64,000 bases of DNA from an uncultured Candidatus Saccharibacteria bacterium (GTDB taxonomy: Bacteria > Patescibacteriota > Minisyncoccia > UBA6257 > 2-01-FULL-56-20), in assembly GCA_964361095.1 (NCBI GenBank), contig CAYHZA010000007.1, positions 3,010-67,009 on the forward strand, read 5' to 3'. A program made the position numbers and the translations under genes. This document shows positions 1-64,000 of the stretch, in pieces (position 1 is the first letter of the stretch; every line of letters begins with the position of its first letter). Under the pieces are notes generated by a model. That model made no database searches, was not told the origin of the DNA, and saw only the letters and a program-made list of their open reading frames with translations.

Positions 1-132
1 ATGTAGACGCCAATTGAACCGGGCGTTTTTTTGTTTTATACTGGTGCCAATGGAAAAATAAGATTGGGCGCTTAGCTCTCCGCCAATTGGCGGAGGTAGA
101 ACGTTCCGTTCATTCACCCCGTTAGATTTTAT

Positions 133-207
133 GGGCGGCTAGCTCAGTGGTAGAGCGCTCCGTTCACATCGGAGAGGTCACAGGTTCGATCCCTGTGTCG
201 CCCACCA
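133..207 (+). tRNA. tRNA-Val (anticodon CAC)
   Basis: Cloverleaf GGGCGGC acceptor, GCTCAGTGGTAGAGC D-arm, anticodon loop TTCACAT, GGTTCGATCC T-arm, CCA encoded. Confidence 0.8.
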
Positions 208-725
208 TGGATTTTCATAATACGGTAGATGAATATCTTGATCTTGTTGACGAAAACGATAACATCGTTGGAAAGAAGCGTCGTTCCGAAATTTATGCGG
301 AACATTTGACCAATTTTCGAGTAGTAAATGTTTTTATAATGAATTCTAAAGGCGAAATTTGGATACCTCGTCGGACTGCCAATAAAAGAATTTTTCCTTT
401 ATGCTTAGATATGAGTATGGGCGGTCATGTTGAGAGCGGTGAAACTTATGAAGATGCCTTGGGACGCGAGGCGCAAGAGGAGCTCAATATAGATATCAGC
501 CGCGTATCTCCCCGTTTTTTAGGGCACTTAACGCCACATAAAGATGGAGTTTCGGCGTATATGAAAGTATATGAGATAAAAATGGATGCGGCGCCTGATT
601 ATAATAAAAATGATTTTGCGGAATATTTTTGGTTTACTCCGAGGACTGTGCTTGAGCACATAGAACAAGGCGATCAGGCGAAAGAAGATTTACCGAAGTT
701 AATAAAAATTTTCTATGGCAATTAA
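207..725 (+). CDS. NUDIX family hydrolase
   Basis: ATG immediately after the tRNA; NUDIX box GGHVESGETYEDALGREAQEELNI (GX5EX7REUXEEXGU). Confidence 0.75.
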   Translation: MDFHNTVDEYLDLVDENDNIVGKKRRSEIYAEHLTNFRVVNVFIMNSKGEIWIPRRTANKRIFPLCLDMSMGGHVESGETYEDALGREAQEELNIDISRVSPRFLGHLTPHKDGVSAYMKVYEIKMDAAPDYNKNDFAEYFWFTPRTVLEHIEQGDQAKEDLPKLIKIFYGN

Positions 726-1077
726 CTTACTCAGCAAGAAATGCGTCCCCTGCGAAGGGGGAGTTCCTGCGCTAACCGAAGCGGAGGCGGTGAATTTCCT
801 CGAAGAGCTTTCGGATACATGGAAACTTGAAGGCAACAAGATCGCAGCGGATTTTAAATTCAAGGATTTCAAAGAAGCGATGCGATTCATAAACAACGTC
901 GCCGTCCTTGCCGAAAAAGAGGGGCATCATCCGGATATCACCGTGAATTACAGTAAGGTTCACCTTGTGTTGTGGACACACGCGATAGGCGGACTTTCGG
1001 ACAATGATTTTATTTTGGCGGCAAAAATTGATGAGGTATTTAAGAGTGGGGAATTCGAGCTTTACCCCCACACCTAA
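715..1077 (+). CDS. pterin-4a-carbinolamine dehydratase (PCD/DCoH)
   Basis: EGHHPD motif; about 120 aa, typical PCD length and pattern. Confidence 0.8.
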   Translation: MAINLLSKKCVPCEGGVPALTEAEAVNFLEELSDTWKLEGNKIAADFKFKDFKEAMRFINNVAVLAEKEGHHPDITVNYSKVHLVLWTHAIGGLSDNDFILAAKIDEVFKSGEFELYPHT

Positions 1078-1389
1078 TCGAGATTGCGGAGCGAGCATTT
1101 TGCGCTGTTTTTCTTTCGGGCGTCTATTTGCGTACTTATTTTTTGATGTGTGGGAATGGCTCCGAGAGAAATATTTATCTCGTTTAGGTGTGGGGGTGAA
1201 TAACTTGTTGATATCTCCGTACCTTATTCGTAAAAAATATAAGTAAATAAAGGATTTTTCTCTCGCCCCGCTATCGCGGGGTTTGTTTTTGACGAAACAT
1301 CAAAGTGGCTTAGTATTAATGAGAAGTGGGGAATTGTGGATAACTTTGGGGACAAAGTGCCACTTCTGTGCAGAACTTTTTTATTTACC

Positions 1390-1821
1390 ATGCTATTAGG
1401 CGAATATTCACACAATTTAGATATAAAAGGTCGAGTAGCGATTCCGGCGAAGTTCCGCGATAAAATCGGTGTCGGCGCTATTATCACACGCGGATTGGAT
1501 AACTGTTTATTTGTGTTTGCGAATAAAGAGTGGGAAGTGTTGGCGCAAAAACTCGTCGGGCTTCCGCTTGCGCAAGCGGATTCACGGGCATTTGCTCGGC
1601 TGATGCTCTCGGGCGCTATGGATGTTGATCTTGACGCGCAGGGAAGGATCTTGGTTCCCGACTATCTTAGAAAGTACGCTGATTTGAAAAAACAGGTAAT
1701 TGTTGCCGGCGTTTATAACAGAATCGAGATATGGGACGCGGAACGATGGGAACGATACAAGCAGAAGACGGAGAGCGCCGCGGATGAGATCGCGGAAAAA
1801 TTGGGGGAGCTCGGCATATAG
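1390..1821 (+). CDS. mraZ: transcriptional regulator MraZ
   Basis: MLLGEYSHNLDIKGRVAIPAKFRD N-terminus, duplicated MraZ domain, directly precedes rsmH. Confidence 0.85.
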   Translation: MLLGEYSHNLDIKGRVAIPAKFRDKIGVGAIITRGLDNCLFVFANKEWEVLAQKLVGLPLAQADSRAFARLMLSGAMDVDLDAQGRILVPDYLRKYADLKKQVIVAGVYNRIEIWDAERWERYKQKTESAADEIAEKLGELGI

Positions 1822-1890
1822 CGAATGGCATATCGCTTAAAGCTAATGATTATAAATTTCGCATACTACTTGCTATAAGCTATACGCCCT

Positions 1891-2790
1891 ATGTCGCATA
1901 CACCCGTTCTTTTACATGAGGTTATCGAATATCTGGATCCGAAGCCGGGGAAGTTCATAATCGACGGAACGATGGACGGCGGCGGCCATGCGCGGGCGAT
2001 CGTGGAGAAACTTGGGAGTAAAGGAACATTTCTCGGGATCGACTGGGATTTGCGGATGGTCGAAAACGCGGAGAAAAAAATCGGTAAAAAGAAGAATGTT
2101 TTTTTCGCGCAGGCGAATTATGCGGATATTCCGGAAGTCCTCAAGAAAAAAAATCTTCCCAAGGCAGACGGATTATTTCTCGATCTTGGATTTTCTTCGG
2201 AACAATTGGAAAATTCGGGGCGAGGATTCAGTTTCGAAAAAGATGAGCCGCTCGTGATGACCTACGACGACCGGCGCACTCCTTTGTTCGAACTTCTGCG
2301 CGGAATGAAGGAACAGGAACTTACGAAGATCCTTTACGACTTTGGTGGCGAACGATTCGCGAGGCGGATAGCAAGAGCTATCGTGGTGCGTGAGAGATCG
2401 AAACGGATCGAGACGACGCAAGAACTGGTAGAAGTGATCCGCGGAACGGTGCCGGGAAATTACGCGATGCGGAGATTGAATCCCGCGACGCGAACATTTC
2501 AAGCGTTGCGCATCTATGCGAACGACGAATTGGGTAATCTGGAAAAAGCCCTTCAGACGTTACCGGAGATGCTCAAAAAAGACGGGAGAGCCGTGATCAT
2601 CAGCTTCCATTCGCTCGAAGACCGTTTAGTAAAAAATTACTTCAGAACATTTTCAAAAGAAGGTACGGTAAAGCTTCTTACCAAGAAACCCGTTGTCGCT
2701 TCTCGGAACGAACAAGAAACAAATCCGCGAAGCCGCTCGGCAAAGCTAAGGGCTTGCTCTATGATTTCAAGTTTTGCGCAGAAATTATAG
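1891..2790 (+). CDS. rsmH: 16S rRNA (cytosine1402-N4)-methyltransferase RsmH/MraW
   Basis: HTPVLLHEVIEYLDPKPGKFIIDGTMDGGGHA; conserved mraZ-rsmH-ftsL-ftsI order. Confidence 0.9.
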   Translation: MSHTPVLLHEVIEYLDPKPGKFIIDGTMDGGGHARAIVEKLGSKGTFLGIDWDLRMVENAEKKIGKKKNVFFAQANYADIPEVLKKKNLPKADGLFLDLGFSSEQLENSGRGFSFEKDEPLVMTYDDRRTPLFELLRGMKEQELTKILYDFGGERFARRIARAIVVRERSKRIETTQELVEVIRGTVPGNYAMRRLNPATRTFQALRIYANDELGNLEKALQTLPEMLKKDGRAVIISFHSLEDRLVKNYFRTFSKEGTVKLLTKKPVVASRNEQETNPRSRSAKLRACSMISSFAQKL

Positions 2791-2961
2791 TGAGCAAACC
2801 TTACCGAGCACATAATCTTATAAATTACCAAGCCATGTTTAATAATAAAAATAGAATTCAACTTGATACTTTTTCGTGCGGAGTATTATGTGCTCGGTGC
2901 TCATTATTGTGGCTAAATTTTCTTCGCCACAAGTGGGCTCGAAAATTGAGACAATAATGGC

Positions 2962-3276
2962 ATGACGATGCTACAACCCAACAAAGAAAAACGTTTTATC
3001 GGAATATATATCGCGCTATTTCTCACGCCGCTTTTGAGCGGCGCGTTGTGGCTCGTGTTTCTTTATAATCAAACGGTGAATCTCCAGCACGCGCTCGAGA
3101 AGACACAGGCCGATTTCCTTGCTCTTCAGACGGGAAACGCGGAGCTCCGAGACGAGTTTTTCACACTTTTTGACGGGAAAAACCTAGAGATTTTTGCGAA
3201 AGAGCGGGAATTACGGGAAGAAAAGAACCCTCGTTATTTGGAAATTAAAGGACCATGGGCACTCGTTTCACGGTAA
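2962..3276 (+). CDS. ftsL: FtsL-like cell division protein (single TM, coiled coil)
   Basis: Small bitopic protein between rsmH and ftsI; N-terminal TM helix then heptad-like region. Confidence 0.5.
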   Translation: MTMLQPNKEKRFIGIYIALFLTPLLSGALWLVFLYNQTVNLQHALEKTQADFLALQTGNAELRDEFFTLFDGKNLEIFAKERELREEKNPRYLEIKGPWALVSR

Positions 3277-4916
3277 TTCTCGGGTTTATTCTTGTTGCGT
3301 ATTCTTTTTTGCTTTTTCATCTTTACGAAGTTCAGTTTTCCCAAGGAGAATATTATCAAGCAAAAGCGGCTTCCCAGGAGTTTGCTTCAAGTTTATTAAG
3401 GGTGAAGCGCGGCGTTATTTATTTTACAAATAAGAACAACGAGCGTATCCCGGTCGGTATTTCAAAGGATTTTCCGGTCATTTATGCCGTGCCGAAGGAT
3501 GTGAAAGATGTAAAGGCGGTCGCGCTTCTTCTCGCTTCTAAGTTGGATATTCCCGTCGAAGAAATAGAGAAAAAACTCTCTAAAGAAAAAGATCCCTATG
3601 AACTGATCGGAGACAGGATTTCTTCCGAGGTTGCACGATCCATTGATAATCTCAAAATGAAGGGAATTTATGTGACGACGGAACCGAGGCGTTTTTATCC
3701 CTTTGGGACTCGGGCGGCGCATCTTTTGGGGTACGTGGGACCGGCGCCCCAAGGGACGGGTACGGAAGGTCACTATGGTATCGAAGGATTATATAACGAC
3801 TATCTCGCAGGAATTTCCGGAGCTTTGGAAAATAAGAAAATCACCCAACCCGTTCCGGGGAAAGATCTGACGCTTACGCTCGATTCCAATATCCAAAATG
3901 AAGCGGAGAGAATTTTGGAAAACCTGGTGGCTAAACACAAAGCAGAGGGCGGAGATATTATCGTCGAAGATCCCCAGACCGGAAAGATTCTCGCGATGGC
4001 GAGCCGTCCGGGTTTTGATCCGAACAACTACCGTGAAGCAAAGATCGGAAACTTTTTAAATCCCACCATTCAGGAGATATACGAACCCGGTTCTATTTTT
4101 AAAGTGATCACGATGGCCGCCGGAATCGATTCGGGGAAGATCGCGCCGGATACGACGTACGTTGATACCGGAACGCTTACGTTAAACGGGCGTACAATAG
4201 AAAATTACGATTTAAAAACAAAGGGGCCCTACGGCAAGGTAACGATGGCGAATGTTATTGAGCATTCCATAAACACGGGCGCCGTGTTTGCGCAGAGGAC
4301 GATCGGGCGTGATATTTTTAAACAATATGTCGAGCGCTTCGGATTCGGCGAAAAAACGGGCATTGATCTTTTAGGAGAGTTAAAGGGTAATATCCGCCGT
4401 TTGAGTTCGAAGGAAAAAGATATCGCTTTCGCGACGGCGTCATACGGCCAAGGCGTGGCGACGACTCCACTTGAAGTTATCAACGCCATCGCGGCTCTCG
4501 CGAACGGAGGAAAACTGATGCGCCCGTATGTGAACGCGGAACTCGCGCCGCAAGTTATAAGAACCGTGGTTACAAAAACAACCGCAGGCAAAGTTACTGA
4601 TATGATGATCTCCGCGGTTGATAAGGCGGAAATTGCAAAAATTAAAAGCTATACGATCGCGGGAAAAACCGGAACGGCCTATATCCCTGATTTCAAAAAA
4701 GGAGGATACACCGATGACGTTATCAATACCTACGTCGGATTCGGTCCTACAAAGAATTCACGGTTTGTCATTTTGGTAAAACTCGATAAACCCGAGGGTG
4801 CCCCCGTCGCCTCCTTAACCGTGGTGCCGGCGTTTCGGGACCTCGCGCAATTCATTTTAAACTACTATAATATTCCTCCCGATCGCCTTGACGCGGAACA
4901 GGGCGAGCCGCTATAG
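3255..4916 (+). CDS. ftsI: penicillin-binding protein 2/3 transpeptidase (FtsI family)
   Basis: N-terminal TM; SIFK (SXXK), HSINTG (SXN), KTGT (KTG) motifs; dcw cluster position. Confidence 0.85.
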   Translation: MGTRFTVILGFILVAYSFLLFHLYEVQFSQGEYYQAKAASQEFASSLLRVKRGVIYFTNKNNERIPVGISKDFPVIYAVPKDVKDVKAVALLLASKLDIPVEEIEKKLSKEKDPYELIGDRISSEVARSIDNLKMKGIYVTTEPRRFYPFGTRAAHLLGYVGPAPQGTGTEGHYGIEGLYNDYLAGISGALENKKITQPVPGKDLTLTLDSNIQNEAERILENLVAKHKAEGGDIIVEDPQTGKILAMASRPGFDPNNYREAKIGNFLNPTIQEIYEPGSIFKVITMAAGIDSGKIAPDTTYVDTGTLTLNGRTIENYDLKTKGPYGKVTMANVIEHSINTGAVFAQRTIGRDIFKQYVERFGFGEKTGIDLLGELKGNIRRLSSKEKDIAFATASYGQGVATTPLEVINAIAALANGGKLMRPYVNAELAPQVIRTVVTKTTAGKVTDMMISAVDKAEIAKIKSYTIAGKTGTAYIPDFKKGGYTDDVINTYVGFGPTKNSRFVILVKLDKPEGAPVASLTVVPAFRDLAQFILNYYNIPPDRLDAEQGEPL

Positions 4917-4917
4917 A

Positions 4918-6150
4918 ATGAAAGATTTTTTTATCACCATCCTCGCGTGGAAGATTAAAAAGCTCGCCCAGCTTACGATTTGGCGTTATCGGCCGGGCAT
5001 CGTCGGCGTGACGGGGAGTGTCGGCAAAACTTCGACGAAGATGGCGATTGCCGCCGTGCTCGGAGCCGAGCGGAGAGTGCGCTTTTCGAAGGGAAATTTT
5101 AACAACGAGCTCGGGCTTCCGCTTACGATTCTCGGGGATTGGGACGATATTAAGGGAGTCTTTTTTTGGCCGAAGGTTATCTGCGTCGCTATCACGAACC
5201 TTATCGTAAAAAGGGAGTATCCGGAGATTCTTATTTTGGAATACGCCATACAGCGTCCGGGGGATATGAAGTATCTTTTGGGTATCGCCCGACCGAACAT
5301 TAGCGTGATTACCGCGATCGGGGAGATTCCCGCTCATGTTGAATTTTTCGGAAGTCCGGAGGAGGTGGCGCGGGAGAAGGGGAGATTAATCGAGTATTTG
5401 CCGAGCACGGGATTTGCGGTCTTGAACCGAGATGACGCAACCGTAACGGCGATCCAGAGCAAAACACGCGCGCATCTTATGACGTTTGGATTTTCACGCG
5501 AGGCGGAGGTTCGCATCACGAATTTCGAAAATCGTTCCCATGACGACTGTCCGCTTGGCATTGGATTTAAACTCCAATACGCCGGCAGTTTTGTGCCGGT
5601 AACATTGAACGGTGTTTTCGGAAAAGCGCAGGCGTATTCCGCGGCCGCCGCGGCCGCGGTTGGATTAATTTTCGGATTGAATCTCGTGAAGATCTCCGAA
5701 GCCCTGAAGAGTTATCGCGTGACGGGTGGAAGGATGGAGCTGGTCCCGGGCGTTAAATACACCTACATTATAAACGACAGTTACAACGCCAGCCCGCTTT
5801 CTATGCACGCGGCGTTGGATACGTTAAAGAGTCTGCCGGCAAAGCGTCGCATCGCGGTTTTGGGCGATATGTTGGAGATAGGTGCTTATAGTTTGGAGGC
5901 GCATCAGTTCATCGGCGAGGTTGCCGCGGATATCGTTGATATATTGGTAACGGTTGGTTCTCGGGCGAAATTTATCGCCGAGGGCGCGAAGGAAAAAGGC
6001 ATGGCGAAGAAAAATATCCTTACGTTTGATCTTGCCGAGGAGGCGCAGAGGCCGCTTCAGGCGCTTATCAAGAAAGGGGATATTATTTTGATCAAAGGCT
6101 CCCGCGCGATGGAACTCGAGAAGGTGGTGGAGGAGATACGGGCGTTTTAG
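4918..6150 (+). CDS. murF: UDP-N-acetylmuramoyl-tripeptide--D-alanyl-D-alanine ligase MurF
   Basis: Mur ligase P-loop GVTGSVGKTSTK; follows ftsI; start taken at MKDFF (ATG 4918). Confidence 0.8.
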   Translation: MKDFFITILAWKIKKLAQLTIWRYRPGIVGVTGSVGKTSTKMAIAAVLGAERRVRFSKGNFNNELGLPLTILGDWDDIKGVFFWPKVICVAITNLIVKREYPEILILEYAIQRPGDMKYLLGIARPNISVITAIGEIPAHVEFFGSPEEVAREKGRLIEYLPSTGFAVLNRDDATVTAIQSKTRAHLMTFGFSREAEVRITNFENRSHDDCPLGIGFKLQYAGSFVPVTLNGVFGKAQAYSAAAAAAVGLIFGLNLVKISEALKSYRVTGGRMELVPGVKYTYIINDSYNASPLSMHAALDTLKSLPAKRRIAVLGDMLEIGAYSLEAHQFIGEVAADIVDILVTVGSRAKFIAEGAKEKGMAKKNILTFDLAEEAQRPLQALIKKGDIILIKGSRAMELEKVVEEIRAF

Positions 6151-6373
6151 GATAGGGGATAGTAATTAGGTAGTAATAGATTTCGGGTTCGGGGTGCTCG
6201 AGTAAGGAGTTTTCTTTGCAAAGAAGACTCTCTTGTTATATAAAGAAAGTAGCAACATATCTCTCGCGTGAGAGATATTGAAATCATAGCTGATGCCGAA
6301 TGGCTAAGCGATTGAGCGAAATGCTATTTTTTCCATTGCCGATGCGCGGAGCGCTAGGCGATTGGAGGATGTG

Positions 6374-6988
6374 ATGGCAAGTAAGGAAAAGCTCACTGTC
6401 GAGAAGTTCGAGGAGATCACGCGGCGGCAGATTTTGGTGCGTGCCGCATTCTGGGAGCGTCTTCCTGGGGAATCGGGGAAAGTGAGTCGGATTTCCTTTC
6501 CCAATGGTCAGCTTCACGCCCAGATGCGAATGTTCTCCTTTCATCGTGACGAAGACGGCAACGAATCTTTGCTCGATGTGGCGTATTTCTACGAAGAGCC
6601 AAACAGGAGTTACGACGTTGCGGACGGAGTTTCGGTGACCGATATGTGGGAATGCAACGAGGTCATCGGCCGCGAGCGCATCCGGTTGCTTCTTCAAACA
6701 TGGGAAGGCATCGAACCGTGGCGAGTTTCTCCGAAGCCGGTGGTTGCCATCCGTGGGTGGGGAGGGAAATCGTACGAAGAAATCTCTCCCAGCGAGCCGC
6801 ACTTGCTTCAACAGTACGCGCGGCTCCACACTCGCATTGCCGCGATCCTCGCGCGGACGATAAAGGAGCCACACAACCACCAGTACTTCCTCTGCAACGT
6901 GTACTATCGGCTCGGCGCCTTTATCGAAGAGCAGAATCGGTTCCTCGAGCAAGCGCTTGGCCTTGCGGTGCGTACACCTCGCGCCTAA
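6374..6988 (+). CDS. hypothetical protein on a GC-rich, SD-led island
   Basis: GGAGG 7 nt upstream of ATG; GC and GC3 clearly above neighbours; followed by an intrinsic terminator; no recognisable domain. Confidence 0.5.
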   Translation: MASKEKLTVEKFEEITRRQILVRAAFWERLPGESGKVSRISFPNGQLHAQMRMFSFHRDEDGNESLLDVAYFYEEPNRSYDVADGVSVTDMWECNEVIGRERIRLLLQTWEGIEPWRVSPKPVVAIRGWGGKSYEEISPSEPHLLQQYARLHTRIAAILARTIKEPHNHQYFLCNVYYRLGAFIEEQNRFLEQALGLAVRTPRA

Positions 6989-6997
6989 AAACATCTG

Positions 6998-7035
6998 CGG
7001 CTCGTCCCTCGTTTGGGGCGAGCCATTTTTTTGTC
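6998..7035 (+). terminator. intrinsic terminator
   Basis: GC hairpin ggctcgtccc...gggcgagcc followed by a T-run. Confidence 0.6.
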
Positions 7036-7233
7036 TATTCACAATATTCCCAAAAGAAGGTACTCTTTTTCTTGCAGGCCCCATCGTCCCCGCCTGACGG
7101 CCGGCAGGTAGTGGCCTAGCCCCGACTTTCTATTAGGTATATAGAAATGTTGAAAGTCGGGATCGTGCCAACTGTAACCGCTCGCCTTTGGCTCGCGGAC
7201 AGTTGCGGGGAGACACCGCCTTTTTCGTTTAAT

Positions 7234-7306
7234 GCCGCCATCGTCTAGTGGTTAGGACACTAGGTTCTCAGCCTGGTAACCGGGGTTCGACTCCCCGTGG
7301 CGGTAC
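7234..7306 (+). tRNA. tRNA-Glu (anticodon CTC)
   Basis: GCCGCCA acceptor, TCGTCTAGTGGTTAGGACA D-arm typical of tRNA-Glu, anticodon loop TTCTCAG, GGGGTTCGACTCCCC T-arm. Confidence 0.75.
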
Positions 7307-7330
7307 AAGAAAGACTCACATCATACATCA

Positions 7331-7924
7331 ATGCCTCTGGATAATTTAAGTTGGTGGTTGAATATAATACTTAATTTGTTGGGATATTTTGTTTTTCGGT
7401 TTGGGATGATAAGTAGAGGGCGTGCAAGAATTTTAGTAGAATTTGTTGGCGGAGTTGTGCTTGCCACTTCCTTTATATTGATGTTTGCTTTCTTTGGAGT
7501 TGTGAATGTATTGATACTGATACCTATATTTTGGTTCGTAGCAACTCCTATAGTAGAAGTTATAATAGGGAAAATCTATAAAGCCCTTTATAGGAAATCG
7601 GATGAACGAATGTCACGTAAGTTCAATGTCTCGGCTGATAAAATTAGAAAGGAGGTTTACGAATATATGGATATGAATGAGGATGTGTTTATTAAAAAAA
7701 TTGTCGATGATATGAAGATCGGCCAGGGAATCAATAAAGAAAAATTAAGAGGATTCATGAGAAAAACTAAAGAGGATGAGGAGGTTAAGGGGATGGATAA
7801 TACTACAAAAGAACATTTACAACAGCTTTTTGTAACTGCCCTCCATGAAGCAGCTGATGAGCTTCGTGAGGAAGATCTTGAAAAACTTTGGGAACGCTCG
7901 AAAAAAAACATTGAGGAAAAATAG
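7331..7924 (+). CDS. hypothetical membrane protein (2-3 TM, charged C-terminal tail)
   Basis: Long ORF in the AT-rich stretch between two tRNAs; hydrophobic N-terminus, K/E-rich tail. Confidence 0.45.
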   Translation: MPLDNLSWWLNIILNLLGYFVFRFGMISRGRARILVEFVGGVVLATSFILMFAFFGVVNVLILIPIFWFVATPIVEVIIGKIYKALYRKSDERMSRKFNVSADKIRKEVYEYMDMNEDVFIKKIVDDMKIGQGINKEKLRGFMRKTKEDEEVKGMDNTTKEHLQQLFVTALHEAADELREEDLEKLWERSKKNIEEK

Positions 7925-7972
7925 CAAGTAGTAGGGTTGGATAAAAAATAATACAGTTATCTTGTCTAATCT

Positions 7973-8254
7973 ATGAAAAGAATTAACCCGAAACGTATTA
8001 TCATTGGAACTCTCGTTGGGGGCGGCTTATTCTTCGTTTCTGTATTCGGATTATGGAACTGGCTAATAAACCCCGATTTTCCATATTTATGGACTTCGGA
8101 CGAGATACGATGCACCCAAGAGACATCCAAACAGTCATTCGCAAACCATGAGCAACTCCAGCTTTTCTTTGAGAACTGCTTATTGCAAAAGAACGGAGAA
8201 GCGGGTGAAGAAATTTATATACCCCCTGACGTAGTGGTAGAAGAAACAGGATAG
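7973..8254 (+). CDS. hypothetical small protein with N-terminal TM
   Basis: ORF with a hydrophobic N-terminus. Confidence 0.35.
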   Translation: MKRINPKRIIIGTLVGGGLFFVSVFGLWNWLINPDFPYLWTSDEIRCTQETSKQSFANHEQLQLFFENCLLQKNGEAGEEIYIPPDVVVEETG

Positions 8255-8356
8255 GATTGATTTTTATATCTTTTTCTGATATTTTTCATATATGCTTTTT
8301 ATTGCCCCTAGGACGAGACAAAGAAGATAACCCGCATCGAGCGGGTATTTTCCCTT

Positions 8357-8430
8357 GCCCTCGTAGCTCAACTGGATGGAGCAAGACGCTTCTATCGTCA
8401 AGGTTGGAGGTTCAAATCCTCCCGAGGGCG
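8357..8430 (+). tRNA. tRNA-Arg (anticodon TCT)
   Basis: GCCCTCG acceptor pairing with CGAGGGC, GCTCAACTGGATGGAGC D-arm, anticodon loop CTTCTAT, GGAGGTTCAAATCCTCC T-arm. Confidence 0.75.
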
Positions 8431-8494
8431 CAATCCCGCATAATCGCAAGGCGATATGTGCTGGGCAATTCCCCTTGGGGCTACGGTTTACACA

Positions 8495-8520
8495 AAAATC
8501 GCCAATTGGCGATTTTTGTT
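8495..8520 (+). terminator. intrinsic terminator built on the palindrome AAAATCGCCAATTGGCGATTTT
   Basis: Perfect 22-bp palindrome followed by TTTTGTTTT, downstream of tRNA-Arg. Confidence 0.6.
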
Positions 8521-8564
8521 TTGTAATACCGCAGTCCCGATGGAGCTTGCGACGAGGGGCTACG

Positions 8565-8607
8565 AAATAAAACAATACCTTTATTTGAGGGTATTGTTTT
8601 ATTTCTG
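8565..8607. repeat. perfect 17-bp inverted repeat (gaaataaaacaataccc / gggtattgttttatttc), 9-nt spacer
   Basis: Exact reverse-complement arms visible in sequence. Confidence 0.7.
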
Positions 8608-8804
8608 TAATTCTAAAGCGGGGAATTGAACAAGCGGAGGGGGTCGGGGAACCACGATTGGTTTCCCGTGTAGGAGATTATTCAGAACCGAGGGTTCTGA
8701 AAGAGTCCTGAGCGAAGTCAAAGGACGACGTGAGCTTCCCCGTCTAAGTACTTGAAAAATATAGCTTAATTCGTATAGTAACATATGTTACTATACAACC
8801 AAAG

Positions 8805-9047
8805 GTGATGGAGGGATTTTTTTGGATTATTTCAGGTTCAATTCTCAGTGCAATTTTTATGCCTCAAGGCGGCTATTTCCCTTGGCGTACCAAACACCGC
8901 TTTATAGTAGTAATAGTTTTTGTTCTATTTATTATAGGATACTATAAACTTGCCCAGATTGGTTTTTGGGTGTTTATTGTGGGGATTATTTTATTTATTC
9001 CTATACTAGTATTGACCGCTCTTGTTGTCGGATTTTTGCGAGAGTGA
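8805..9047 (+). CDS. small integral membrane protein (2 TM)
   Basis: 80-aa ORF, almost entirely hydrophobic helices. Confidence 0.4.
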   Translation: MMEGFFWIISGSILSAIFMPQGGYFPWRTKHRFIVVIVFVLFIIGYYKLAQIGFWVFIVGIILFIPILVLTALVVGFLRE

Positions 9048-9050
9048 TAA

Positions 9051-9383
9051 TTGGTTTCCAAAGACATGGATAGAATCAAAAGAATTGCTAAGCTTTTTGG
9101 GATAACCGAGGAGGCCGTAAGGCGCGGTATGGGATTGTTGGGAGAAATACGGTACGATCCTATACGACCTCAAAAAAGCGAGACGGAAAAATCTGCAATG
9201 TGTAGAATTTCGAGGCCGTTTGGTCTTTACGATGGTCTTACTAAGGAGGACAAAGAAAAAGTTCTTGACTACATGATTACCGAAACGCTTTCGGATGGCA
9301 CAAGGATTCAATCCTACAGAAGCGCAGTGAAGCGTCTCAAATTTGCCAAGTGGTTTGATAATCAAATGAAAAGCCACGATTAG
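9051..9383 (+). CDS. hypothetical protein
   Basis: 110-aa ORF adjacent to the preceding ORF; no motif recognised. Confidence 0.4.
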   Translation: MVSKDMDRIKRIAKLFGITEEAVRRGMGLLGEIRYDPIRPQKSETEKSAMCRISRPFGLYDGLTKEDKEKVLDYMITETLSDGTRIQSYRSAVKRLKFAKWFDNQMKSHD

Positions 9384-9423
9384 TTGCTTAGCTTGTAGAG
9401 ATGGGAAACATTGTTGGGTATCG

Positions 9424-9447
9424 AATACTAGTATTAATACTAGTATT
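9424..9447. promoter_or_regulatory. two tandem copies of the self-complementary 12-mer AATACTAGTATT, then a T-run, upstream of the tpiA promoter
   Basis: AATACTAGTATTAATACTAGTATT followed by TTTTTT; extended -10 TGcTACAAT at 9469-9477. Confidence 0.5.
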
Positions 9448-9484
9448 TTTTTTGTCTCGCATTCGTCGTGCTACAATAGATGAT

Positions 9485-10213
9485 ATGAACAAACTTCTTG
9501 TCGCAAATTGGAAGATGAACCCGACAACCGCTCGCGAGGCCATCAAACTTGCCAAAGCAAGTAATCATAAAAACGTGGTTATCTGTCCGCCATTTCCGTT
9601 TTTGAATGCAGTCAAAAAAAACATAACTGCCGCTTCGCTTGGAGCGCAAGATGTATTTTGGGAGAGTCCGCCAGCTGGCGGAGGCGCCTATACCGGAGAG
9701 GTATCGCCCGCGATGTTGAAGAACGCCGGCGCGCGATATGTGATTATCGGGCATTCCGAACGGCGTCGTTACGTGGGCGAGACGGATGGAATGATAAACA
9801 AAAAAGTTCTCGCCACGCTTTTTGCGGGCCTTAAGGTAATCCTTTGCGTCGGCGAGCCGAAAGCGGTTCGCAAAAATGGACTTGCCGCCGCGAAGGCTTT
9901 TGTGAAAAAACAACTTTTGGCAGATACTCGCGGCGCGCATGGAAAACTTATCGTGGCGTACGAACCCGTGTGGGCTATCGGAAGCGGTACTCCCGACGAT
10001 CCGAAAGATACGGCGGAGATGGCGCGTTTTATCCGCAATCTTCTCAAGTCTTCAAAAATAGACGTCGTGGTGATCTACGGGGGTTCGGTAACATCTAAGA
10101 ACATCGGACGTATTATGAGCTATGGGGAGATAGGCGGTGCCTTGGTCGGTGGCGCCAGTTTGCATTCCCATGAGTTCAAAACAATGATACAAATCGTGTC
10201 GCATAAAAAATAA
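9485..10213 (+). CDS. tpiA: triosephosphate isomerase
   Basis: LVANWKMN start, AYEPVWAIGSG active-site loop, VIYGGSV; ATG lies 7 nt after TACAAT, so the mRNA is probably leaderless. Confidence 0.9.
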   Translation: MNKLLVANWKMNPTTAREAIKLAKASNHKNVVICPPFPFLNAVKKNITAASLGAQDVFWESPPAGGGAYTGEVSPAMLKNAGARYVIIGHSERRRYVGETDGMINKKVLATLFAGLKVILCVGEPKAVRKNGLAAAKAFVKKQLLADTRGAHGKLIVAYEPVWAIGSGTPDDPKDTAEMARFIRNLLKSSKIDVVVIYGGSVTSKNIGRIMSYGEIGGALVGGASLHSHEFKTMIQIVSHKK

Positions 10214-10232
10214 AATTCATCTCTTCATCCCT

Positions 10233-10997
10233 ATGGATACCAATAAATTAAAAACCTATTTTTGGGGTGTGCTGGACTTGGTCCTCGCGGCTTTTTTTAT
10301 CAATCTCGTTTTCTTCGTGATGCCGACGGTGCAAAAACTTGGCGATTCATTCCAACCCGTGCGCACCATAAGCGTTTCGGCGGAGGGGAAGGCTTTTGTC
10401 ATACCGGATATCGCGGAGACTTCCTTTTCGGTTGTTTCGCGCGGACAGGACCCTGCCCAGTTGGCGGATATGAACAACAAAAAGATTACGTCGGCCATTA
10501 ATTTCGTGAAATCCCAAGGGATTGACGCGAAAGACATAAAAACTGCCGGTTATTATCTCTCGCCCGACTACCAATATACGCCGGAGACCCAGCGGAGCAT
10601 TATTACGGGCTATACCCTGACGCAGACCGTCTCGGTCCGCATACATGATTTCTCTAAAATAGCAGCTATCCTCGGCGGTCTTCCTCCGCTTGGGATTAAC
10701 CAGATTGGAGGCCTCAACTTTACCGTTGATGAACCCGAAAAGTTTTTGGCAGAAGCCCGGGCTGATGCTTTTAAAAAAGCCCGTGCCAAAGCGATATCTC
10801 TGGTCGCGCAGAACGGAGTTCGGCTTGGAAAAGTAATCAATATCGGCGAATCGCAAGGCGGGGGACCGATGCCTTATTACGCGAAGAGTCTTGACGGACG
10901 CGGCGGTGCCGCTGCTCCGGAAATCGCTCTTCCGACCATCGAACCCGGCCAGCAGGAGCTGAATCTCCAGGTTTCGGTAACGTACGCGATAGAATAG
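10233..10997 (+). CDS. SIMPL domain protein (DUF541, BP26/OMP28-like)
   Basis: N-terminal TM/signal; length and pattern (LNFTVDEPEK..., AKA..., final LQVSVTYAIE) typical of the SIMPL family. Confidence 0.6.
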   Translation: MDTNKLKTYFWGVLDLVLAAFFINLVFFVMPTVQKLGDSFQPVRTISVSAEGKAFVIPDIAETSFSVVSRGQDPAQLADMNNKKITSAINFVKSQGIDAKDIKTAGYYLSPDYQYTPETQRSIITGYTLTQTVSVRIHDFSKIAAILGGLPPLGINQIGGLNFTVDEPEKFLAEARADAFKKARAKAISLVAQNGVRLGKVINIGESQGGGPMPYYAKSLDGRGGAAAPEIALPTIEPGQQELNLQVSVTYAIE

Positions 10998-11044
10998 GTG
11001 TCGATTCCGGCCGCGTTAGAAGCTAATTTTTTTGGGGGGGCTTG

Positions 11045-11193
11045 CCCCGTAACATTACTGGGGTTCGCCTCATTCAACCTGTCGATGCAAGCCAATGTAA
11101 ACCACGCTATTTTTCCTTATGCGTCTAGTGGCAATAAAACAAAGGAACATATTGAACGAGGCGGCAGGTTGACGCCCCAGTAATGTTACGGGG
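11045..11193. repeat. 19-bp inverted repeats CCCCGTAACATTACTGGGG / CCCCAGTAATGTTACGGGG flanking about 110 bp
   Basis: Exact reverse complements at 11045-11063 and 11175-11193; the right arm abuts TTGACT. Confidence 0.7.
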
Positions 11194-11223
11194 TTGACTT
11201 TTTCCTCTTACTTCTGCTATACT
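11194..11223 (+). promoter_or_regulatory. sigma-70-like promoter TTGACT-N18-TGcTATACT
   Basis: -35 TTGACT 11194-11199; extended -10 TGcTATACT 11215-11223. Confidence 0.5.
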
Positions 11224-11229
11224 ACTCCC

Positions 11230-11326
11230 GAATGAGTGTGAATAGTCTTTAGAGATTGCATCAATAAAGACTGTCCCATACTTCCTGTTTGTCCCAACCC
11301 CCGCTTCGGCGGGGTTTTGGGTTTTT
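11230..11326 (+). ncRNA. candidate small RNA of about 95 nt with an internal hairpin and an intrinsic terminator
   Basis: Predicted TSS about 11230 from the promoter above; hairpin agtcttta...taaagact; terminator ccccgcttcggcgggg + TTTTGGGTTTTT; no ORF. Confidence 0.35.
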
Positions 11327-11348
11327 AGGGGAGTCGCCTCTATCTTTT

Positions 11349-11377
11349 TTGGCAAAAACCCCGTATCCATTTATAAT
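11349..11377 (+). promoter_or_regulatory. near-consensus sigma-70 promoter TTGGCA-N17-TATAAT
   Basis: -35 at 11349-11354, perfect -10 TATAAT at 11372-11377; transcription runs into the repeat region towards murB. Confidence 0.55.
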
Positions 11378-11396
11378 GTTGATACGTTCGGCACAT

Positions 11397-11866
11397 GTCC
11401 ATTTTGGTGGCCGTGAGGAGAGCACTTGTTGGTACATTCATAAAAGTCCATATTAGTGGTCACAGGGAGAGCACTCATTAACAAGGGTTCATCGTGGTGG
11501 TTGTGAGGAGAGCACTCATTCAAAACAAACAGAATTGGAGGTCACCACTCGTAACCACCACGATGGATCGATGGAAAACAGAATTGTTCCCGATTTGTCC
11601 CCGATCCGTCAGTTGACGGAGAGGGGATACAAATTGTCATGCCTACGGCAGATCTTCCGAAGGGATGACAATCCCGCATACACTGAGCTTGTCGAAGTGC
11701 TCTGCGGGAGAGGTCACCACCTGTGACCACTAATATGGATTAATGAAGAACAGAACTGTTCCTCAACCGTCCCGCTACGGCGGGACGAACGGGATCGCAC
11801 AAATCTAACCTCAAGCTTCGCTTCTCGGAGATTTGAGTGAGACGTCACTCCTCACGGCCACCAAAG
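11397..11866 (+). repeat. three tandem roughly 34-nt units (core GTGAGGAGAGCACT) followed by their inverted partners in nested order
   Basis: Units at 11397-11430, 11446-11479, 11487-11520; reverse-complement partners at 11553-11565, 11720-11739, 11848-11864; extra local hairpins. Confidence 0.6.
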
Positions 11867-11896
11867 CGGATCGTAGTACGCAATCTATTTTTCAGA

Positions 11897-12817
11897 ATGC
11901 CCACACTTGAAGAAAATGTTTCTCTTGCAAAATTAAGCAGTTATAACATCGGCGGACCCGCACGCTATTTTTTTGAAGCATCTACAAAAAAAGATCTTCT
12001 CGAAATATTTAAGGAATGGAACGGAAAATTTTTTGTGCTTGGCGGCGGAACGAATCTTTTAATTAGTGATGCCGGTTTTGACGGATTGGTACTTAAACCG
12101 AAGTTTAATTTTTTAGAACGTGACGGAACGGATGTTTATGTCGGCGCGGCGGTTCTGATGTCCGACCTTTTGAACTTTACGATTAAAGAAAATTTGAGCG
12201 GATTGGAGTGGGCGGGCGGATTGCCCGGGACTTTGGGCGGAGCGATTCGCGGGAACGCGGGATGTTTCGGCGGCGAGATGAAAGATTCCATCCGTCGAGT
12301 TTTTGGTTTTGATAAGACGACTCTCAAAGACACCGAACGCGAAAACGTGGAGTGCCGTTTCGCGTATCGCTCGAGTATTTTTAAAGAACGGCAGGGAGAC
12401 GAGATTGTCGTCGCGGCAACACTCGCGCTTCAAAAGGGAGAGTCGGAAAAAATCAACGCGTCGATTAACGAGAAAATTAACTATCGCAAAGAACGCCATC
12501 CGATGGAGTATCCGAATATCGGAAGCATTTTTAAAAATGTTCCCGTTGCGTCTTTCCCCGCGTCCGAGCTTCATCGTGTCGCTCAGGTGATAAAAAATGA
12601 TCCGTTTCCGGTAATTCCCGCCGCGTATCTGATATCGGAGGCGGGAATTAAGGGAACACGTCACGGCGGCGCGATGATCTCGCCGAAACATCCGAACTTT
12701 ATTGTGAATGTCGGAGACGCGCGCGCTTCCGATGTGCACGCGTTGATCGATCTCGTGAAGCATGCGATCAAAAAAGAATTCAATGTTGAACTTCAAGAAG
12801 AAATTCAAGCCGTATAA
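11897..12817 (+). CDS. murB: UDP-N-acetylenolpyruvoylglucosamine reductase MurB
   Basis: FAD-binding N-terminus ...LSSYNIGGPARYFF..., GGGTNLL; start placed at MPTLEEN (ATG 11897) rather than the upstream alternative start. Confidence 0.85.
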   Translation: MPTLEENVSLAKLSSYNIGGPARYFFEASTKKDLLEIFKEWNGKFFVLGGGTNLLISDAGFDGLVLKPKFNFLERDGTDVYVGAAVLMSDLLNFTIKENLSGLEWAGGLPGTLGGAIRGNAGCFGGEMKDSIRRVFGFDKTTLKDTERENVECRFAYRSSIFKERQGDEIVVAATLALQKGESEKINASINEKINYRKERHPMEYPNIGSIFKNVPVASFPASELHRVAQVIKNDPFPVIPAAYLISEAGIKGTRHGGAMISPKHPNFIVNVGDARASDVHALIDLVKHAIKKEFNVELQEEIQAV

Positions 12818-13049
12818 GTATCTTTTTCTGTTTTTATTTTCGAAAATTTTGCGAAACGATACTAAAAATCAATATAAGTTTGAGGTGTGAGTCGGACTTT
12901 GACGTTCGTCTTCGCCGAAATCGGAGTTATGCACAGTTTTACTCAAAACATAAAAATAAAATATGTTATTATAATGAAGTAGTCGAATAGGTTGATAAAA
13001 TACTCCATTGGGTTGTGGTCGGGAACCCAATAAAAATAATCCCACTCAA

Positions 13050-13100
13050 ATGAAAAAGAAAAAGGGTACTAAGAAGAAAGCAAAGAAGAGCCGAAAGTAA
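13050..13100 (+). CDS. tiny lysine-rich ORF (MKKKKGTKKKAKKSRK), may be non-functional
   Basis: 16 codons followed 12 nt later by an intrinsic terminator; no SD. Confidence 0.15.
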   Translation: MKKKKGTKKKAKKSRK

Positions 13101-13112
13101 TTTCGATTCTTG

Positions 13113-13146
13113 AGCCGCTCCCCTAAAGGGGGCGGTTTTTTGTTTT
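13113..13146 (+). terminator. intrinsic terminator
   Basis: gccgctcccctaaagggggcgg hairpin + TTTTTTGTTTTTTG. Confidence 0.6.
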
Positions 13147-13223
13147 TTGTCCTCTTTTTTAGATATTTTTCGTAAAAAATTTATCCCTATTATTGAACGT
13201 ATGACGCTATCATGGCGGGGTTT

Positions 13224-13254
13224 ACCCTGTTAGAGACAATACCTCTAACAGGGT
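13224..13254. promoter_or_regulatory. palindromic element ACCCTGTTAGAG-N7-CTCTAACAGGGT abutting TTTACA, upstream of hpf
   Basis: Perfect 12-bp arms; TTTACA at 13255-13260. Confidence 0.6.
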
Positions 13255-13298
13255 TTACAGGAGTGTGTATTTTCGGTTATGCTCTAAGAGATAGAGAA

Positions 13299-13637
13299 AT
13301 GCAGACCAACGTTAAAACAACAAATCTTGACCTTACGCCGAGTCTCTCGGTCTATATCGAGAAGAAATTAGGGACTCTCGCCCGATATATAAAGAAGTTT
13401 GACGAAGAGGGTGTGGCGGAGCTTTGGGTTGAAGTAGGAAGAACTTCTCGGCACCACCACAAAGGAGAGGTGTTTCGCGCCGAAGCTAATCTGCGTTTGC
13501 CGAAGAAGATACTGCGCGCCGTGGAGGAAAACACAGATGTGCATGCCGCTATTGATCTCGTCCGAGACAAACTTCATATGGAAATAGAAAAGTACAAAGC
13601 GCGTTTAAGTCCTCGGTCAAAGCGCGTGAAGGAATAA
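13299..13637 (+). CDS. hpf: ribosome hibernation promoting factor / RaiA
   Basis: MQTNVKTTNLDLTPSL...; about 110 aa sigma-54-modulation/RaiA fold pattern. Confidence 0.85.
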   Translation: MQTNVKTTNLDLTPSLSVYIEKKLGTLARYIKKFDEEGVAELWVEVGRTSRHHHKGEVFRAEANLRLPKKILRAVEENTDVHAAIDLVRDKLHMEIEKYKARLSPRSKRVKE

Positions 13638-13706
13638 GGGATTATATGCTTTTTTTATTTCCGTCGAAGGATTGATATCGGCGGAGTTGCTTACTCTAAA
13701 AAACCA

Positions 13707-16700
13707 ATGTTTGATTTTTTGAAGAAAATTTCCGGCGGCCGATCGGTCGCGCGCTATAACGAACGCGCGCGCGAGATTAACGCGCTTGAACCCGAAGTCA
13801 AAAAATTTACCGATGAGGAGTTGCGCGCGGCGAGTCTCGCCTTTAAAGAACATATTCAAAGTAAAGAAAAAACAATCGATGATATTCTTCCGAACGCGTT
13901 CGCGTTCGCGCGTGAGGCGGCGAGGAGAACACTAGGACAGCGCCCTTTCGATGTTCAGCTTGTGGGTGGTATGGTGCTCCATGACGGCGCCGTTTCAGAG
14001 ATGATGACCGGAGAAGGAAAGACATTGACCGCGGTACTCCCCGCGTATTTGAACGCGCTCACGGGAGAGGGAGTGCATGTGGTAACCGTGAATGAATATT
14101 TGGCGCGACGCGATGTCGCGTGGATGGGACAAATTTATCGCGCGCTCGGACTTTCGGTCGCGTGTTTGGTTCCGAACGCCGCGTATCTTTATGACCCCAC
14201 TTACGTGCGCGGACCTCGCGGACAGGACGCAGACCTCGCCGAAGAGAAACTACTTCACGAAGATCTAACTTATAGGATTAGAGGCATACTTTTCTCCATC
14301 AAAAACGTTCTTGGTTTGGGGCACAAAGAGAACATTTATCAAAAAGCCATTGAAAGCGAATTATTGAAGGCAGAAATTGTATTTGAACGAGAAAAAGCGA
14401 TAGATGTGCTATATGATGGTAAAAAAATAGGAACTTACCAACCGGATTTTGTGATAGATGGAAAGGTTATTTTGGAGATAAAAGCCGTGCCATTTATAGG
14501 TAAGATAGAAGAAAAGCAGGTTTGGTCGTATTTAAAAGGATCGCCTTATAGGCTTGCGCTCTTGGCAAATTTTGGGGGTAAGGATATTGAGATTAAAAGG
14601 ATTGTTTATGATACGGCGCGTGATAATGGTCCGCGTGAGTCTGCGTCCAGTCAGCGCGAGTCAGCGTTGCTGGATAAGGAACGGGATAGCACCGGAAATT
14701 TTTTGGTTCAACAGGAATTTCTTCGTCCTGTTTCTCGGCGCGAAGCGTATCTCGCCGATATTACGTATGGCACGAATCATGAGTTCGGTTTTGATTATTT
14801 AAGGGATAATTTGGCATATGGCCTGACCGATCAGGTTCAACGCGGCCATCACTACGGCATTATCGATGAAGTTGACAGTATTTTAATCGACGAAGCGCGA
14901 ACGCCTTTGATTATCGCTGCTCCCGACGCGCAATCGAGCGAATACTACAAAACCTTTGCCCGCGTCGTTACGCATCTTAAAAAAGACGAGGATTACACGG
15001 TTGATGAGAAATTGCGGTCGTCGGCGATTACGGAGGCCGGTATTGAAAAGGTGGAAAAAGTCGTGGGAATCCATAATCTATACGCGCCCGAAAATATGCG
15101 CCTCGTGCATTACCTCGAAGAAAGTCTGCGGGCAATGGCGCTTTTCCATCGCGATAAAGATTATGTCGTAAAAGACGGGGAAGTCATTATTGTCGATGAA
15201 TTTACGGGGCGCATGCTCCATGGACGGCGGTATAACGCCGGTTTGCATCAGGCGATCGAGGCGAAAGAAGGAGTGCTCGTAAAAGAGGAGTCCCGTACGT
15301 ACGCGAAGATTTCCATTCAGAATTACTTCCGGATGTATAAGAAAATTGCGGGAATGACGGGAACAGCCCAAACGTCCGCCGAAGAGTTTCACAAGGTATA
15401 TAGCTTGGAAGTGGTGAGCGTTCCAACGAATCAGCCGATGGCGCGGAAAAATCTTCCCGATTTTATCTTCCGGAATAAAGAGGCGAAATTAAGATCGGTA
15501 GTCGCGGAGGTGAAACAGCGTTTCGAGAAAGGTCAGCCGATCCTCTTGGGAACTCCATCCATAGAAAAAAACGATTTTCTCTCGGCGCATCTTACGCGCG
15601 CCGGAATTCCGCACGAGGTTTTGAACGCGAAGAATAACGAACGCGAGGGAGCGATCGTCGCGCAGGCGGGAAGACTTAAGGCGGTTACGGTGGCGACGAA
15701 CGTCGCCGGCCGTGGCGTGGATATTATTTTGGGCGGCAACCCCTTAAATCCCGAGGAGGCAAAAAAAGTGCGGGATCTCGGCGGGTTGCACGTAATTGGC
15801 ACGGAGCGAAACGAAGCGCGGCGGATAGACAACCAGTTCCGCGGCCGCGCGGGGCGTCAGGGCGATCCCGGTTCTTCGCAGTTTCTTCTCTCGCTCGATG
15901 ACGATCTCCTTCGGATTTTTGGCGGCGATCGCATTAAAAGTTTAATGGAACGGTTTGATCTTCCCGAGGATCAGCCGATAGAGATGGGAATTGTTTCCAA
16001 GGCGGTGGAGCAAGCGCAAGCGAAAGTGGAAGGCGCGAACTTTGATATGCGGAAACACCTTCTTGAATATGATGACGTGTTAAACAAACAGCGCGCGTCC
16101 ATTTACCGCAAGCGACAAGAAATTCTTCAAAGCATGAACCGCGATACGTTGGCGCTTATTATTTTCGAGGCGGCGAGCGGTTATTTCGACGGCGTGGCGC
16201 AGAAGCTTTTCGGCGACGAGGAAACGTTTACGGGAGAAAATACGGACGAGCTTAAAAAGCTGTTTGAAGAATCCGTAATCGCGACTAAGGAACAGCCGTT
16301 GCCCAAAGAGCCGACCCGCGAAAGTATCCGTGAACTTCTTACGAAGCGAAGCGTTGAAGTGACGGTTGATCCGCAGACGTTGAACAGGGTATTGAGCATT
16401 CTTGATTTGCTTTGGATGACGCATCTTGAAGACTTGGAGGCGCTTTCCGAATCAATCGGTCTTCGCGCGTATGGCCAACGGGATCCGCTTGTCGAGTACC
16501 GGCGCGAGGCGCACAACTTGTTCAAAAATTTTTGGGGCAATTTTAACACGTGGATATTCACGAATTTATTTAAACTGGCGAGTTTGCAGGCGGCCTCCGG
16601 TGTGGCAACGGCGAATCCTTCACCGCGTCCGGCGATGGTAGTGGCGGGAAATCAACCAAGTTCCGGAAAAACAGTAGGCAGAAATGATCCGTGCCCGTGC

Positions 16701-16739
16701 GGTTCAGGAAAAAAGTATAAAAAATGTCATGGTAGTTAA
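13707..16739 (+). CDS. secA: preprotein translocase ATPase SecA carrying a large NBD1 insertion
   Basis: Walker A MTGEGKTLTA, ADITYGTNHEFGFDYLRDN, DEVDSILIDEARTPLII, C-terminal zinc finger CPCGSGKKYKKCHG; 1010 aa. Confidence 0.9.
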   Translation: MFDFLKKISGGRSVARYNERAREINALEPEVKKFTDEELRAASLAFKEHIQSKEKTIDDILPNAFAFAREAARRTLGQRPFDVQLVGGMVLHDGAVSEMMTGEGKTLTAVLPAYLNALTGEGVHVVTVNEYLARRDVAWMGQIYRALGLSVACLVPNAAYLYDPTYVRGPRGQDADLAEEKLLHEDLTYRIRGILFSIKNVLGLGHKENIYQKAIESELLKAEIVFEREKAIDVLYDGKKIGTYQPDFVIDGKVILEIKAVPFIGKIEEKQVWSYLKGSPYRLALLANFGGKDIEIKRIVYDTARDNGPRESASSQRESALLDKERDSTGNFLVQQEFLRPVSRREAYLADITYGTNHEFGFDYLRDNLAYGLTDQVQRGHHYGIIDEVDSILIDEARTPLIIAAPDAQSSEYYKTFARVVTHLKKDEDYTVDEKLRSSAITEAGIEKVEKVVGIHNLYAPENMRLVHYLEESLRAMALFHRDKDYVVKDGEVIIVDEFTGRMLHGRRYNAGLHQAIEAKEGVLVKEESRTYAKISIQNYFRMYKKIAGMTGTAQTSAEEFHKVYSLEVVSVPTNQPMARKNLPDFIFRNKEAKLRSVVAEVKQRFEKGQPILLGTPSIEKNDFLSAHLTRAGIPHEVLNAKNNEREGAIVAQAGRLKAVTVATNVAGRGVDIILGGNPLNPEEAKKVRDLGGLHVIGTERNEARRIDNQFRGRAGRQGDPGSSQFLLSLDDDLLRIFGGDRIKSLMERFDLPEDQPIEMGIVSKAVEQAQAKVEGANFDMRKHLLEYDDVLNKQRASIYRKRQEILQSMNRDTLALIIFEAASGYFDGVAQKLFGDEETFTGENTDELKKLFEESVIATKEQPLPKEPTRESIRELLTKRSVEVTVDPQTLNRVLSILDLLWMTHLEDLEALSESIGLRAYGQRDPLVEYRREAHNLFKNFWGNFNTWIFTNLFKLASLQAASGVATANPSPRPAMVVAGNQPSSGKTVGRNDPCPCGSGKKYKKCHGS
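14262..14610 (+). other. in-frame AT-rich insertion in secA encoding a GxxExxY-family (PD-(D/E)xK-like) domain
   Basis: Sharp GC drop against flanking secA sequence; encoded LGHKENIYQKAIESEL...DFVIDGKVILEIKAV...LLANFGG matches the GxxExxY small-protein family end to end. Confidence 0.6.
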
Positions 16740-16744
16740 AATAA

Positions 16745-16766
16745 AAGGCTCCCTATGGAGGGGGAG
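16745..16766. terminator. bidirectional hairpin ggctccc-tatggag-ggggagcc between secA and a convergent small gene
   Basis: Palindrome directly after the secA stop. Confidence 0.45.
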
Positions 16767-16911
16767 CCTTGCGATCGATGAATCGGTAGCCGATCGCGAG
16801 AATCGCGAGACCAACGATGAGAGTCGGCCAACGCGGAGTGATCTGGTGAGTCCCGAGATAGATGGTCAACGCGCCCACCGTAGGTCCAAAAGCGAACTTA
16901 AAGAGTTTCAT
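16753..16911 (-). CDS. small two-TM membrane protein
   Basis: AGGAGG 5 nt upstream of ATG on the minus strand; MKLFKFAFGPTVGALTIYLG...LIVGLAILAIGY. Confidence 0.4.
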   Translation of the reverse strand: MKLFKFAFGPTVGALTIYLGTHQITPRWPTLIVGLAILAIGYRFIDRKAPPP

Positions 16912-17012
16912 GACAATCCTCCTATGTTGCATATAGTATAGCATGTCTCCAGAATATGTCAAGTATCCCTGCGGGCATGCTAACAAATGGAAAAAATGCC
17001 ACGGCAAGTAAC

Positions 17013-17315
17013 ATGAAATACAACAAATTAATAAGGGATAAAATTCCGGAGTACATCAAAAAGAAAGGTGGAGTACCGGTTACGCACATCGCGAATGAAG
17101 CGGAGTACTGGGAGAAATTAAAGGAAAAACTGGGTGAGGAAATTGAAGAATTCAAAAAAGACGAAAATGCCGAAGAGCTCGCCGATATTCTTGAAGTGGT
17201 TGACGCGATTGTAGATTACAAAGGATTCGACAGAACCGAGATCGAGAAGATCAAAGAAAAGAAAGTGGAAGAACGGGGTAAATTCAAAGAGCGAATTATT
17301 TTGGATGAATCCTAA
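17013..17315 (+). CDS. MazG-like nucleoside triphosphate pyrophosphohydrolase (small NTP-PPase)
   Basis: YNKLIRDKIPE...EELADILEVVDAI pattern of the MazG/HisE-like all-alpha NTP-PPase fold. Confidence 0.6.
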   Translation: MKYNKLIRDKIPEYIKKKGGVPVTHIANEAEYWEKLKEKLGEEIEEFKKDENAEELADILEVVDAIVDYKGFDRTEIEKIKEKKVEERGKFKERIILDES

Positions 17316-17342
17316 TTGGTGCGCGGTTGCGGCAATAAGTAG

Positions 17343-17780
17343 GTGTGGTATACTGCAATCAATATGAAGATCGGCTTCGGCATATTCTCAATTGCCATGC
17401 TTGTCCTTCTTAGCTTTATCGCTATCGGGGTTTTCGGTTTTATGCCGGTTAACCACGAGAATCAGCATACCGGCTGTATCGCCGCGCTTTCCGGTCAGGC
17501 GGCTTGCCCCAAAGATGATCCTTTCGGATTTATCAATTTCCACGCCAATGCCTTGAGGGGATTTTCGAACGGGTTGGTGAGCGGTTTCGCGGCTCTGGCT
17601 TTTCTTTCGTTGTTGTTTATTAGTTTAGCCGTTCTTACGGTTTCTTTGTCTTACGCGTTCTCGTTTTTCGCGTTTCGCGAATACAAAGAGCGTTTGGCAG
17701 AGAGGATCTTTCTTGGCACGCAATCCTATATTCGCTGGCTTACTCTCCGTGAACGTGGAGATGCCGCCCTTTTAGCATAG
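17343..17780 (+). CDS. hypothetical membrane protein
   Basis: Several predicted TM helices. Confidence 0.4.
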   Translation: MWYTAINMKIGFGIFSIAMLVLLSFIAIGVFGFMPVNHENQHTGCIAALSGQAACPKDDPFGFINFHANALRGFSNGLVSGFAALAFLSLLFISLAVLTVSLSYAFSFFAFREYKERLAERIFLGTQSYIRWLTLRERGDAALLA

Positions 17781-17884
17781 GTTTCCCGCAGTAGACCTTT
17801 TTTCTGGTCTCATGGATTTTTGGTTGCGGGAAACTTTTGTTCAAAGGGCGGTTTTTATTTGTGTTCTTAAATTAAATTATCTCA

Positions 17885-18388
17885 ATGAAAAATTACACAC
17901 ACATTATTGTTTGGGCAGGAATCATTATCGTTGTTATCGCGGGGCTTTCTTTCGCGTCAAAACGTTCCGAACCGGCCAATATCTCCGATTCATTTGGGAG
18001 CGTTTCAAGCTCGCTTTCCGCTCCGGAGACAGTGTTCGACTTTGGAACGATTTCCATGGCGCGCGGAGTGGTTAGTCACGCTTACTCGATAAAAAATAAC
18101 GGCACCGAGCTGGTGGCGTTGAGTAAATTGTACACATCGTGCATGTGTACCAAGGCAAGTTTATCTTTTGGCGGAAAGAAAATCGGTCCGTTCGGAATGC
18201 CGGGGCACGGATTTGTGCCGGGTTTCAGCGAAGTGTTGAATCCTGGCGAAGAAGCGGTCATTGATGTTGCTTTCGATCCGGCGGCCCATGGGCCCGCGGG
18301 CATAGGAAAAATTGAGCGATCGGTAATCCTCGAGAATAACGGCGCAACGCCGCTTGAGGTAAAATTCACCGCAACCGTCACTCCATAA
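17885..18388 (+). CDS. DUF1573 domain protein (membrane-anchored)
   Basis: FDFGTISMARGVVSHAYSIKNNGTELVALSKLYTSCMCT matches the DUF1573 pattern (F.FG.i..G...f.i.N.G...L.i..v.tSCgCT). Confidence 0.6.
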   Translation: MKNYTHIIVWAGIIIVVIAGLSFASKRSEPANISDSFGSVSSSLSAPETVFDFGTISMARGVVSHAYSIKNNGTELVALSKLYTSCMCTKASLSFGGKKIGPFGMPGHGFVPGFSEVLNPGEEAVIDVAFDPAAHGPAGIGKIERSVILENNGATPLEVKFTATVTP

Positions 18389-18391
18389 ATA

Positions 18392-19174
18392 ATGAGTAAA
18401 AAATTATTAACGCTCATTGGTTTTGCCACGGTTATTCTCGGCGTTATCGCGTACTTTCGTTTTAGTAGCGGCGGGACACAGCTTTTGTGGGATATGAGTA
18501 GCGGTGGAACGTGGCTTCTACCGCTCGCGGTCGTCGCGGCGCTCATAGACAGCATTAATCCGTGCGCTTTCTCAATCCTTATTCTCACGATTGCTTTTCT
18601 CTTTAGTTTAGGGAGAGTGCGTTCGGATATCGTAAAGATAGGCGGCGCATACATTCTTGGGATTTTTGTTGTCTATGTCGCGATAGGACTGGGAATTCTT
18701 CAGGCGCTCCATCTTTTCAACACGCCACACTTTATGGCGAAAGTGGGCGCGGGGCTTTTGATTTTGTGGGGCCTGATAAATCTCATCAATGAGTTTTTTC
18801 CCTCGTTTCCGGTAAAGCTCCGTATTCCGCAAGCGGCGCATCGGATGATGGCGGAATTTATGAACAAGGGTTCACTTCCAACGGCGTTCATTTTGGGCGT
18901 GCTTGTCGGTTTGTGTGAATTTCCCTGTACAGGAGGCCCTTATCTTATGATATTGGGACTACTTCACGACCAGGGGACGTACATGAGCGGATTGGGGTAC
19001 CTTATCCTCTATAACGTTATCTTCATCTTGCCGCTCGTCATCATCCTTTTTATGGCAAGCGATCGCGCGGTTTTGGAACGGGTACAGGGGTGGAAAAAAG
19101 CAAACACGCGGAAGATGAGATTATTCGGGGGTCTCGCAATGGTCGTACTGGGACTCCTTATTTATCTTCTGTAA
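18392..19174 (+). CDS. DsbD/CcdA-family membrane protein for thiol-disulfide electron transfer
   Basis: Polytopic protein; Cys in TM1 (SINPCAF) and CEFPCTGGPY; sits beside thioredoxin-like and DUF1573 genes. Confidence 0.5.
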   Translation: MSKKLLTLIGFATVILGVIAYFRFSSGGTQLLWDMSSGGTWLLPLAVVAALIDSINPCAFSILILTIAFLFSLGRVRSDIVKIGGAYILGIFVVYVAIGLGILQALHLFNTPHFMAKVGAGLLILWGLINLINEFFPSFPVKLRIPQAAHRMMAEFMNKGSLPTAFILGVLVGLCEFPCTGGPYLMILGLLHDQGTYMSGLGYLILYNVIFILPLVIILFMASDRAVLERVQGWKKANTRKMRLFGGLAMVVLGLLIYLL

Positions 19175-19181
19175 AAAAACA

Positions 19182-19718
19182 ATGGCTACCGAAGAAGAAA
19201 AATTTTTTGATCTTGTCGCAAAGATCCAGGAGCTCAAAAAATCAAAAGACTTTGATCTGTCGATGGAGGAGGATCTAAGCATCGCCGTGATGAACCTCGT
19301 AAGCCTTGAAGAGCATTTCTTCTTTACGGCTTCAAAGACGGGGAAAGACGAGTACTTTGATCTTATGGGCGAAGCGCGGAATATACGCAAGGCGATGCTC
19401 GCGAAGATGATCGACGCGCACGAAGGGGAGACGTGGTGTATCTCGAAACATCTTCTTGCCGCGACGATGCGACTTATCGAGGTCGGTACAAAATTGCAGT
19501 CCGACGGTAAACGCGAAGAGGCAAAGGATGTATTCGCGAATGCCTATCGAGTTTATTCGCTCTTTTGGGCGCTGCGGTTGAAGCTCGTTGATACGAAGGG
19601 AATTAAAAAGATTTCCGATGGAAAACTGAATATTCACGAGGAGGCGAAATCGGAAAAACCATGGTCGGTCGAAGATATCGTCAACAAACTCGTGGATTGT
19701 TGTGATGAATCCCGTTAG
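19182..19718 (+). CDS. hypothetical protein
   Basis: 178-aa ORF, no motif recognised. Confidence 0.4.
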   Translation: MATEEEKFFDLVAKIQELKKSKDFDLSMEEDLSIAVMNLVSLEEHFFFTASKTGKDEYFDLMGEARNIRKAMLAKMIDAHEGETWCISKHLLAATMRLIEVGTKLQSDGKREEAKDVFANAYRVYSLFWALRLKLVDTKGIKKISDGKLNIHEEAKSEKPWSVEDIVNKLVDCCDESR

Positions 19719-19829
19719 AGAAAACCAATCCCATAAGTCGCACTACGAACCATAAAAACAGGCATATGTATTCCATAAAGATCTTGCCGGGAAACAATGG
19801 AAGCATAAGTGCCTCCTGCCTCTAACGGG

Positions 19830-20192
19830 ATGAATAAAATAATTTTCGTATCCTTGCTTGCGCTTATCGCTCTTTTGAGTATTTGGCTTTTTTGGCCGGT
19901 GCCGCCGCATCCGGAACTCAATCAATTCGCGCAGTGCTTGAGCGAAAAGGGTGTCACTATGTATGGAGCCGACTGGTGCCCCCATTGTCAAAACGAGAAA
20001 AGAGCTTTTGGAGATTCCTTCCGTTTTGTGCCATACGTTGAGTGCCCCAAGGAACCAAATCGGTGTATTGCGGCAGGCATCAACGGTTATCCAACGTGGG
20101 TGTTCGCGGATGGAACACGGTTTGAGGGAGAGCAAGGAATCCAAAAATTGTCGCAAAAAAGCGGTTGTCCGCTTGGAGAATCAAAAAATTAA
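19830..20192 (+). CDS. thioredoxin-fold protein (CPHC active site), membrane-anchored
   Basis: YGADWCPHCQNEK thioredoxin/DsbA-like motif; N-terminal TM. Confidence 0.65.
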   Translation: MNKIIFVSLLALIALLSIWLFWPVPPHPELNQFAQCLSEKGVTMYGADWCPHCQNEKRAFGDSFRFVPYVECPKEPNRCIAAGINGYPTWVFADGTRFEGEQGIQKLSQKSGCPLGESKN

Positions 20193-20204
20193 CCTTATGA
20201 ATCT

Positions 20205-21134
20205 ATGGAAAACGAACCGCAAAACAACATAACGGAAGATTTTCCGAGTGTTTTACCTAAGAAAGAAGGCGTGCTTTCGGCGAGCATTCTGATTTCCGTG
20301 CTGATTCTCGCCGGCGCGTGGATATATACAACCGGATTGAAGGCCGCGAATAATCCACAAAAAGGAAACGGCGCGCCTCTCTTGGAAGAAAAAGCATTAC
20401 CATCCGACGGGGTTGTTTTGCCGGTTGCATGGGGTGATCTTGGGGCGAGGCTTGTCGCCGCGGGAGCGATTGATGAGAGCAAGTTCAAGGCCATGTACGA
20501 TCGAAGAGGGGCTTTTCCTAATGAATACGAAAACCTGCTTCTCGAAAAAAATAACGGCAACATTAAAATCACCGGAGAGAACGCGGGTTATTTGTTGAAT
20601 TTATTCTGGGCGCTCGGTTTGAGCAATAAAAATAAAATTTTAGATGAAGGACCGATGATGGATCCGCGGTACGGAAACGCGGGAGGGTTTGCATCGACCG
20701 GCGGTTGGACGCTCGCGAAAGGCGATCCGATGGATCATTATTCAATGCACGTGCTCATTCCACTTACCGAAGACGAGCAAACGCTCGTCGAACGGGTGAG
20801 TAAGAACGTTTATCGCCCCTGTTGCGACAACGCGACTTACTTCCCGGACTGCAATCACGGGATGGCGATGCTCGGTCTTCTTGAGCTTCTAGCGTCACAG
20901 GGCGTAACCGAGGCGCAGATGTACCGCGTGGCGCTTCAGGTAAATTCGTATTGGTTTCCAGAGCAGTACGCTACGATTGCGCGGTACTTTGAGTCGGAAG
21001 GCATCTCGCCACAGAGCGTTGATCCGAAAGAGGCAGTCAGCGCGGCATACTCAAGCGGTTCCGGTTTTCGCCGGATCGCGAGTTTGGTGCCGCCGGAAAC
21101 CGAGAAACGCCCTAGCGGCGGATGTGGGGTATAG
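20205..21134 (+). CDS. hypothetical membrane-anchored protein
   Basis: 309-aa ORF, N-terminal TM, conserved-looking PCCDNATYFPDCNHG segment; no family assigned. Confidence 0.45.
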   Translation: MENEPQNNITEDFPSVLPKKEGVLSASILISVLILAGAWIYTTGLKAANNPQKGNGAPLLEEKALPSDGVVLPVAWGDLGARLVAAGAIDESKFKAMYDRRGAFPNEYENLLLEKNNGNIKITGENAGYLLNLFWALGLSNKNKILDEGPMMDPRYGNAGGFASTGGWTLAKGDPMDHYSMHVLIPLTEDEQTLVERVSKNVYRPCCDNATYFPDCNHGMAMLGLLELLASQGVTEAQMYRVALQVNSYWFPEQYATIARYFESEGISPQSVDPKEAVSAAYSSGSGFRRIASLVPPETEKRPSGGCGV

Positions 21135-21156
21135 ATAAGTATTGACGGAAAGTTAT

Positions 21157-21175
21157 CCACACCATGTGGTTGACT
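21157..21175. promoter_or_regulatory. CCACA-cca-TGTGG inverted repeat abutting TTGACT upstream of csoR (candidate operator)
   Basis: Palindrome and -35-like hexamer 65 bp upstream of the csoR start. Confidence 0.35.
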
Positions 21176-21239
21176 AATAGCATATAGGGGTATAGGGTAT
21201 AAGTAGGTCGATGCTAAATTATTAAAAACGCTTACACCC

Positions 21240-21512
21240 ATGGTAGATCAAAAACTTAAAAAAAGAGCCATTCACCGGGCAAAGATCATTCGCGGTCAGA
21301 TGGACGGACTCATCAAGGCGATTGAGAAAGAGACGTACTGTCCCGATCTACTCGAACAGTCCCGATCAATTCAAAGGTCGCTCAAGAGCCTTGATGCTTT
21401 CTTGCTCGAAAACCACTTGCGGACGCACGTGAAGCATCAAATGAATCAGAAAAGCGGAGACGACAAGGCCGTTAAAGAATTAATCAGGATATACACCTTG
21501 TCCAATAAATAG
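21240..21512 (+). CDS. csoR: CsoR/RcnR-family metal-sensing transcriptional repressor
   Basis: IRGQMDGLIKAIEKETYCPDLLEQ... fits the CsoR W-X-Y-Z signature region (C..H..C); about 90 aa. Confidence 0.75.
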   Translation: MVDQKLKKRAIHRAKIIRGQMDGLIKAIEKETYCPDLLEQSRSIQRSLKSLDAFLLENHLRTHVKHQMNQKSGDDKAVKELIRIYTLSNK

Positions 21513-21548
21513 TTGGCGGCTTCGTGGCCAAGGTAAACCCAATAACAC

Positions 21549-21713
21549 ATGACTCAATTATCAAGAGGTATGACATTTGATGTGGTTTGTGGCATGGAGC
21601 TTAACCTTGAACATATTAAACACGCCATAGAGCACAAAGGAGAAAGTTACTATTTTTGCGGAGAATCCTGCAGGGATCACTTTGTCAATGATCCCGAAAA
21701 ATATGTTGGCTAA
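21549..21713 (+). CDS. YHS/TRASH-domain small metal-binding protein (54 aa; absent from the ORF track because it is under 60 aa)
   Basis: VVCGMEL...YYFCGESCRDHFVNDPEKY has the YHS pattern CGM...YYFC..C..F...P..Y. Confidence 0.55.
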   Translation: MTQLSRGMTFDVVCGMELNLEHIKHAIEHKGESYYFCGESCRDHFVNDPEKYVG

Positions 21714-21734
21714 TTAATCAATTAATTCAAAAAT

Positions 21735-21956
21735 ATGAAACTATCAAAATTAATGCATGTTATGAGCGTTATCGTGGGGTTCGCCGGAGTGATTACATTT
21801 GCGGCCGCCATTCTTGGCGGTGCCGATAACCTTGTATTCGGGGTTACAAAAGTAGATGCCTTGCTCTGCTCCGGGATTCTTGTTCTTATCGCAATCTGGG
21901 TTCAAATTGGAACGATTCATCACATGATGCTTGAGAAGCGCGGGGAAATCATCTAA
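21735..21956 (+). CDS. small two-TM membrane protein
   Basis: 73-aa hydrophobic ORF within the copper module. Confidence 0.4.
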   Translation: MKLSKLMHVMSVIVGFAGVITFAAAILGGADNLVFGVTKVDALLCSGILVLIAIWVQIGTIHHMMLEKRGEII

Positions 21957-21978
21957 TCAATTAATTAAAACTTAATCT

Positions 21979-22188
21979 ATGGAAAACAAGATTAGATCAT
22001 TAATCAAAAAATTAAGCAGGTTTGGTTTTAGCGTTAGGTCAAAAAATAAAGACCACATAGATCCAGTATGCGGGATGGAGGCATCGGGTGGTCTATTCAA
22101 AGCCGATTATAAAGACAAAAATTATTATTTCTGTTCGGATCATTGCCGGGAGAAATTCGCGGCCAATCCCGATAATTACGTGAATTAA
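21979..22188 (+). CDS. YHS-domain small metal-binding protein
   Basis: DPVCGMEAS...YYFCSDHCREKFAANPDNYV. Confidence 0.6.
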   Translation: MENKIRSLIKKLSRFGFSVRSKNKDHIDPVCGMEASGGLFKADYKDKNYYFCSDHCREKFAANPDNYVN

Positions 22189-22192
22189 AAAT

Positions 22193-22642
22193 ATGGATAC
22201 AAAGCAGAAAACAAAGATTTTTTTCAGTGCCGTTGTCGCAATGTTATCGCTCCTGCTTTTGTATTTTCTTATCGTTACTCTCGTGTCAGGCTTCAAGTTT
22301 GCCCTAACTCAATTTTCAAGTTATTGGTATTTTTTAATCAGCTTGGCATTAGGATTTGGAATTCAGATCGGTCTATACTCTTATCTAAAACAGCTTGTGA
22401 AGAATAGCGGCGCGATTATGGGAGGCAAGACTGTGGCGGTAACGGGGACAACTTCTACGCTGGCAATGATTTCATGTTGCGCGCATTATTTGGCAAATAT
22501 TGTGCCAATACTCGGTATTGCGGGTGCTCTTTCTATAATTGCTCAATATCAAATCGAGATATTCTGGGTCGGTCTTTTCTTTAATGTGTTCGGGATAGCA
22601 TTTATCAGCAACAAAATCATCAAATTCAAAAAACACTTATGA
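22193..22642 (+). CDS. hypothetical polytopic membrane protein
   Basis: Four predicted TM helices; inside the copper module. Confidence 0.4.
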   Translation: MDTKQKTKIFFSAVVAMLSLLLLYFLIVTLVSGFKFALTQFSSYWYFLISLALGFGIQIGLYSYLKQLVKNSGAIMGGKTVAVTGTTSTLAMISCCAHYLANIVPILGIAGALSIIAQYQIEIFWVGLFFNVFGIAFISNKIIKFKKHL

Positions 22643-23097
22643 AAAAAGCGATAACTATATCCATAGGAGTCTTCGCGCTTATAGGGGGCTTTCTTGTTTT
22701 CTATAACTCAGAGCCCGTTTCTAATCCGGTTCAAAATAATACGCCTGCGTCTGACATGCGACAAAAATGGGATTCAAAAACAAATGAACAGGCGAGTGTC
22801 ACCGTGACCGTTACGCCGTTTGACCTCTTTGCGCAATCGAAAGAATGGAAGTTTGATGTTGTTTTAGACACTCATTCGGTTGAGCTTGATCAGGATATGA
22901 CTAAAGTGGCCGTGCTTGTGGATGAGGGTGGCAAAGAATACAAACCATTACGCTTCGAAGGCGATCCCGCCGCCGGCCACCACAGAGAAGGCACCCTTAT
23001 ATTTGGGCAAATAACACCGGTGCCGAAAGCCATCGAGTTAAAAATCAAGAATATTGGCGGAGTTCCCGAACGTTTGTTTAAGTGGAATATGGAATAA
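22639..23097 (+). CDS. hypothetical secreted or membrane-anchored protein
   Basis: N-terminal TM/signal; translationally coupled to neighbours. Confidence 0.4.
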   Translation: MKKAITISIGVFALIGGFLVFYNSEPVSNPVQNNTPASDMRQKWDSKTNEQASVTVTVTPFDLFAQSKEWKFDVVLDTHSVELDQDMTKVAVLVDEGGKEYKPLRFEGDPAAGHHREGTLIFGQITPVPKAIELKIKNIGGVPERLFKWNME

Positions 23098-23101
23098 ATT
23101 T

Positions 23102-25237
23102 ATGAATAATCACAATCACGAACTGCAGGAAAATTTGGCGACAGTTTACACTTGCCCCATGCACCCTGAAATCAGGCAGGACAGACCGGGTATGTGTCCC
23201 GAATGCGGCATGAGTCTTGTGCCCGCTAAAAAGTCCGCCAAAGGCGGACTTACCTCGGGCGGAAAAAAAATGACGGGTAAACATGCCGGGCACAGCACGG
23301 CAATGTTTCTTCGAAAATTCTGGGTAAGCTTGATTCTCACAATTCCGGTTGTACTCTATGCCGATGTGTTTAACACGATCTTTAAATGGTATTTGCCAGA
23401 GTTTCCTGGCATGGAATATATGCCGCTTTTGCTTGGCTCAATTGTTTTTTTCTATGGCGGATGGATTTTTCTCGCCGGTGCGTGGATAGAGATTCGCGGA
23501 CGCTTGCCCGGCATGATGACCTTGATCGGTATCGCGATTTCGGCGGCTTACTTTTGGAGCATCTACGCGGTTTTTGCAGGCGCGGAAGCTTTGTTCTGGG
23601 AACTGACGACTCTTATTACCATCATGCTGCTTGGCCACTGGATCGAAATGCGGGCGGTTTCCGGCGCGCAAGGCGCATTAAAAGAACTTTCAAAACTGCT
23701 TCCTGATACTGCTGAAGTTATTCGTAACGGTAAAATAGAAACAATCGAACTTTCTGAGCTTAAGGAAAATGACGTGGTCTTGGTGCGGCCGGGAAGCAAA
23801 ATTCCGGCAGACGGAAAAGTCATAAACGGTGAATCTGATGTGAACGAATCGATGGTGACTGGAGAATCAAAGCCAGTGGCTAAGAAAGATGGTGATGCTG
23901 TTATCGCCGGCACGATCAATGGCGACGGAGCGCTGAAGATCAGTGTCTCAAACATCGGGGAGAAAACATTTCTTGCAGGTGTAATGCGTTTGGTTGCCGA
24001 GGCGCAGGCTTCTAAGTCGAGATTGCAGATTCTCTCGGATCGTGCGGCCTTCTATTTAACGATAGTTGCCGTTGGCGGAGGTTTGATTACGCTAATTGCC
24101 TGGCTACTTTCTGGCGCAGAAGTTGGCTTTGCGGTAGCACGACTTGTGGCAGTGCTCGTCATTGCCTGTCCACACGCGCTCGGTCTTGCAGTGCCGCTTG
24201 TTGCTTCAATTTCTACAACAAAAGCGGCGCAAAACGGCCTTTTGGTAAAGCAACGGCTTGCTCTTGAAGCGGCAAGAACAGTCAACATTGTGCTTTTCGA
24301 CAAAACAGGAACGCTTACCAAGGGTGAATTCGGAGTCGTTGGAATATGGAATATAAATGGCCACAGTAAAGATGAGGTCTTAGAATTAGCAGCTTCTCTT
24401 GATGCCTTATCAGAACATCCGATCGCAAAAGCTGTGGTTATGGAGGCAAAGAAACGAGAGCTCTCGTTTAAAGAGCTAAAAAAATTTGAAGCATTAAAAG
24501 GTAAAGGAGTAAGGGCATTTATTGAAGAAAAAGAGGTTATGGTTGGCGGACCAGCGCTTCTTGAAAGCATGGGCGTTAATGTTCCGAATGAACTTACAAA
24601 GCAGGTTCAGGATGCCGGAAAAAAAGGACAGACGGTTATCTTTGTGCTTCGCGACAGAGCCCTTTTGGGCGCGCTTGCCCTTGCCGACATCATCCGTGAA
24701 GAATCACAGGAAGCGATCAGAGCGCTCAAAGCAATGGGTGTCCGTTCCGCGATGGTTACCGGCGATTCGGAGGATGTTGCAAAATGGGTAAGCCAAGCAC
24801 TTAGCATCGACGAATACTTTGCTCGTGTGTTGCCCTCGGAGAAGTCAGAAAAAGTGAGAGAACTTCAAAGGCGCAACATGAGAGTCGCTATGGTGGGCGA
24901 CGGCGTGAATGACGCGCCGGCCTTGACTCAAGCCGATCTCGGTATCGCGATCGGCGCGGGGACGAATGTTGCCATTGAGTCGGCAGGAATTATTCTGGTC
25001 CGCAATGATCCGCGGGATATTGTAAAAATAATCAGATTGTCTCAGATGACGTATTCAAAGATGATCCAAAATCTTTGGTGGGCGGCTGGCTATAATATCA
25101 TCGCATTGCCACTGGCGGCCGGCGCCCTCGCCTTTAAGGGTATATTACTGGATCCGGCGATTGCGGCAGTGTTTATGTCGGCAAGTACGGTGATTGTCGC
25201 CGTGAACGCCGTTCTTTTAAGACGGCAGAAGTTGTAG
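23102..25237 (+). CDS. copper-translocating P1B-type ATPase (CopB-like, CPH motif) with N-terminal CxxC-CxxC metal-binding domain
   Basis: N-terminal YTCPMHPEIRQDRPGMCPECGM; TM CPH motif (IACPHALGLAVP); DKTGTLT; GDGVNDAPAL. Confidence 0.85.
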   Translation: MNNHNHELQENLATVYTCPMHPEIRQDRPGMCPECGMSLVPAKKSAKGGLTSGGKKMTGKHAGHSTAMFLRKFWVSLILTIPVVLYADVFNTIFKWYLPEFPGMEYMPLLLGSIVFFYGGWIFLAGAWIEIRGRLPGMMTLIGIAISAAYFWSIYAVFAGAEALFWELTTLITIMLLGHWIEMRAVSGAQGALKELSKLLPDTAEVIRNGKIETIELSELKENDVVLVRPGSKIPADGKVINGESDVNESMVTGESKPVAKKDGDAVIAGTINGDGALKISVSNIGEKTFLAGVMRLVAEAQASKSRLQILSDRAAFYLTIVAVGGGLITLIAWLLSGAEVGFAVARLVAVLVIACPHALGLAVPLVASISTTKAAQNGLLVKQRLALEAARTVNIVLFDKTGTLTKGEFGVVGIWNINGHSKDEVLELAASLDALSEHPIAKAVVMEAKKRELSFKELKKFEALKGKGVRAFIEEKEVMVGGPALLESMGVNVPNELTKQVQDAGKKGQTVIFVLRDRALLGALALADIIREESQEAIRALKAMGVRSAMVTGDSEDVAKWVSQALSIDEYFARVLPSEKSEKVRELQRRNMRVAMVGDGVNDAPALTQADLGIAIGAGTNVAIESAGIILVRNDPRDIVKIIRLSQMTYSKMIQNLWWAAGYNIIALPLAAGALAFKGILLDPAIAAVFMSASTVIVAVNAVLLRRQKL

Positions 25238-25280
25238 AATGAGATGTGATGCGTTCAGGAATTTTTTGTGATATCCATTT

Positions 25281-26576
25281 ATGAGCAATCTTAAAAAGAT
25301 AAAAAATTTTGAGGATCTTGCGCGGACTCCGCTTCGCAAGCTTGCGTTTCAAATGATAGAAGCGGGAATTGCCGCGATTGACACAAAAACGTCGGTGCGC
25401 TCGGCCGTACGTTTTGAAGGAGATGTTCTTATGGTTAACGATAAGAAGATTCGGATCCATGAAGGTGGGCGCTTGTTCGTCGTAGGAGTCGGGAAGTGCT
25501 CGCTTGAAGCCGCCGCGGCGCTTGAAGAAATTTTAGGAGATCGCATCACGGCGGGTATTGTTGTGGATGTGCACGATGGGGAGCTTAAAAAAATAAAAGC
25601 GTATGCAGGTGATCATCCTTTTCCGTCACAAAGGAACGTTGACGTTACGAAAGCTATGATCGATCTTCTCCGCGATGCTCGCGAAGATGACGTGGTTATC
25701 GCGATTGTTTCGGGAGGCGGATCAACACTTCTCTGTCAGCCCCAGAATATGACCTGCCAGGACGAAGCGTTTATTGTCGAGCACCTTTTCAGAGAAGGGG
25801 CTACCATACAAAAGATTAATACCTTGCGGAAGCACCTCTCTCTTGCCCGGGGAGGTTATTTGGCGAAATATGCTTATCCCGCAACCGTTGTCTCCCTTAT
25901 CTTTTCGGATGTGCCCGGTAATGATATTCGAGCCGTTGCTTCGGGTCCGACAGTGCGTGATCTTACGACGATTGCCGATGCGAAAAAAATCGCTGAAGAA
26001 TTCGGCGTTCGACAAGTAAGCCATTTGAGCGGATTTGATCTCATAGAGACACCGAAAGAAGAAAAATATTTTTCGAAGGTACACAATTTTCTTATTGTTT
26101 CGAATATCGTGGCGCTTCAGGCTATGGCGGCTATTGCGGAGCAGAACGGATTTAATCCCGTTATCTGCGGTAGCTGTATCTTTGGAGAAGCACGTGTTAT
26201 CGGCGAAGGCATCGTAAAGCAACTTGGCACGTTTAGCGGCAAAACAGCTCTTCTTTATGGCGGAGAAACTACGGTTACGATGAAGGGAAACGGTAAAGGA
26301 GGACGGAATCAGGAGTTGGCGCTTTCCGCTCTGCGATTTATAAAGAATAATCAACTTGTCGTCTCTTTCGCTTCGGATGGTAAAGACAATTCCGAATTCG
26401 CGGGCGCTTTGTGTGATATAATAACTAAAGAGAATGCCGCCTTACGCGGGTTCGATCCCGAAGAATATCTCGCAAGAAACGACGCGTATCCTTTCTTTCG
26501 CGAAGTAGGTGATTACTTTTTAACGGGAGATACCGGATCGAATGTTTCCGATCTTATTATTGCGCTTAAGGAATAA
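25281..26576 (+). CDS. glycerate kinase (MOFRL family)
   Basis: About 430 aa; VVGVGKCSLEAAAALE and IVSGGGSTLL patterns of MOFRL/DUF4147 glycerate 2-kinases. Confidence 0.6.
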   Translation: MSNLKKIKNFEDLARTPLRKLAFQMIEAGIAAIDTKTSVRSAVRFEGDVLMVNDKKIRIHEGGRLFVVGVGKCSLEAAAALEEILGDRITAGIVVDVHDGELKKIKAYAGDHPFPSQRNVDVTKAMIDLLRDAREDDVVIAIVSGGGSTLLCQPQNMTCQDEAFIVEHLFREGATIQKINTLRKHLSLARGGYLAKYAYPATVVSLIFSDVPGNDIRAVASGPTVRDLTTIADAKKIAEEFGVRQVSHLSGFDLIETPKEEKYFSKVHNFLIVSNIVALQAMAAIAEQNGFNPVICGSCIFGEARVIGEGIVKQLGTFSGKTALLYGGETTVTMKGNGKGGRNQELALSALRFIKNNQLVVSFASDGKDNSEFAGALCDIITKENAALRGFDPEEYLARNDAYPFFREVGDYFLTGDTGSNVSDLIIALKE

Positions 26577-26587
26577 AAATTACAACT

Positions 26588-28981
26588 ATGAAATTTACTA
26601 AACTGTTTGAAGAAGTCGGTATTAAAGATGTCGGTCTTGTCGGAGGAAAAAATGCCTCGCTCGGAGAGATGATACGCACCTTGAAATCCAAAGGTGTGCC
26701 GGTGCCTTCTGGTTTTATCGTGACCGCGGAGGCTTATTTTTATTTTCTTAAAGCAACCGGACTCGATAAATTTATCCGAACAACACTCAAAGATTTAGAT
26801 ACAAAAAATTTAAAAGAATTGCATCGTTGCGGTTCGGCGATCCGAAACGCGATCATACGCACGGAATTTCCGAAAGATTTACAACAAGAAATTATAATGG
26901 GTTACCGCGGGCTCGAAAAACGCTACGGGAAAAACGCGGATACGGCGGTGCGTTCATCGGCGACTGCCGAAGATTTGCCGGGTGCCTCTTTCGCCGGTGA
27001 GCAGGAAAGTTATCTTGGTATTCGCGGCGAGCGTGAAATTCTCCGCGCCGTCCGCGCCACCATGGCTTCGCTTTTTACCGACCGCGCCATTTCCTATCGC
27101 GAGGATCGCGGTTTTGATCATTTTAGAGTAGGACTTTCGGCGGGTGTTCAAAAAATGGTGCGTTCGGACAAGGCGTGTTCGGGGGTGATGTTCAGCTTGG
27201 ACACCGAATCCGGCTTCCCGAACGTTGTTCTTATCAACGGTTCGTGGGGTTTAGGTGAAATGATCGTGAAGGGCGAGGTGACGCCTGATGAGTTTTTTGT
27301 CTGGAAAGAAGGATTGAAGCGGAACGTTTCGCATCCCATTATCGAAAAGAAATTGGGCGTGAAGTTTCACAAGATGATTTACCATCACGGCAAGGCGATT
27401 CAGCAGACAAAAATCATATCTACTACGGTTACCGAGCGTGACTCATTCGTGCTGACCGACAAAGAGATTGCAAAGCTCGCTCGTTGGGGGGTCATTATTG
27501 AAAAGCACTATACCAACCACTACAAGAAGTGGATGCCGATGGATATGGAGTGGGCGAAAGACGGCGTAACGGGTGAGCTTTTTATCGTGCAGGCGCGTCC
27601 AGAGACGATTCACGCCGGGCGTGATTTTTCGAAATTGAAAGAATATATTTCTCTTGAGAAGCGGATTCCAATAGTGGCGGGGGCATCCGTGGGATCAAAA
27701 ATCGCAACAGGCAAGGCGCGGGTGATTTTAGACGCGAAACACATCGGTGAATTTAAGAAAGGCGAAGTTTTGGTCACTGATATGACCGATCCGGATTGGG
27801 AACCGATCATGAAAATCGCATCCGCAATCGTAACCGATAAGGGTGGCCGCACTTCGCATGCCGCAATCGTTTCTCGCGAGCTTGGAATTCCCGCGGTAGT
27901 GGGCACGGAAAAAGCAACGAAGCTCATAAAAACCGGTGACTTGATTACTGTGGATACGACCGGTAGCGCCGGAAGTATCTATAAAGGATTCCTTAAATTT
28001 AAAGTTGTTGAACATGACCTAAAAAAAATCCCGCACCCCAAGACGAAAGTGATGGTAAATGTGGCGATTCCCGATAGCGCGTTCGAACATTCGTTTTTGC
28101 CGAATCAAGGCGTGGGTCTTGCCCGCGAAGAATTTATCATTGCGTCGAAAATGGGAGTGCATCCGATGGCGCTTTTAAACATGAAAAATGTCAATCCTGC
28201 CGTGCGGCGCGCGATAGAGATGAAAATGCGCGGCTGGAAAGATCCCAAGCAGTACTACATAGACAATCTTGCGTTCGGGGTCGCGAAGATCGGCGCGGCG
28301 TTTTATCCGAAGCCCGTGATCGTGCGCTTCTCGGACTTCAAAACAAACGAGTACCGCACGCTTTTGGGCGGTGAGCAATATGAACCGCAGGAAGAAAATC
28401 CGATGCTTGGCTGGCGTGGCGCTTCGCGGTATTACGATCCGAAGTTCATCGAAGCGTTCGCGCTTGAATGCAAAGCCGTCAAAAAAGTTCGCGAGGATAT
28501 GGGACTCGTGAACGTAATTCCGATGATTCCGTTCTGCCGCACCGTGGAAGAGGCAAAGAAAGTAATTGCGGTTATGGAGAAAAACGGTTTGAGTCGAAAG
28601 AAAGACAGAACGCTCAAGGTTTACGTGATGTGTGAGATCCCTTCAAATGTTATTCTGGCGGACGAATTCCTAAATATTTTCGATGGAATGTCCATTGGAT
28701 CCAATGATTTAACACAACTTACGCTGGGGCTTGATCGGGATTCGGGAATTGTAACCCGCATCGCGAACGAGAATAACCCGGCGGTTAAAAAACTCATCTC
28801 CGATGTGATCAAAAAATGCCGCGCGAAGAAAAAATACATCGGTATCTGCGGCCAGGGGCCCTCGGATTATCCCGAATTCGCCGAGTTTTTAGTGAAAGAG
28901 GGGATAGAGAGCATTTCGCTGAATCCCGATACGGTGGTGAAGACGACTATGGCGATTGCGCGAGTGGAGAAGGGGAAATAG
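26588..28981 (+). CDS. ppsA: phosphoenolpyruvate synthase (pyruvate, water dikinase)
   Basis: N-terminal ATP-grasp DVGLVGGKNASLGEM; phosphohistidine motif GGRTSHAAIVSRELGIPAVVG; C-terminal PEP-utilizing TIM barrel; 797 aa. Confidence 0.9.
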   Translation: MKFTKLFEEVGIKDVGLVGGKNASLGEMIRTLKSKGVPVPSGFIVTAEAYFYFLKATGLDKFIRTTLKDLDTKNLKELHRCGSAIRNAIIRTEFPKDLQQEIIMGYRGLEKRYGKNADTAVRSSATAEDLPGASFAGEQESYLGIRGEREILRAVRATMASLFTDRAISYREDRGFDHFRVGLSAGVQKMVRSDKACSGVMFSLDTESGFPNVVLINGSWGLGEMIVKGEVTPDEFFVWKEGLKRNVSHPIIEKKLGVKFHKMIYHHGKAIQQTKIISTTVTERDSFVLTDKEIAKLARWGVIIEKHYTNHYKKWMPMDMEWAKDGVTGELFIVQARPETIHAGRDFSKLKEYISLEKRIPIVAGASVGSKIATGKARVILDAKHIGEFKKGEVLVTDMTDPDWEPIMKIASAIVTDKGGRTSHAAIVSRELGIPAVVGTEKATKLIKTGDLITVDTTGSAGSIYKGFLKFKVVEHDLKKIPHPKTKVMVNVAIPDSAFEHSFLPNQGVGLAREEFIIASKMGVHPMALLNMKNVNPAVRRAIEMKMRGWKDPKQYYIDNLAFGVAKIGAAFYPKPVIVRFSDFKTNEYRTLLGGEQYEPQEENPMLGWRGASRYYDPKFIEAFALECKAVKKVREDMGLVNVIPMIPFCRTVEEAKKVIAVMEKNGLSRKKDRTLKVYVMCEIPSNVILADEFLNIFDGMSIGSNDLTQLTLGLDRDSGIVTRIANENNPAVKKLISDVIKKCRAKKKYIGICGQGPSDYPEFAEFLVKEGIESISLNPDTVVKTTMAIARVEKGK
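28911..28960 (+). repeat. ppsA 3'-terminal segment, first copy of an imperfect direct repeat
   Basis: catttcgctgaatcccgatacggtggtgaagacgactatggcgattgcg; second copy at 29701-29750 is about 85% identical. Confidence 0.7.
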
Positions 28982-29030
28982 CCAGTAGAGGAACGCATGA
29001 TGGATCTGCGGTCTTTCAATTCTCGCGGAG

Positions 29031-29342
29031 TTGTGCCATACTGTAAGCATGACTGACGTTGCAGAAATTCAAAAAGTTATCAGGCCGCTTCTTGAGCGCA
29101 ATGATGTTGTTTTTGCGGGGGTTTTCGGTTCGTTTGCGCGCGGAGAAGCGAATGAGGCGAGTGACATCGACCTCTTGGTTCGGTTCCGAAGTCCCAAAAG
29201 CCTTCTTGAGATTGTGCGATTAGAACGCGAACTCACTGCGCTTACCGGACGGAAGGTGGAAGTGGTAACTGAAAAATTTCTCCATCCCTACATTGCGGGA
29301 TCGGTGCGTCGCGATCTCCATCCTCTCTATGGAAAAGGATAA
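29031..29342 (+). CDS. MNT-type nucleotidyltransferase (antitoxin of a HepT/MNT module)
   Basis: GSFARGEANEASDIDLLV minimal nucleotidyltransferase motif. Confidence 0.8.
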   Translation: MCHTVSMTDVAEIQKVIRPLLERNDVVFAGVFGSFARGEANEASDIDLLVRFRSPKSLLEIVRLERELTALTGRKVEVVTEKFLHPYIAGSVRRDLHPLYGKG

Positions 29343-29661
29343 GGTATACGTTCGGCACATACTTGATTCCATCTCTATAATAGAGGGCTTTATCGCGGGA
29401 ATAACGTACGAAAAGTTTGCGGAAAATAAGTTGCTTCAAAATGGCGTTATTCGAGAACTCGAGGTAATCGGTGAGGCATCAAAGAAGCTTTCCGACGAAT
29501 TTAAGGAGTCACTTCCGGGAATCGAATGGAAAAGCATCGCGGGAATGCGCGATAAGCTCATTCATGACTACTTTAGCGTTGATTTAGAAGCGGTGTGGAA
29601 AACCGCCACAAGCGACCTCCCGCCCCTCAAGGAGATTTTGTCTCAAAGATCTGATGGTTAG
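29329..29661 (+). CDS. HepT-like toxin (DUF86, HEPN)
   Basis: RDKLIHDY, an Rx4-6H HEPN motif; 14-nt overlap with the MNT gene. Confidence 0.8.
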   Translation: MEKDKVYVRHILDSISIIEGFIAGITYEKFAENKLLQNGVIRELEVIGEASKKLSDEFKESLPGIEWKSIAGMRDKLIHDYFSVDLEAVWKTATSDLPPLKEILSQRSDG

Positions 29662-29700
29662 TTTTTCACTTCTCTTTTGGATTGTTGCGGGGGGACAATG

Positions 29701-29750
29701 ATATTTCTTTGAATCCCGATACAGTGGTGAAGACGATCATGATGCTTTCG
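29701..29750 (+). repeat. second, diverged copy of the ppsA 3'-terminal segment (right boundary of the TA insertion)
   Basis: tatttctttgaatcccgatacagtggtgaagacgatcatgatgctttcg; would encode ISLNPDTVVKTIMMLSRK*. Confidence 0.7.
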
Positions 29751-29784
29751 AGAAAATGAAAATGTGGACATAATATAAGTTAAC

Positions 29785-30117
29785 ATGTCTAAATCACTAG
29801 AGGATCTTAAGGGAAAAGAGCTTTTGAGATTTGAAAGCGCGAAAGAGAAGGAATCTACAAAATTTGACAATATAGTTTTTGTAGCTGCGACAGGAACTTT
29901 TGTTCTCTCAATTAACTATATAGTTGGCATCAAGACCAACTATCTGCATTACCATTCGTTTCTGGTTCTTGCGTGGATTTTTCTTCTGACGGCGATTATA
30001 GTGCACGCAGATGGGTATCGTGAATCTGTAATTTACCACCAGGACTTTATTGACAAGTTAAATAAATGGAATGCCAATCATTATCAAGCATTATCAAGAT
30101 CCTTTCCCGGCTACTGA
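29785..30117 (+). CDS. hypothetical membrane protein
   Basis: 110-aa ORF with two TM helices. Confidence 0.4.
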   Translation: MSKSLEDLKGKELLRFESAKEKESTKFDNIVFVAATGTFVLSINYIVGIKTNYLHYHSFLVLAWIFLLTAIIVHADGYRESVIYHQDFIDKLNKWNANHYQALSRSFPGY

Positions 30118-30127
30118 CACACATAAA

Positions 30128-30250
30128 ATGAAGAAAATAAAAAGGATGAGTGACTGGTCTTTTTACTTACTTATACTGGGGCTACTTTTTTTAACCGCAT
30201 TTGCGGCGATTAATTTTCTCATTCAAAATAATACCAATTTTTATCAGTGA
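30128..30250 (+). CDS. possible 40-aa single-TM peptide
   Basis: MKKIKRMSDWSFYLLILGLLFLTAFAAINFLIQNNTNFYQ; its stop overlaps the next start (ATGA). Confidence 0.2.
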   Translation: MKKIKRMSDWSFYLLILGLLFLTAFAAINFLIQNNTNFYQ

Positions 30251-31254
30251 TGAAACTCGCATTTTTTGAAATCGAGGGATGGGAGGAAAAAATTATCCAC
30301 GAAGCGTTTTCTGATGCGGATGTTTTCGTGACAAAAGATAAGGTAACAGCGCTCTGCTTGCCCGACACGCGAGATTTTGAGATTCTTTCGGTATTCGTGG
30401 ACTCGAGAGTTGATAAGGCGGTTTTGGATTGCTTCCCGAACCTGAAGTTCATCGCCGCGCGCTCCACCGGCTATGATCATATAGATGTCGCCGAGTGCAA
30501 GGCGCGTGGAATCTCCATTGCCTATGTGCCCGGCTATGGGGATAATACGGTTGCGGAGTTTGCCTTCGGCCTCATTCTCGCGCTTACGAGGAAAATTTAT
30601 CAGGGCATTGATCAGATAAAAGAAATAGGTTCGTTTTCACTTGCGGGGCTCCGTGGCACGGATCTTAAGGGAAAAACCATCGGCATTGTCGGTACGGGAA
30701 GGATCGGAAGGGAGATGGCGAAGATCGCGCGCGGTTTTTCGATGAAGATCGTCGGGTATGACCCGTTTCCTGATGAGAATTTTGCCCGTGAATCAGGTCT
30801 TGAATATCTAAGCTTGGAGGGTCTTCTGGGTATCGCCGATATTATTACGCTACACTGTCCCTATAATCAAAATACGCACCATTTAATACATAACGGCAAT
30901 ATTCATCTTGTAAAAAAGGGCGCGTATTTGGTGAACACCGCACGCGGCGCGATCGTGGAAACTGAAGCGATTGTCGGGGCGCTCAAAGAGGGCATTCTTG
31001 CGGGCTACGGCGCCGACGTACTCGAAGAGGAGGGGGAAACCAAAGACGAGCTTACCATTTTGGCGCTTGGCCACCCGCATGAAGAGGAGCTCAAGACCAT
31101 GCTCCGGAACCATATTTTGATGAAAATGCCCAATGTCTTGATCACGCCGCACAATGCTTTTAACTCGCAGGAAGCGCTTGAACGGATTTTGCATACGACG
31201 ATTGAGAATATCCGTGGCTTTATGGAAGGAAAACCTGTGAATCTTGTTCAATGA
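30250..31254 (+). CDS. D-isomer-specific 2-hydroxyacid dehydrogenase (D-lactate/phosphoglycerate dehydrogenase family)
   Basis: NAD Rossmann motif GIVGTGRIGREMAK; catalytic-domain pattern. Confidence 0.8.
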   Translation: MKLAFFEIEGWEEKIIHEAFSDADVFVTKDKVTALCLPDTRDFEILSVFVDSRVDKAVLDCFPNLKFIAARSTGYDHIDVAECKARGISIAYVPGYGDNTVAEFAFGLILALTRKIYQGIDQIKEIGSFSLAGLRGTDLKGKTIGIVGTGRIGREMAKIARGFSMKIVGYDPFPDENFARESGLEYLSLEGLLGIADIITLHCPYNQNTHHLIHNGNIHLVKKGAYLVNTARGAIVETEAIVGALKEGILAGYGADVLEEEGETKDELTILALGHPHEEELKTMLRNHILMKMPNVLITPHNAFNSQEALERILHTTIENIRGFMEGKPVNLVQ

Positions 31255-32462
31255 GAGTTAAGGATATTACTGTTCGAGAAATTTTCGATTCACGAAGTGG
31301 GCCGACGATTGAGGTGCGCGGCAGGAATCCATTGATTTCGGCGTCGGTGCCTTCGGGGAAAAGCAGAGGAAACCGCGAGGCAAAGGTTTTTTCGTTTCGA
31401 GAAGCTTTTCTGGGCATAAAAACGATCGTAAAAAATCTCGGTGGGAGGAATTTCCAATCGGTACGCGACTTGGACGAGGCACTTCTTCGTTTGGATGGTA
31501 CGGCGAACAAATCGAAACTTGGCGGCAACGTAACTCTTGCGGTTTCGATGTTCGGCGCGCGGATGCTTGCCGCGGAGCGTGGCAAGGAAGTGTGGCAAGT
31601 ATTGCGCGAGGAATTCTTTAAAGGCGCGAAAGACGTTCCGCCGCTTATTTTCTCGAATCTTATAAACGGAGGGGCGCACGCGGCAAATAATCTTGATATT
31701 CAGGAGTATATGGTTGTTGTTCACCCCGTTAGAACGAGCTCTAATGGGGTAAAATCCGGGAAATCGGTTGCGGAAGATATACAGGCGCTCATCCGTTTTT
31801 ATCGGGAGCTCGGAGATCTTTTTAAAAAAACGCGGAAGATACAAAATATTCCAATCGGCGATGAGGGCGGGTATTCCCTGAATTTCAAAAGCAACTTCGA
31901 ACCAATCACGGTCTTGGAAAAGCTCGTTAAAAAATTTCATCTCGAAAGCCGTTTTGGTTTGGCGCTCGACGTTGCGGCGAGCGGATTTTTAAAAAATGGA
32001 GAATATTATTTTAGCGGTAAACGGTTTTCTTCCGAACAGCTCGCCGCGGAATATCTGTGTTATTTCAAGAAGTCAAAATTTCTTTTCTCCGTTGAGGATC
32101 CCTTTGCGGAACGTGACGCGCAGGGATTCGCTCTTTTGCGGGAGAAATTGCCGGATGCGTGGGTGGTGGGAGATGATTTGACGACTACGAATCCAACAAC
32201 GATTCAAAAATACGCGCACGAGGGAGTAATAAATGCCGTGATCATTAAGCCGAATCAGATCGGAACGATAAGCGAGGCTTGTAAGGCTATTGCGGTTGCG
32301 AAAAAACATGGATTAAAGACCATTGTTTCGCACCGGTCGGGCGAAACGGAAGATTCTTTTATTACCCATCTTGCAAAAGCCGGAGGCGCGGATGGAGTAA
32401 AAATTGGCGCGCCGATCCGGGAACGGATCTCGAAATTTAACGAACTTGCGCGAATTTACTAA
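31251..32462 (+). CDS. eno: enolase
   Basis: ITVREIFDSRSGPTIEV N-terminus; SHRSGETEDSFITHLAKA; C-terminal IGAPIRERISKFNELARI. Confidence 0.85.
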   Translation: MRVKDITVREIFDSRSGPTIEVRGRNPLISASVPSGKSRGNREAKVFSFREAFLGIKTIVKNLGGRNFQSVRDLDEALLRLDGTANKSKLGGNVTLAVSMFGARMLAAERGKEVWQVLREEFFKGAKDVPPLIFSNLINGGAHAANNLDIQEYMVVVHPVRTSSNGVKSGKSVAEDIQALIRFYRELGDLFKKTRKIQNIPIGDEGGYSLNFKSNFEPITVLEKLVKKFHLESRFGLALDVAASGFLKNGEYYFSGKRFSSEQLAAEYLCYFKKSKFLFSVEDPFAERDAQGFALLREKLPDAWVVGDDLTTTNPTTIQKYAHEGVINAVIIKPNQIGTISEACKAIAVAKKHGLKTIVSHRSGETEDSFITHLAKAGGADGVKIGAPIRERISKFNELARIY

Positions 32463-32474
32463 ATAATTATTCCT

Positions 32475-33653
32475 ATGAAAAAAATTATACTTGGTGTAAT
32501 TATTTCGATTGTTTTTATAGTTATAGGAGGTATTTTATTACTACAGAGAAGCGTATCGCCATCACCCAAAGAAAAAATTTATGTGGCGGTCGAAGGCGAC
32601 GGGAAGATTGCGGTCATTGACGCCGCAACGCGGAAGATCATAAAAAATATTGATCTTTCTTTAGAACACGAAGGAGGAAGACTAATCTATGCGCCGCACA
32701 ATGTCCAGGTCGCGCCGGACGGGAAAAGCGTGTGGGTGACGGCAAATGTTGGGAAACATGAGGGACATTCCGCATACGTGCCCTTCCGCGCGTATGCGCA
32801 CGGCAATGAGGATACGGGGGAGATGAGAGCGGAACTTGATCAGGTAATCGTAATTGACCCAGTCAAAGATGAAATCGTAGAGCGGGTTCCTGTTACCGTA
32901 GGCAACCTTGCTCATGTCGCTCTGGATCCGAAAAGTGAGAACGCGTACGTGACCGCAGGGAAAGGCGGTTATTTCTTTAGGATCAATACAAAAACTTATA
33001 AAGCAGAGGCGGTATTTCGATTTGATGCCGAAAGCGAGCCGCACGGCTTACGTATCAATCCGGCTGGTCGCGTTGCATACATCGCGCTTCTCAAGGGAAA
33101 GGCGCTCGCAAGCCTTGATCTTTCCACGAATCAACTTCATAAATTACGGCTTAGCGGGCAGGCTGTACAGGTTGGCGTCACGCCGGATGGAAAGTTTTCT
33201 TTTGCTTCTCTCTATGATGAGAAAAAACTTGCGATATTTCCAGAGGATTTTGTATCCAGGATTAAGATTAAAACGAGTGAGCCCTTGGAAAATTTTTTAC
33301 GTTACGTTGTATTGCCAAAGAGCGCGCGGGGTCCGATTCAAATGTATCCTACGCCTGATTCAAAATTCGTTTATCTTGCCGATCAGGGATATTACTTTAA
33401 CCAGCCGGAGGGTGAGTGGGTGTATAAAATAGATCTTGAAGCGGGCAAGGTAGTTAAAGAAATTAAAGCAGGCAGAGCGCCTCACGGCGTGGTGGTATCA
33501 AAAGACGGAAGCTATGTTTACGTGACCAATCTCTTAAGCGGTGACGTATCCGTAATCGATACGGTAACCGATAGTGAAGTTGTACGTATTCCAGTCGGCA
33601 AGGAGCCAAATGGCATAAGCATCTGGAATAAAAATCTCGGCGGAACGCCGTGA
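32475..33653 (+). CDS. YVTN-family beta-propeller repeat protein, membrane-anchored
   Basis: Repeated ...DGK.VYVTN.....V.VID... units (e.g. VVSKDGSYVYVTNLLSGDVSVID). Confidence 0.7.
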   Translation: MKKIILGVIISIVFIVIGGILLLQRSVSPSPKEKIYVAVEGDGKIAVIDAATRKIIKNIDLSLEHEGGRLIYAPHNVQVAPDGKSVWVTANVGKHEGHSAYVPFRAYAHGNEDTGEMRAELDQVIVIDPVKDEIVERVPVTVGNLAHVALDPKSENAYVTAGKGGYFFRINTKTYKAEAVFRFDAESEPHGLRINPAGRVAYIALLKGKALASLDLSTNQLHKLRLSGQAVQVGVTPDGKFSFASLYDEKKLAIFPEDFVSRIKIKTSEPLENFLRYVVLPKSARGPIQMYPTPDSKFVYLADQGYYFNQPEGEWVYKIDLEAGKVVKEIKAGRAPHGVVVSKDGSYVYVTNLLSGDVSVIDTVTDSEVVRIPVGKEPNGISIWNKNLGGTP

Positions 33654-33675
33654 AAGGTCGAAATTACAACGCTTA

Positions 33676-34170
33676 ATGAATATGGTTACCAATAACATGG
33701 CACAGTTCGAAAAAAACACGCTTGGACTTCTCCGTATCACACTCGGTTGGCTTTTCTTTTACGCCGGTATTACGAAAGTAATCGATCCCGCGTGGTCGGC
33801 GGCGGGGTACCTTCGGGGCGCAAAAACATTTGTACCGTTCTATCAATGGCTCGCGAGCCCGAGTGTTATCCCTGTCGTGAATTTTATGAACGAATGGGGA
33901 CTTACGCTTTTGGGAATTTCCCTTATTTTGGGAATCGGTGTGCGGTTTTCGTCGGTTTTAGGCGCAATGCTTATGGTGCTCTATTACCTCGCGCTTCCGT
34001 TTCCGATGCCGAATGCTCACGCGTATATCGTAGATGAGCATATCGTTTATATTTTTGTCCTGCTGTACTTCGCGGCTCATCGCGCGGGGCGCGTGTGGGG
34101 ACTTGAAGAATGGTGCGCCAACCTTCCTTTGTACAGGAAATATCCCAATCTTCGATCGTGGTGGGGATAG
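33676..34170 (+). CDS. DoxX-family membrane protein
   Basis: LLRITLGWLFFYAGITKV start and four TM helices typical of DoxX. Confidence 0.6.
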   Translation: MNMVTNNMAQFEKNTLGLLRITLGWLFFYAGITKVIDPAWSAAGYLRGAKTFVPFYQWLASPSVIPVVNFMNEWGLTLLGISLILGIGVRFSSVLGAMLMVLYYLALPFPMPNAHAYIVDEHIVYIFVLLYFAAHRAGRVWGLEEWCANLPLYRKYPNLRSWWG

Positions 34171-34206
34171 GATTTTCTCTAGGAAATAAGGGGGCTTTAT
34201 GTTTCC

Positions 34207-34235
34207 TTGCAATTTTATCTTGACTGGTGTATAAT
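34207..34235 (+). promoter_or_regulatory. strong promoter TTGCAA-N17-TATAAT with extended TG
   Basis: TTGCAAttttatcttgactggTGTATAAT; gives a roughly 130-nt 5' UTR for the RRM gene. Confidence 0.5.
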
Positions 34236-34368
34236 GGATTCATTGTAAGTTTCTCGAGCGTTTTCCCTTGCTGATTGAATTGAGGTGTAGGGAGACCCAA
34301 ACAACGTTAGTTTAATGGGGTACAAGCGAGGAGAAGAGGTCGCCTTACAAGAATACAATTAGTAGTAA

Positions 34369-34710
34369 ATGGCTAAAAAGTTATATGTAGGCGGTTTGTC
34401 TTACAGCACGAGCCAAGAAACATTGAAAGACGCTTTCGCCAAAGCCGGAGCCGTTGAGTCCGCGACAATTATCATTGATAAAATGTCCGGTCGCTCAAAG
34501 GGTTTTGGATTTGTTGAAATGACTTCAGATGATGAAGCTTTGAAAGCGATCGATATGTGGAATGGCAAAGAGCTGGACGGCCGCACGTTAACCGTTAATG
34601 AAGCTCGCCCGATGGAGCCTCGCGCTCCTCGGAGTGGTGGTTTCAATAACCGAGGCGGTGGTGGAGGAGGTGGAGGTGGCTTCGGTGGCGGTCGACGTGA
34701 CAACTGGTAA
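34369..34710 (+). CDS. RRM-type RNA-binding protein with glycine-rich C-terminal tail
   Basis: RNP2 LYVGGL and RNP1 KGFGFVEM; C-terminal RGGGGGGGGGFGGGRR. Confidence 0.85.
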   Translation: MAKKLYVGGLSYSTSQETLKDAFAKAGAVESATIIIDKMSGRSKGFGFVEMTSDDEALKAIDMWNGKELDGRTLTVNEARPMEPRAPRSGGFNNRGGGGGGGGGFGGGRRDNW

Positions 34711-34720
34711 TCCCAGTCTG

Positions 34721-34757
34721 AAAAACACCCCCCGCGCAACGGGGGGTGTTTTGTTTT
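34721..34757 (+). terminator. intrinsic terminator
   Basis: aaaaacaccccccgcgcaacggggggtgttttgtttt. Confidence 0.8.
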
Positions 34758-35002
34758 AGATCTGACTTGGGTACCTCGCGAATTCTTTAGGCGTGGATCT
34801 CGAAGAACATTTTCGGCACACTATGGACAAATATTATGGAAGATATAAGAATCGTTTTGAGAAAAAGTAATTTCTCGATAGGTTGACAAAGCGTGAATTC
34901 TTTGTAATAATTTAAAAAATAGACGGAACGATTCGTAGGGAGAAAAGTATGAAACCTTGAGTTTCGCAATCCCCATTCGGTGTGGGGATTTATTACATTT
35001 TT

Positions 35003-36817
35003 ATGGCATCGATTCGAAATATCGCGATTATAGCTCACGTTGACCACGGGAAAACCACTCTTGTGGATGCTTTACTTCGCCAATCAAAAACGAAATTGGG
35101 GAAAAATTTTTCCGGAAGAGATCTTATTATGGACAGCAACGAGTTGGAGCGCGAGCGTGGCATTACGATTTTTTCAAAAAATGCTTCGATTAAGTGGAAT
35201 GACGTGAAAATAAATATTATCGATACTCCCGGACATGCCGATTTCGGCGGAGAGGTGGAGCGTGTGCTTACGATGGCGGACGGTTGCCTCCTTCTCGTTG
35301 ACGCGAAAGAAGGTCCGATGCCGCAGACGCGCTTTGTATTGAAGCGGGCTCTTGAGCGGCATCATAAGATTATCGTAGTGGTGAACAAGATCGATAAACC
35401 CGATGCCCGGCCCAAGTATGTACTCGATAAGACTTTTGATCTTTTCTTGGAGCTTGGGGCTCCGGATCATCTTGCCGATTTTCCCGTAGTTTATGCTTCG
35501 GCAAAAAACGGTAAAGCAGGTCTTACGGCTGATCTTCACTCAATGACCGACATAACACCCATATTTGACGCGATCGTGGAACATGTTCCCGCGCCGACCG
35601 GTGACCCCGAAAAATCGTTACAGATGCTTGTTACAACCATTAGCGGAGATGATTTCAAGGGACGGATCGCGACGGGAAGAGTTTATAACGGAATCTTGCG
35701 GGCGGGTTCGGAAGTGGCGCACATATCAAGGACCGGCGCGATAAAAAAATATCGACTGGTATCGGTTATGACATTCGAGGGATTAGAACGTATAGATACG
35801 AAAGAGGTTTACGCGGGGGATATCGCCGCGTTTTCTGGGATTCCGGATATCACGATCGGAGAAACAATCGCCGATCCCGCCGCTCCCTTGGCGTTGCCGC
35901 TTCTTGCTATAGAAGAACCGACCGTTAAAATGAATTTTGCCGTTAATAATTCTCCTTTCGCGGGTAAAGACGGTGTTTACACGACGTCTCGGCAAATTCG
36001 CGAACGATTACACAAAGAGCTGGAATCGGACGCGGCATTACAAATAGAAGATGCCCAGAGCGGCGAGTGGATTGTATCGGGTCGTGGTGAATTACATCTC
36101 GCGATTTTTATAGAGCGATTACGGCGTGAAGGATATGAATTTCAGGTTTCTCGTCCGCAGGTTATTTTAAAGGAAGTGAACGGGAAGCGTCACGCTCCGT
36201 TTGATCAGGTTTTTATTGAAGTTCCCGAGGCATATGCCGGAGCGGTAATTCAGAAATTAGGTGGTAGACAAGGTGAATTGCGTGAGATGCAAACCGAGGG
36301 AGGCATTACGTATATGGAATTCGTGATACCGACGAGAGGACTTTTCGGATATCGCAACGAATTTCTTACCGATACGAAGGGATTGGGTATTTTACACAGT
36401 GCTTTTTTTGAATATAAAGCGGATTCGCGAGAGTGGCGTGAACGCGAACAAGGCTCGCTTATTGCCCACGAAACTGGCATCACGCGGTTGTATGGACTTT
36501 TGAATGTTCAAGATAGGGGAGTTCTTTTTGTGGGACCGGGAGTTTCCGTGTACAAGGGGCAAGTTGTCGGTCAGCATGCCCGCAATAATGATCTTACAGT
36601 CAATGTATGCAGAGAAAAAGAACTTTCAAATATGCGTTCGAAAAACGACGGTTCAGCCGATCATTTTGATACGCCAAAAACAATGGGGCTCGAAGAGGCG
36701 CTTGAGTATATTTCCGACGATGAATTAGTAGAAGTAACTCCCAAGAATGTCCGTATTCGTAAGATGGTGCTCGATAAAACCGAAAACCGAAGGAATGCGC
36801 TTGGGATTAAAAGTTAG
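35003..36817 (+). CDS. typA: translational GTPase TypA/BipA
   Basis: IRNIAIIAHVDHGKTTLVD G1 motif, DTPGHADF, NKIDK; about 605 aa. Confidence 0.9.
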   Translation: MASIRNIAIIAHVDHGKTTLVDALLRQSKTKLGKNFSGRDLIMDSNELERERGITIFSKNASIKWNDVKINIIDTPGHADFGGEVERVLTMADGCLLLVDAKEGPMPQTRFVLKRALERHHKIIVVVNKIDKPDARPKYVLDKTFDLFLELGAPDHLADFPVVYASAKNGKAGLTADLHSMTDITPIFDAIVEHVPAPTGDPEKSLQMLVTTISGDDFKGRIATGRVYNGILRAGSEVAHISRTGAIKKYRLVSVMTFEGLERIDTKEVYAGDIAAFSGIPDITIGETIADPAAPLALPLLAIEEPTVKMNFAVNNSPFAGKDGVYTTSRQIRERLHKELESDAALQIEDAQSGEWIVSGRGELHLAIFIERLRREGYEFQVSRPQVILKEVNGKRHAPFDQVFIEVPEAYAGAVIQKLGGRQGELREMQTEGGITYMEFVIPTRGLFGYRNEFLTDTKGLGILHSAFFEYKADSREWREREQGSLIAHETGITRLYGLLNVQDRGVLFVGPGVSVYKGQVVGQHARNNDLTVNVCREKELSNMRSKNDGSADHFDTPKTMGLEEALEYISDDELVEVTPKNVRIRKMVLDKTENRRNALGIKS

Positions 36818-36906
36818 CCACTTCGTTTTGTTGCAAAATTTAGGGTCTTTGCTACTCTAAAAGTAGCAGTTTCGGTATTAACGTTTTTGGGGAACCGTGG
36901 AGGCGT

Positions 36907-37175
36907 GTATGATTCGTTGTGCTTGCGCGCGGTCAAACAATCTGGGAGATTGTATCGAAAACGTTCGGCGAAAGTTTCCCGACGGTCAGATGTTCGTGTT
37001 CAGTCCTCGGCGTTCCGAAGAGCGGGGGCCATGTTCGGAGTGTCTCTGTAATCCCGGCAGGCGACATCACTTGGGTTGCCCAAGGGAGCGTTGTCCGCGT
37101 TGCGGAAATTTCGAATCAGGATGTCATTGTCGCAGTATGCGAGTTGATGCCCGTGAAGAGCGAGTTACCGCCTAA
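36907..37175 (+). CDS. hypothetical Cys-rich small protein on a GC-rich, SD-led island
   Basis: GGAGG 5 nt before ATG; 14 Cys in 89 aa (CxC, CSECLC, CPRERCPRCG, CHC); perfect terminator follows; an alternative +1-frame ORF (36919-37302) cannot be excluded. Confidence 0.3.
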
Positions 37176-37199
37176 CTCTTTTCGCTTTTTTAATCAAAA

Positions 37200-37224
37200 C
37201 AAAAGGAGCTTCGGCTCCTTTTTT
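37200..37224 (+). terminator. intrinsic terminator
   Basis: aaaaggagcttcggctcctttttt. Confidence 0.8.
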
Positions 37225-37298
37225 GCCGGTTCTTCCGCATATTTTCGAACGGAAACCTTCTTATTATCTTTTTGGGTGCTGGGGTTTATACTTAAAGA

Positions 37299-37991
37299 AT
37301 GAAAAAAAGAAAAGTCGCCATATTCGATATTGACGGCACCATCTTCAGGTCAAGCCTTCTTATCGAGCTTGTGGATGCCTTAATCATGGAAGGAGTATTT
37401 CCGAGTAAGACCAGAAAATTTTATGTTCGGGCGCATAAGGATTGGCTTGATCGAAAAGATTCGTACGAAAAATATATCGGAGCCGTAATACGGGCTTCCG
37501 ACAGAAATATCAAAGGCGTTTCCCGTAAAGATTTCTTGCGCGTTGCGCGAAAAGTGGTCGCATTCCACAAGAACAGGGTTTACCGGTACACGAGGGATTT
37601 GATCAGGGATTTGCGGAAAAAAAAGTATTATCTTCTCGCTATCTCGCATTCGCCGAAATATATCGTTGAGGAATTTGCCAAACATCTCGGTTTTGATAAA
37701 GTATACGGGCGCCTGATGGAAATCGACGATTCGGGGCGTTTTACGGGGAAGTTTTTGCATTTGGATCTGATTAAGGACAAAGCAAAGGTGGTGCGCCGCG
37801 CCGTTCTTAAGGAAAATCTGACTCTTAAAGATTCCGTGGGCGTTGGGGATACCGAATCCGATGTTTCCTTCCTTAATCTCGTGGACCGGCCGATTTGTTT
37901 TAATCCCAATTCAATATTGTATGCGCGCGCGAAGCGCAAGGGATGGGAAGTTGTCGTTGAACGGAAAGATGTTATATATAAACTGGAGTAA
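37299..37991 (+). CDS. HAD-superfamily hydrolase (subfamily IB-like)
   Basis: N-terminal DxDGT motif (VAIFDIDGTIF), later GVGDTESD motif. Confidence 0.7.
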   Translation: MKKRKVAIFDIDGTIFRSSLLIELVDALIMEGVFPSKTRKFYVRAHKDWLDRKDSYEKYIGAVIRASDRNIKGVSRKDFLRVARKVVAFHKNRVYRYTRDLIRDLRKKKYYLLAISHSPKYIVEEFAKHLGFDKVYGRLMEIDDSGRFTGKFLHLDLIKDKAKVVRRAVLKENLTLKDSVGVGDTESDVSFLNLVDRPICFNPNSILYARAKRKGWEVVVERKDVIYKLE

Positions 37992-38060
37992 TCGCGAATA
38001 TACAAATTATAATGTAATATACGAATAAAATTCGACGTGGCAATAAAGATTTGTATATTC

Positions 38061-38429
38061 ATGAATACTCCTATGATCACATTTGACGATTTTCAAAAAA
38101 TAGAACTTCGCGTGGCGAAAGTGCTTTCCGCGGAGCGCGTAGAAGGATCGGAAAAGCTTATAAAGCTTCGGGTTGATCTGGGAGAGGCAAACCTGCCTAT
38201 CGGACAGGCGGGCCTGCCTGTCGGCAGGCAGGTTGTTGCCGGTATTGGGAAGGCATACGAGCCCGAGGCGCTTGTGGGGAGACTTATTGTTGTCGTCGCG
38301 AATCTTGAGCCGCGGATGCTCTTGGGCGAGGAGAGCGAGGGGATGCTTCTTGCGGCGACGAACGAAAACGGTGAACCCGTTATTCTAACGGTAGAAAAAG
38401 ATGTTCCGCCGGGGAGTGGCATACGATAA
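38061..38429 (+). CDS. tRNA-binding domain protein (CsaA/Trbp111/MetRS C-terminal-like)
   Basis: FDDFQKIELRVAKVLSAERVEGSEKLIKLRVDLGE...LIVVVANLEPRMLLGEESEGMLL; internal 18-nt tandem duplication (LPIGQAGLPVGRQ); start could be 38037, 38061 or 38073. Confidence 0.7.
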   Translation: MNTPMITFDDFQKIELRVAKVLSAERVEGSEKLIKLRVDLGEANLPIGQAGLPVGRQVVAGIGKAYEPEALVGRLIVVVANLEPRMLLGEESEGMLLAATNENGEPVILTVEKDVPPGSGIR

Positions 38430-38544
38430 GGGCTCCAGCTTTTAGTTTTTGAGAACCGCGGTTCGCTCGCTCCTGCGGCGAGCGCCCGCTTCCTCTTCGG
38501 CACTAAAATCCGCCCATGGCGGAGCCAAGCTTTTAGTGCCTCCG

Positions 38545-38610
38545 AGAGTCCCGACGTACTTTTTATAAAAAACGAAGTCGGGATCCCGACTTTACGTCGG
38601 GACTTCTTTC
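38545..38610. repeat. multi-arm palindromic cluster built from GTCGGGA/TCCCGAC
   Basis: Outer IR gtcccgacgta...tacgtcgggac enclosing the perfect palindrome aagtcgggatcccgactt. Confidence 0.6.
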
Positions 38611-38751
38611 AAGAAGAAAACTTACGCTTTGTTGCTTAAGGTAGCTTGTCCAAAGGCAAGCTTTTTGATATTTCTTTAGATTTGACTTTCTGTAAAAACT
38701 ATGTTATAGTTTCTCTGTTCTTTGACAATGAATTTTTGAGGTTTTTACTCA

Positions 38752-38812
38752 TATGAGACGAGCGTTTAGAATGCTATATTGAGCATAGCTTTTTAAACAC
38801 TCGTCTCATACC
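38752..38812. repeat. 15-bp inverted repeat atgagacgagcgttt / aaacactcgtctcat with a nested atgct...agcat hairpin
   Basis: Reverse-complement arms with one mismatch, 31-nt spacer. Confidence 0.55.
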
Positions 38813-38873
38813 GAGACGGGACTGCGTCGCGCCAGTTGCGCGATAAATTCCTATATACCACAGGAGGTATGCG

Positions 38874-39650
38874 ATGGGATCTTCAATCGTGAGCCGTACC
38901 CTGTCGGTGCACAAGGAGCACGAAGTGCTCCTGAAGCTCGAAGCCGCAGGCTTCACCGACGAACTCGCCCAGAGAGTCATCGACTCGAAGGGTAACGACC
39001 TTGCCGCGAAAGTGGTGAGGCTCATCACGAACGGTGGCTTCGAACCGACGACGAGCCAGAAGCGCGCCCGTGAGATCATGGGACGCAACATGTTCGGCGT
39101 CGAGGAAGCGATCACGCACTTCGGGGTTACCCCCTCGAGGCAGCAGATCGCCGGCCTTTCGGAGATCCCGTGGAGCGTTGCGACGCTCGAAAGGGCCAAG
39201 GAAACGCACGTCCTCGTCGCGGTGTTCCCTCTCTCGATCCTCGAGATCCGCGGGAAGGTCGCGACACAGGCCAGCCGCTTGTTCTACGATCAGGACTGGT
39301 ACAACAAGCAGGCCTTCGCCAAGGAGAAGGACGAGACGGAGTGGAAACTCGTTCGCAAGACGCCGGTCGCAAACTCGACCAGCAAGACGTGGCCGGAACA
39401 GCAGGCTCTGCTCGCGACGAACGAGGAGACGCCGACTGCCCGAGTGATGGTCTACACGATCATCGGCCATTTCCTCGCGACGGGCGAACGGCTGTTCAAG
39501 AAGATCTACGTCCGCTGTTCGGATGTGGGTTCGGACGGCTACCGTGTCCGCGTCGGCCACTTCGATTCCGACGGTCTCCACGTCGCCTACCTCTGGGTCG
39601 GCTTCCGCAATGACGACATCGGTGTGTCTGCCGCTCGGAAGTCCGAGTAG
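38874..39650 (+). CDS. hypothetical protein on a strongly GC-rich, SD-led island
   Basis: GGAGG 8 nt before ATG; GC about 60% with GC3 skew against a roughly 47% host; 258 aa, no domain recognised; the minus-strand R-rich ORFs are GC shadows. Confidence 0.55.
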   Translation: MGSSIVSRTLSVHKEHEVLLKLEAAGFTDELAQRVIDSKGNDLAAKVVRLITNGGFEPTTSQKRAREIMGRNMFGVEEAITHFGVTPSRQQIAGLSEIPWSVATLERAKETHVLVAVFPLSILEIRGKVATQASRLFYDQDWYNKQAFAKEKDETEWKLVRKTPVANSTSKTWPEQQALLATNEETPTARVMVYTIIGHFLATGERLFKKIYVRCSDVGSDGYRVRVGHFDSDGLHVAYLWVGFRNDDIGVSAARKSE

Positions 39651-39820
39651 AACCTTGATCCGCCAACTGGCGGACTTGAGGGCTTGACCCTCTTGATCAC
39701 CTTGAGCCTTCGGCGCGAATTTTTTTCGCAGCGCCGGAGGCTCATTTTCTTTTTATAAAATAATTTATTTGTGAATCAATATTGGTTTTGGTTAAACTAA
39801 TGTATAATAGTGCGCATATG

Positions 39821-39836
39821 TTTACCCCGTTAGATC
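39821..39836. promoter_or_regulatory. half-site TTTACCCCGTTAGATC downstream of the extended -10 TGTATAAT (39801-39808)
   Basis: Matches the left arm of the recurrent palindromic element; upstream of tgt. Confidence 0.4.
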
Positions 39837-39906
39837 TTGAAAGTTTTAGCCTTCAGACCAGAGGCGAAAAGAGTTATTCAAGAGAGAAAAATAAAAACCA
39901 CAGAGC

Positions 39907-41109
39907 ATGGATCTAATGGGGTTCGAAATTATTACAAAAGACGGCGAAGCCCGGCTTGGCCGATTGTCTACGCCGCATGGCGTAGTGGAAACTCCCAGTT
40001 ATGTTGTCGTGGGAACTGACGCGCATGTACGCTGTTTAGAACCCGCTGATATTCCCGAGACAAAAACGCAGATGATAATTTCGAACACCTATCATTTGTG
40101 GCGAGATTTAGGAGAAGAAGGTCTCGCAACCTATCCCGGTCTTCACGCGGAAATGGGGTGGGAGGGACCCATAATGACCGATAGCGGGGGATTTCAAGTT
40201 TTTAGCATGGGATATGGGCGAGAGTTTGGGGTTGGAAAGGTAATTCCCAGGGAAGCTCCGAAGTCGATGTTATCAGTCGGCTCTCCGATCGAAGCGTCGG
40301 AGCGCTCTAGGGAAAATCTCGTGCGTGTTACGGATTCGGGTGTTTATTTTATGGAAGGCGGTGAAGAGTTTTATCTTGACCCCGAGCTCTCCATGAGGAT
40401 TCAGGAACAGCTTGGCGCCGATATTATATTCGCCTTCGATGAACCGTCATCGCCCCTTCACGATTATGCGTATACCAAAAAAGCAATGGAGCGAACCCAC
40501 GCGTGGGCTTTGCGCTCGCTCGAAGCGAAAACATCTTCGCAGTTGATATACGGCATTGTCCAAGGCGGGCTCTTCGAAGATTTGCGGCTCGAGAGCGCTC
40601 GTTTTATAAACGCGCTACCATTTGACGGTTTTGCTATCGGAGGGGCCTTCGGGAGTTCGTTCGGTTCGGGGAAAGGAGACACGTTTGAGGCGCTCCGGTG
40701 GGTAACCCCTCTTCTTCCCGAAGGAAAGCCCCGCCATCTCTTGGGCATTGGGAAAATCGAGGATCTTTTTGCTGCCGTTCAACTTGGAATTGACACCTTT
40801 GATTGTGTTATCCCGACGCGAGAGGCCCGACATGGTTCGTTATGGACGGCAAAGGGACGATTTGACGTTGTTCGCGGCCGCCACCAGAACGATAATTCTC
40901 CGCTTGCGGAAGAGTGTGGCTGTTCCGCGTGCGCCGAAGGCGTGCGGAAAGCCGACCTCTACGCGCTCTTTAAAGCAAAAGACCCGCAGGCGGGGCGTTT
41001 TGCTACGATCCACAATGTGTATTTTTTTAACGATTTAATGGAACAGATACGAAATGCGATTCGCGAAGGAAGATTCTTGAATTTCAAAAATTCTTATCTT
41101 TCAAAATAA
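39907..41109 (+). CDS. tgt: queuine tRNA-ribosyltransferase
   Basis: TDSGGFQVFS active-site region; C-terminal Zn site CGCSAC...H; 400 aa. Confidence 0.85.
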   Translation: MDLMGFEIITKDGEARLGRLSTPHGVVETPSYVVVGTDAHVRCLEPADIPETKTQMIISNTYHLWRDLGEEGLATYPGLHAEMGWEGPIMTDSGGFQVFSMGYGREFGVGKVIPREAPKSMLSVGSPIEASERSRENLVRVTDSGVYFMEGGEEFYLDPELSMRIQEQLGADIIFAFDEPSSPLHDYAYTKKAMERTHAWALRSLEAKTSSQLIYGIVQGGLFEDLRLESARFINALPFDGFAIGGAFGSSFGSGKGDTFEALRWVTPLLPEGKPRHLLGIGKIEDLFAAVQLGIDTFDCVIPTREARHGSLWTAKGRFDVVRGRHQNDNSPLAEECGCSACAEGVRKADLYALFKAKDPQAGRFATIHNVYFFNDLMEQIRNAIREGRFLNFKNSYLSK

Positions 41110-41129
41110 TTCGAAATGTTTTGCAGCTC

Positions 41130-41200
41130 TTTACCCCGTTAAAGATAAGATAATACAATTATCTGTCTTGGGGCATCGATGGTCTCTCAGGGGGTTTACA
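41130..41200. promoter_or_regulatory. split element TTTACCCCGTTAAAG ... CTCTCAGGGGGTTTACA, with candidate -10 boxes 14-16 nt downstream
   Basis: Left and right half-sites 40 nt apart; candidate -10 GATAAT (41215-41220) or TAATGT (41217-41222). Confidence 0.4.
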
Positions 41201-41280
41201 AATGTGGTTTTTGTGATAATGTGTATGAAGCAATTTGGGGATGTAGTAAGTAAGGAGCATCTTTTTTGAGGAGGAGTAGG

Positions 41281-41601
41281 ATGGAAAGTAGGGATTTTGA
41301 TCGATTGGCACGAGACGTGGAACGCGGTCATCGATTCGCTTTTCGCCTGAATCCCGATTTGGCTATGGACGACATCGGACTGCTGCTCACGATGCATCAC
41401 CGAGGAGAAATTCGCCTTCGGCGCGATAGCAAAGCGGACCTCGGTCTCGCCGATGTTCACGGCACGTGGACGGGCAAGCGTGAAGGGAAAGGCCACGTGG
41501 CTGTTTTTTTCAAGAAGGGCCGGCGATTTTCTATGGATGCCCTTCTCTCGGTGATCGAGAAGATTCCCGCGATTCAAAAAGTCGTCTCTATAGCCATCTG
41601 A
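41281..41601 (+). CDS. hypothetical protein, SD-led
   Basis: GAGGAGGAG then ATG 41281; 106 aa; followed by a bidirectional terminator. Confidence 0.45.
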   Translation: MESRDFDRLARDVERGHRFAFRLNPDLAMDDIGLLLTMHHRGEIRLRRDSKADLGLADVHGTWTGKREGKGHVAVFFKKGRRFSMDALLSVIEKIPAIQKVVSIAI

Positions 41602-41624
41602 CTCTTTTTCGGAAGGATGCAAAG

Positions 41625-41660
41625 AAAAAGACGCCCAACACTAAGGGCGTCTTCTTTTTA
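41625..41660. terminator. bidirectional intrinsic terminator
   Basis: aaaaagacgcccaacactaagggcgtcttcttttt between convergent genes. Confidence 0.75.
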
Positions 41661-42104
41661 ATTCAACACGACGATTTCCGTGTAGGTAATTCCGACGCGG
41701 AGCGCTCCTTCTTTTGTCGGCATCCAAACATCTACAAAATTGGTCTTTCGGGGGTGCATCCTATCTTCAACGACGAATATCTTATCTCCAAAGAGTTTCG
41801 GTATTTTTACCCGAGTTTTCATAGGGAGCATGTTCGTGGCGATAATACCGTCACGTACTTTGGTTCCCGAGGCGGTAATAAAAGGGGTATCGTCAGTTTC
41901 TTCGGGAGTGCTCGAATAGGCGGTAACCCAGACGGATTGGGTCTTTTGGGTTTCAAGGGCTATCGTTGTTTCGGGATCGGCAAACATATTGCTGTTTTTT
42001 ACCGCCATAAATTGCACAGGGGTGCTCGTCATCATCATTCCTCCCATGGTGGGCGAACTAAAGCCTGAAATGAAGCTTAAAAGAAGCATAAATTGTGTAA
42101 TCAT
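41658..42104 (-). CDS. 3D-domain protein (RlpA/YuiC/MltA-like), probably secreted
   Basis: C-terminal TAYSSTPEETDDTPFITASGTKVRDGIIATN...VKIPKLFGDKIFVVEDRMHPRK...VDVWMP fits the 3D (three-Asp) domain; N-terminal signal/TM. Confidence 0.65.
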   Translation of the reverse strand: MITQFMLLLSFISGFSSPTMGGMMMTSTPVQFMAVKNSNMFADPETTIALETQKTQSVWVTAYSSTPEETDDTPFITASGTKVRDGIIATNMLPMKTRVKIPKLFGDKIFVVEDRMHPRKTNFVDVWMPTKEGALRVGITYTEIVVLN

Positions 42105-42167
42105 TAGTTTTGTGTAGGAAATTACTCAATAAAAAACGCCCCTCTCGGGGTATTCTTTATAGGGGTC

Positions 42168-42196
42168 ATTATAGTCCAGGACAGGGAAATAGTCAA
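42168..42196 (-). promoter_or_regulatory. minus-strand promoter TTGACT-N17-TATAAT for the 3D-domain gene
   Basis: Reverse complement of 42168-42196 reads TTGACTatttccctgtcctggacTATAAT; the -35 abuts the palindromic element. Confidence 0.55.
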
Positions 42197-42226
42197 CCCC
42201 GTTAGAGGCAACGCCTTTAATGGGGT
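42196..42226. promoter_or_regulatory. palindromic element ACCCCGTTAGAG-N7-CTTTAATGGGGT between divergent genes
   Basis: Same family as 13224, 44813 and 62339. Confidence 0.55.
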
Positions 42227-42280
42227 CAAGAAGCCGAGGAAATATGGCAAAAAACCTTTAAAAGCGTACAATAGTAAGAT

Positions 42281-42361
42281 ATGAAAAAAGTTTTACTGCT
42301 CCTTGTGGTTCTGGGGATGATCGCATCCCTCATTTTGCCGCTCTTTGTGGGCGGGTTTTAA
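42281..42361 (+). CDS. possible 26-aa hydrophobic peptide upstream of dedA
   Basis: MKKVLLLLVVLGMIASLILPLFVGGF; 8 nt before the DedA gene. Confidence 0.25.
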   Translation: MKKVLLLLVVLGMIASLILPLFVGGF

Positions 42362-42369
42362 ATACAAAG

Positions 42370-43002
42370 ATGTTTGATTTAGTATCCTTGATCAAGGCCA
42401 TCGGCTATGCCGGTATTTTCGGTATTGTGTTCGCTGAGTCGGGCCTTTTCTTTGGTTTTTTCTTGCCGGGAGATAGTTTACTTTTTACGGCAGGTTTTTT
42501 GGCGTCGCAAGGATTTTTTGATATTACCATACTCGCGTTCACGGCTTTTTTCGCGGCGGTTTTAGGAGACAGTGTTGGGTATGCGTTCGGTTATCGGGTG
42601 GGGCCGAAAATCTTCACGAGGGAGGATTCCTTATTTTTTCACAAAGACCATCTCGAGAGGGCTCGAGTTTTTTACGAGCGTCATGGCGGGAAGACGATCG
42701 TGATCGCGAGGTTCATGCCGTTTGTGCGAACGTTCGCTCCAATTGTCGCGGGTGTCGGAAAAATGCGCTATGGGACATTTCTTTTTTATAATATTTTTGG
42801 AGGAATTATTTGGGGGATTGGTATTACGAGCCTTGGATATTATCTCGGGAATACCATTCCCAATGTCGATCGTTACATTATCCCGATCGTTCTTCTCATT
42901 ATTTTTTCATCGGTTCTTCCCCCGCTTTATCACCTCATGAAAGATAAGCAACAGAGAAAGAGGATCATGGATTATTTCCGTAAAAAAATTTCGAAGGTAT
43001 AA
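42370..43002 (+). CDS. DedA-family (SNARE-associated) membrane protein
   Basis: GYAGIFGIVFAESGLFFGFFLPGDSLLFTAGFLA DedA signature. Confidence 0.8.
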   Translation: MFDLVSLIKAIGYAGIFGIVFAESGLFFGFFLPGDSLLFTAGFLASQGFFDITILAFTAFFAAVLGDSVGYAFGYRVGPKIFTREDSLFFHKDHLERARVFYERHGGKTIVIARFMPFVRTFAPIVAGVGKMRYGTFLFYNIFGGIIWGIGITSLGYYLGNTIPNVDRYIIPIVLLIIFSSVLPPLYHLMKDKQQRKRIMDYFRKKISKV

Positions 43003-43030
43003 AAAAATCCCGCTTGAGCGGGATTTTTTT
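43002..43030. terminator. bidirectional intrinsic terminator
   Basis: aaaaaaatcccgcttgagcgggatttttttt. Confidence 0.8.
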
Positions 43031-43053
43031 TAGGCAATCTGGATTTACGAGCG

Positions 43054-44589
43054 TTAGGGAGTGGTCGTGAATGACTGTTGGCTCGAGAGCGCGGTATTGC
43101 CCGAAGCGTCTTGGGACTCGAGAACGAAGAAATACGTACTTAAAGCGGTAAGACCGCTTAATCCCAATGAGTGGCCCGTAACAAGCGTGGCGTTCAATGT
43201 CGTGCTTGCTGTTCCGAGATTCACCGGATTTACGAGTCCGTAATACATTTTGCTCGTCGCGAGTTCATCGGTTGTCCAATTGATCGTTGCCGAAGTGGAA
43301 CTGACGTTTGCGAGCGTGATCCCGCTCATGACCGGAGAAGTTGTATCCGGCAAAGCGGTAGTGGTGAGAGTTTGATCCGTCGATATTCCCATGTTTCCCG
43401 TGGCGTCTTTTGATTTAACGCGGAAGTGGTACGTGGTGCTCGGCATAAGGCCGGTCAGTGCTTGCGAATGGCTTGTCACGAGCGTGATATTCAGCGTTGT
43501 GGCAAGTCCATAGGCGGTTGACGTGCCGTACTCGATTTGCGTATCAGCCGTTTCGTCGGTTATCCAGCTTACGAGAGCCGATGTCGAGCTGGTATTCGTA
43601 ACCGTAATACTCGAGATAACAGGAGCGGTTGTGTCTGAAATATTGCCGGTTGTGAGGGCTTGATTCGTTGATACGGCAAGATTTCCCGCCGCATCCCGCG
43701 ATCTCACTTGGAAGTGATATGTTGTGTTGGACATAAGGCCGGTAAGTGTTTGGGTGTGGTTTGTTACGAGGGCCGAATTCAACACGGTGCTTAATCCGTA
43801 GGCGGTGCTTGTGCCGTAACTTATTGTGGTATCGGCCGCTTCATTCGTAACCCAGCTTACGATTGCTGAAGTTGTCGCAACTTGAGTTGTAATGCTCGAG
43901 ATAACAGGAGCGGTTGTGTCCGGCGTAGTCGTTGCATGATCGATTTTTTTATCGATGCCGGGCGGAAGAATTTGGCAGATCGGCACGATAGGACGCTCGC
44001 CGCCATGTTTACGGAGCCAACCTGGTGCGATGAGATGTCCGGGTGGTACGATGGCGCACGGCCTCCGGTCATTATCATCGTCGTCATCTTTTTCTTTAGA
44101 TTTGCGATTCTTCACACTGCCGTCTTCGTTAAGACGAATTGGTTTTTCAAAAGCGAGCGGATGTCTTTCGCCCTCTTTATTAAGGAGCACGAGTGTTTTG
44201 GGACCGACATTACCGACTGTTTCAAGGCCATTCCGCTTCTGAAAACGGATTACGGCTTTTGCCGTCGCTTTTCCGTAGAAACCGGTAATGAGGCCTTCCG
44301 GATAAAGTTCCGAATCGGCGGCAAGTATCGCCTGAAGGGTTTTCACGGCGTCGCCGCGATCTCCTTGTTTTAAAGTTTTAAGGAAACTTGAAACGGTACT
44401 TTGGCGTTCTACGACTACCTTATTTAATTGCGCTTGTAAGGCTTGAATCTGTTCCGTCAGTTTTTTTATGGTTTCAAGTTGAGTTTGAATGCTTGTGGTT
44501 CCGGCTGTTTGCGCGCCCGTGTTGAACGGCATCGTAAACACTCCGAGAACGAGCATTCCCATTATGAATGCCGGTAAAAATTTTTTCAT
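43054..44589 (-). CDS. secreted protein: signal peptide, coiled coil, peptidoglycan-binding domain, three tandem Fn3-like repeats
   Basis: GDRGDAVKTLQAILAA...YGKATAKAVIRFQKRNGL (PG_binding_1-like); three roughly 90-aa repeats ...SSIT..N.SSTSA...W.TDE.A.T...YG.STAYGL... Confidence 0.65.
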   Translation of the reverse strand: MKKFLPAFIMGMLVLGVFTMPFNTGAQTAGTTSIQTQLETIKKLTEQIQALQAQLNKVVVERQSTVSSFLKTLKQGDRGDAVKTLQAILAADSELYPEGLITGFYGKATAKAVIRFQKRNGLETVGNVGPKTLVLLNKEGERHPLAFEKPIRLNEDGSVKNRKSKEKDDDDDNDRRPCAIVPPGHLIAPGWLRKHGGERPIVPICQILPPGIDKKIDHATTTPDTTAPVISSITTQVATTSAIVSWVTNEAADTTISYGTSTAYGLSTVLNSALVTNHTQTLTGLMSNTTYHFQVRSRDAAGNLAVSTNQALTTGNISDTTAPVISSITVTNTSSTSALVSWITDETADTQIEYGTSTAYGLATTLNITLVTSHSQALTGLMPSTTYHFRVKSKDATGNMGISTDQTLTTTALPDTTSPVMSGITLANVSSTSATINWTTDELATSKMYYGLVNPVNLGTASTTLNATLVTGHSLGLSGLTALSTYFFVLESQDASGNTALSSQQSFTTTP

Positions 44590-44812
44590 ATGTAGTATTT
44601 ATTTTTTGACCTTTTTGTTTTTATCTGTTAATTGTTTGCAGGGTATTAAAGACCCAACCGACCTTTGTCTGTGATATATACGCTATTCACGGGGGTATTG
44701 TTACGTCACTTTTTCACCCCGCCTCCATAAGGGACCTTTCATAGTATAATGCAAGATATTGAATATAGAAAACTCGGCTTCTGTGGGACCGCTTTCCCCT
44801 CATAGGGTTGAC

Positions 44813-44847
44813 CCCGTTTAGAGACAACGCCTCTAACGGGGTTGACA
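44813..44847 (+). promoter_or_regulatory. palindromic element CCCCGTTTAGAG-N7-CTCTAACGGGG abutting TTGACA, upstream of the ECF sigma gene
   Basis: TTGAC flanks both arms; TTGACA at 44842-44847; no matching -10 found at N16-19. Confidence 0.5.
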
Positions 44848-44899
44848 ATTTCCCAAAAAAACAAGATTGTAACATAAGAAATAATTTCGCGTATACACT

Positions 44900-45472
44900 A
44901 TGAGTACGTACTTTTCGGAACATAATAGGTTAAATCGGCTCGCAAAGCGCATGCAAAAAGGCGATCGGCGGGCCGCGGAGGCTCTCTATGAGGAGCTTTT
45001 CGGGAAAGTATACGGTTTTTGCTTGAGCCGTGTTCGTCGGCGCCCCTTGGCCGAAGATCTGACGCAAGAGATTTTTTTAAAGCTCGTAAACCGCGTTGAA
45101 ACGTTTGACAGCGCAAAGGGGAGTTTCGCCGTTTGGTTTTGGCAATTGGCGCGTAATACGGTTTTTGACCACTATCGGAAGCAGAAAGAGGTATCTTTTT
45201 CGGACGTGGGCGACGGAGAGGAAAGCGATGTGGAGCATCTTTCGGTACACAATCCTTGGCCCGCGTTTGAAGCTCGTTTTGAAAACGATCGGCTGCGCGC
45301 GTTCCTTGGAGATTTACAAGGGGATGAACAAGAACTTTTCCGTCTCCGTTTCGTCGCTGATTTGTCCTACCGTGAAATTGCCGTTCTTCTTGAAAGATCC
45401 GAGCCGTCGTTGCGAGTCGCGGTAAGTCGTCTCAAGCGGAAGATAAAAGAAAATTTTCAACATGAGATTTAA
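44900..45472 (+). CDS. RNA polymerase sigma factor, ECF (sigma-70 group 4) family
   Basis: Region 2 (LTQEIFLKLVNRVETFD...FAVWFWQLARNTVFDHYRK) and region 4 (REIAVLLERSEPSLRVAVSRLKRKI). Confidence 0.8.
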   Translation: MSTYFSEHNRLNRLAKRMQKGDRRAAEALYEELFGKVYGFCLSRVRRRPLAEDLTQEIFLKLVNRVETFDSAKGSFAVWFWQLARNTVFDHYRKQKEVSFSDVGDGEESDVEHLSVHNPWPAFEARFENDRLRAFLGDLQGDEQELFRLRFVADLSYREIAVLLERSEPSLRVAVSRLKRKIKENFQHEI

Positions 45473-46394
45473 AAAACTTTTAAAACCCCACCCTGATTTT
45501 GCCGCTCGCATGAAAGCGGTTTATTTGGAAACGTTTAAGGAAAAATTTCCCGAAGCGCGCGTGGCTACGCGAGGGGCGTTCATCTATATTTTTCGCGGGG
45601 CGATGGGTGGCGTTGCGCTCATGGTTATCTTAATCGGTACATCGGTATACGCTGACCAGCAGAACGTTGGGCCCTCGAACCCCTTGTATGTTTTTAAGCG
45701 CTCGCAAGAAGCGGTCAATTTGTTTTTTGTGAGCGATGGGGAAAAACCATCCCTTCATCTGAAGCTTGCGGAGCGGCGACTCGAAGAACTTGATGAGGTT
45801 ACGCGCGAAAATCCCAAAAGTTCGAAAGTTTCGGATTTAACAAAAGATTTTCGCGAAGAGATTAAAAATTCCATTACCACATTTACGAAAGATGATCGTC
45901 CCGTCAGTGCTTTGGAACAAAAAGGAGAGCGTGACGCTCGCGATGCTTCCGAAAAGAAAGAAAATATAGAGAAGGAAAAGCAATCGGGAAAAACAGATAG
46001 TGTGAAAGAAAAGCCCCGTGTTGATCTCCTTAAGTCAAAAGATCGGACAATGCTTTCGCCGGCTATTCCGATTCAGGGCAATGTTTCTTCGAGCGGAATT
46101 ATGTTACCTCAACAAAACAATAAAGAGGTGGAGCATGATGGAGATACTAAAGAAGATAGGCGTGACGTGACTTCTACTCCTGTAAAAGGATTTTCGGCGC
46201 CATCTGTTCAATCTTTCAAAACAGAAGGAGAAGCGGAAGATATTACAAAGGAACACAACATTGCGCGTTTCTGTGAGTCATGGGTTCATTTGACCGGAAA
46301 CAATGCGGATGTGATGCGGGAAATTATCGATGAAAATCCTGAATTTTTAGTTACCTTGAAACAAAAGTGTCCGAATATCGGGAATGGTGATTGA
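45462..46394 (+). CDS. putative anti-sigma factor or membrane protein, co-transcribed with the ECF sigma
   Basis: Overlaps the sigma gene by 11 nt; single TM near residue 50; charged extracytoplasmic region. Confidence 0.35.
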   Translation: MRFKKLLKPHPDFAARMKAVYLETFKEKFPEARVATRGAFIYIFRGAMGGVALMVILIGTSVYADQQNVGPSNPLYVFKRSQEAVNLFFVSDGEKPSLHLKLAERRLEELDEVTRENPKSSKVSDLTKDFREEIKNSITTFTKDDRPVSALEQKGERDARDASEKKENIEKEKQSGKTDSVKEKPRVDLLKSKDRTMLSPAIPIQGNVSSSGIMLPQQNNKEVEHDGDTKEDRRDVTSTPVKGFSAPSVQSFKTEGEAEDITKEHNIARFCESWVHLTGNNADVMREIIDENPEFLVTLKQKCPNIGNGD

Positions 46395-46605
46395 AGTAAG
46401 AGTTTCTCCAGGCACGAAGCGTTCTTTGGTTACCAAGGAACTCGACGGCAGTTATCGGGTGCGAGTTGACGTGCGCGCGGAAGGCGGTAAGGCGAATGAT
46501 CGGCTGATTGAATTATTGGCGGAACATTTCGGTGTTTCGAAGAGTTGTGTTGCCATACTTCATGGCGTCAGATCAAAGAGCAAAAAAGTCGAGATTCTGA
46601 TATAA
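46384..46605 (+). CDS. DUF167 (YggU/UPF0235) family protein
   Basis: VIEVRVSPGTKRS...YRVRVDVRAEGGKANDRLIELLAEHFGV...VAILHGVRSKSKKVEI matches DUF167 throughout. Confidence 0.7.
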   Translation: MVIEVRVSPGTKRSLVTKELDGSYRVRVDVRAEGGKANDRLIELLAEHFGVSKSCVAILHGVRSKSKKVEILI

Positions 46606-46612
46606 TATCCCT

Positions 46613-46813
46613 ATGGCAATGGATATCGAAAAAGAACTCGCGGAACAGAAAGAGCTTCTTGGGAATATATATAGATCAGTCGAAAAAACGAGGAAGTATT
46701 TTATGTGGACGCTTATTGTTACGGTAGTCGTTTTCGTGCTTCCCTTGATTGGGCTTGTTTTTGTTATTCCTTTTTTTCTGAAATCTTTTTCTGCTTTGTA
46801 TAAAGGTTTTTAA
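46613..46813 (+). CDS. small membrane protein
   Basis: 66 aa, one or two TM helices. Confidence 0.35.
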   Translation: MAMDIEKELAEQKELLGNIYRSVEKTRKYFMWTLIVTVVVFVLPLIGLVFVIPFFLKSFSALYKGF

Positions 46814-46833
46814 CGTATAGCATCAATTGTCCT

Positions 46834-48012
46834 ATGTTTATTAAGCTTTCAATTGCGGGAGGTATTATTATTGTACTGGGAATGACCGCGCTCGCGTTTG
46901 GAGGAGCTCTGCCTTTTTCTCGCACGTTATTTCTTGAAGAACAGAAGGAAGCCCGATCGATTCAAGATATTGCGAATCGCGCGCTTGTCGTGCAACGGGA
47001 AGAGCTTTCAATAGAGGAGAGTTCAAAAAACACCACCGCGAAAATTCAGAGCGATGTATCATTAAAAAATAAGAAAGAAATTTGCACCGGCGCCGATCTG
47101 CAAAATTTTGACTGTTACGAAGCATACTATAAAAATCTTGTCCAAAAGAATGGAGTAAAAGAAGCATTTGTCGACTTGCGGAGTCGTTATGGAGAAAGCG
47201 CGTATGTGAAATCCCAGTGTCATCCGATCACGCACGTAATCGGCCGCGTGGCGGCGGAGGAATCGCCTGATGTCGCGTCGGCATACGCCAAGGGGGATAG
47301 TTTTTGTTGGTCGGGATATTATCATGGCGTCATGGAGGGAATTATCGGAAAGATCGGCAGAGAAACTTTAACGGCGCAGATGAACGGAATTTGTAAAGTA
47401 TTGCGTGACAAAGAACCATATATTTTTGATCACTACAACTGCGTGCATGGTTTAGGGCATGGGGTTATGGCAATTACGAATGATGAACTTTTTGACTCTT
47501 TAAAATACTGCGAGAACCTAACCGATTCATGGGAGCGCTCATCGTGCGCTGGAGGGGTCTTTATGGAAAACATTATTATTGACGGGAAGAATCATACGAC
47601 AAAATATCTGAAGCTTTCCGAACCTCTGTATCCTTGTACGGCGGTTTCGGAGGAACATAAAACTTCCTGTTATCTGATGCAGACTTCATATATCCTAAAA
47701 GCTGTTGGGTATAATTTTGGAAAAGTTTTCGAGTGGTGCGGCAAGGCAGATAGTAACTATATTGATATTTGTTATCAAAGCTTGGGTCGGGACGCGTCCG
47801 GGCAGAGTATCAGCAATGTTGAGAAAACCAAAACCACATGTATGTTGGGCAAAGACGAACGACAACAATCCAACTGTGTTATCGGCGCGGTGAAGGATTT
47901 TGTGTCATATTTCCATTCGGACAAACAGGCGAGAGAGTTGTGTGCCGCGCTTCCCGAGAATCTAGAGCCCGTGTGTATATCGACAACAGTGTCATACTAC
48001 GAAATTTTTTAA
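46834..48012 (+). CDS. hypothetical Cys-rich secreted or membrane-anchored protein
   Basis: N-terminal TM, then about 20 Cys spread over 390 aa. Confidence 0.45.
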   Translation: MFIKLSIAGGIIIVLGMTALAFGGALPFSRTLFLEEQKEARSIQDIANRALVVQREELSIEESSKNTTAKIQSDVSLKNKKEICTGADLQNFDCYEAYYKNLVQKNGVKEAFVDLRSRYGESAYVKSQCHPITHVIGRVAAEESPDVASAYAKGDSFCWSGYYHGVMEGIIGKIGRETLTAQMNGICKVLRDKEPYIFDHYNCVHGLGHGVMAITNDELFDSLKYCENLTDSWERSSCAGGVFMENIIIDGKNHTTKYLKLSEPLYPCTAVSEEHKTSCYLMQTSYILKAVGYNFGKVFEWCGKADSNYIDICYQSLGRDASGQSISNVEKTKTTCMLGKDERQQSNCVIGAVKDFVSYFHSDKQARELCAALPENLEPVCISTTVSYYEIF

Positions 48013-48084
48013 TTGATTTTTACGTTGCCTGATATTATACTTAGCTTCAGCAACGCCTCACCCGAGACTTCATAAGGAGGAGGT

Positions 48085-48402
48085 ATGTCTCAGAATCTAA
48101 CATTTGGCTCTTTGTCCGCACCTGTTCAACGCGCATTTTCCCTGCTCGCCCGAAAACCGATATTGTTTCCTTGCGTGGCGCTTGTTCCGACAACGCCAGA
48201 TGGATCCTCTCAAGTTGGAACTGGACTCAGGGAATACTACAAGTGGCGCAGTCTTTCTAGGTGGCAGCGTTTTTCCCACTGGAGATACGGGTGGGATGCC
48301 GAGACGTACGACGCGTTCACCAACTGGTGGTCCTCCGGCAGAGTTTGCCCGGATCCCGAACGACAGGCACTCCTCGCGAGCTATCTTTCTCGCGTGGTAT
48401 AG
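48085..48402 (+). CDS. hypothetical Trp-rich small protein on a GC-rich, SD-led island
   Basis: AGGAGGAGG then ATG; GC-rich; perfect terminator 48412-48448. Confidence 0.45.
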   Translation: MSQNLTFGSLSAPVQRAFSLLARKPILFPCVALVPTTPDGSSQVGTGLREYYKWRSLSRWQRFSHWRYGWDAETYDAFTNWWSSGRVCPDPERQALLASYLSRVV

Positions 48403-48411
48403 GTCCACCCC

Positions 48412-48448
48412 CTCATGGGCATTTCTACGGAGATGCCCATTTTTTGAC
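48412..48448 (+). terminator. intrinsic terminator
   Basis: atgggcatttctacggagatgcccat + TTTTTTG. Confidence 0.8.
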
Positions 48449-48521
48449 TTTTTTTCTTTCGGAACTTAGACTTGTCGTATAACCTCTTATGTCCTTGGGA
48501 CGAGGGGAGATTGTATTATTT

Positions 48522-48566
48522 ATGTTCAAACTCGTTTCAAAATTCAAGCCAGACGGCGACCCCGCA
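48522..48566 (+). pseudogene. diverged fragment of the uvrB 5' end (MFKLVSKFKPDGDP), 90 nt upstream of the intact uvrB
   Basis: 12 of 14 residues match uvrB residues 6-19 (FKLVSKFRPSGDQ) but with GC-rich synonymous codons; loses similarity after GDP. Confidence 0.4.
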
Positions 48567-48635
48567 ACAAACCGAGCGTTTTGTTTTGCACGCTTCCGTA
48601 TGGAACGGATACCTACCGCTCGGTTAGTGACGGGG
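48560..48635. repeat. split palindromic element CCCCGCAACAAACCGAG ... CTCGGTTAGTGACGGGG with an internal hairpin
   Basis: 14 of 17 reverse-complement match; 42-nt spacer containing ttccgt-atgg-aacgga. Confidence 0.45.
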
Positions 48636-48654
48636 CAAGCCAGCCTACATAACA

Positions 48655-50649
48655 ATGTATAGTGCTAATTTTAAGTTGGTTTCTAAATTTAGACCGTCTG
48701 GAGATCAACCGAAGGCAATCGAACAGCTGACCGAAGGTCTTAGAAAGGGTTACCGCCATCAGACGCTTTTGGGCGTAACGGGAAGCGGGAAGACATTTAC
48801 TGTCGCGAACGTGATTGAGAAAATTCAAAAGCCGACGCTCGTGATCGCCCACAATAAAACGCTTGCCGCCCAGCTTTGCAACGAGTTTCGGGAACTCTTT
48901 CCCGAAAATTCGGTGAATTATTTCGTTTCTTATTACGATTATTACCAGCCGGAGGCGTATATGCCGACGACCGATACGTATATTGGCAAGGAGGCGATGA
49001 TTAACGACGAGATCGATAAATTGCGCCACGCGGCAACGGCGGCGCTTTTAACTCGTAAAGACGTGATTGTTGTCGCGTCAGTTTCCTGTATTTACGGCCT
49101 TGGCGCACCCGAGGTATACGCGGAAAATATAATCCATTTCAAACGAGGCGGCACCTTGGATCGCAGAAAGTTGATGCGCAAACTTGTCGAACTTCAGTTC
49201 CATCGCACGAACGCGGATTTAAAACGTGGAACATTTCGGCTTCGAGGCGATAAATGGGAAATTATGCCGCCGGATCGAGAAATTATTTATGACATTGAAG
49301 TAAAAAACGGAATCATCGAGGAGATTTATGAAGTAGACCCCGTGATCGGTTTTCGGTCCGGGATGACGCCGCAAAAGGATGAATTTTATGTTGCGCCGGC
49401 AAAACATTTTATTACACCGCCCCTTGAGCGTGAGTGGGCGATCAAAGCGATTCAAGAGGAATTAAAAGAGCGGTTGAATTTCTTTGAGCGCACGGGCAAG
49501 CTTTTGGAAGCCGAACGATTGGAGCGGCGGACCAAGTATGATCTCGCGATGATACGGGAAGTAGGATATTGCCATGGTATCGAGAATTACTCCCGGCATC
49601 TTTCGGGTCGCGCCGTGGGCGAGCCGCCCGAGACGCTTCTCGATTATTTCAAGGAAGATTTTCTTACCGTAATCGACGAATCGCATGTTACCGTCTCCCA
49701 ACTTGGGGGAATGTATGAAGGAGACGCTTCTCGCAAAAGAACGCTTATCGAATACGGTTTCCGTTTACCGTCCGCGGCGGATAACCGCCCCCTCAGATCC
49801 TCCGAGTTCGAGAAGCGGATCGGGCAAACGATTTATACCTCCGCGACACCCAGCTCTTATGAGCGTGAAAAGAGTGAGCGGATTGTCGAGCAAATTGTCC
49901 GACCGACGGGATTGATTGATCCGAAGATTACCATCCGTCCCGCCCGCGGCCAGGTTGATGATCTTATTCCTCGGATCGAGGAGCGTGTGGCAAGGAAAGA
50001 ACGGGTGCTTGTTACGACGCTTACGAAAAAAATGGCGGAAGATTTAAGTGCTTATCTGGAAGAAAAAAAGATGAAGGTGAATTATCTGCACAGCGACGTA
50101 AAAACATTGGATAGGATTCGGATTTTGACGGACTTACGAAAAGGAAAATATGATATATTGGTCGGCGTGAATCTTTTGCGTGAAGGTTTAGATTTGCCCG
50201 AAGTTTCGCTCGTCGCGATCTTGGATGCGGATAAAGAAGGGTTTTTGCGGAGCGAGACGTCCCTTATCCAGACAATCGGCCGAGCGGCGCGAAATGTCGG
50301 AGGTGAAGTGTTGATGTATGCCGACAAAATTACCGGTTCGGTGGAACGTGCCGTGTATGAGACCGAACGTCGCCGCGAAGTTCAACTTGCGTATAACAAA
50401 AAACATGGCATAACTCCCACGACAATCGAGAAGGCGATCAAGGATATTTTACCCGATGTGGAAGCAGTCTTGAATTTAGAGATGAAACCTTTGCCGAAGT
50501 CGCGCAAGGCAATGGACGAATTGATCCGCCAAAAAGAAAAAGAAATGAGAGACGCCGCGAATAATTTGGATTTCGAACTCGCGGCAATATTACGGGATGA
50601 GATCAGGGCATTGGCAAAAAAAGCGAATGTAAAACATAAGAAAGGATAA
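48655..50649 (+). CDS. uvrB: excinuclease ABC subunit B
   Basis: GVTGSGKTFT Walker A, beta-hairpin region, C-terminal UVR domain (ANNLDFELAAILRDEI). Confidence 0.9.
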   Translation: MYSANFKLVSKFRPSGDQPKAIEQLTEGLRKGYRHQTLLGVTGSGKTFTVANVIEKIQKPTLVIAHNKTLAAQLCNEFRELFPENSVNYFVSYYDYYQPEAYMPTTDTYIGKEAMINDEIDKLRHAATAALLTRKDVIVVASVSCIYGLGAPEVYAENIIHFKRGGTLDRRKLMRKLVELQFHRTNADLKRGTFRLRGDKWEIMPPDREIIYDIEVKNGIIEEIYEVDPVIGFRSGMTPQKDEFYVAPAKHFITPPLEREWAIKAIQEELKERLNFFERTGKLLEAERLERRTKYDLAMIREVGYCHGIENYSRHLSGRAVGEPPETLLDYFKEDFLTVIDESHVTVSQLGGMYEGDASRKRTLIEYGFRLPSAADNRPLRSSEFEKRIGQTIYTSATPSSYEREKSERIVEQIVRPTGLIDPKITIRPARGQVDDLIPRIEERVARKERVLVTTLTKKMAEDLSAYLEEKKMKVNYLHSDVKTLDRIRILTDLRKGKYDILVGVNLLREGLDLPEVSLVAILDADKEGFLRSETSLIQTIGRAARNVGGEVLMYADKITGSVERAVYETERRREVQLAYNKKHGITPTTIEKAIKDILPDVEAVLNLEMKPLPKSRKAMDELIRQKEKEMRDAANNLDFELAAILRDEIRALAKKANVKHKKG

Positions 50650-50778
50650 AGCGCCTGAAGAAAATTCCAAAGAAGTACGCCTAATTAAAAGAAGCACCCA
50701 TCTTTTCTTTTTTAAAAAATCCCACTATACTTCTGTGGTTACCCCCATACGTCCTTGGAAAGGGGGCGATTTCTATAT

Positions 50779-53340
50779 ATGCACGACAAAATTATCATTA
50801 AGGGTGCTCGTGAACATAACCTAAAAAACATCAACTTAGAGATTCCCCGCGAAAAGATGGTTGTTTTTACGGGGCTTTCGGGTTCAGGGAAATCCAGCTT
50901 GGCGTTCGACACGATTTTTGCCGAAGGCCAGCGCCGCTATATTGAGTCACTTTCCGCTTACGCGCGGCAGTTTTTGGGTCGTTTAGACAAGCCGGATGTG
51001 GATGAAATAGAGGGTCTTTCGCCCGCTATCTCGATCGACCAGAAACACCACTCCGCGAATCCGCGCTCAACGGTCGCGACGATCACCGAAATTTACGACT
51101 ATATGCGCGTGCTCTACGCGCGCGCGGGAAAACCATATTGCCCAAAGTGCGGCAAGGGTATCCAGAAGCTTACGAATGAGGAGATTGTGGATGCGGTTAT
51201 GGACTTCGCAAAATCCATGCGAACCAAAAAAGAGAAAGAAATTACCATCCTCGCTCCCGTGGTGATGGGGCGCAAGGGGGAGTATTACCAGTTGCTGTAT
51301 GATTTTTTGAACGCGGGATTTTCGGAAGCGCGGATTGACGGGAAATTCCACTATCTTCGTGATCGTATTGAATTGAGTCGTTATCAGGCGCATACCATAG
51401 AAATTCTTATCGATCGTATGCCCACCGAATTGCCCGCCAAAGGCCGGTCCGCCTCAGGCGGAGACTTTAAGGAGTATCGTTTACGAATCGCCGAAGCCGT
51501 TGAAAATGCCCTAAAACACGGCCATGACGTCCTTACTGTTTCGGCGGCAAGCCATCACATATCGCTTTCTTCAAAATTCTCCTGTTCCAATGACGGTTTT
51601 TCGTTTCCCGAGATAGAGCCGAGATTATTTTCTTTTAACAGTCCGTACGGTGCCTGCCCCGAATGTCATGGATTGGGAACGGAAAGCGTATGGTCCGAAA
51701 AGCCGTGTCTCGTCTGTCACGGGAAGCGCCTTCGGGAAGAGGCGCTCGGAGTGTTGATTGCGGATAAAAATATAGTGACGGTTACGGCGATGTCGGTTTC
51801 GCATGCTTTTGATTTTTTCTCTAAATTGGAACTTAAAAATTCTTCAGCCAGCGGAAAACGTTTTCACGAAATTGCCGAGACGCCACTTCGGGAGATAAAA
51901 AATCGCTTGAAGTTTATGATGGATGTCGGTTTGGATTACCTGACGCTCGAGCGCAGGGCGGGAACCCTCTCGGGCGGAGAGTCGCAGAGAATACGATTGG
52001 CATCGCAAATCGGTTCTCGGCTTGTGGGGACGCTCTATATTTTAGACGAACCAACTATCGGCTTGCATCAGCGTGATAACGCCAAGCTTATTAAAACTCT
52101 TCACGAACTGCGCGATTTGGGGAATACGATTATCGTCGTTGAACACGACGAAGAAACGATCCGCGAGAGCGATTATTTCGTGGACATCGGTCCGGGCGCG
52201 GGTATTCACGGCGGGAGGATTGTCGCGCAAGGGCCGATCCCCGAAATTTTCAAAGATAAAAAACAAAGATCCGCGACGCTTGATTTTTTGCGGGGAGACA
52301 AGAAAATCGCCGTGCCCAAAGAACGGCGTTCGGTTAAGGATAGACATGATTGCATCAAAATCCGCGGTGCCTCCGAAAACAATTTAAAAAATATCGACGT
52401 GGATATTCCTTTGCGGCGTTTTACGGCGGTAACAGGCGTTTCGGGTTCGGGGAAAAGCTCTCTGGTTTACGATGTGATCTATAAAAATCTTTCAAAGCGT
52501 TTTTTTGGTGTGCCCCAGCAAACCGGCGCAGTGAAATCAATTGCCGGCCTCGAGTACATCAATCGAGTCATTAATATTGACCAGTCGCCGATCGGGCGCA
52601 CGCCACGTTCCAATCCCGCGACATATGTGGGCGCGTGGACATTTATCCGAGATCTTTTTACGGCGACCGAGGAGGCGCGCGTGCGGGGATATAAACCCGG
52701 ACGGTTCAGCTTTAATGTGCCGGGCGGCAGGTGTGAAAATTGCGAGGGGCATGGCGTGATTGAGATTGAAATGCATTTTTTGCCGGCGGTGTACGTGGAG
52801 TGCGATGTTTGCCGCGGCAAGCGTTTCGACCGTGAGACGTTGGAGGTGAAGTATAAAGAAAAGAATATTTACGACGTGCTCCATATGACGGTTGAAGAGG
52901 CTGTGCCGTTTTTTACCGATATTCCATGGCTTTATGATAGGTTGAAAATTTTAGAAGAGGTCGGTTTGGGTTATTTGGAATTGGGGCAGTCGGCGGTAAC
53001 ACTTTCGGGCGGCGAGGCGCAGAGGATTAAACTTTCCGCGGAGCTTGGTAAGCGTGATACGCGCAAAACGTTATATCTACTCGACGAACCGACCACGGGA
53101 CTTCACTTCGCCGACGTCGCACAACTTTTAGGTGTTTTGAATCGCTTGGTGGATCGGGGGAATACCGTAGTTGTCATTGAACATAATTTAGATGTCATCA
53201 AAACCGCCGACTGGGTAATTGACCTAGGACCCGAAGGAGGGGAGAAAGGCGGACAAGTAGTCGCCTCGGGCACGCCCGAAGAGGTATCGCGGAGAAAAGA
53301 AAGCCATACGGCGGAGTACTTGAGAAAGGTGCTGAAATAG
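50779..53340 (+). CDS. uvrA: excinuclease ABC subunit A
   Basis: Two ABC modules ([12 protein letters not shown]; [11 protein letters not shown]), Zn-finger Cys pairs, LSGGE signatures; 853 aa, shorter than E. coli UvrA. Confidence 0.9.
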
Positions 53341-53403
53341 CTGGTTTTTCGATAGTGCTTTATAGAAATGCTATAATAGTGTCATAATCTAATTTTCAAT
53401 TTT

Positions 53404-54060
53404 ATGTCATTCGAAAGAAGTTCTAATTTTGAGAATCAGGAGGGGCAACCGGAGAATTTTTCGGAGATGAAGCGCGTGTTCAAGGAGGAGGAAGGAATAT
53501 TGGCGCAATTTCGGGGCAAGGCAAAAGGAATCGCAAAGGTGTTGGCATTAGTTTCCACTATGTCTTTAGGTATGGCGGTTGCGCAAGAAACTTGGGCTGG
53601 ACAAGAGGGTCAGGGCGAACAGAAAAGTAATGTTGAGCAGATTGAAAAAGCTAAGGAAAAAATTGGAGAAGAACGAGCCGTCGAGCTTCTCTCTCTACTT
53701 TATAATCTTCCGGATACCCCCGGTGCTAATCAGGCAAAAAATCTTTGGGGAAAACAAGAGGCGGCACGCATTATGATTAAATTATTTTCACTTGACAATA
53801 AGCTTGGATTCCCCGAACTTAAAGCGGGAGAAAAATTGGAAGGTACTCCTTCTATCATAGATATCAAAAACGGACTTCACGTAATTGGGAACGCCACCGG
53901 TCTTTTTGCAGATAAAATGTTTGGTAATAAAGACGGCAATCCGGACATTGAAGAAATGCAAAAACTTCAAGTTGCGATGAAGGATAGCGTCGGCCTTCAG
54001 GAGTATATAGAGATGGAAGGGGAAGTTTCCGCATTAAGCAGAAATGTACAAGAACAATAA
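53404..54060 (+). CDS. hypothetical secreted protein
   Basis: 218 aa with an internal hydrophobic signal-anchor-like segment. Confidence 0.4.
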   Translation: MSFERSSNFENQEGQPENFSEMKRVFKEEEGILAQFRGKAKGIAKVLALVSTMSLGMAVAQETWAGQEGQGEQKSNVEQIEKAKEKIGEERAVELLSLLYNLPDTPGANQAKNLWGKQEAARIMIKLFSLDNKLGFPELKAGEKLEGTPSIIDIKNGLHVIGNATGLFADKMFGNKDGNPDIEEMQKLQVAMKDSVGLQEYIEMEGEVSALSRNVQEQ

Positions 54061-54328
54061 GGACATTGAATTCATTGCGCAGGCGCTCCGAGAGTCCTCG
54101 TTGAGCAAAGAAGACCAAGATGATTTTTTGCTCTTTTGTTTTATGACACCGAAATCCGAACGAGAGCCGTTGATCGCGTTAATTCAGGATGATCCATCAT
54201 GGATTCAAAAACTAAGCATAAATTATAAGGCGAAAAAACAGGCGATACGAGATCGAAACTCGGACTTGCTTGATGCTATTGTTCAAGAAGAACAAACGAT
54301 GCTCTCGGAAATAGAACAGCGGGGATGA
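54044..54328 (+). CDS. hypothetical protein
   Basis: 94-aa ORF overlapping the previous gene's end. Confidence 0.3.
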   Translation: MYKNNKDIEFIAQALRESSLSKEDQDDFLLFCFMTPKSEREPLIALIQDDPSWIQKLSINYKAKKQAIRDRNSDLLDAIVQEEQTMLSEIEQRG

Positions 54329-54429
54329 TAGTTTCTTGTGCATTAGGAATTTGCCAAGCGTTTTGCTGTTGTGTGTGGTTCGGGGCTTTTTACTTGTCTT
54401 GAGTTTTATCGAAGAGTTACAATAAATCT

Positions 54430-54708
54430 ATGATCACAATCATCGGCAACGACGTGAGGCGCGGTGGAGCAAAGATAGGCTGGGTTCGAGCGAACGATGT
54501 CTATAACGAAGACGGCAAGAAGGTTGGATATTTTTCAAGTAATGATATTTATGACACAAATAATCATAAGCTTGGCTATATCGAGGGGAATTATCTTTAT
54601 GCATCTGACGGACACAAAATCGAACTTGATGATATTCGGAAGGAAATAACCGGCGGTAGTTTGTCCGACTTGGAGCGCGCGGCGGTGCGTCTGCTTTTGG
54701 GAGATTAA
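54430..54708 (+). CDS. hypothetical small protein with an internal repeat (..GKK.GY..ND.YD..)
   Basis: About three roughly 20-aa repeats in a 92-aa ORF. Confidence 0.35.
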   Translation: MITIIGNDVRRGGAKIGWVRANDVYNEDGKKVGYFSSNDIYDTNNHKLGYIEGNYLYASDGHKIELDDIRKEITGGSLSDLERAAVRLLLGD

Positions 54709-54749
54709 TAAGAGCTCAAATTTTTTGTTCGCCGATTTTGCTGAATTGA

Positions 54750-54800
54750 ACCCCATTACAACCCAGAAATTCCGGCCGTGAGGCCGGATTGTAACGGGGT
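54750..54800. promoter_or_regulatory. palindromic element ACCCCATTACAA ... TTGTAACGGGGT with an internal ccggcc-gtga-ggccgg hairpin
   Basis: 11 of 12 reverse-complement arms, 27-nt spacer; upstream of the gene at 54861. Confidence 0.45.
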
Positions 54801-54860
54801 GAATGTATGATATATACTGATGAGTAGTATTATTTTTGAATTCTTCCGAGGAGGAACGCC

Positions 54861-55361
54861 GTGCGATTCTTGATGGGCGCGTTTTTGTTTTTTGTTGGCG
54901 TGGTATCTCTCGCGGTTGCCGAAGATATGCCGTCCGATCCGAACAGAATATCCCTTCTTTTCGCGGCTTCGGAGTTCTCGCTTGACCCCGCAATTCACTC
55001 CAAATTTTTCTTTGAAGATTACCGTCCCGATAAGATACGCTTCATCGATATACGAGACTTTTGTAGCCGGAAATGCGTGATGTCGGTGGCCATGATCTCT
55101 TGGGTAGGCGCCGCCATAGAATCCTATCGTGGCGACGGTAAGTTCAGACTTAGATCACGCGTTAAGCAAGAGCCGACAGTAAGCGCCAGTTTTGAAGTTA
55201 GTGACGGACAACGAGCAATATTCATTCCTCGCCGTTCAATGCCACGTATTGTCTTTCCGCTTGAAAATGGGAATTCACTACTTGCAGTTCATATCACTGG
55301 CAACGGCATTGCTTTGACGTATGCGCGCACGTTTGGTCCACCGAGGCCGAAGCGTCACTAA
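54861..55361 (+). CDS. hypothetical secreted protein
   Basis: N-terminal signal peptide MRFLMGAFLFFVGVVSLAVA. Confidence 0.4.
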   Translation: MRFLMGAFLFFVGVVSLAVAEDMPSDPNRISLLFAASEFSLDPAIHSKFFFEDYRPDKIRFIDIRDFCSRKCVMSVAMISWVGAAIESYRGDGKFRLRSRVKQEPTVSASFEVSDGQRAIFIPRRSMPRIVFPLENGNSLLAVHITGNGIALTYARTFGPPRPKRH

Positions 55362-55443
55362 AGGGCTCTGTGTGAAAATACAGAGTCCTTATTTTTTACG
55401 TAGGAAGCTTTTTTATTTTGCTCTAATCTCGAGAGCAGTTACA

Positions 55444-56655
55444 ATGCTTATGATGCCTTTGTTTTATTCAAAATTTCCCGATTCGCCCGGTGTTTACTTA
55501 ATGAAAGACGTTACCGGACGGATTCTCTATATCGGCAAAGCCGCGAATTTGAAGCGGCGTGTTTCGAGCTATTTTTTGAGACCTCACGGTTCTCGGATCC
55601 AAAAACTGGTGAGTGAGATCAAAAAAATAGATTATCGGTCAACCGATACCGCGATCGAGGCGCTGATCTTGGAAGCGCAACTTATTAAAAAATATCTGCC
55701 TCCATATAATATCCGAGAGAAGGACGATAAAAGTTTTCTCTATGTTGAAATCACCAAGGAGAAATTTCCGCGGGTTTTGCTTGTAAGGGGCAAAGAAAGA
55801 CTTGCCCAGCCGCACTTTTCTTTGAAAAGTGCGGCTGGGTTCGGACCATTTACTTCCGCTTCGAGTATCCGCGAGGCATTGCGTATTATTCGGAGGATCT
55901 TTCCCTTCAGTGTTCACTCGCCGGATGCGAAATTTACGAGGCCATGTTTTGAGCGTGAGATAGGGCTTTGTCCCGGAACCTGTGTTGGGGCGATAAACCG
56001 TGTTGATTATCTTAAGAATATTCGTAACCTTAAGCTGTTTTTCCAAGGCAAAAAAGATAGGATAGTAACCTCTCTCACCAAAGAGATGCGGATTGCGAGT
56101 AAGAAACTTGAATTTGAAAAAGCAGAAAAATGGAAGCGGCAAATATTCGCGCTTCGGCATATTCAAGATGTGGCATTGATCACAGAAGAACGGATTGCAA
56201 GCAGCGCGTTACAGGCAATAAGAATTGAGGGTTACGATATTTCGAATATTTCCGGTACTTCCGCGGTGGGGTCAATGGTAGTATTTGCCGGCAATGAACC
56301 GGAGAGAAACCAGTATCGGAAGTTCAAGATCAAATTATTTACCGAACCGAATGACGTGGGAATGTTATCGGAGGTTTTGCGGAGGCGTTTTCATAATGCG
56401 TGGCCGTTGCCTGTTCTGATTCTTGTGGATGGCGGTAAGGGCCAGGTGCATGCCGCAAAAGACGTGATAAGAGAGTTCGGTTTAAGGATTCCCGTCGTGG
56501 GTATCGCGAAGGGGCCGGAACGTAAACGCAATGACGTGGTAGGCATTATTCCCAAGGGCATCGCGAAATCAACGCTTATTAATGTGCGCGATGAGGCGCA
56601 CCGCTTCGCGATTGCGTATCACAAAACTTTGCGAAGCCAAGCTTTTCTCCGGTAA
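55444..56655 (+). CDS. uvrC: excinuclease ABC subunit C, truncated form lacking the C-terminal (HhH)2 domain
   Basis: GIY-YIG PGVYLMKDVTGRILYIGKAANLKRRVSSYF, UvrBC-interaction and RNase H-like regions; about 400 aa ending before where the HhH would be. Confidence 0.75.
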   Translation: MLMMPLFYSKFPDSPGVYLMKDVTGRILYIGKAANLKRRVSSYFLRPHGSRIQKLVSEIKKIDYRSTDTAIEALILEAQLIKKYLPPYNIREKDDKSFLYVEITKEKFPRVLLVRGKERLAQPHFSLKSAAGFGPFTSASSIREALRIIRRIFPFSVHSPDAKFTRPCFEREIGLCPGTCVGAINRVDYLKNIRNLKLFFQGKKDRIVTSLTKEMRIASKKLEFEKAEKWKRQIFALRHIQDVALITEERIASSALQAIRIEGYDISNISGTSAVGSMVVFAGNEPERNQYRKFKIKLFTEPNDVGMLSEVLRRRFHNAWPLPVLILVDGGKGQVHAAKDVIREFGLRIPVVGIAKGPERKRNDVVGIIPKGIAKSTLINVRDEAHRFAIAYHKTLRSQAFLR

Positions 56656-56748
56656 GCAACGCAAGATTGACAAACATTCGGAAGCGCAGTTAGATAGAAA
56701 GAGAACATTGTGTTATTTACGCTGGTGAACCTTTGGCGAGGAGGGTGC

Positions 56749-57072
56749 ATGGCGTATGGGAAAGAGTGGATTCAGGAAAAAATGCGCTCGGATTCTCTGC
56801 GGCGCGCGGGGTGGAAAGTTTTCATCCTTTTCGGGTACTTCGTTCTAGGACCCTGCCTTGGAATGGTGTTCGCTTTTTTCATCTATAAAGCGTGGCTTTA
56901 CTCGCCGACGCTTTACGTGCTCACGCTCATGAGCGGTTTGCTCGCGTGGAGTTACCGAAAACGCTTGAGCGTGCGATTCTCGAGCATTTGCGGATTCACA
57001 TCAACCTTTTTCACGCGGGGGATGCTATGGGTAACCACGAGATTTTCCTCGGTTCTGCGGTCGTGGATGTAG
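56749..57072 (+). CDS. hypothetical two-TM membrane protein, SD-led and GC-rich
   Basis: GGAGGG 4 nt before ATG; two TM helices. Confidence 0.3.
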   Translation: MAYGKEWIQEKMRSDSLRRAGWKVFILFGYFVLGPCLGMVFAFFIYKAWLYSPTLYVLTLMSGLLAWSYRKRLSVRFSSICGFTSTFFTRGMLWVTTRFSSVLRSWM

Positions 57073-57224
57073 GGTGGCGGGGAGGGAGTGCCGCTATCGT
57101 CATTTCCCTTGTTTTTGGGCTTTGGGTTCTGTTATTCGCCATCTGGTGTTTCGCGCATTACATTTACGGTCTTGACGCGGATGATGTCTCGACCGACGTC
57201 GACGACCCACAGCGCAATCAGTAG
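57027..57224 (+). CDS. hypothetical small membrane protein, or the frameshifted continuation of the previous ORF
   Basis: Overlapping alternative-frame ORF with a TM helix, ending before the terminator at 57268. Confidence 0.2.
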   Translation: MGNHEIFLGSAVVDVGWRGGSAAIVISLVFGLWVLLFAIWCFAHYIYGLDADDVSTDVDDPQRNQ

Positions 57225-57267
57225 TCAGTATCGAAATCAAAGCGACTTGCAAGAAGTAAGTCTTATG

Positions 57268-57305
57268 GTTTCACGATAAGCCCGGTATGTAACAAAACCC
57301 CGGGC
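57268..57305 (+). terminator. intrinsic terminator
   Basis: aagcccgg...ccgggctt stem + TTTTTTT. Confidence 0.65.
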
Positions 57306-57324
57306 TTTTTTTACCCAAAAAATT

Positions 57325-58113
57325 ATGTTGCCCCAAGACAGGCATCACACTACAATAAGAGCTATGCGAGCGCTTCGGACAAGGTTTGGCAAGGATATCG
57401 TAGCGGAATTTTTACCGCCCCGCCGGAGATCCCAAAACGTTATTATTCTTTGCGGCGGGATGCCGGGTTATCCGTCGGCCAAATTTCCGCTCCTGGATTT
57501 TTTTTCAAAAAAAGGATATTGGGTTTTTTCCCCGCGCTATCGGGGAAGCTGGGAGAGCGGCGGAAGATTTTTAAGAATTTCTCCGGATCGGGATGTGATT
57601 GCTGTTATAGACCAGCTTCCCTTGGGATTTAAAGACTTATGGAATAACAAAACGTATCGTGTAAAACCCGATAAGATTTATTTGATCGGCGGAAGTTTCG
57701 GGGGACCGGCGGTAATCTTATCGTCGCGCGACGCGCGGATTACCAAGGCAATCGCCATTTCTCCCGTGGTTGATTTTCGGGTGCGAAGCAAGGTGGATCC
57801 GATCGATTGGCTGGGAAAATTTGTTAAAGAAGCATTCGGAGAAGGATACCGTTATTCAATGAAGGATTGGAATAAATTAAAGAATGGCCGCTTTTATAAT
57901 CCCGTCGCGTACAGTGACGATTTGGACGGGAAAAAGCTTTTTATTATTCACGCGAAAGATGATGATGTGGTGGCGTGGAAGCCGGTTCAAAAATTTGCCC
58001 GCCGCGTCGGGTCTCAACTAATGCTTTTGCGGAGCGGAGGGCATCTTTCGATGCCGCTTATCGTCAAACCGCGTTTTTATAAGCGGATACATAAATTTTT
58101 AAAATCAAAATAA
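57325..58113 (+). CDS. alpha/beta hydrolase (S9 prolyl oligopeptidase / dienelactone hydrolase-like)
   Basis: Nucleophile elbow GGSFGG, downstream Asp/His context. Confidence 0.65.
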   Translation: MLPQDRHHTTIRAMRALRTRFGKDIVAEFLPPRRRSQNVIILCGGMPGYPSAKFPLLDFFSKKGYWVFSPRYRGSWESGGRFLRISPDRDVIAVIDQLPLGFKDLWNNKTYRVKPDKIYLIGGSFGGPAVILSSRDARITKAIAISPVVDFRVRSKVDPIDWLGKFVKEAFGEGYRYSMKDWNKLKNGRFYNPVAYSDDLDGKKLFIIHAKDDDVVAWKPVQKFARRVGSQLMLLRSGGHLSMPLIVKPRFYKRIHKFLKSK

Positions 58114-58116
58114 GAT

Positions 58117-58965
58117 ATGTTTTATATCGGCGGACATGTTTCGGCCTCTGGAGGACTTTCGAAGACGATCGAAAACGCGGAGAAAATCGGCGCGAATGCC
58201 ATTCAATTTTTCGGTTCTTCTCCGCGCCAGTGGCGCGTGACCAAACATTTCGGAGACGATATTGCGGCGTTTCGATTAGCACTTAAAAAAAGCCCCATCA
58301 AACAAGTATTTCTTCATGCACCCTATCTTATTAACCTTGCGAGTCCCGCCGAGGATTCACGCGCGCGGTCTCGAAATCTTTTGACGGATCATTTTAAGAT
58401 TGCCGAGGCGATTGGCGCTCAAGGGCTCATTTTTCATATCGGTTCTCGCAAGGGCTTATCAAAAGAACAAGCGGAAAAAATTATTGTTCGTGAGTTACGG
58501 GAGACGCTTCGTGGTGTTTCCGGAAAAAGTTTTCTTGTTATAGAAAACAGCGCCGGAGGAGGGGAAAGTGTGGGGAGTACCTTAGAGGAAATTGCATCTA
58601 TTATGAAAGCGGTTGATTCAGGGCGTCTTATGATGTGCCTTGATACGGCGCATGCTTTTGAGTCGGGAATGATACCCGGTTATACGGAAGAGACCGTTAA
58701 AGAGCTTGCGGGGAAGATAAAAAAAACCGTGGGATTTCACCGTCTCGTGGCGCTCCATGTAAATGACAGCAAAACCGTTTTTAACTCCCATCATGATCGC
58801 CACGAAAATATAGGGAAGGGATATATCGGGTTGGAGGGTTTTCAAGCGCTCGCTCGCCATAAAATATTCAAGAAGAAGCCGTGGATTTTAGAAGTTCCCG
58901 GATTTGACGGAAATGGCCCCGACAAAAAAAATGTCGACATTCTCAAGTCTTGTTTTACTTCATAG
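58117..58965 (+). CDS. nfo: endonuclease IV (AP endonuclease, TIM barrel)
   Basis: IGGHVSASGGL...IQFFGSSPRQW N-terminus; HAPYLINLAS, HIGS, HVNDSK metal-ligand motifs. Confidence 0.85.
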   Translation: MFYIGGHVSASGGLSKTIENAEKIGANAIQFFGSSPRQWRVTKHFGDDIAAFRLALKKSPIKQVFLHAPYLINLASPAEDSRARSRNLLTDHFKIAEAIGAQGLIFHIGSRKGLSKEQAEKIIVRELRETLRGVSGKSFLVIENSAGGGESVGSTLEEIASIMKAVDSGRLMMCLDTAHAFESGMIPGYTEETVKELAGKIKKTVGFHRLVALHVNDSKTVFNSHHDRHENIGKGYIGLEGFQALARHKIFKKKPWILEVPGFDGNGPDKKNVDILKSCFTS

Positions 58966-58990
58966 CGCCATAATGTTGTAGAATATAACC

Positions 58991-59500
58991 ATGGCAGCTT
59001 CATCTGGAAGACGTGCGTCGGCTCTTTATCTTCGGAACTTTGTGTTCGGGGTCGAGGATAGTTTGGTTTCAACCGTAGGACTTGTTTCCGGTGTCGCGAT
59101 CTCCGGTCTTCCGCGGGCGGCCATATTTATGACGGGCATCATATTGATTTTTGTGGAGGCATTCTCGATGGCTATCGGATCCTTTCTTTCGGAAGGATCG
59201 GTAGAAGATTATCTTGGGCAGAAGAATGAAAGCAGAAAACTTTCGTACGTTGCCGGGATTATTATGTTTGTTTCATATTTTATCTCAGGTTTTGTTCCGT
59301 TGTTTCCGTATCTTTTTTTTGAAGTTAGCGGCGCACTTACGTTGTCGATTGTCGTTTCACTCATTGCTCTTTTTTTCATGGGTGTCGCAAAGGGGAAAAT
59401 GTCACATACTCCGTGGATAAGGAGTGGATTCAAAATGTTTCTCGTGGGAGGAATCGCTATTGCGGTGGGAGTGACTATAGGAAGTCTGGTGCGTCTTTAA
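58991..59500 (+). CDS. VIT1/CCC1-family membrane protein (DUF125)
   Basis: RNFVFGVEDSLVSTVGLVSGVA signature, then four TM helices. Confidence 0.65.
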   Translation: MAASSGRRASALYLRNFVFGVEDSLVSTVGLVSGVAISGLPRAAIFMTGIILIFVEAFSMAIGSFLSEGSVEDYLGQKNESRKLSYVAGIIMFVSYFISGFVPLFPYLFFEVSGALTLSIVVSLIALFFMGVAKGKMSHTPWIRSGFKMFLVGGIAIAVGVTIGSLVRL

Positions 59501-59529
59501 GAGCTTGGATTTTATGATACACTAAGACT

Positions 59530-59784
59530 ATGAGCAACATTAAGGAGGGTTTTTTTATTCCCATCGAAGAAGCTATATTGAATCCTTTGACGGGGGTCGT
59601 TCTTTGGATTGTTTTTTCTATTCTTTTTCTTCTATGGGCGGCAATGAGTGTGATTCTCCGCTATCATTGGAAAAGTTATAGCTTTGAACAGAAAAAAATT
59701 ACTCGATCGAAGCAAGTCTATTTTACGGGGTCGTTTCTGTTTATTGCCATTATGATTTTTTCTTTGATTTTTTATTCGCTATGA
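59530..59784 (+). CDS. small membrane protein
   Basis: 84 aa, two TM helices. Confidence 0.35.
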   Translation: MSNIKEGFFIPIEEAILNPLTGVVLWIVFSILFLLWAAMSVILRYHWKSYSFEQKKITRSKQVYFTGSFLFIAIMIFSLIFYSL

Positions 59785-60308
59785 TAGACATAAAACCGGG
59801 CGAGAGGGTAATTTTTGAAGTACGGCGCCATTGGTATGTGCTTCTTGTCGAAACATTGTCGCTCCTCCTCTTTTTCGCCGTTCCCTTTGTGGCCTTCATA
59901 GTGTTACTTGTGGGAGGTTTTCCTTTGAGCGCCAAAATAATTTTTCTTTTAGTTTTTCTTAAAGCGGCGTGGTTCCTCTTGGGATGGATAATTTTTTTCG
60001 TCATTTGGACGAACTATTATCTTGATGTATGGATTATTACCGACAAACGGATTATTGATATTGAACAGAAGCACCTTTTTAATCGAAATATTTCCGAATT
60101 TGGACTGGATAGAGTTCAGGATGTTACCATAGAAGTCTCGGGATTTCTTCCGACGTTGCTCCACTTTGGAAACATTCACGTTCAGACCGCGGGAGAAACA
60201 AGGTTGTTTATCCTTAAGCATGTTCCGCGCCCCGACAAAGTAAAAGATATTATTTTCAAACAGCAAGATGAGTTTATGAGCTCTCTCCGGAGTGGGAAGC
60301 AATTCTAA
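59781..60308 (+). CDS. bacterial PH-domain membrane protein (DUF304/YdbT-like)
   Basis: GERVIFEVRRHWYVLL, two TM helices, then a PH-like beta region. Confidence 0.55.
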   Translation: MIDIKPGERVIFEVRRHWYVLLVETLSLLLFFAVPFVAFIVLLVGGFPLSAKIIFLLVFLKAAWFLLGWIIFFVIWTNYYLDVWIITDKRIIDIEQKHLFNRNISEFGLDRVQDVTIEVSGFLPTLLHFGNIHVQTAGETRLFILKHVPRPDKVKDIIFKQQDEFMSSLRSGKQF

Positions 60309-60310
60309 CT

Positions 60311-60544
60311 ATGTCTCGATTCAAAAAATTACGCATTCTTGAATTTTTGGTGATTGGTGTCGTTATGGGAACGATCGAGGATTTGATCGCGGTGTCTCTG
60401 GTGACGGATGCGACGATCAACCTGAATGTTATTTGGATTGTGTTCTTGGTCGCCCTGCCCTTCGCTTTTTTAAGTGAAATAGTGGTTGACCATCCGCGAT
60501 TTTGGGAGAAAATTTTCCCGCCAAAAGAAAAAGAGAAGATGTAA
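60311..60544 (+). CDS. small membrane protein
   Basis: 77 aa, two TM helices. Confidence 0.35.
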   Translation: MSRFKKLRILEFLVIGVVMGTIEDLIAVSLVTDATINLNVIWIVFLVALPFAFLSEIVVDHPRFWEKIFPPKEKEKM

Positions 60545-60695
60545 TAAAAAACTACGCGAAGATCGGGGGCCGTCAGAGCCGATCTGTATACCGAACGCCC
60601 TCGGGTTTTCGTCATCACTCTATGGTTCAAAACACACTATATGAAAAAACTGAGAGGGATGATAAAATAATGTTTATTTGTTATACATTGATACT

Positions 60696-61544
60696 ATGAA
60701 AAATAAATACGCAACTCTTGTTTTCGCGGTGGTTTTGGGCGTGGCGCTTATCGGTGTTTTGATCTACGCGCAGGTGATGAGAAAAGTTTCTGTTTCTCAG
60801 AAATATGCGGATGAGATTGTAGTTCAAAATCCGGAAGAAGATCAAACAGTCAAAAGTCCGCTTGAAGTGCGCGGCAAAGCAAGAGGATCGTGGTTCTTCG
60901 AAGCAAATATTCGCGTGGATATTCTTGACGCGAATAATAAGGTGATAACCCAAACAAACGGAATGGCGGAAGGCGAATGGATGACGGCTGATTTCGTGCC
61001 TTTCAAATCTACCGTCGTTTTTAAAACACCCGATACAAAAACAGGTATTTTGAGAATTAAGAATGATAATCCAAGCGGTCTTCCGGAGAATGAAAAATCA
61101 TTTGATGTTCCAATCGTTTTCGGAGAAGAAGAGACGGCGTCAATGGACGATCCCCGCACGATGAAGCTTAATATCTTTTTTGGGAGTTCAAAGTTTGATC
61201 CGCAAGGGGAGCGATGCGATATGACTTATTCGATTTCACGCTCTATTCCGAAGACAACATCCGTGGCAAAAACTTCGTTTCGTGAGCTTCTTCTTGGTCC
61301 GACCGCCCTTGAAAAAAAGGAAGGTTATTTTACGAGTATTCCCGATGGCGTAAAGTTGCAGGGGATCTCGGTTGAAAACGGAATCGCAAAAATTGATTTT
61401 AGTAAGGAACTTGATCTGGTCGGAGGATCTTGCCGCGTGACGGCTATTCGATCTCAAATCACCGAAACATTAAAACAATTTCCGACGATTCAAAATGTGG
61501 TTATTTCCATAGGCGGAAGAACAGAAGACATTCTCCAGCCATAA
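60696..61544 (+). CDS. Gmad2 (Ig-like) + GerMN domain lipoprotein or secreted protein
   Basis: N-terminal signal-anchor; SPLEVRGKARGSWFFEANIRVDILD (Gmad2-like); C-terminal ...FRELLLGPTALEKKEGYFTSIP...GIAKIDFSKEL (GerMN-like). Confidence 0.55.
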   Translation: MKNKYATLVFAVVLGVALIGVLIYAQVMRKVSVSQKYADEIVVQNPEEDQTVKSPLEVRGKARGSWFFEANIRVDILDANNKVITQTNGMAEGEWMTADFVPFKSTVVFKTPDTKTGILRIKNDNPSGLPENEKSFDVPIVFGEEETASMDDPRTMKLNIFFGSSKFDPQGERCDMTYSISRSIPKTTSVAKTSFRELLLGPTALEKKEGYFTSIPDGVKLQGISVENGIAKIDFSKELDLVGGSCRVTAIRSQITETLKQFPTIQNVVISIGGRTEDILQP

Positions 61545-61611
61545 TCTTTGCACGTGGGGCGCCGGAACGGATAAATTTGACGTATAAATAGTTTTGATGT
61601 ATAATCTAAGG

Positions 61612-62319
61612 ATGAAAAAAGTTGTCCTGCTTTTTGCCGCGCTTGGCTTGCTTCTATTTTTTGGGGTTTCAACCGCAAACCAAGAAGTCGGTGTGAGTCG
61701 GGAAGAAACTACACATTTCACGCTTACTTCGTTTCTTTATGACGGTGGGCGCTCGGTTTCTTTTGAAGTTTTCGCGGATGGCATTATGCCACGAGGAGCG
61801 CGAAAGGCGTTTCTTTCGGGTTCACTCGATCTGCATTCTGGTTTCGGATTTACCAAAGATTCTATTTATTTTAGTCGGCTTGCATTGCCCGATGGCGCCC
61901 TCCAAATTCGGGCAGACGGAAAGAAAATTTTTTTAGACGTTGATCTTTCGGAAATTCAGGATTTTCGGGCGTTTCGGCGCGCAAACGGCGGAACACTCTC
62001 CGAAATTACGGACCCGTCTGTTTTCCCTTCCATGATTGTTAGCTTTGTATGGGAAGTAGGAAAGCCGATTCCAACCTATGGCGGGAAAATCCAGTCCTTC
62101 TATGCGCGTCCGGACGGAGAGTGGACGCGGAGCGTTATCACGAACCTCAAACGTAATGTTCAAGGAACGGGAGAAATTTTCGGATTCCGAAGTTCCGCGG
62201 CAAGAATACGAAATTTTGAGTATACCGAAGAAGGAAGTGAAGTTTCCGTTTCTTCAGACGGCATTTTTCCTCCGGTCATTTCTTTTCCTAAAGACCCCAC
62301 GCTTCCCGAGGAACCGTAA
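61612..62319 (+). CDS. hypothetical secreted protein
   Basis: Signal peptide MKKVVLLFAALGLLLFFGVSTA. Confidence 0.45.
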   Translation: MKKVVLLFAALGLLLFFGVSTANQEVGVSREETTHFTLTSFLYDGGRSVSFEVFADGIMPRGARKAFLSGSLDLHSGFGFTKDSIYFSRLALPDGALQIRADGKKIFLDVDLSEIQDFRAFRRANGGTLSEITDPSVFPSMIVSFVWEVGKPIPTYGGKIQSFYARPDGEWTRSVITNLKRNVQGTGEIFGFRSSAARIRNFEYTEEGSEVSVSSDGIFPPVISFPKDPTLPEEP

Positions 62320-62338
62320 TATCAGAGAGAGGAGTTTA

Positions 62339-62398
62339 CCCCGTGAGAAGCATAGCTTCTCACGGGGGCTTGACATGTTGCATTTTTAAAGGTACAAT
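62339..62398 (+). promoter_or_regulatory. palindromic element CCCCGTGAGAAGC-ata-GCTTCTCACGGGG abutting the consensus promoter TTGACA-N17-TACAAT
   Basis: Perfect 13-bp arms; -35 62370-62375, -10 62393-62398; drives the GC-rich gene at 62485. Confidence 0.6.
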
Positions 62399-62484
62399 CT
62401 CCCCGTTGTACCTTGATTTAATTTTGGTCAGTTTTCCCTCCTAACACCCTTCCCCCCTCTTAAAAGAGGAGAAAGGAATAGAAC

Positions 62485-63399
62485 GTGAAGAAGTTCGTGC
62501 AGTTCGCAGTTGGTCTCGTCGTTCTCGTTGTGTTTTCCATGTTCCAATTCACGGAGGCCGGTATCCGGCCACCGAAGCTCCAGAAGCCCGTGGTTCTCTC
62601 GTGGGAAACAGGTGAACAGTACATGTACACCTACTTCTGTGACACCGATGGGAACACCTGCTACTATGTTCAGGTTTTCGGGAGTTTCCAGAGGAACAGG
62701 ACGACTGGCGAGGGAAGCACGGAGTCCTTGTGGATCATCGGCCTCCGGACAACAGGTTCTTTCTCGAATCCGAACTTCTCCTACTCCTTTGTCGCGAAGA
62801 CTCCGGAGCTTGGGGAGGTTTCTTTCATGGAAAGCTTCGGGCATGGCAATAGGCTGAATCCCGACGCGGCAAGGATTTCGATTTTGGTGAACGCGATGCT
62901 CGACGAAGGCGTGGCCGGTGACTGTTCGGTTGCTGAAGACAAGGTCATCTACTGCACCAAGGTCGACCCACGTTCGGTATTCTCCGATCCGGCCGTTTCG
63001 ATTTCCGCTTCGACAAGCGCGCCTGCCGCGTTCGTCGAAATGACCCATGGTGGAACGGTTTTCCAGAAGAAGGGAGCTATGCAAAATCTGGAAAGCCACC
63101 GAGTGGCGGGTAACGCCGAGATTGACGATGACAGCATCGCTCTCGGATTTTCCGTAAGGAACACCTTTGTATATCTTTACGACCGGCACGCGAGGATCAA
63201 CACCGTGGGAGAAGTTTTTCCCACAACGATTGACTTTCCGTGCCTCGGCGAACAGTGCTACGGCGTGAAAGGAATCGTCTCGGACGAAACAGCGGCTTCT
63301 TTGGTTTTCGGGAAAAAGTTGGGCCTCCCGACCGCCGAAGACATGAAGCGTCTTCTCAATGAGGGGATGCAACAGATGGGCATCATGCCCACGCCATAG
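62485..63399 (+). CDS. hypothetical secreted protein on a GC-rich island (GTG start, AGAGGAGAAAGG RBS)
   Basis: Signal peptide MKKFVQFAVGLVVLVVFSMF; GC/GC3-rich; the overlapping 337-aa minus-strand ORF is a shadow. Confidence 0.5.
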   Translation: MKKFVQFAVGLVVLVVFSMFQFTEAGIRPPKLQKPVVLSWETGEQYMYTYFCDTDGNTCYYVQVFGSFQRNRTTGEGSTESLWIIGLRTTGSFSNPNFSYSFVAKTPELGEVSFMESFGHGNRLNPDAARISILVNAMLDEGVAGDCSVAEDKVIYCTKVDPRSVFSDPAVSISASTSAPAAFVEMTHGGTVFQKKGAMQNLESHRVAGNAEIDDDSIALGFSVRNTFVYLYDRHARINTVGEVFPTTIDFPCLGEQCYGVKGIVSDETAASLVFGKKLGLPTAEDMKRLLNEGMQQMGIMPTP

Positions 63400-63500
63400 G
63401 AGAACTGACCAACAGCACCAGAAGTACCCCGGGTCGCGCACATCATCGTCGCACGGCTCGGGCTTTTTTTATTTACACAAAGGTTTGATACAGTGAGGGC

Positions 63501-64000
63501 ATGAACGTTACACAAAAAATGAAAAGGAAAGATTTTGAACGACTCAAAAAAAGAGCCTTTAAGATAAATAGCGCCCTTAAAAAACTTTTTCCCAAGGCGC
63601 GAATTATTTTGAACTACCGAAATCATTGGGAACTTTTAGTCGCGGTGCAGCTTTCCGCGCAGTGCACGGATATCATGGTAAATAAGGTAACCGAAAAGCT
63701 TTTTAAAAAATATCGTACACTTGACGATTATATAAAAGCAAAACCAAAAGAATTTGAGGAAGATGTATACTCCACGGGTTTTTATCGCAACAAAACAAAG
63801 AATATCTTAGCGGCGGCAAAGATGATTAAGAAAAAATATAACGGCAACATTCCGAAGACCATGGAGGAGCTTCTCCGCGTTCCCGGTGTCGCGCGAAAAA
63901 CCGCTAATGTCGTTTTGGGGAACGCGCATGGAATTATAGAGGGGATCGCCGTGGATACGCACGTAAAACGTCTCGCGCGCGTCCTCGGGCTTTCGAAAGA
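63501..64000 (+). CDS. nth: endonuclease III (DNA glycosylase/AP lyase), 5' partial that runs off the window
   Basis: ELLVAVQLSAQCTD and RVPGVARKTANVVL (HhH-GPD) motifs; absent from the ORF track because no stop lies inside the window. Confidence 0.8.
   Translation, partial: MNVTQKMKRKDFERLKKRAFKINSALKKLFPKARIILNYRNHWELLVAVQLSAQCTDIMVNKVTEKLFKKYRTLDDYIKAKPKEFEEDVYSTGFYRNKTKNILAAAKMIKKKYNGNIPKTMEELLRVPGVARKTANVVLGNAHGIIEGIAVDTHVKRLARVLGLSK

Follow-up and report, generated by a model that had tools for sequence, protein, structure and literature searches.

How did a small toxin-antitoxin (TA) cassette come to lie directly behind a metabolic gene whose 3' end recurs on the far side of that cassette? 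The question is raised by a locus of an uncultured Candidatus Saccharibacteria bacterium, of which we analysed a stretch of 64,000 nucleotides (hereafter the window). The host genome belongs to the groundwater Patescibacteria (CPR), and the genes within ~6 kb on both sides of the insert are metabolic or housekeeping according to their Pfam annotation. The contig is contained in Hainich groundwater metagenomes (ENA ERZ1292643/ERZ1292639; runs ERR3858113, ERR3858115). Between two copies of the end of ppsA, the phosphoenolpyruvate synthase gene, lies one intact MntA/HepT type VII TA pair, and the last ~81 nt of ppsA thus stand on both sides of the cassette as a direct repeat (Table 1).

Table 1. 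Features of the ppsA locus, with positions counted from the first nucleotide of the window
Feature	Position	Strand	Evidence
ppsA, phosphoenolpyruvate synthase, 797 aa, intact; target gene	26588..28981	+	Pfam PPDK_N, PEP-utilizers, PEP-utilizers_C, E 1e-109 to 3e-29
Left copy of the duplicated ppsA 3' end, functional, reaching the stop codon	28900..28980	+	Local alignment, direct-repeat search
Best-conserved 34-nt core of the left copy	28913-28946	+	Local alignment
Spacer, 67 nt, ppsA stop to mntA start	28982..29048	+	Alignment with L166
mntA, MNT-domain nucleotidyltransferase antitoxin, 97 aa	29049..29342	+	Pfam NTP_transf_2 1.2e-15, Polbeta 2.2e-13; GSX10DXD motif at residue 27
hepT, HEPN/DUF86 RNase toxin (predicted), 110 aa	29329..29661	+	Pfam HepT-like 1.8e-28; RX4HXY motif at residue 74
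Right copy of the ppsA 3' end, relic (core at 29703-29736)	29691..29772	+	Local alignment
110-aa predicted membrane ORF in an AT-rich stretch, GC 35-39%	29785..30117	+	No Pfam match
D-2-hydroxyacid dehydrogenase, ancestral immediate downstream neighbour of ppsA	30247..31254	+	Pfam; gene order in relatives

A preliminary description of the locus held that the two copies enclose only the MNT and HepT genes, and this proved correct: between the repeats, no ORF other than mntA and hepT has a family match, and the non-coding DNA beside them amounts to just 67 nt and 29 nt, giving a cassette of ~710 nt (0.71 kb). The TTG at 29031 that was then proposed as the start of the MNT gene is most likely to be replaced by the ATG at 29049. 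The gene mntA is upstream of hepT, and the two overlap by 14 nt (29329-29342). The adjacent PF01909 (MNT) and PF01934 (DUF86/HepT) domains that mark type VII TA systems are present, and regular-expression searches with the published motif definitions (PMC7641770) recovered the toxin motif RX4HXY as RDKLIHDY and the antitoxin motif GSX10DXD as GSFARGEANEASDID. In domain pair, gene order, overlap and both motifs, the pair agrees with the HepT/MntA type VII system of Yao et al. (2020, PMC7641770), and in sequence nothing sets it apart. HepT is predicted to be toxic and to be neutralised by MntA, which would AMPylate the tyrosine of the RX4HXY motif. The last ~30 nt of the spacer before mntA are conserved in the sister organism L166 (28/31), more so than the first 41 nt (~59%), and this block may be the cassette's own promoter/operator; a promoter scan of the 67 nt called no consensus promoter. 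The GC content of the cassette equals that of its flanks, and none of ten small ORFs scanned in the window is an additional TA gene.

A further occupant of the interval from ppsA to the dehydrogenase gene is the ORF at 29785, outside the 790-nt duplication unit. It has no homologue but itself among 5.8 billion proteins, so that it was a dead end as a guide to the donor context, and it is missing at this junction in all relatives compared. It is probably a separate insertion. A third copy of the ppsA tail was looked for by alignment 3' of this ORF and was not found.

The repeated ppsA tail and its relic copy

The ppsA tail is duplicated. A repeat search detected a direct repeat of 51 nt (28913-28963 and 29703-29753) with 80% identity and a spacing of 790 nt, and gapped local alignment lengthens the homology to the extents given in Table 1, with 60 of 80 positions identical. 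The duplicate of ~45 nt that had been reported therefore stands as a repeat, with its length corrected to ~81 nt by gapped alignment. The similarity holds on this alignment of the two tail regions, its score of 33 contrasting with a maximum of 14-16 in shuffled sequences, and a score of at least 33 was reached by just 0.13% of 2,988 random pseudo-cassettes used as an empirical null. The 34-nt core is identical at 31/34 positions between the copies. Within it, 27 nt (28920-28946 and 29710-29736) match at 26/27, occur nowhere else in the window, and were matched twice in none of 100 dinucleotide shuffles. In other ppsA orthologues, just 19-23 positions agree with the 27-nt core, so that codon conservation alone is no sufficient explanation. 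The sequence is identical across the independently sampled assemblies L081-L084, and a further assembly, L167, differs from it by four mismatches, none of which falls inside either repeat copy; the same sequence in independent samples shows that the repeat is no assembly artefact. Chance similarity would be favoured by the shortness of the repeat and by the conserved peptide SLNPDTVVKT that one arm encodes; with the shuffles, the false-positive rate, the orthologues and the assemblies against it, and with a homologous structure in a diverged relative (see below), the probability of chance or artefact is practically negligible.

The short contigs L084 and L167, the latter with a coverage of 3x, stop just beyond the insert, for which strain polymorphism may be the reason.

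A tail duplicate is absent from all ~150 other ppsA loci checked. At one of these, L074, a seeming repeat of the ppsA tail consists of low-complexity A-rich sequence.

As previously proposed, the upstream copy serves as the intact end of ppsA, and the displaced one lies downstream. The downstream copy lies outside any long ORF and reads ISLNPDTVVKTIMMLSRK up to an early stop codon that a 2-nt insertion has created. It has no Rfam match and no stable RNA structure (z = -0.03), and a functional RNA was rejected on these grounds. The suggestion that this copy might be foreign was not borne out. Both tails of the window are of the type native to the clade, '...SLNPDTVV[KR]TT[VI]AIAKKEK', which is also the type of the C-terminal tail of ppsA in comparison with relatives and is found in all relatives at 75-83% identity. 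The peptide IMMLSRK before the stop of the relic resembles the ppsA tails of the distant L004 and L062, but the gapped DNA alignment resolves it as a frameshifted native tail. The relic is a mosaic, the core matching the functional copy at 31/34 and the 3' part at just 21/34, with arms beside the 34-nt core of about 60-67% identity.

Empty sites in relatives and the age of the insertion

At the junction of ppsA and the dehydrogenase gene, within a conserved glycolytic gene cluster, the cassette is a genuine insertion. Among full-length ppsA genes, the three nearest relatives (82-83% aa identity, and thus other species rather than conspecific strains) share the order glycerate kinase-ppsA-hydroxyacid dehydrogenase-enolase, with ppsA-to-dehydrogenase gaps of +4, +28 and -4 nt (L190/L191, L192 and L193, respectively) and a single ppsA tail each. 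In six more distant relatives with the same gene order (L009, L089, L094, L103, L116 and L090), ppsA is likewise followed by the dehydrogenase with no gene between, across a gap of ~23-210 nt. The interval in the window is 1,265 nt, and the gaps of only -4 to +28 nt in the closest relatives indicate that it was inserted. Empty sites had been predicted, and they exist; the neighbour that ppsA meets there is the dehydrogenase at 30247 and not, as had been expected, the ORF at 29785.

The sister organism L166 (~89% nucleotide identity) has the same layout as the window. At its ppsA 3' end and in mntA and hepT, identity to the window is 88-91%, its hepT carries an in-frame TGA stop codon, and the ORF at the position of 29785 is a different one. 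It possesses its own decayed second tail of 57 nt, which is ~72% identical to its own first tail throughout, the sharp identity core being missing. The same layout with an own decayed second tail means that the insertion is older than the split of the window organism and L166, and that what lies downstream is a relic in decay, without function. In addition, the two relics share the derived states CAATG and TCTTT, which both functional copies lack. Compared with each other, the relics are identical at 47/89 positions, about like other non-coding spacer (~59%); the downstream copy has drifted at the ordinary rate of non-coding DNA since before this split.

Possible routes of entry

No integrase or remnant of one was found in or near the insert among the ORFs and Pfam-annotated neighbours, in agreement with the preliminary description, and these contain no transposase domain either. 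The repeat search found no inverted repeats pairing the two cassette ends, no tRNA lies near the insert, and neither HepT nor the repeat core has a match on viral contigs. The cassette was not found at any second location: close HepT relatives occur at the ppsA locus only, and the nearest other HepT is at most 70% identical, in unrelated contexts. A transposon or insertion sequence is marked by a transposase, terminal inverted repeats and a duplication of <15 bp; here the former two are missing and the duplication is 81 nt. An integron cassette would carry an attC site at its 3' end and depend on an intI/attI platform; no imperfect palindrome follows hepT, and the neighbourhood contains no tyrosine recombinase. 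Of the marks of an insertion like that of e14 at icd, the locus lacks an integrase or remnant, a free or elsewhere-located element or attP, and a foreign composition.

A search for more HepT/MNT pairs with copies of a host 3' end on both sides, which had been suggested earlier, yielded one clear second case. The final 16 nt of rplD in L181, together with a promoter, are repeated after an MntA/HepT cassette and again after the next cassette. This locus lies inside the S10 operon and is unrelated to the ppsA locus. The rplD repeat was seen in none of 200 shuffles, and its local score of 40 was never met in the 2,988 controls. The ppsA and rplD repeats have no common motif and are of unequal length (81 nt versus 16-65 nt); the missing common motif argues against one sequence-specific recombinase. 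Of six independent MntA/HepT loci, one carries a repeat on its flanks that outscores all controls, the window locus being left out of this count because it prompted the search. A significant flanking repeat is absent at L168, L178, L194, L145 and probably L196, which counts against the reading that we prefer. L196 had appeared to be a third case, with 19 nt (18/19) of the end of a pfkB-kinase gene repeated 34 nt after HepT, but its score of 17 was met by 5.9% of controls. In L180, a perfect 77-nt repeat of the rplD tail abuts a run of N and was treated as a scaffolding or strain-mixture artefact.

We consider it slightly more likely than not (about 0.55) that the TA cassette entered after ppsA as an insertion with long target duplication, via host recombination. 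Judging from the geometry of the repeats, the incoming DNA would have been inserted by the host's own recombination machinery and not by an integrase or transposase. One possible course is that a circular fragment bearing homology to the ppsA tail integrated by a single crossover (Campbell-type); another is that the DNA was anchored by homology on one side, in ppsA, and joined illegitimately 81 nt before the stop codon. Both routes would duplicate the target over a long, event-specific length. The upstream copy keeps ppsA intact, which is probably the reason why the insertion survived, and the cassette may have been retained because loss of MntA would free the HepT RNase. Several points count against this explanation. 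Neither a circular form nor a donor locus was seen, and no empty allele turned up within the species. A circle or anchor bearing the ppsA tail requires a prior adjacency of ppsA and the TA genes somewhere, and the mosaic relic needs an added event such as gene conversion; its identity core could also be read in another way, as att-like. A recombinant 3' segment in ppsA gave no signal in sliding-window identity against 118 homologues, the relatives being too equidistant to inform.

That other way is a decayed site-specific element, the interpretation first put forward for this scar: an integrase-bearing element with an attP mimicking the ppsA 3' end would have integrated into ppsA and supplied a replacement terminus, as e14 does at icd, and later everything but the addictive TA pair would have been lost. 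The geometry is the same as that of attL/attR at a gene 3' end, e14 at icd leaves a 163-bp pseudo-icd' (PMC6379469), the window has its identity core between weaker arms, and decaying elements typically leave TA genes behind. Against this stand the missing integrase or fragment with so little non-coding DNA inside the repeats, the absence of an identity core in L166, tails that are both of the clade's own type, a GC content like that of the flanks, the lack of matches on viral contigs and of a second location, and the two precise deletions needed to strip an element down to the TA pair. The decayed-element interpretation is therefore unsupported, and we regard it as unlikely. The other possibility raised at the outset, a TA module that reaches gene termini by a so far unrecognised route, is nearer to what the evidence permits. 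A dedicated and unrecognised mobility of TA cassettes would involve a trans-acting or cassette-encoded activity that inserts at host stop codons with long staggered cuts and builds cassette arrays. It draws on the two independent loci ppsA and rplD (L181/L180), where the end of the upstream gene is copied at the end of each cassette, on the one in six loci with a repeat unmatched in the controls, and on reviews in which the integration route of TA systems is unknown (PMC7167474). However, the two repeats are unequal and without common motif, MntA and HepT, which are all that the cassette encodes, are not DNA enzymes, repeats are missing at most loci examined, and the repeat of the rplD array includes a promoter and was possibly duplicated for other reasons; we rate such a mobility as decidedly unlikely.

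Two unrelated steps are a further alternative, in which slippage or unequal crossover first duplicated the ppsA end in tandem and the cassette later fell between the copies by chance. Short tandem duplications at gene ends do happen, and the order of events is not fixed by the sequence. Nevertheless, a tail duplicate lacking an insert is not seen at any of the ~150 other ppsA loci, both genomes with the duplication also carry the cassette, the cassette nearly fills the space between the copies, and repeat and cassette are coupled at rplD too, which together make this sequence of steps very improbable. A generalisation of insertion with long target duplication is also conceivable, which we rate as doubtful: in Patescibacteria, MntA/HepT and other TA cassettes may move as self-contained units that enter just after host stop codons independently of a recombinase, duplicate a long target and form arrays even in the S10 operon. 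If this were true, long target duplication would be a general entry route for addictive modules, independent of DNA cutting by restriction enzymes, and the chromosomal integration of TA systems would be explained.

Comparison with known systems

The locus has kept a readable insertion scar, supported by the empty sites of relatives, the decayed orthologous copy in L166 and the parallel at rplD. With no integrase or transposase present, it is a rare clue to the chromosomal entry of TA cassettes. It also shows that CPR bacteria with small genomes tolerate selfish cassettes in core metabolic and ribosomal operons if the end of the upstream gene is regenerated.

Several known systems resemble the locus in part. 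In e14 and phage 21 at icd, and in prophages at tRNA genes, a second 3' end likewise keeps the gene intact and a displaced pseudo-3'-end lies beyond the insert (PMC6379469), whereas the present locus has no integrase, other element genes, foreign tail or identity core in the sister, and measures 0.7 kb instead of tens of kb. Chromosomal TA systems of E. coli in operons and hot spots (mazEF in relA-mazG, yafNO in dinB-yafP and ccdO157 in folA-apaH; PMC7167474) also lie between genes that are adjacent in relatives, are functionally unlinked to their neighbours and have decayed in some lineages. For these, reviews report no long target duplication and an unknown mechanism, whereas here the scar is preserved. 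In Campylobacter coli, a cfr(C) cassette between host-gene repeats loops out with one repeat in pcp-mediated circles and re-enters without a recombinase of its own (PMC10770853). There, experiments demonstrated circles and transfer, and a whole gene forms the repeat; here, with a repeat of 81 nt, the geometry suggests a comparable mechanism.

The closest likeness is to insertion with long target duplication as described for restriction-modification complexes (Nobusato et al. 2000; Furuta, Abe and Kobayashi 2010, PMC2853133; reviewed in PMC3874152). Those insertions, like the present one, involve a small addictive (post-segregational killing) module without integrase or transposase and long event-specific direct repeats (30 to >400 bp there, ~81 bp here) that are single-copy at the empty site of relatives, and some of their repeats overlap a flanking gene at its 3' end. 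By the definition of Furuta et al. (2010), the direct repeats exceed 30 bp (~81 nt, 60/80), a single-copy empty site with aligned flanks exists, in relatives at 82-83% aa and not in conspecific strains, and the insert is below 20 kb (0.71 kb) and holds a complete module without mobility genes; the cargo, however, is a TA pair and not a restriction-modification system. The case therefore works like the long-target-duplication class but falls outside its original restriction-modification definition. The host also differs, being a member of the Patescibacteria, and so does the state of the repeats, which are near-identical in the restriction-modification cases and old and diverged (75%) here. Since the toxin of the present module is an RNase and not a restriction enzyme, the published idea of module-driven DNA breakage is inapplicable. 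The same scar architecture, left by a module whose toxin cannot cut DNA, argues for a mechanism driven by the host rather than by the cargo. Such a mechanism is probably linked to natural transformation, and the restriction-modification cases come mostly from naturally competent species (PMC2853133).

Gene context and duplicated ppsA tail

Open reading frames and family profiles place the cassette in one co-directional cluster, in the order glycerate kinase (GK), ppsA, MNT, HepT, a 110-aa ORF, D-2-hydroxyacid dehydrogenase (HADH) and enolase. The contig, labelled as Patescibacteria, derives from groundwater at Hainich.

Genes of the ppsA cluster (window coordinates)
Feature	Position	Remarks
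Glycerate kinase	25281-26576	co-directional with ppsA
ppsA	26588-28981	co-directional cluster
MNT nucleotidyltransferase (mntA)	ATG at 29049, end 29342	co-directional with ppsA
HepT/DUF86 protein	29329-29661	co-directional with ppsA
110-aa ORF	29785-30117	co-directional with ppsA; no family match
D-2-hydroxyacid dehydrogenase	30247-31254	co-directional with ppsA
Enolase	31251-32462	co-directional with ppsA

Class I HepT/MntA systems of type VII, in which the HepT RNase is silenced via AMPylation of its motif tyrosine by MntA, are defined by the motifs GSX10DXD and RX4HXY and by overlapping genes (PMC7641770). Judged from its sequence, the pair bears these defining features: GSX10DXD lies at residue 27 of MntA, RX4HXY at residue 74 of HepT, and the two genes overlap by 14 nt.

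The preliminary description had proposed that a duplicate of about 45 nt of the ppsA tail flanks the cassette. A direct-repeat search finds 28913-28963 repeated at 29703-29753 (51 nt, 80% identity, spacing 790 nt). Its 27-nt core, identical at 26 of 27 positions, occurs at just these two sites in 64 kb, and no such duplicate arose in 100 shuffles. Gapped local alignment widens the homology to 28900-28980 versus 29691-29772, with 60/80 identical positions (5' edge 8/11, core 31/34, 3' part 21/34 with a 2-nt insertion). This alignment scores 33, whereas shuffles gave 14-16 at most; of 2,988 pseudo-cassettes taken at random from about 150 unrelated loci, 0.13% attained that score. The ppsA 3' end is therefore confirmed to be repeated and a chance match is ruled out; the duplicated segment, however, is about 81 nt long and reaches the ppsA stop codon. 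Since ppsA orthologues elsewhere match the core at only 19-23 of 27 positions, conservation of the peptide SLNPDTVVKT does not explain the match within the window. The locus sequence is identical across assemblies of independent samples. The downstream copy, hereafter the relic, showed no Rfam match and no RNA structure.

Other repeats were seen elsewhere in the window. An 840-nt intergenic region (10997-11837) is dense in repeat families, with a 30-nt repeat present three times (11397, 11446 and 11487) and another of 64 nt present twice (11538 and 11710, 75% identical). It also holds several GC-rich hairpins with T-runs behind them. The region matches no Rfam family and may contain small RNA genes or be a repeat-based regulatory region. 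A 32-nt direct repeat (43604-43635 and 43889-43920, 97% identity, 285 nt apart) lies within the minus-strand ORF 43054-44589 and is probably an internal protein repeat.

Empty sites and a sister organism

The three closest full-length ppsA proteins among 5.8 billion sequences are 82-83% identical to that of the window. All three loci have the order GK-ppsA-HADH-enolase, two of them also share the window's upstream P-type ATPase, and HADH starts at +4, +28 and -4 nt relative to the ppsA stop. The same ppsA-HADH adjacency is found in six more distant relatives; in the window 1,265 nt separate ppsA from HADH. No second tail copy was detected at about 150 other ppsA loci, where the sole marginal match was low-complexity sequence. 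The TA cassette at ppsA is thus an insertion, and the locus a genuine insertion scar. Relatives without the cassette exist, as had been anticipated; there, however, ppsA adjoins HADH and not the gene at 29785.

The inserted DNA consists of two parts: the cassette with its repeat, at a GC content of 46-50% like the flanks, and an AT-rich stretch (GC 35-39%) with the 110-aa ORF, outside the 790-nt repeat unit. The latter segment (29785-30250, against about 48% GC around it) encodes the 110-aa predicted membrane ORF and an overlapping 59-aa ORF, and is missing between ppsA and HADH in every relative; the 110-aa ORF has no homologue in 5.8 billion proteins. Two short contigs from other samples, L084 (window 28852-30292) and L167 (28847-30199), both begin and end shortly outside the insert, and contigs L082 and L083, from independent assemblies, share their first base, 28385. 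Such breaks might be due to several strain variants living side by side, perhaps one of them with an empty allele, or just to low coverage (3x for L167).

HepT has only two close relatives: one, a variant at 99% identity, comes from the same aquifer, and the other, 86% identical, is encoded on L166, a 1,076-nt contig of a sister organism from another sample. L166 has the same layout as the window: a ppsA tail (...SISLNPDTVVKTIMAIARKEKEK, stop), mntA, hepT and a second ppsA-like tail (TSLNLDMVVKSIMATARQEKIKK, stop). Between the two, identity is 88-91% over the ppsA 3' end, mntA and hepT, and differences fall at 25 of 114 fourfold-degenerate sites. Just ahead of mntA, about 30 nt are kept at 28/31 positions while the rest of the spacer has diverged; this block is regarded as the cassette's own putative promoter/operator. 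Directly past the hepT stop, identity falls to about 55-60%; the first 41 nt past the ppsA stop are equally low (about 59%), so the relic has diverged like ordinary non-coding DNA. Both relics share the derived states CAATG and TCTTT, found in neither functional copy; they are identical to each other at 47/89 positions, and each to the functional copies at 52-56/89. This pattern is in keeping with one duplication shortly before the split of the two lineages, followed by independent decay. Private changes are unevenly spread along the window relic: the 34-nt core has one or two, whereas about half of the 3' part is affected. Conversion of the relic by the functional copy within the window lineage would account for such a mosaic. 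Past the relic, L166 and the window carry different ORFs, indicating turnover of the space to its right.

In L166, hepT codon 86 (826-828) is an in-frame TGA where the window has TTA (Leu), and amino-acid changes are more frequent in HepT (17/110) than in MntA (7/97). These features are consistent with decay of the cassette or its toxin gene in L166, a short contig probably of low coverage.

Other MntA/HepT loci

We compared the independent loci of HepT relatives at 63-69% identity, together with L145, a ppsA locus that has a more remote MNT/HepT pair. The search for further pairs with duplicated host 3' ends yielded one striking case, on contigs L181 (343-3890) and L180 (721-5600) (JGI Ga0103680_10024460, Ga0103682_10000787). 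Here TA-like cassettes lie within the S10 operon, between rplD (L4) and rplW (L23), as an array of two-gene units: a YafQ-type TA (in L180, absent from L181), MntA/HepT, and DUF5678 with an aspartyl-protease-like gene. Copies of the final 16 nt of rplD, stop codon included, mark the 3' boundary of the MntA/HepT cassette and also lie past the DUF5678 cassette. Every unit of the array has a near-consensus sigma-70 promoter (TTGACA-17-TATAAT) in front and a copy of the rplD end behind, and a promoter of this kind follows each copy. The pattern appeared in 0/200 shuffles, and its local score of 40 in 0/2,988 controls.

Four other MntA/HepT loci have no flanking repeat. In L196 the genes on either side of the pair encode a pfkB-family kinase and a fructose-bisphosphate aldolase. 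A repeat of 19 nt (18/19; 452-470 and 1144-1162) has one copy at the extreme end of the kinase gene and the other 34 nt past hepT; its position is suggestive, but its score of 17 was attained by 5.9% of controls and is not significant. A 77-nt, 100% identical repeat of the rplD 3' end in L180 (1656-1831) abuts an N run at a scaffold gap and was not trusted; it is probably an artefact of scaffolding two strain variants together.

Origin of the insertion and comparison with known systems

One earlier reading of the cassette was a decayed integrative element with a displaced or foreign downstream tail. The geometry of the repeat fits the e14/icd-type model of an element in a gene 3' end (PMC6379469), but nothing else supports it. 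No integrase, transposase or fragment of either lies between the repeats, as already described, or within about 6 kb on either side; likewise there is no tRNA near the cassette and no inverted repeat at its ends. Both tails are of the type native to the clade (...SLNPDTVV[KR]TT[VI]AIAKKEK), so the downstream copy is not foreign, and the similarity between remote ppsA tails and the relic peptide vanishes once the 2-nt frameshift is allowed for. The identity core of the window is absent from L166, and viral contigs match neither HepT nor the core. Furthermore, the rplD and ppsA repeats have nothing in common in sequence, which argues against a single sequence-specific recombinase.

Restriction-modification modules are known to lie between long, variable direct repeats (30 to >400 bp), termed insertion with long target duplication by Kobayashi and colleagues; the repeat is single-copy at the empty site and in some cases extends into the 3' end of a neighbouring gene, mobility genes are absent, and the hosts are mostly naturally competent species (PMC2853133; PMC3874152). 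These authors suggested that DNA breakage by the module is involved (PMC2853133; PMC3874152). Because the cargo toxin at ppsA is an RNase, we favour a host-driven route. A circle bearing ppsA-tail homology might have integrated in the Campbell manner, for which repeat-mediated cassette circles provide a precedent (PMC10770853); alternatively, the incoming DNA could have been anchored by homology on one side and joined illegitimately 81 nt upstream of the stop. An insertion would persist only if it restored the end of ppsA. Based on two loci and a mechanism that we infer, these results bear on the open question of chromosomal TA module integration (PMC7167474).

In every structural respect that could be tested, the ppsA locus agrees with the restriction-modification insertions, from which it differs in its cargo, a TA pair. 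It shows the architecture of insertion with long target duplication and extends that class to a type VII TA cassette of a CPR bacterium.

Follow-up and report, generated by a model that had tools for sequence, protein, structure and literature searches.

A conserved upstream open reading frame and RNA hairpin as a probable cis-acting leader of uvrB in a Parcubacteria-type bacterium

The uvrB gene of the Parcubacteria-type bacterium examined here is preceded by a conserved leader which, on balance, we believe acts in cis to set or regulate the amount of UvrB. Within the window (the whole stretch of DNA analysed, 64,000 nucleotides), this leader consists of an upstream ORF that opens at the ATG at 48522 after the G-rich box GAGGGGAG, encodes MFKLVSKFKPDGDP... 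and begins with a second copy of the UvrB N-terminus, followed by a hairpin and a short linker before the real uvrB start (Table 1). The same anatomy recurs in four lineages of distantly related groundwater bacteria, and the combination of upstream ORF and hairpin most likely represents a hitherto undescribed element controlling this DNA-repair gene.

Table 1. Coordinates of the uvrB leader and adjoining features in the window
Feature	Position	Strand	Remarks
105-aa gene	48085-48402	+	native lineage-specific small gene, outside the leader; promoter-like site 48013-48041, perfect SD, terminator 48415-48440
Promoter-like site of uvrB	48444-48472	+	TTGACT-17-TAGACT; TTTTTGACTTTT box kept in L162 and L165
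G-rich box GAGGGGAG	48502-48509	+	12 nt 5' of the upstream ATG; kept in carriers and in L162 (GCGGGGTG)
Upstream ORF	48522-48662	+	46 codons plus TAG stop (48660-48662); begins at the ancestral uvrB start position, traverses the hairpin
Copy 1, FKLVSKFKPDGD	48525-48560	+	uvrB-derived part of the upstream ORF; UvrB homology stops at GAC 48558-48560
Conserved RNA hairpin	48555-48641	+	core arms 48560-48578 / 48617-48635; ~85 nt; starts at the GAC codon
Linker	48642-48654	+	C/A-rich, G-poor; from hairpin to uvrB ATG; without a Shine-Dalgarno site
Working uvrB	48655-50649	+	664 aa, full domain set; copy 2 FKLVSKFRPSGD at 48670-48705

Copy 1 was the top non-self match when UvrB was searched against the window by tblastn, sharing 10 of 12 residues with positions 6-17 of UvrB (25.8 bits; E = 0.24 with the whole window as target and 6e-5 with the 655 bp upstream). 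A profile of the UvrB N-terminus from 100-odd sequences also hit this place, matching 13 residues (E = 3.5e-5), with no match beyond the Gly-Asp pair in any frame, the similarity breaking off precisely there. When each window ORF of at least 100 aa was compared with the 400 nt preceding it, uvrB alone among the real genes gave an N-terminal match, and a second N-terminal piece was present in 0 of 80 other uvrB loci examined. The two copies differ at 14 of 36 nucleotides, nearly all of them synonymous; with 14 changes placed at random, retention of 10 of the 12 residues was reached in 0 of 200,000 trials (p<5e-6). A chance match is ruled out by the tblastn search, the profile, the ORF screen, the survey of the 80 other loci and the substitution test, and, judged by its substitutions, copy 1 has evolved under coding-type constraint. 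The sequence-only reading had recognised an N-terminal duplicate, and this stands, although the identity of 12 in 14 that it gave over residues 6-19 is really 10 in 12 (10 in 14 counting M and P) over residues 6-17, and the 47 codons it assigned to the upstream ORF become 46. It had also held that the duplication was not a recent local one, which is borne out, since the copies diverged under coding constraint. Codon usage was uninformative on which copy is foreign, and a protein search with the N-terminus only returned just short fragments, with no further example of the SANFKLVSKFRPSGDQ type.

The DNA on which copy 1 lies could be compared with that of a syntenic relative, L162. From 47185 to 48550 the window aligns continuously with L162 positions 5421-6785. 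The aligned stretch takes in a 392-aa gene and the 105-aa gene, the latter including promoter, SD and terminator, and then runs on through the promoter and G-rich box of uvrB to the ATG. A single uninterrupted uvrB start is present in L162, without duplication, and the extra DNA of the window relative to it amounts to the 145 nt between the two copies. The colinearity down to the upstream ATG thus marks the upstream DNA as native and, together with the single uvrB start of L162, places copy 1 at the ancestral start position. An earlier proposal took the duplicate for a scar bordering imported DNA of foreign origin, the GC-rich 105-aa gene of Table 1 included; we now regard this as highly improbable. 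The GC content of this gene is indeed slightly raised (53-56% against about 47%) and its product has no database homologue. However, such values are matched elsewhere in the window, the gene is conserved in L162 within the colinear stretch, and the stub recurs before uvrB in other carrier lineages whose upstream genes are entirely different. Moreover, three further lineages, in which the synonymous sites of uvrB are saturated, have the same upstream ORF with the same junction, an observation of the kind that the earlier proposal itself had named as its refutation. The accompanying suggestion, that a short upstream ORF may act on uvrB, is the one that the evidence now favours.

The neighbouring genes include those for a sigma factor, DUF5667, DUF167, small genes and uvrA, and no recombinase gene was found near the uvrB leader. 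A non-coding RNA gene in the GC-rich stretch was rejected, as there was no Rfam or tRNA/tmRNA match and the SD-led frame is the sole frame open in both the window and L162. Gene callers overlook the upstream ORF and the adjoining 105-aa gene in most of these contigs, the upstream ORF being called in L175 only.

The four lineages that carry the leader are represented by the window, by L165/L170/L166/L171, by L177 (Candidatus Liptonbacteria) and by L175/L176; these are independent assemblies from several sites, so an assembly artefact is ruled out. The common layout is a native promoter with the G-rich box, an ATG, the UvrB-like motif F.[LI].SKF.P.GD, a hairpin of ~85 nt, a CA-rich linker and the real uvrB ATG, and the junction, GAC followed directly by CCCCGCA, is identical in all carriers. 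The leaders are 67-80% identical with few indels, against 30-44% at the fourfold sites of uvrB, which are saturated. The two carriers with the most similar leaders also have the most similar UvrB proteins, leader divergence roughly tracking UvrB divergence, and ~100 nt (48627-48720) are about 95% identical between the window and L165. Copy 1 retains its motif in the carriers despite synonymous variation: between the window and L165, 11 of 36 nucleotides differ and 9 of 12 residues are kept (p=6e-4), and TCAAAATT within it is invariant in all four lineages. An N-terminal extension in P0042/P0051 was rejected as another upstream copy, being a translated terminator and promoter with a chance resemblance. 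That contigs break at fixed points (L166/L171; L167-169) was not used as a sign of population polymorphism, since this probably reflects conserved k-mers.

These figures make it unlikely that the leader is a neutral relic, in which a single old rearrangement left a tolerated dead stub and spacer while UvrB starts independently at 48655. Such a rearrangement would have duplicated part of the 5' end, or it would have been a homology-facilitated illegitimate recombination involving the 5' region of a foreign uvrB; one-sided events of the latter type are documented to leave gene-end stubs (PMC3240628). A relic would agree with the divergence of the copies under coding constraint, as if one had come from another functional uvrB, with starts lacking a Shine-Dalgarno site being normal in this genome, and with the absence of the element from several relatives. 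Yet 145 neutral nucleotides should be unrecognisable at the fourfold identity observed, whereas those of the leader have kept the identity given above along with compensatory pairs and an open ORF, and copy 1 still evolves in a coding-like manner between carriers. The spacer also shows no significant resemblance to the leader upstream of it or to codons 19-62 of uvrB, and its translation in other frames gives nothing, so that a tandem duplication, whether of leader and start together or of the initial ~45 codons, was rejected as well.

The hairpin adds a second line of evidence. Single-sequence folds gave z values of -3.7 (window; MFE -42.6 kcal/mol) and -2.6, and in the comparison of the four lineages paired cells make up 92%, whereas slid controls reach 33-41%. 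Both sides have changed in 6 of 25 pairs with pairing preserved, and the observed covariation score was reached by none of 500 shuffles. The presence of G-U pairs and a much weaker score on the minus strand favour a plus-strand RNA. Its place is fixed, always between copy 1 and the uvrB ATG, with its 3' end 13-25 nt before that ATG, so that the uvrB start codon is left uncovered. A conserved fold, compensatory changes and a fixed place beside one gene are what is expected of a structured cis-regulatory RNA in general, and conservation of such a structure with covariation across deep lineages argues against a one-off scar. No Rfam match was obtained at gathering thresholds in the window, and 47950-48720 gave noise only (E of at least 1.1). 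A second hairpin in uvrB codons 9-19, predicted in the window and L165, was rejected as not significant and, by eye, missing from L177 and L162; in the window CCAGACGG could pair with CCGUCUGG over a long range, but L165 does not keep this pairing. Elsewhere in the window, a palindrome at 11045-11193 resembles the hairpin element over ~10 terminal nt only.

Integrative elements can carry a replacement gene end, as dusA-targeting islands do. The uvrB leader resembles these elements, and recombination stubs, in that a displaced, diverged 5' copy adjoins an intact gene whose 5' end may be from elsewhere; unlike them, it has neither foreign cargo nor a recombinase, between or beside the gene ends, and its copies lie 145 nt apart. 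Perhaps a small mobile or cis-mobilisable cassette inserts after the uvrB Gly-Asp codons, bringing a hairpin and a replacement start so that the target gene survives, with copy 1 as the former start of the host, but we give this little credence. The distribution is patchy, since the leader is missing from five relatives (L162, L172, L173, L174 and L086), which requires several losses or gains, and in a neighbour-joining tree the non-carrier P0001 falls within the window/P0003 clade. The common junction, the coding-like differences of copy 1 between hosts and the near-identity of 48627-48720 in the window and L165 point the same way. Nonetheless, searches of the 64 kb window, of related loci totalling 1.45 Mb and of viral contigs yielded no second leader copy, neither transposon-type terminal repeats nor a target duplication were seen, and the multiple copies with shared termini of a MITE/REP-like element were thus not encountered. 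In addition, the leaders diverge roughly in parallel with UvrB, and the invariance of TCAAAATT would be unexpected in independent host sequences.

The cis-acting leader that we prefer would work through its upstream ORF, which has a plausible start (the ancestral ATG after a conserved G-rich box) and remains open across the hairpin in each of the four lineages despite frame-shifting indels in the loop, at lengths of 46, 50, 37 and 43 codons. Only in the window (ATGTATAG), at uvrB codons 2-3, and in L165 does the stop overlap the start of uvrB; in L177 and L175 it is a UGA in the hairpin 3' arm, a few tens of nt 5' of the uvrB ATG. The first ~20 residues are constrained at the residue level and the remainder is variable, the C-terminal halves being unrelated among the four carriers and ending differently in each. 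The peptide had no homologues, its single match (P0241) being a repeat-inflated chance match. Transcription would begin at the native uvrB promoter and ribosomes would load at the old uvrB start, where the G-rich box may serve as a long-spaced Shine-Dalgarno site. Translation of the upstream ORF, the first 13 codons of which would be a retained copy of the UvrB N-terminus, would melt the hairpin from the Gly-Asp codons onward, and the ribosomes would stop in its 3' arm or just past it, in the window at a stop overlapping the real uvrB AUG region. UvrB would then be made from the second start, 13 nt past the hairpin, either by reinitiation after the upstream ORF or by direct loading limited by the hairpin. 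A Shine-Dalgarno site is missing before most genes of this genome, so its lack at the uvrB ATG is no proof of dependence on the upstream ORF.

Translationally coupled regulatory upstream ORFs are known, as in the E. coli iraD leader (PMC5574718), and termination-reinitiation can proceed without a downstream SD (PMC9955659). The uvrB leader shares with such systems a short leader ORF, whose stop overlaps the main start in two lineages and lies a few tens of nt before it in the other two, a main start without its own SD and a structured leader. It differs in that its ORF begins with a copy of the N-terminus of the main gene, the stop position varies among carriers, and the coupling is putative, with no known regulator. 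Points against the leader model are that the independent lineages number only four, that the stop overlap occurs in two of them and that the uvrB start lies outside the hairpin; conservation of copy 1 at the level of residues, not of bases, is left unaccounted for.

Arrest-peptide monitoring leaders, such as SecM-secA, MifM-yidC2 and VemP-secDF2, also have an upstream ORF whose peptide sequence matters, followed by a stem-loop before the regulated gene. A nascent-peptide sensor of this manner, with the upstream ORF as a mimic of the UvrB N-terminus whose handling on the ribosome tunes uvrB translation, seems doubtful to us and would be quite a surprise. The constraint on the first ~20 residues and the hairpin directly downstream would suit it, but no conserved arrest motif is seen at the C-terminal end, which differs in the four lineages, and the stem-loop excludes the uvrB ribosome binding region and does not hide the start. 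To our knowledge, no partner of the UvrB N-terminus has been described.

In phage T4 gene 60, ribosomes perform programmed translational bypassing. Very improbably, some ribosomes from 48522 might likewise take off at the GAC at the hairpin base and resume at the matching Asp codon of 48703-48705, 145 nt farther along, yielding a UvrB with the copy 1 N-terminus, MFKLVSKFKPDGDQPK..., beside the form started at 48655, which begins with MYSANFK.... This would explain the coding constraint on copy 1, the end of the homology at Gly-Asp and the start of the hairpin there. As in gene 60, a hairpin lies at the potential take-off codon, GAC in all four carriers, with a matching GAT/GAC codon before CAA-CC where UvrB resumes; in contrast, the gap is 145 nt here and 50 nt there, and the next codon is CCC, with no stop after take-off. 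The gap also holds a complete, conserved second start with its N-terminal codons, for which there would be no need if bypassing took place.

The cis-acting leader may have originated in an old split of the uvrB 5' end, by partial duplication or one-sided recombination. Recombination between its two in-frame copies could excise it cleanly, which would explain the patchy distribution and would offer a simple picture of how such a leader is gained and lost. Almost nothing is known of how DNA repair is regulated in Patescibacteria (CPR bacteria), and no description of a uvrB leader, upstream ORF or RNA motif turned up in our literature searches. If the present explanation is true, these bacteria would possess a structured leader specific to uvrB, a gene of nucleotide excision repair, and of an unusual design in which the upstream ORF re-uses the N-terminus of the very protein encoded downstream.

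In this Patescibacteria (Parcubacteria-type) genome, whose contig comes from Hainich groundwater (ENA ERZ1292643), the beginning of UvrB is repeated in a short ORF ahead of uvrB itself. Residues 2–13 of the upstream ORF (copy 1, 48525–48560) correspond to UvrB residues 6–17 (copy 2, 48670–48705); 14 of the 36 bases differ, yet 10 of the 12 residues are retained, a retention matched in none of 200,000 trials with 14 randomly placed changes. The match scores 25.8 bits (E 0.24 over the whole window, 6e-5 over the 655 bp upstream), and a UvrB N-terminal profile recovers the same 13 residues of the upstream ORF, with no match past GD in any frame. A second N-terminal piece was absent from all 80 other uvrB loci checked, and uvrB alone among the real genes of the window has its own N-terminus recurring in the upstream 400 nt. 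The profile match, the 80-locus comparison, the window-wide ORF test and the substitution randomisation together rule out a chance match. The duplicate described in the sequence-only reading is thus real and statistically sound, although its count of 12 of 14 identical residues was too high.

Features at and around the uvrB locus (window coordinates)
Feature	Position	Details
105-aa gene	48085–48402	within 48013–48440 unit: promoter-like site, perfect AAGGAGGAGG SD, terminator
G-rich box	48502–48509	GAGGGGAG; precedes ATG 48522
Upstream ORF	ATG 48522 to TAG 48660–48662	46 codons; begins MFKLVSKFKPDGDPATNRAF...
Hairpin	48555–48641	~85 nt; fold of spacer
uvrB	48655–50649	
uvrA	from 50755	downstream of uvrB
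uvrC	near 55321	

Copy 1 had been read as a scar edging foreign DNA. The closest full-length UvrB (P0001, 85–86% identical) is encoded on contig L162, which shares with the window a VTT-domain gene, a PG-binding gene, a sigma factor, DUF5667 and a 392-aa gene in the same order. By blastn, L162 5421–6785 aligns unbroken to window 47185–48550, and L162 6760–8714 to 48670–50603. The first block takes in the 105-aa gene with its promoter-like site, perfect SD and terminator, as well as the uvrB promoter box, the G-rich box and ATG 48522, and in L162 it continues directly into one single uvrB start, so that ATG 48522 marks the ancestral uvrB start position. The DNA extra in the window amounts to 145 nt (48561–48705). 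This colinearity, and a local GC of 53–56% that is ordinary for the window, refute the foreign edge. It is the secondary idea of the sequence-only reading, an upstream ORF, that finds support.

The 105-aa gene, which the sequence-only reading had taken for a GC-rich foreign gene, looks like a real, lineage-specific gene, not an imported one. Its frame is the sole one open in both the window and L162, with 73 of 103 residues identical, a 6-nt indel that stays in frame and a compensatory change in the terminator stem; the nucleotide differences fall on the three codon positions in nearly equal numbers (22/18/30). Conservation is seen only in syntenic L162, neither Pfam nor a set of 5.8 billion proteins contains a match to the product, and every gene caller left the gene uncalled. 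Judged from the starts of 29 long ORFs across the whole window, a Shine-Dalgarno sequence is absent from most genes, and strong ones precede two ORFs only (38874 and 48085). Many gene starts have CCCT or TCCT just ahead.

The leader, that is the upstream ORF, hairpin and linker, recurs in other lineages with different upstream contexts: L165 (JGI; UvrB P0003, 80% identical to that of the window by BLASTP and 84–85% across the aligned core), following FtsZ and RmuC, with the near-identical further assemblies L170, L166 and L171 (P0003-5); L177 (GCA_016182105.1, Candidatus Liptonbacteria; P0030), following DUF5667 and a 277-aa gene; and L175/L176 (JGI/ENA; P0077), following TspO and VIT1. In all carriers the G-rich box and ATG lead into F.[LI].SKF[KE]P.GD, followed from the GAC codon by CCCCGCAMCAAAMCRAGC ... 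GCUC..UU..UGACGGGGC, a 13–25-nt C/A-rich linker and the real uvrB ATG, after which four or five codons precede a second F.LVSKF.P.GDQP. Five relatives have a single uvrB start: L162, L172 (P0042), L173 (P0044), L174 (P0028) and L086. In L173 (UvrB N-terminus MFKLISKFKPDGDQ), positions 1240–1405 hold a long uvrB leader of another kind with its own hairpins, such as CACCCTGAGCGAGGTCGAAGGGTG immediately upstream of the ATG, so structured leaders of uvrB may be widespread in this group. Contigs of independent assemblies also end at identical points, L167–L169 at window about 48925, while L166 and L171 both start 108 nt ahead of the uvrB ATG. These ends within or just before uvrB probably reflect k-mers common to co-occurring UvrB genes, and could reflect allele polymorphism at the uvrB 5' end.

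Among carriers the leaders are 67–80% identical with few indels, and the fourfold-degenerate sites of uvrB are 30–44% identical, which amounts to saturation; the window and L165 are the most similar pair for both leader and UvrB. The hairpin folds at -42.6 kcal/mol (z -3.7) in the window and -43.4 kcal/mol (z -2.6) in L165. In the four-lineage alignment 92% of cells are paired, against 33–41% in slid-partner controls, both sides have changed in 6 of 25 pairs, and the covariation score was reached by none of 500 shuffles; with four sequences, this is supportive rather than conclusive. The presence of G-U pairs, together with a much lower score for the minus strand, indicates the mRNA strand. 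The upstream ORF (46, 50, 37 and 43 codons in the four lineages) is open across the entire hairpin in every carrier despite frame-shifting loop indels; it stops at a conserved UGA in the hairpin 3' arm in L177 and L175, and just inside uvrB in the window and L165. Between these last two, copy 1 retains 9 of 12 residues with 11 of 36 nt changed (p=6e-4) and is, on this comparison, still evolving like coding sequence. Saturated fourfold sites, hairpin covariation, the open ORF and coding-type change in copy 1 argue that the leader is kept by selection.

No Rfam family matches the leader, and a covariance model of the four leaders recovered the carriers alone from 1.45 Mb of related loci; its weak extra matches all fell on true uvrB 5' coding regions because copy 1 is homologous to uvrB. 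No relation could be detected between the hairpin and either the coding sequence of uvrB or the leader upstream, and simple tandem duplication therefore cannot be shown. Neither the window nor viral contigs contain another copy of the leader, and there is no recombinase gene near it. Elsewhere in the window, a palindrome at 11045–11193 has perfect 19-nt arms (CCCCGTAACATTACTGGGG / CCCCAGTAATGTTACGGGG) 111 nt apart, whose ~10 terminal nt resemble the leader hairpin arms (CCCCGCAACA... / ...GTGACGGGG), possibly by chance; a TTGACTTTTT box similar to the uvrB promoter follows. The region 11340–11800, in a ~840-bp stretch without genes, has at least three spaced GTGAGGAGAGCACT repeats, one inverted copy and several hairpins, and gave nothing in Rfam at gathering thresholds.

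In a neighbour-joining tree that left out the N-terminus, the window groups in one clade with P0001, which lacks the leader, and P0003, which carries it, joined by a short internal branch, and P0030 lies elsewhere; P0077, not in the tree, is no closer to other carriers than non-carriers are. Given this scatter, either the leader is old, with several later losses, or it has moved between lineages. Crossover between the two in-frame copies would delete the 145 nt and still leave uvrB intact downstream of the native promoter, and the start of L162 is compatible with such a chimera. A ~100-nt block (window 48627–48720, L165 3374–3467) about 95% identical spans the hairpin 3' arm, the linker and uvrB codons 1–22, with a sharp right boundary after codon 22; fourfold sites of this pair are about 41% identical overall and 9/9 in the first 27 codons. 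Since the linker is variable in L177 and L175, the block suggests more recent gene conversion between the window and L165 lineages rather than constraint.

In the likeliest mechanism, the native promoter (48444–48472) would yield an mRNA carrying two starts, and ribosomes from 48522 would have to melt the hairpin, ending at or near the real uvrB start. UvrB could then be made via reinitiation, via ribosomes that load directly on the C/A-rich linker, which is unstructured, or via both, its rate being set by the hairpin and by ribosome traffic on the upstream ORF. As cautions, the stop-start overlap is not kept in all carriers, the missing SD at 48655 is no proof of coupling because most genes here have none, and the start codon lies outside the hairpin. 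Improbable but conceivable explanations of the conserved residues of copy 1 are a nascent-peptide sensor and, less likely still, long-range bypassing that would carry ribosomes from GAC to the Asp codon downstream. Overall, the element is best regarded as a uvrB leader not described before, made up of an upstream ORF and a hairpin, and a regulatory role for it is moderately likely.
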